From Candidatus Thorarchaeota archaeon (GTDB lineage Archaea; Asgardarchaeota; Heimdallarchaeia; Hodarchaeales; Hodarchaeaceae): a stretch of 5,662 nucleotides of DNA. A program made the translations under genes and the position numbers. How positions within the stretch are numbered: the stretch's first letter is position 1; each line of letters opens with the position of its first letter. The DNA lies in assembly GCA_048882505.1 (NCBI GenBank), contig JBHLRO010000061.1, positions 1-5,662 of the forward strand, given 5' to 3'. Below the pieces are notes generated by a model, which was given only the letters and a program-made list of their open reading frames with translations, ran no database searches and was not told the DNA's origin. Below are positions 1-5,662 of this stretch, one piece after another.

Positions 1-187
1 GTCACAGAAGTAGTTCCTCATTAAAGAGGATTGAAATATAGAGGCAAAATATAGGGAAATCAAACTTGCTCTAAGGGTCACAGAAGTAGTTCCTCATTAA
101 AGAGGATTGAAATGTTGGATACATTGCTTTCTTTTCGGGATCGGCTTCTCGTCACAGAAGACGTTCCTCAGAATAGACGATTGAACT
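1..187 (+). CRISPR. CRISPR array 1 (trailer end): 37-bp repeat GTCACAGAAGTAGTTCCTCATTAAAGAGGATTGAAAT; repeats 1-37, 77-113, degenerate terminal repeat 151-187; spacers 38-76 (39 bp) and 114-150 (37 bp)
   Basis: Two identical 37-mers plus a third with 7 mismatches (T11A, A12C, T21G, T22A, A24T, G28C, A36C), separated by unique 37-39 bp spacers. Internal stem TCCTC/GAGGA with 6-nt loop and 3' ATTGAAAT end are typical of Cas6-processed class 1 repeats. Orientation is inferred from the ATTGAAAT end and the degenerate repeat on the right. The window starts exactly on a repeat, so the array may continue upstream. Confidence 0.93.
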
Positions 188-192
188 AATAA

Positions 193-238
193 TTCAACTA
201 TATGAGGGTTTTCACACCTTGAAAAAGATGAGGTTGAA
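193..238 (+). terminator. Possible trailer hairpin downstream of array 1
   Basis: Nested inverted repeats TTCAAC (193-198)/GTTGAA (233-238) and TTTTCA (209-214)/TGAAAA (220-225). No T-tract follows, so terminator function is a guess. Confidence 0.2.
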
Positions 239-300
239 GACGGGTGTCTCTGGTTAATTATTCAAACTGGATAAGTCAGTTGGAATCCATTCGAGTAATT

Positions 301-314
301 CGATACTTTAATAA
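301..314 (+). promoter_or_regulatory. Archaeal-type BRE/TATA promoter for vapBC
   Basis: CGATAC followed by TTTAATAA (307-314), 33 nt upstream of the vapB ATG at 348. Confidence 0.5.
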
Positions 315-319
315 ACCTA

Positions 320-333
320 TGTATACCTATACA
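320..333. promoter_or_regulatory. Palindromic operator candidate (VapB/VapBC autorepression)
   Basis: Perfect inverted repeat TGTATA-CC-TATACA between the TATA box and the start codon. Type II TA operons are generally autorepressed at such sites. Confidence 0.45.
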
Positions 334-347
334 CATATGGATATAAA

Positions 348-569
348 ATGGCACGTAATATTTCACTTAGTGAGGAAGCGTATGAAAAATTAAGCCAAAT
401 CAAACGGAACCATGAAAGTTTTAGCGATGTAATTCTTCGGTTACTCTCTCAAAAAAAGTCTTTGAGAGAGGTCGCAGGAAAGAACATACTCCCTGTGTCT
501 TTTTCCCTGAATACAGTCAAAGATCTTGGTTCTCAAACATTGAAGCGGTTGGAGCATGAAAGTCCTTGA
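348..569 (+). CDS. vapB: Archaeal VapB-type antitoxin (DUF217-like, 73 aa)
   Basis: N-terminus MARNISLSEEAYEKLSQIKRNHESFSDVILRLL matches the recognisable family pattern (xIxisdEaYerLkxxKxxxESFSdvIxRLl). It overlaps the downstream PIN gene by 14 bp. Confidence 0.88.
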   Translation: MARNISLSEEAYEKLSQIKRNHESFSDVILRLLSQKKSLREVAGKNILPVSFSLNTVKDLGSQTLKRLEHESP

Positions 570-963
570 TACCTCTGTTTTGATCGATATTGATCATAAT
601 ACTTATCCTTCTAGTCTTAATATCTTAAATCAAGAAGAAAGATTATTGGTTAGCAGTGTCTCCGTCTTTGAATTCTGGTGGGGGATCTGTAATCATTATC
701 AAGGTACTCTCCTCGCCCCTGAAGAGAAAGTATTAAGTTTCTATGAATTTTTTTCGGCCTTCGATGTCGTCCCTGTTACTTTTGAAATTTCCAAACTAGC
801 AGCCTCTTTTAGTGTTCAGTTAAAGTATGAGGGTCATCCAATTGACCTTCATGATTATTACATTGCTGCTACAGCCAAACTTTTCAATTCCCCTCTTGTG
901 ACCAAAAACATTCAGCATTTTAGTCGTCTAAATCAAATCAATGTCCTCGAGTGGCCACTCTAA
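556..963 (+). CDS. vapC: VapC PIN-domain ribonuclease toxin (135 aa)
   Basis: PIN motifs: VLDTSVLID (D5), VSVFE (E39), HDYYIAATA (D100), LVTKNIQHF (T116-x-N118, HF). Size is typical. GGAG precedes the ATG, which lies inside vapB. Confidence 0.92.
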   Translation: MKVLDTSVLIDIDHNTYPSSLNILNQEERLLVSSVSVFEFWWGICNHYQGTLLAPEEKVLSFYEFFSAFDVVPVTFEISKLAASFSVQLKYEGHPIDLHDYYIAATAKLFNSPLVTKNIQHFSRLNQINVLEWPL

Positions 964-977
964 GGCCTAATAAGAGA

Positions 978-985
978 TTTTTTTT
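978..985 (+). terminator. Oligo-T archaeal terminator candidate after vapC
   Basis: T8 run starting 15 nt after the vapC stop codon. Confidence 0.5.
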
Positions 986-1036
986 AATAGCCAAAGTGGT
1001 TTGAGCCTTGTCTTTGTTTTCCCCAAATAGTGAACC

Positions 1037-1044
1037 TATTAATT
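1037..1044 (+). promoter_or_regulatory. Possible TATA box for the mini-array
   Basis: TATTAATT ends 19 nt before the first repeat (1064) and lies downstream of the vapC T-tract. No convincing BRE, so weak. Confidence 0.25.
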
Positions 1045-1063
1045 CCTTGTCAATGTCAATTCT

Positions 1064-1251
1064 GTCCCAGAAGTAGTCCCTCAGTAAAGAGCATTGAAAT
1101 TGGAGAAAGAGAAGGAATGAGAGGGAAAGGCTCTATTGTCACAGAAGTAGTTCCCCATTCGAGAGGATTGAAATTTGCGAAAGGCGGCCTCCACCTGTTC
1201 CCGCACCTTTTTGGGTCATAGAAGTAGTTCCTCATTCGAGAGGATCCAAAT
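1064..1251 (+). CRISPR. CRISPR mini-array 2: degenerate repeats 1064-1100, 1138-1174, 1215-1251; spacers 1101-1137 (37 bp) and 1175-1214 (40 bp)
   Basis: Three 37-mers with 4, 3 and 5 mismatches to the array-1 repeat (A: A4C, T15C, T21G, G29C; B: T18C, A23C, A24G; C: C5T, A23C, A24G, T32C, G33C), normal spacer lengths, same strand as array 1. Confidence 0.9.
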
Positions 1252-1264
1252 ATCGAGGAAAAGA

Positions 1265-2725
1265 TCAGGAAGAGGATGAGGGAAGATTGTTGATATCGAC
1301 GAGAACAGGAAGCCTTGTGGCCACACCAGTGACATAGGCGGTGCCTGTAGGGATAAATGGGAGGAGTTTGGTCTCAGCGGTATCAATCAGATCAGAAGAC
1401 GGAAGAAGAGCTTCTACGTCGGTTTGGTTGTTATGTCGGAGGATAATCTTGGTGTTACACTGACCGATGGTGATCGGGTCGAGATTGCGGGTCATTTGGG
1501 TGACAATACCGAGACCTACACCAAACTTTCTCCCTTCACGGGCGACTTGTTGAATCATAGTGCCAGAATAAGAGGAGAAGTTCCGAGGCATAAATCGGTG
1601 CGCCTCTTCAATGAGGATAAAGACTGGGAGATGGAGTTGATTCTGGCGTCGGAAGATAAAGAGTTGACGAATCAGGTGGCCTGCAACGGTCCGACGAACA
1701 CGTTCGCGCATAGGAATGGAGAGATCTACTATGATAACCCTGCCAGGGTGGACCAGGGAGAGTAAGTCTATCTCGGCCCCAAAAATGCCGAGTTCTTGAA
1801 GGGTTAACAGGCGTCTTACGGCAGCGACAATGGAGTTGGTATGGAATTTCCAATGACGTCCTGTAGTCTGGATATTTTGCGTGAACATGTCGATAGTAAA
1901 ATCAGAGCCGTGCTCAAGATAAGCATCTCGATAGGCCAAGTGGATAAGATCTTCGGCAGCCCCCTTGATTCCAGCAATTTCATTGATTTGCTCAGGACTC
2001 AAGGCCGAGAACTGAATGGAAAACGGGATGCTTTGAGAAGGTTGAGAGGTAGTGGTTTGTGGACTTACGGTAATGATGTCAGTTTGCGACCTAGACTCTA
2101 ATTGAGGATTAGCCAAGGACAGAGATCGTTGAAAGAGGGAGTGATATTCGCCGTGTGTGTCTATGACAACTACGGGGAGACCTTTCTGGAGGATCCCGGT
2201 GACTACGATGGCGGCCGCGTGGGTTTTTCCTGAACCTGTACTGCCTACAACAAGTAGGTGTTCCTCCATCAAGGCACGCATATCCACGCTAAGTGGGAGT
2301 GAGGTGCCGTGTAGAACACCGATGGTTAATGAGGCGTTAGATGAGTCAAAGACATAGGATAAGGTGGACTGTGAGATCGGATAAACACTCTCACCTGGAT
2401 CAGGTGGAATCTCAGGAGGATTTGAAAGGGTATTTTTGACAACGCTGAGGATTTTTACTCGGGCATGCCGATAATTTTTGGTCTCAGTCATGTACCGATC
2501 CGCAACTTGTACACCGTCACTTAGAAGGGATTGAACAAAATTTAGATTCTCATAATAGATGTTCTGGGCCTGAATCTCTGTGATTTTACCAACAAAAACA
2601 AGGGTACCACTGGGAATTTCCACAAAGGTACCAACAGATGTTTCGACCTCGGCATCGAGCATGAAATGGAAGCCAAGGTGGTTAGGTGGGCGAGGTTTTG
2701 TGATAACGATCCCTAAACGCTGCAT
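1265..2725 (-). CDS. herA: HerA-family (HerA/FtsK-type, DUF87-like) ATPase/DNA translocase, 486 aa
   Basis: N-terminal HAS-barrel-like region (VGTFVEI...FVGKITEI), Walker A GSTGSGKT (161-168), VVVIDTHGEY, Walker B FILIEEAHRF (E373/E374), REGRKFGVGLGIVTQ (396-410), QCNTKIILR. Strong SD GGAGGAGG and a TAATG overlap with the upstream gene. Confidence 0.93.
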   Translation of the reverse strand: MQRLGIVITKPRPPNHLGFHFMLDAEVETSVGTFVEIPSGTLVFVGKITEIQAQNIYYENLNFVQSLLSDGVQVADRYMTETKNYRHARVKILSVVKNTLSNPPEIPPDPGESVYPISQSTLSYVFDSSNASLTIGVLHGTSLPLSVDMRALMEEHLLVVGSTGSGKTHAAAIVVTGILQKGLPVVVIDTHGEYHSLFQRSLSLANPQLESRSQTDIITVSPQTTTSQPSQSIPFSIQFSALSPEQINEIAGIKGAAEDLIHLAYRDAYLEHGSDFTIDMFTQNIQTTGRHWKFHTNSIVAAVRRLLTLQELGIFGAEIDLLSLVHPGRVIIVDLSIPMRERVRRTVAGHLIRQLFIFRRQNQLHLPVFILIEEAHRFMPRNFSSYSGTMIQQVAREGRKFGVGLGIVTQMTRNLDPITIGQCNTKIILRHNNQTDVEALLPSSDLIDTAETKLLPFIPTGTAYVTGVATRLPVLVDINNLPSSSS

Positions 2726-4221
2726 TATTCCTCCTCCAGATATTTACGCTGAAGATCTACCTCAAAATTCTCCTGGGCTTTGGCGAGCATGTGATTGATG
2801 CCGTAATGGATAGCGTTCGTGATTTCATCAGAGATCGTTCCTAATTTCTCCTGCGCAAAAACGTCTGCCTGATTGGTGACGCTGGGACCAGCCTCTCTGG
2901 GCTTCTGGGGGTGGAGCGTAAAGACAGGACGGAGATAGCGAAGGATTTGCTCGCGCTCAATAAGAGGGTTGTTAACAGAGTAGAATTCGATTTTTGCTAC
3001 ATCCTGCTTCTGACGGGTGTAGAATTCGTAAACTTGGGATAATTTAGGTTTCGACTTTTCTTTTACACGTTCGATGAGACACGTGACATCTAGGTCCGCC
3101 ATGATCTGTTTGAAGAAATTCAGATCATCCATCTGGCCGATATCTGCTTTTAGGAGGTTTTTAGATAATTTAAAGAACACATCATCACGTGGATGAACGG
3201 TCACCCCTACCAACAAGATGCCTTCCTTTCTAACTTTCCCAATTAACTCATAAAAAGCTTTCGTGGTTTGTTTTTGGAGGTTAGATAAGGTTTTCCCACG
3301 GACGATGAATCCATGAGGGGATAAGGCCCCTTTTTTGAAAATAATGGGCACCGCTTGGTTCGTTTTCCTTTCTTCAAACCATTCGGAGTTCAATAGATCA
3401 AGAATAGTTTGAATATGAAGTTGTTCACTTAAGAATCTAGATGCGATCGATCGGCCAGCCTGCAGGAGCTCTGGGAAATCATGATACATATCATAAAATG
3501 GGTCGACTCGTTGAAAAGGCTCTGTTCGGACGAATCGCTCAATTTGGGGCCGTGTTATAGCATAGGTCTCTCGAATATCGCGTTTATTCTTCTGAAAGAC
3601 CATGGCCACTCCAGATGCTGCCAGAAATGAAATGGTCATCAATGCGAAATCATAGATTCTGAGGATGTCAAGCTTATAGGTGGCGGCCGATCCCATTAGA
3701 ATAAAATCCTCCAATGGATCGGGTAAGTGAACGAGTGGCTGAACGAGTCTGTCCCCCAAGATGGAATCAACTCGATATTGACGAAGAAGGCTTAAATCAA
3801 TGTCTGCCACCTTTAAGGTTTTGACCTTGTCGCCGAGCGCCTCAGGAAATCGAAATACTCGCTCCATTTTCGTAAAGATCTGTTCCACCTTTGTTTGGAC
3901 TAGGTTAGGTTCACTGGTGGTGAGAGCGCTTTTCTTATTCAAGACTCTTTGCAAAATTGACGGTTGGATAAGGGACGGTGTGTTGAGGGGCGCAGGTTCC
4001 TCCACCACACTTAGGTTGAACGCGTATTTGTTATCCCCTTGGTATTGCAATACATCCAAGGTTAAAAGGTCGTTTACATATGTGCGAATCATACGGTCAG
4101 ATAGGTTGAGCTCGTTGACCAGATTTTTTGGATTGATAAATCCCTGTTCCAATGATAATCGATAACAAAGGTTAACGAGGACCTCTAACCTCGCCTCGTA
4201 CGTAGCACCTCGACGACCCAT
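2725..4221 (-). CDS. N-terminal winged-HTH fused to a divergent NurA-like (RNase H-fold) domain, predicted catalytically inactive, 498 aa
   Basis: Residues ~1-70 look like a wHTH (NPKNLVNELNLSDRMIRTYVNDLLTLDVLQYQGDNKY). The C-terminal part shows NurA motifs in the expected order: FILMGS (for avDGS), SEQLH, IIFKKGALSP (for llDGsl), GILLVGV, FYTRQKQDVAKIEF (for fYlk..vrvE), AGPSVTNQADVFA (for GYPxxLxxAHxxA). It is coupled to herA, the canonical NurA partner. The CDS itself is near certain; the domain call is less so. Confidence 0.75.
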   Translation of the reverse strand: MGRRGATYEARLEVLVNLCYRLSLEQGFINPKNLVNELNLSDRMIRTYVNDLLTLDVLQYQGDNKYAFNLSVVEEPAPLNTPSLIQPSILQRVLNKKSALTTSEPNLVQTKVEQIFTKMERVFRFPEALGDKVKTLKVADIDLSLLRQYRVDSILGDRLVQPLVHLPDPLEDFILMGSAATYKLDILRIYDFALMTISFLAASGVAMVFQKNKRDIRETYAITRPQIERFVRTEPFQRVDPFYDMYHDFPELLQAGRSIASRFLSEQLHIQTILDLLNSEWFEERKTNQAVPIIFKKGALSPHGFIVRGKTLSNLQKQTTKAFYELIGKVRKEGILLVGVTVHPRDDVFFKLSKNLLKADIGQMDDLNFFKQIMADLDVTCLIERVKEKSKPKLSQVYEFYTRQKQDVAKIEFYSVNNPLIEREQILRYLRPVFTLHPQKPREAGPSVTNQADVFAQEKLGTISDEITNAIHYGINHMLAKAQENFEVDLQRKYLEEE

Positions 4222-4260
4222 TAATATACCCCAAATCTGGCAATATATTTCCTAGATTAC

Positions 4261-4274
4261 TATAAATACTTTCG
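4261..4274 (-). promoter_or_regulatory. Archaeal BRE-TATA promoter for the NurA-like/herA operon
   Basis: Minus strand reads CGAAAGTA-TTTATA, 40 nt upstream of the ATG at 4221, with an SD-like GGGGT just before the start. Confidence 0.6.
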
Positions 4275-4334
4275 TTTTTATCTTTATGAACCACCCTTTC
4301 GAATTGCTATTTTTTTCGAGAAACATGTCATAAA

Positions 4335-4401
4335 CTAGACCAAGTTCCGTTTTATTGCCTCATCCATTCGAGGGAATTTGAAATGGAGCTGTTTGGTCTA
4401 G
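4335..4401. other. Long imperfect hairpin containing a CRISPR-repeat-like 3' half
   Basis: CTAGACCAA (4335-4343)/TTGGTCTAG (4393-4401) arms, further pairing AGTTCCGTTTT/GAAATGGAGCT with G-U pairs, and an apical CCTC/GAGG stem. 4364-4384 matches repeat B positions 18-37 at 18 of 20 with one gap. Confidence 0.4.
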
Positions 4402-4584
4402 ATTGAAGTCCAATTTTAGTTAGCGATGAGAGGTTTCAACACCACAGACATGCCTTCCCTTTGACGAGAATTAGAGAATCGAATAATCTTATTCATTTCT
4501 TCATTATCGGTGAGTTTTAGAAGGCCTTTCATCATACAAAAGATTCAAGCATCAATTCATGACACGGGAAGGATGGCTTGACGG

Positions 4585-4670
4585 CCCCTATGAGGGGTAA
4601 TTCATCTTATGGGAAGATGATTAGCAAGGATCGTCTGTTTTCCCTTTATTTTATTATTTTAATTTGATTT
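4585..4670 (+). other. Tandem hairpins followed by a T-rich tract (possible ncRNA 3' end or terminator)
   Basis: CCCCT-ATG-AGGGG (4585-4597) and TCATCTT-ATGGG-AAGATGA (4602-4620), then a T-rich run at about 4637-4670. Confidence 0.3.
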
Positions 4671-4864
4671 AGATGGTTTACTAGACAAAGATTACAGATT
4701 CGCAAGATTGGATAATTGAGTTTGTGCCGTTTCACCAGATAAAGAGCTACTATATCTCACTCCAATAATAAGTTGGCTTCTCTTTAATATGGTACCAGGA
4801 ATAAACCTTCTAATCGTTGATTTGTCTAGTGATGAGGTCAGCTACTCCTCGATCAATTTCCCTC

Positions 4865-5268
4865 ATGAAGATTCTCATGGTTGATGACAGACGCGATTTT
4901 TTTGGCCAAATTTGGGCCAATAACTTCGAGAGCCTGGAAATCAGTGAGGGAAGCCTTGTCAACCGCCACGATGCTGGGATACTTGGTACCAAGAACCCGC
5001 GCTCAGTTCAGTCCGGCCCCTGGAATCATCCGTAACACGTTAACCGTGACGTTCTGCTGGTGACCATGCGAGAATCGCCAACTTCATTAGCGAGAATGGG
5101 CCTGCAGACACTGATATTGAAATCGCGGAGTTCGTGTTAGAGCTTCTTAGGCTGGACGTAGAGGTAGTAACCAATGATATCTCCTCACCCTTCTTAATCC
5201 AATTTATGGTACGATACTTAGGGATTCCTCCAATGAGATCTCTCCAATTTTCCTTTAACTATCGTTAA
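4865..5268 (+). pseudogene. Possible frameshifted PIN-domain gene (~133 codons, two frameshifts)
   Basis: Removing one base near 4886 joins MKILMVD to TDAIFLAK..., a PIN-like first strand. The startless frame 5050-5268 encodes ...GPADTDIEIAEFVLELLRLDVEVVTNDI..., resembling the PIN C-terminal D and TxD motifs. The total span matches PIN size. The middle Glu is not evident. Confidence 0.35.
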
Positions 5269-5544
5269 TCTAGAACATTCGATCCAAAAGCCTTTTTAAG
5301 CTGTTTTCTAGATCATTCAATAAAATTCTCGAAAAATATTAAGAAAAATGATCAATTAGCGGCTTTGACTTAACAATAGAAAGGCAAATTGCGAAAAGTA
5401 ATATTACTGATTGGACCGTTAGGACTACTTCGACCAAAAACGGTCGGAAATCTGACCAAGGAAAACTAAATAGTGGTGACTGGCGAATTAAACATGGCTG
5501 CCGAAAGTATTGAACAAATTGATCCTCAGATTGGCGTGTTTCTC

Positions 5545-5552
5545 TATATATA
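5545..5552 (+). promoter_or_regulatory. TATA-box candidate for the Fe-S gene
   Basis: TATATATA about 33 nt upstream of the ATG at 5585, with GGGGA just before the start. Confidence 0.35.
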
Positions 5553-5584
5553 TGGGGATATGATTTATTTACCGGGGATAAAAC

Positions 5585-5662
5585 ATGGATATTAACGAGA
5601 TTAAGAATCAATTGCAGGTATGTTTCTCTTGTGGGACGTGTAGCGGATCCTGTCCCATATTC
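5585..5662 (+). CDS. 5' fragment of a 4Fe-4S (ferredoxin-motif) protein, HdrC/GlpC-like Fe-S oxidoreductase start; truncated by the window edge
   Basis: MDINEIKNQLQVCFSCGTCSGSCPIF contains a complete CxxCxxCxxxCP motif. The frame is open to the last base and has an upstream SD-like GGGGA. Not in the supplied ORF track. Confidence 0.82.
   Translation, partial: MDINEIKNQLQVCFSCGTCSGSCPIF

Follow-up and report, generated by a model that had tools for sequence, protein, structure and literature searches.

Results

Gene content of the locus

The window (the whole stretch of DNA analysed here, 5,662 nucleotides of a Candidatus Thorarchaeota contig) encodes a predicted winged helix-turn-helix (wHTH) and NurA-like protein, P0001, followed directly by a HerA-type ATPase, P0002 (Table 1). 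The reading frame of P0001 is uninterrupted and its TAA stop overlaps the herA start by one base in TAATG, in agreement with the preliminary description of a full-length, unbroken ORF coupled to herA. No gene, such as csm6, intervenes between the two in the window or in the related loci. Beyond the herA stop codon lie six CRISPR repeats in two arrays, the nearer of which ends 13 nt from that codon. The vapB-vapC toxin-antitoxin pair between the arrays is context and not part of the NurA-like/herA pair. Upstream of P0001, the remaining 1.4 kb (4222-5662) is poor in ORFs, and tblastn and blastn found no cas6 remnant there; no Rfam or tRNA match turned up anywhere in the window.

Table 1. Features of the window, with strand and supporting evidence.
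Feature	Position	Strand	Evidence
P0001 gene (wHTH + NurA-like protein, 498 aa)	2725..4221	-	ORF/translation, AF2 model, NurA fold
Predicted N-terminal wHTH, residues 1-71	4009..4221	-	Modelled helices and hairpin, HTH matches of relatives
Low-confidence linker (residues ~72-88), then helical N-extension (~89-150)	3772..4008	-	AF2 pLDDT, VIA-align
NurA-like RNase H-fold core, residues 151-470	2812..3771	-	VIA-align, hhalign, dN/dS
Beta-1 site M176-G177-S178-A179; A179 replaces first catalytic Asp (Sso D58)	3685..3696	-	Three alignments, codons checked
Helix alpha-A segment S265-H269; H269 replaces catalytic Glu (Sso E116)	3415..3429	-	Three alignments
Beta-4 motif IFKKGAL; K297 replaces second catalytic Asp (Sso D133); G298 invariant	3322..3342	-	Three alignments
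PHGF loop, family specific, invariant H303	3307..3318	-	Family columns
Beta-5 GVTV and PRDD loop; V342 replaces active-site Lys (Sso K202)	3181..3207	-	Column counts
C-terminal AGP...QAD segment; P446 and A452 kept, active-site Tyr absent	2863..2892	-	Three alignments
herA (P0002, 486 aa), coupled in translation to the P0001 gene	1265..2725	-	Pfam, SsoHerA alignment, TAATG overlap
Degenerate CRISPR mini-array, three repeats (1064, 1138, 1215), repeat family D1	1064..1251	+	Repeat search
vapB-vapC toxin-antitoxin pair	348..963	+	Pfam VAPB_antitox 1.3e-13, PIN 8.2e-14
CRISPR array that extends past the contig start; three repeats of 37 nt, ending ATTGAAAT	1..187	+	Repeat search

P0002 matches Pfam DUF87/HerA (2.5e-27) and, weakly, the HAS-barrel, and it aligns over its full length with SsoHerA (4d2i, E 2.8e-33). 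Its Walker A (GSGK), Walker B (IEEAH) and Arg-rich (AREGRKFGVGL) motifs are intact. Because its score falls far under the NCBIfam HerA equivalog cut-offs, we classify P0002 from its sequence as a divergent HerA paralogue. All 22 related loci whose sequence continues past the NurA-like gene have a herA immediately after it.

P0001 has a predicted NurA fold and a probable added winged helix

P0001 had no match in Pfam, NCBIfam or PADLOC scans, and the preliminary description had assigned it to NurA on motifs alone. That assignment proved right. An AF2 model of the protein (pLDDT 84) superimposes on SsoNurA (2ygk_A) over 276 residues with Z 20.3 and an rmsd of 3.9 Å by VIA-align, and on other NurAs with Z 12-18 (16-18 for the Tko and Pfu proteins), ahead of the next fold class, PIWI and EndoV, at Z ~11. 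The Foldseek comparison that had been proposed as a check likewise returned NurA as the best PDB match, and NurA accounted for all but one of 30 matching AlphaFold DB clusters. On this evidence the modelled fold is that of NurA.

At the sequence level, homology to NurA is seen only in profile-profile comparison, where hhalign aligned the P0001 family with canonical Asgard NurAs at 99% probability and E ~2e-18. The Pfam NurA model (PF09376) was reached weakly by 3 of 28 relatives (best E 6e-4), and a family profile run against Asgard genomes recovered canonical NurAs as weak partial matches at model positions 260-450. With P0040 and P0041, both canonical NurAs, PADLOC likewise gave no NurA-named match, and sequence and profile searches of the PDB, with P0040 among the queries, found no NurA. 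For this last reason, Sso and Pfu residue numbers are mapped here by motif equivalence with the literature rather than by sequence alignment.

In the model, the wHTH region consists of three helices and then a beta hairpin. P0001 itself matches Pfam HTH_11 at E 0.22 only; 15 of 28 family members match it with a best E of 1.4e-4, all under the curated cut-offs, and other members match further wHTH families. Structural neighbours of residues 5-113 in the Atlas are HTH regulators, with low TM-scores. Across the 28 family representatives, R11, R43, R46 and Y48 are conserved in this region. The linker that follows is modelled with little confidence (pLDDT below 50 at residues 76-84). The match to 2ygk_A begins at model residue 103, and the helical N-extension is predicted to be the counterpart of the N-terminal helices in NurA. 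A search for longer fused forms of 966-2755 aa found none, which is weak evidence.

The catalytic residues of NurA are absent across the family

To compare active sites, we set 19 canonical Asgard NurAs against the 28 family representatives column by column, at the positions of SsoNurA D58, E116, D133, K202 and Y298. Three alignment methods (hhalign, MAFFT L-INS-i and a MAFFT merge) agreed on the replacements. The first catalytic Asp is present in 19/19 canonical proteins, and its column (A179) is acidic in 0/28 family members. The same holds for the catalytic Glu, which is Glu in 19/19 canonical NurAs and acidic in none of the family, where His occupies the column (H269) in 14. The second catalytic Asp (K297) is Asp in all 19 canonical sequences and in 2 of the 28, and the active-site Lys (V342) is kept in 19/19 and 0/28, respectively. 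No family residue aligns with the active-site Tyr, the preceding columns holding A, P, S or G; in the comparison of the C-terminal segment, Y293 is without an aligned partner. D453 falls at the canonical terminal D/H position, which is D or H in 19/19 canonical NurAs versus acidic in 8/28 family members. Within the family, four members carry a Glu at position 178 and two carry the Asp at position 297. Scaffold residues common to the family and canonical NurA include G298, D366, K403, K410, E412, P446 and A452.

These comparisons uphold the central claim of the preliminary description, that the domain lost its catalytic acids and kept the surrounding motifs, and indicate that the loss is family-wide and not peculiar to the copy in the window. 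Every residue and codon it named is correctly placed (M176, ATG at 3694-3696; K297, AAA at 3331-3333), as are its motifs SEQLH (265-269), GVTV (339-342), AGP (444-446) and QAD (451-453). It had equated MGS with the DGS motif of NurA. The site is indeed non-acidic, but the register is three residues off: G177 aligns with the Gly lying two residues ahead of the first catalytic Asp, and the Asp itself aligns with A179, not M176. Since the M176 and A179 columns are both acidic in 0/28, the conclusion of loss survives the correction.

A further suggestion, that replacing Asp by Lys at the metal site could favour phosphate binding, found no support in that form. K297 is a Lys in only 5/28 members, an Arg in 2/28, and one of 12 other residue types in the rest. 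Given this variability, we reject K297 as a selected phosphate-binding replacement. Basic character is conserved nearby, at position 296 (R, H or K in 18/28), R257 (22/28) and R262 (25/28).

The gene pair recurs beside CRISPR arrays and cas genes

In 14 of 23 distinct related loci, nearly all of them Asgard, the flanks contain cas6, csa1 or a CRISPR array. The typical gene order is CRISPR array, wHTH-NurA-like gene, herA, cas6. Arrays of 49-78 repeats lie directly upstream in four loci (L012, L045, L049 and L051), and herA is followed by cas6 in five (L005, L007, L027, L045 and L051). L027 is a coupled NurA-like/herA/cas6 operon, L028 a NurA-like/herA/csa1 operon, and L005 contains a full type I-A operon; the type I-A locus also encodes a Csa3 regulator. 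This linkage, the strongest functional clue, had been missed in the preliminary description.

No cas gene or array was found in the available flanks of the other 9 of 23 loci, several of which are short; one of the nine, L013, is flanked in both directions by 10 kb of housekeeping genes. In the genome of the window itself, cas1 and cas6 lie on other small contigs, and the Cas7 (DevR) and RAMP models found no match. In Asgard archaea, this gene neighborhood makes the NurA-like/herA pair look like an accessory module of CRISPR loci.

Distribution and selection

The P0001 family comprises 35 clusters at 50% identity (~35 representatives), and about 20 of the 300 Asgard genomes sampled (~7%) have a full-length orthologue. 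The preliminary description had called for a dN/dS analysis, which revealed strong purifying selection: values were 0.03-0.09 in unsaturated pairs and lowest, at 0.04-0.05, in the NurA-like domain. Two canonical NurAs with every Asp in place are also encoded in the same genome, both with a herA-like gene after them, and P0001 should for that reason be dispensable for repair. Neither mre11 nor rad50 was found in the window or in the annotated related loci, and a Rad50 zinc-hook model had no match in the genome (94.6% completeness).

Family-specific conserved residues and the possibility of a rebuilt active site

Several polar residues are conserved within the family and have no conserved counterpart in canonical NurA: H303 (28/28), E399 (27/28) and E388 (25/28). 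D346 (26/28) replaces L, S or A of the canonical proteins. Among the alternative acids proposed earlier as a rebuilt metal site, D346 thus stands out as conserved, but the others do not, D140 and D142 being variable and E266 (one helical turn ahead of H269), D347 and D453 acidic in 16/28, 7/28 and 8/28, respectively. RNase H-type active sites are lined by the C-terminal ends of strands beta-4 and beta-5. H303 and D346 are predicted to lie in the loops just after beta-4 and beta-5, at the active-site edge of the fold, a placement taken from the DSSP string of the model and general knowledge of the fold.

These residues raise the question as to whether P0001 is still a nuclease whose active site has migrated to H303, D346, E388 and E399, perhaps with E266 or D453. 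In that case, degradation of nucleic acid by the complex with HerA would continue, perhaps on a new substrate (RNA or a flap, for example). The conservation of the four residues, the position of two of them after strands whose ends line the active site, and the low dN/dS, which implies that the NurA-like domain holds something tightly constrained, are all consistent with this. Yet a new protein- or nucleic acid-binding surface would equally give conserved polar residues, and pseudoenzymes typically show such a joint loss, here of five separate active-site positions. A functional RNase H-fold nuclease without the beta-1 Asp is not known to us. In SsoNurA, the single substitution D58A ends nuclease activity (PMC3326311), and that Asp is missing in 28/28 family members. 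We therefore regard a migrated active site as unlikely.

Discussion

A probable non-cutting NurA paralogue partnered with HerA

The preliminary description had read P0001 as a retained pseudo-nuclease, and this is also the reading that best fits our sequence data: the NurA fold, the family-wide non-acidic sites, the strong selection and the constant, intact herA all point to it. Taken as a whole, the explanation that we consider probable is that P0001, a paralogue of NurA, has lost the ability to cut, gained a wHTH, is partnered with HerA and belongs to a CRISPR accessory module. We infer that it binds HerA, lacks nuclease activity and serves a step in CRISPR; it would also dimerise and bind DNA.

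The mechanism that we think likeliest is one in which the NurA-like protein would sit on the HerA ring as a cap, like canonical NurA. The cap would stimulate and gate the HerA motor and thread nucleic acid into it without degradation, and the DNA would be held or selected by the wHTH together with the conserved helix alpha-A Arg residues. Such a complex would work as a translocase or unwinder powered by ATP and not as a resection nuclease. Candidate CRISPR steps include the uptake of spacers or the repair of arrays together with Csa1/Cas4, the exposure of target DNA, and the handling of the array or of pre-crRNA for Cas6.

A more specific proposal, speculative and in our estimate rather unlikely, is that the array, the dead wHTH-NurA, HerA and Cas6 together form an ATP-driven CRISPR step of Asgard archaea that has gone unrecognised. 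Here the wHTH of the dead NurA would dock HerA on leader or repeat DNA or on pre-crRNA and so feed or clear substrate for Cas6 or the Csa1/Cas4 nucleases, and H303, D346 and E399 would form a new nucleic acid or ligand pocket in place of the metal site.

A different possibility is that P0001 is chiefly a transcription regulator or sensor. Its wHTH would then bind the CRISPR leader or a cas promoter, the dead NurA domain would sense a ligand or nucleic acid and mediate oligomerisation, and HerA would be a regulated effector or a repressor remodeller rather than a motor loaded by P0001. The conservation of the wHTH across the family speaks for this, as do the CRISPR arrays that often directly adjoin the gene, the Csa3 gene of the type I-A locus, and a weak likeness of the HTH of several family members to those of the CRISPR-associated regulators WYL, CasR and Csa3 (E 1e-3 to 0.04, sub-threshold). 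Every HTH match, however, is under the curated thresholds, and no operator or binding site was identified. The strict coupling to herA in 22/22 loci argues instead for a stoichiometric complex, as does a NurA scaffold that is kept entire, down to the C-terminal segment with which SsoNurA contacts HerA (PMC3326311), and we hold a mainly regulatory role to be quite improbable.

That P0001 is a decaying or non-functional pseudogene left open by chance, as its missing catalytic residues and lack of a Pfam match might suggest, has next to no chance of being true and is rejected on the selection and conservation data, namely full-length orthologues in ~20/300 genomes and 35 clusters, dN/dS of 0.03-0.09, new invariant residues and conserved herA synteny.

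Relation to known systems

NurA-HerA is the minimal DNA end-resection machine of archaea. The non-cutting paralogue that we favor shares its fold with canonical examples (SsoNurA 2YGK, PfuNurA 3TAL and Tko HerA-NurA 9X1L; Z 16-20), along with an adjacent, coupled herA, the scaffold residues and, in HerA, intact Walker A and B and AREGRKFG motifs. Unlike canonical NurA, P0001 has the triad, the Lys and the Tyr replaced, a wHTH added at the N terminus and a conserved family insert, PFYE..DFPELL, ahead of helix alpha-A. The setting differs as well, with CRISPR arrays and cas6 rather than mre11 and rad50 beside the pair, and the Pfam NurA model is blind to P0001.

The closest laboratory parallel is SsoNurA D58A (Blackwood 2012, PMC3326311), in which the beta-1 Asp is gone and HerA is still bound and stimulated, so that the complex retains DNA unwinding as a helicase or branch-migration motor, the behavior that we propose for P0001. 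D58A is a laboratory point mutant, whereas in the natural family five active-site positions are lost and a wHTH and new conserved residues have been acquired. The family would be the equivalent in nature of D58A as a helicase-only complex.

CRISPR-associated nurA-herA pairs are already known from Thermoproteales, as described in Bernick 2012, Vestergaard 2014 and Shah 2019; the CRISPR linkage of the Asgard dead NurA-like/herA pair is new here. We compared the P0001 family with the crenarchaeal Cas-NurAs (PAE0122, Tagg_0814 and VMUT_1471) through these published descriptions. By those accounts, the Thermoproteales pair is likewise a third nurA-like/herA paralogue that exists beside the repair copies and adjoins arrays, and in P. 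aerophilum cas6 follows herA (PAE0122-PAE0131), the order seen in the five Asgard loci above. The accounts also indicate differences: Thermoproteales Cas-NurAs match Pfam NurA (E 1e-7 to 1e-16) and P0001 does not, and Pyrobaculum has csm6 (CARF) between nurA and herA, whereas the Asgard pairs have no csm6 and carry the wHTH fusion. Neither PMC3396285 nor the matching passages of the related papers mention lost catalytic residues in CRISPR-associated NurAs, and our literature search found no description of a dead, wHTH-fused form. The P0001 family offers a concrete candidate for the role of CRISPR-associated HerA pairs, a question that dates from 2012.

A 2026 review describes Asgard NurAs as uncharacterised proteins that retain their catalytic residues (PMC13748450). 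The P0001 family contradicts this for one widespread Asgard paralogue, a conserved and strongly selected NurA that appears unable to use the classic mechanism and has its own predicted DNA-binding domain.

It may also add, with the short Argonautes, a further case in which a nuclease of the RNase H fold has been turned into a non-cutting handler of nucleic acid in defence loci. The inactive PIWI domains of SPARTA, SPARSA and AfAgo belong to a related RNase H-fold clade (Z ~11 to the P0001 model); they lost the DEDX tetrad, and their scaffold was reused for nucleic acid binding with an effector partner in a defence locus. This is an analogy only, as P0001 belongs to a different family, has no guide-binding MID domain and is partnered with the HerA ATPase. 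Current annotation pipelines record P0001 as a hypothetical protein.

The NurA-like protein has a NurA fold

P0001, the NurA-like protein of the window with a putative N-terminal winged helix-turn-helix (wHTH), gave no match in Pfam, NCBIfam, or PADLOC except a sub-threshold HTH_11 hit at residues 21 to 52. An exhaustive HMMER search recovered only 35 representative clusters, and 28 full-length members of these were aligned (alignment A2). The AlphaFold2 model built on A2 was confident (pLDDT 84, pTM 0.72). Its top PDB match by Foldseek was SsoNurA (2ygk_A), with which it aligned in VIA-align at Z 20.3 and an rmsd of 3.9 Å over 276 residues; other solved NurAs scored Z 12 to 18, and the related PIWI and EndoV folds only about 11. 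AlphaFold DB cluster matches were NurA proteins, with one Piwi exception, and the structural neighbor in the ESM Atlas was a NurA cluster. By hhalign, A2 matched an alignment of 19 canonical Asgard NurAs (A3), including both canonical NurAs of the same genome, with a probability of 99% and an E value of ~2e-18 over 310 to 318 columns. The NurA fold that the preliminary description had guessed from motifs is confirmed.

By language-model features (0.88 to 0.90), the nearest ESM Atlas entries to P0001 were cyanobacterial: three clusters of hypothetical proteins ~660 to 720 aa long, one of which was also a structure match (TM 0.59 over 351 residues). These clusters, which HMMER did not recover, may be bacterial wHTH-NurA-like analogues.

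The canonical NurA active site is lost across the family

The catalytic residues of SsoNurA are D58, E116, and D133; its active site also contains the conserved K202 and Y298, and the D58A substitution abolishes nuclease activity (Blackwood et al., PMC3326311). The pairing of P0001 with canonical residues was identical by hhalign, MAFFT L-INS-i, and MAFFT profile merge.

Active-site positions in P0001, 19 canonical Asgard NurAs, and 28 P0001-family members
Position	P0001	Canonical NurAs	P0001 family
First Asp	A179	D 19/19	acidic 0/28
Glu	H269	E 19/19	acidic 0/28
Second Asp	K297	D 19/19	D 2/28
Lys	V342	K 19/19	K 0/28
Terminal Asp/His	D453	D or H 19/19	acidic 8/28
Tyr	no counterpart

These column counts agree exactly with the earlier proposal that the catalytic residues are gone while the surrounding motifs are kept; scaffold positions G177, G298, D366, K403, K410, E412, P446, and A452 are common to both groups. 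All residues and codons named previously were confirmed (M176, ATG at 3694 to 3696; K297, AAA at 3331 to 3333), as were the motifs SEQLH (265 to 269), GVTV (339 to 342), AGP (444 to 446), and QAD (451 to 453). Reading MGS in place of DGS was correct as to the loss of the acid, but M176 is not the first-Asp position: the aligned residue is A179, and G177 pairs with the Gly two residues ahead of the first catalytic Asp. Both columns are acidic in none of the 28 members. The column of K297 holds 14 different residues, so the proposal that an Asp-to-Lys change favors phosphate binding does not extend to the family. Basic character nearby is conserved, with R, H, or K at position 296 in 18/28 members, R257 in 22/28, and R262 in 25/28.

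In A2, a subgroup (P0017, P0019, P0024, and P0026) has Glu at 178, beside the lost beta-1 Asp, and position 297 is Asp in two members (P0012 and P0022); these acids may be remnants of the metal site or partial reversions to it. The P0022 operon runs on into csa1.

Several features are near-invariant in the family without conserved counterparts in canonical NurAs: H303 in the PHGF loop (28/28), D346 in the PRD loop (26/28), E388 (25/28), E399 (27/28), and a PFYE..DFPELL insert ahead of helix alpha-A. H303 directly follows strand beta-4 and D346 directly follows beta-5, and loops at these strand ends form the active-site edge of the sheet in RNase H folds. Despite this placement, we consider it unlikely that H303 and D346 cluster with E399, E388, E266, or D453 as a new metal site, given the joint loss of five separate active-site positions and the absence from all 28 members of the beta-1 Asp, which is essential in SsoNurA. 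By helix geometry, the insert lies ~18 residues (five helical turns) from the former alpha-A catalytic position and is thus more likely an interaction surface.

P0001 is retained under purifying selection

Unsaturated orthologue pairs gave dN/dS values of 0.03 to 0.09 for the P0001 gene, with the NurA-like core most constrained (0.04 to 0.05) and the wHTH at 0.07 to 0.22. As had been suggested, the gene is retained, and P0001 is best read as a selected pseudo-enzyme. Purifying selection, family-wide conservation, and the new near-invariant residues exclude a pseudogene.

A profile search of 300 sampled Asgard-phylum genomes recovered ~20 full-length members with E below 1e-90 and ~100 weak partial matches that are canonical NurAs. 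Records that carry a taxon name assign family members to Hodarchaeota, Baldrarchaeota, Jordarchaeia, Freyarchaeota, and Asgardarchaeum, and one to a MAG labelled Thermoproteota.

The gene pair is linked to CRISPR loci

Features of the window
Feature	Position	Strand	Remarks
P0001 gene	2725-4221	minus	498-codon ORF
P0002 gene (herA)	1265-2725	minus	486-codon ORF, downstream of P0001 gene
CRISPR mini-array	1064-1251		degenerate, three repeats; 13 nt from herA end
vapB-vapC (PIN) toxin-antitoxin pair	348-963		between the two arrays
Second CRISPR array	1-187		same 37-nt repeat; three repeats, third degenerate; truncated by contig start

The anticipated coupling to herA holds: the stop of the P0001 gene overlaps the start of the P0002 gene (TAATG), and P0002 is a HerA ATPase (Pfam DUF87/HerA, 2.5e-27) that aligns over its full length with Sulfolobus solfataricus HerA 4D2I (E 2.8e-33), keeping Walker A (GSGK), Walker B (IEEAH), and AREGRKFGVGL. 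Upstream of the P0001 gene, positions 4222 to 5662 (1.4 kb) contain no family-matching ORF, Rfam match, tRNA, or cas6 remnant. An A/T-rich, TATA-like stretch at ~4242 to 4250, ~21 to 29 nt ahead of the P0001 ATG, would from its sequence fit a leaderless transcript.

The repeat common to both arrays ends in ATTGAAAT, and its exact 37 nt occur nowhere else in the 4.3-Mb assembly. The only cas6 and cas1 detected in this genome each lie at the edge of a small contig (C60:1-777 and C55:319-1218), and the CRISPR-Cas locus is therefore probably split over these and the window's contig (C61) by assembly breaks at repeats; such fragmentation is expected at CRISPR loci. Cas7 (DevR) and RAMP genes were not detected in the genome. 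It does encode two canonical NurAs with an intact Asp-Glu-Asp triad, each followed by a herA-like gene (contigs C16 and C1), and a total of seven DUF87/HerA-type ATPases; the genome gave no match to the Rad50 zinc hook. Repair is independent of P0001.

Our main new result is that the CRISPR link extends from the window to the whole P0001 family. Among 23 distinct related loci, herA lies directly downstream of the NurA-like gene in all 22 with downstream sequence, and cas6, csa1, or a CRISPR array is present in the available flanks of 14. Typically, the array comes first, followed by the wHTH-NurA-like gene, herA, and cas6. Arrays of 49 to 78 repeats lie directly upstream in L012, L045, L049, and L051, with cas6 also following herA in L045 and L051. 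The three genes NurA-like, herA, and cas6 form a coupled operon in L027; csa1 takes third place in L028, with csx16 close by; and L005 extends into an entire type I-A operon (csa5, cas7, cas3', cas3'' HD, csa3, cas4). The closest relatives, L004 and L009, have a divergent cas6 ~200 bp upstream of the NurA-like gene, whereas the window has none.

CRISPR-associated nurA-herA pairs are known from Pyrobaculum and other Thermoproteales as nurA-csm6-herA, with cas6 after herA in P. aerophilum (Bernick 2012, PMC3396285). "Cas NurA / Cas HerA" have been catalogued (Vestergaard 2014, PMC3973734), assigned to type III co-evolved clusters 57/58 (Shah 2019, PMC6546367), and listed among auxiliary genes (Altae-Tran 2023, PMC10910872); where these sources name NurA or HerA, catalytic residues or a wHTH are not discussed. 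A role in adaptation has been proposed for the pairs. The words "catalytic," "active site," "residues," and "helix-turn-helix" appear nowhere in Bernick 2012. Unlike P0001, the Thermoproteales proteins still match Pfam NurA. According to a 2026 review (PMC13748450), which covers annotated NurAs only, the canonical catalytic residues are kept in Asgard NurAs. The literature searched held no description of an inactive or wHTH-fused NurA.

A probable non-degrading cap for HerA

The best-supported reading, which we regard as probable, has P0001 capping the HerA ring in the manner of NurA but no longer degrading the threaded strand. We infer that P0001 binds HerA, dimerizes, and binds DNA without cleaving it. 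A direct precedent is the engineered SsoNurA D58A, with which SsoHerA retains ATP hydrolysis, unwinding of overhang and splayed substrates, and branch migration of Holliday junctions (PMC3326311). The wHTH, which in several members weakly resembles the HTH of WYL, CasR, and Csa3 regulators, would anchor or select DNA together with the conserved Arg residues. Judging from neighboring genes, the HerA-P0001 complex could act with Csa1/Cas4 in taking up spacers or repairing arrays, in unwinding for interference, or in array or pre-crRNA handling for Cas6. That P0001 is itself a regulator or sensor seems improbable.

Two related loci carry further features. In L004, genes for ThiF (E1-like), a ubiquitin-like protein (Rad60-SLD, faint), and UQ_con (E2) at 6086 to 8958 lie beside the cas6/NurA-like/herA cluster, a ubiquitin-type conjugation cassette adjoining a CRISPR accessory module. 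In L018 (Asgardarchaeum abyssi), five tandem 42-nt repeats (13615 to 13866) lie in a coiled-coil ORF between herA and cas6.
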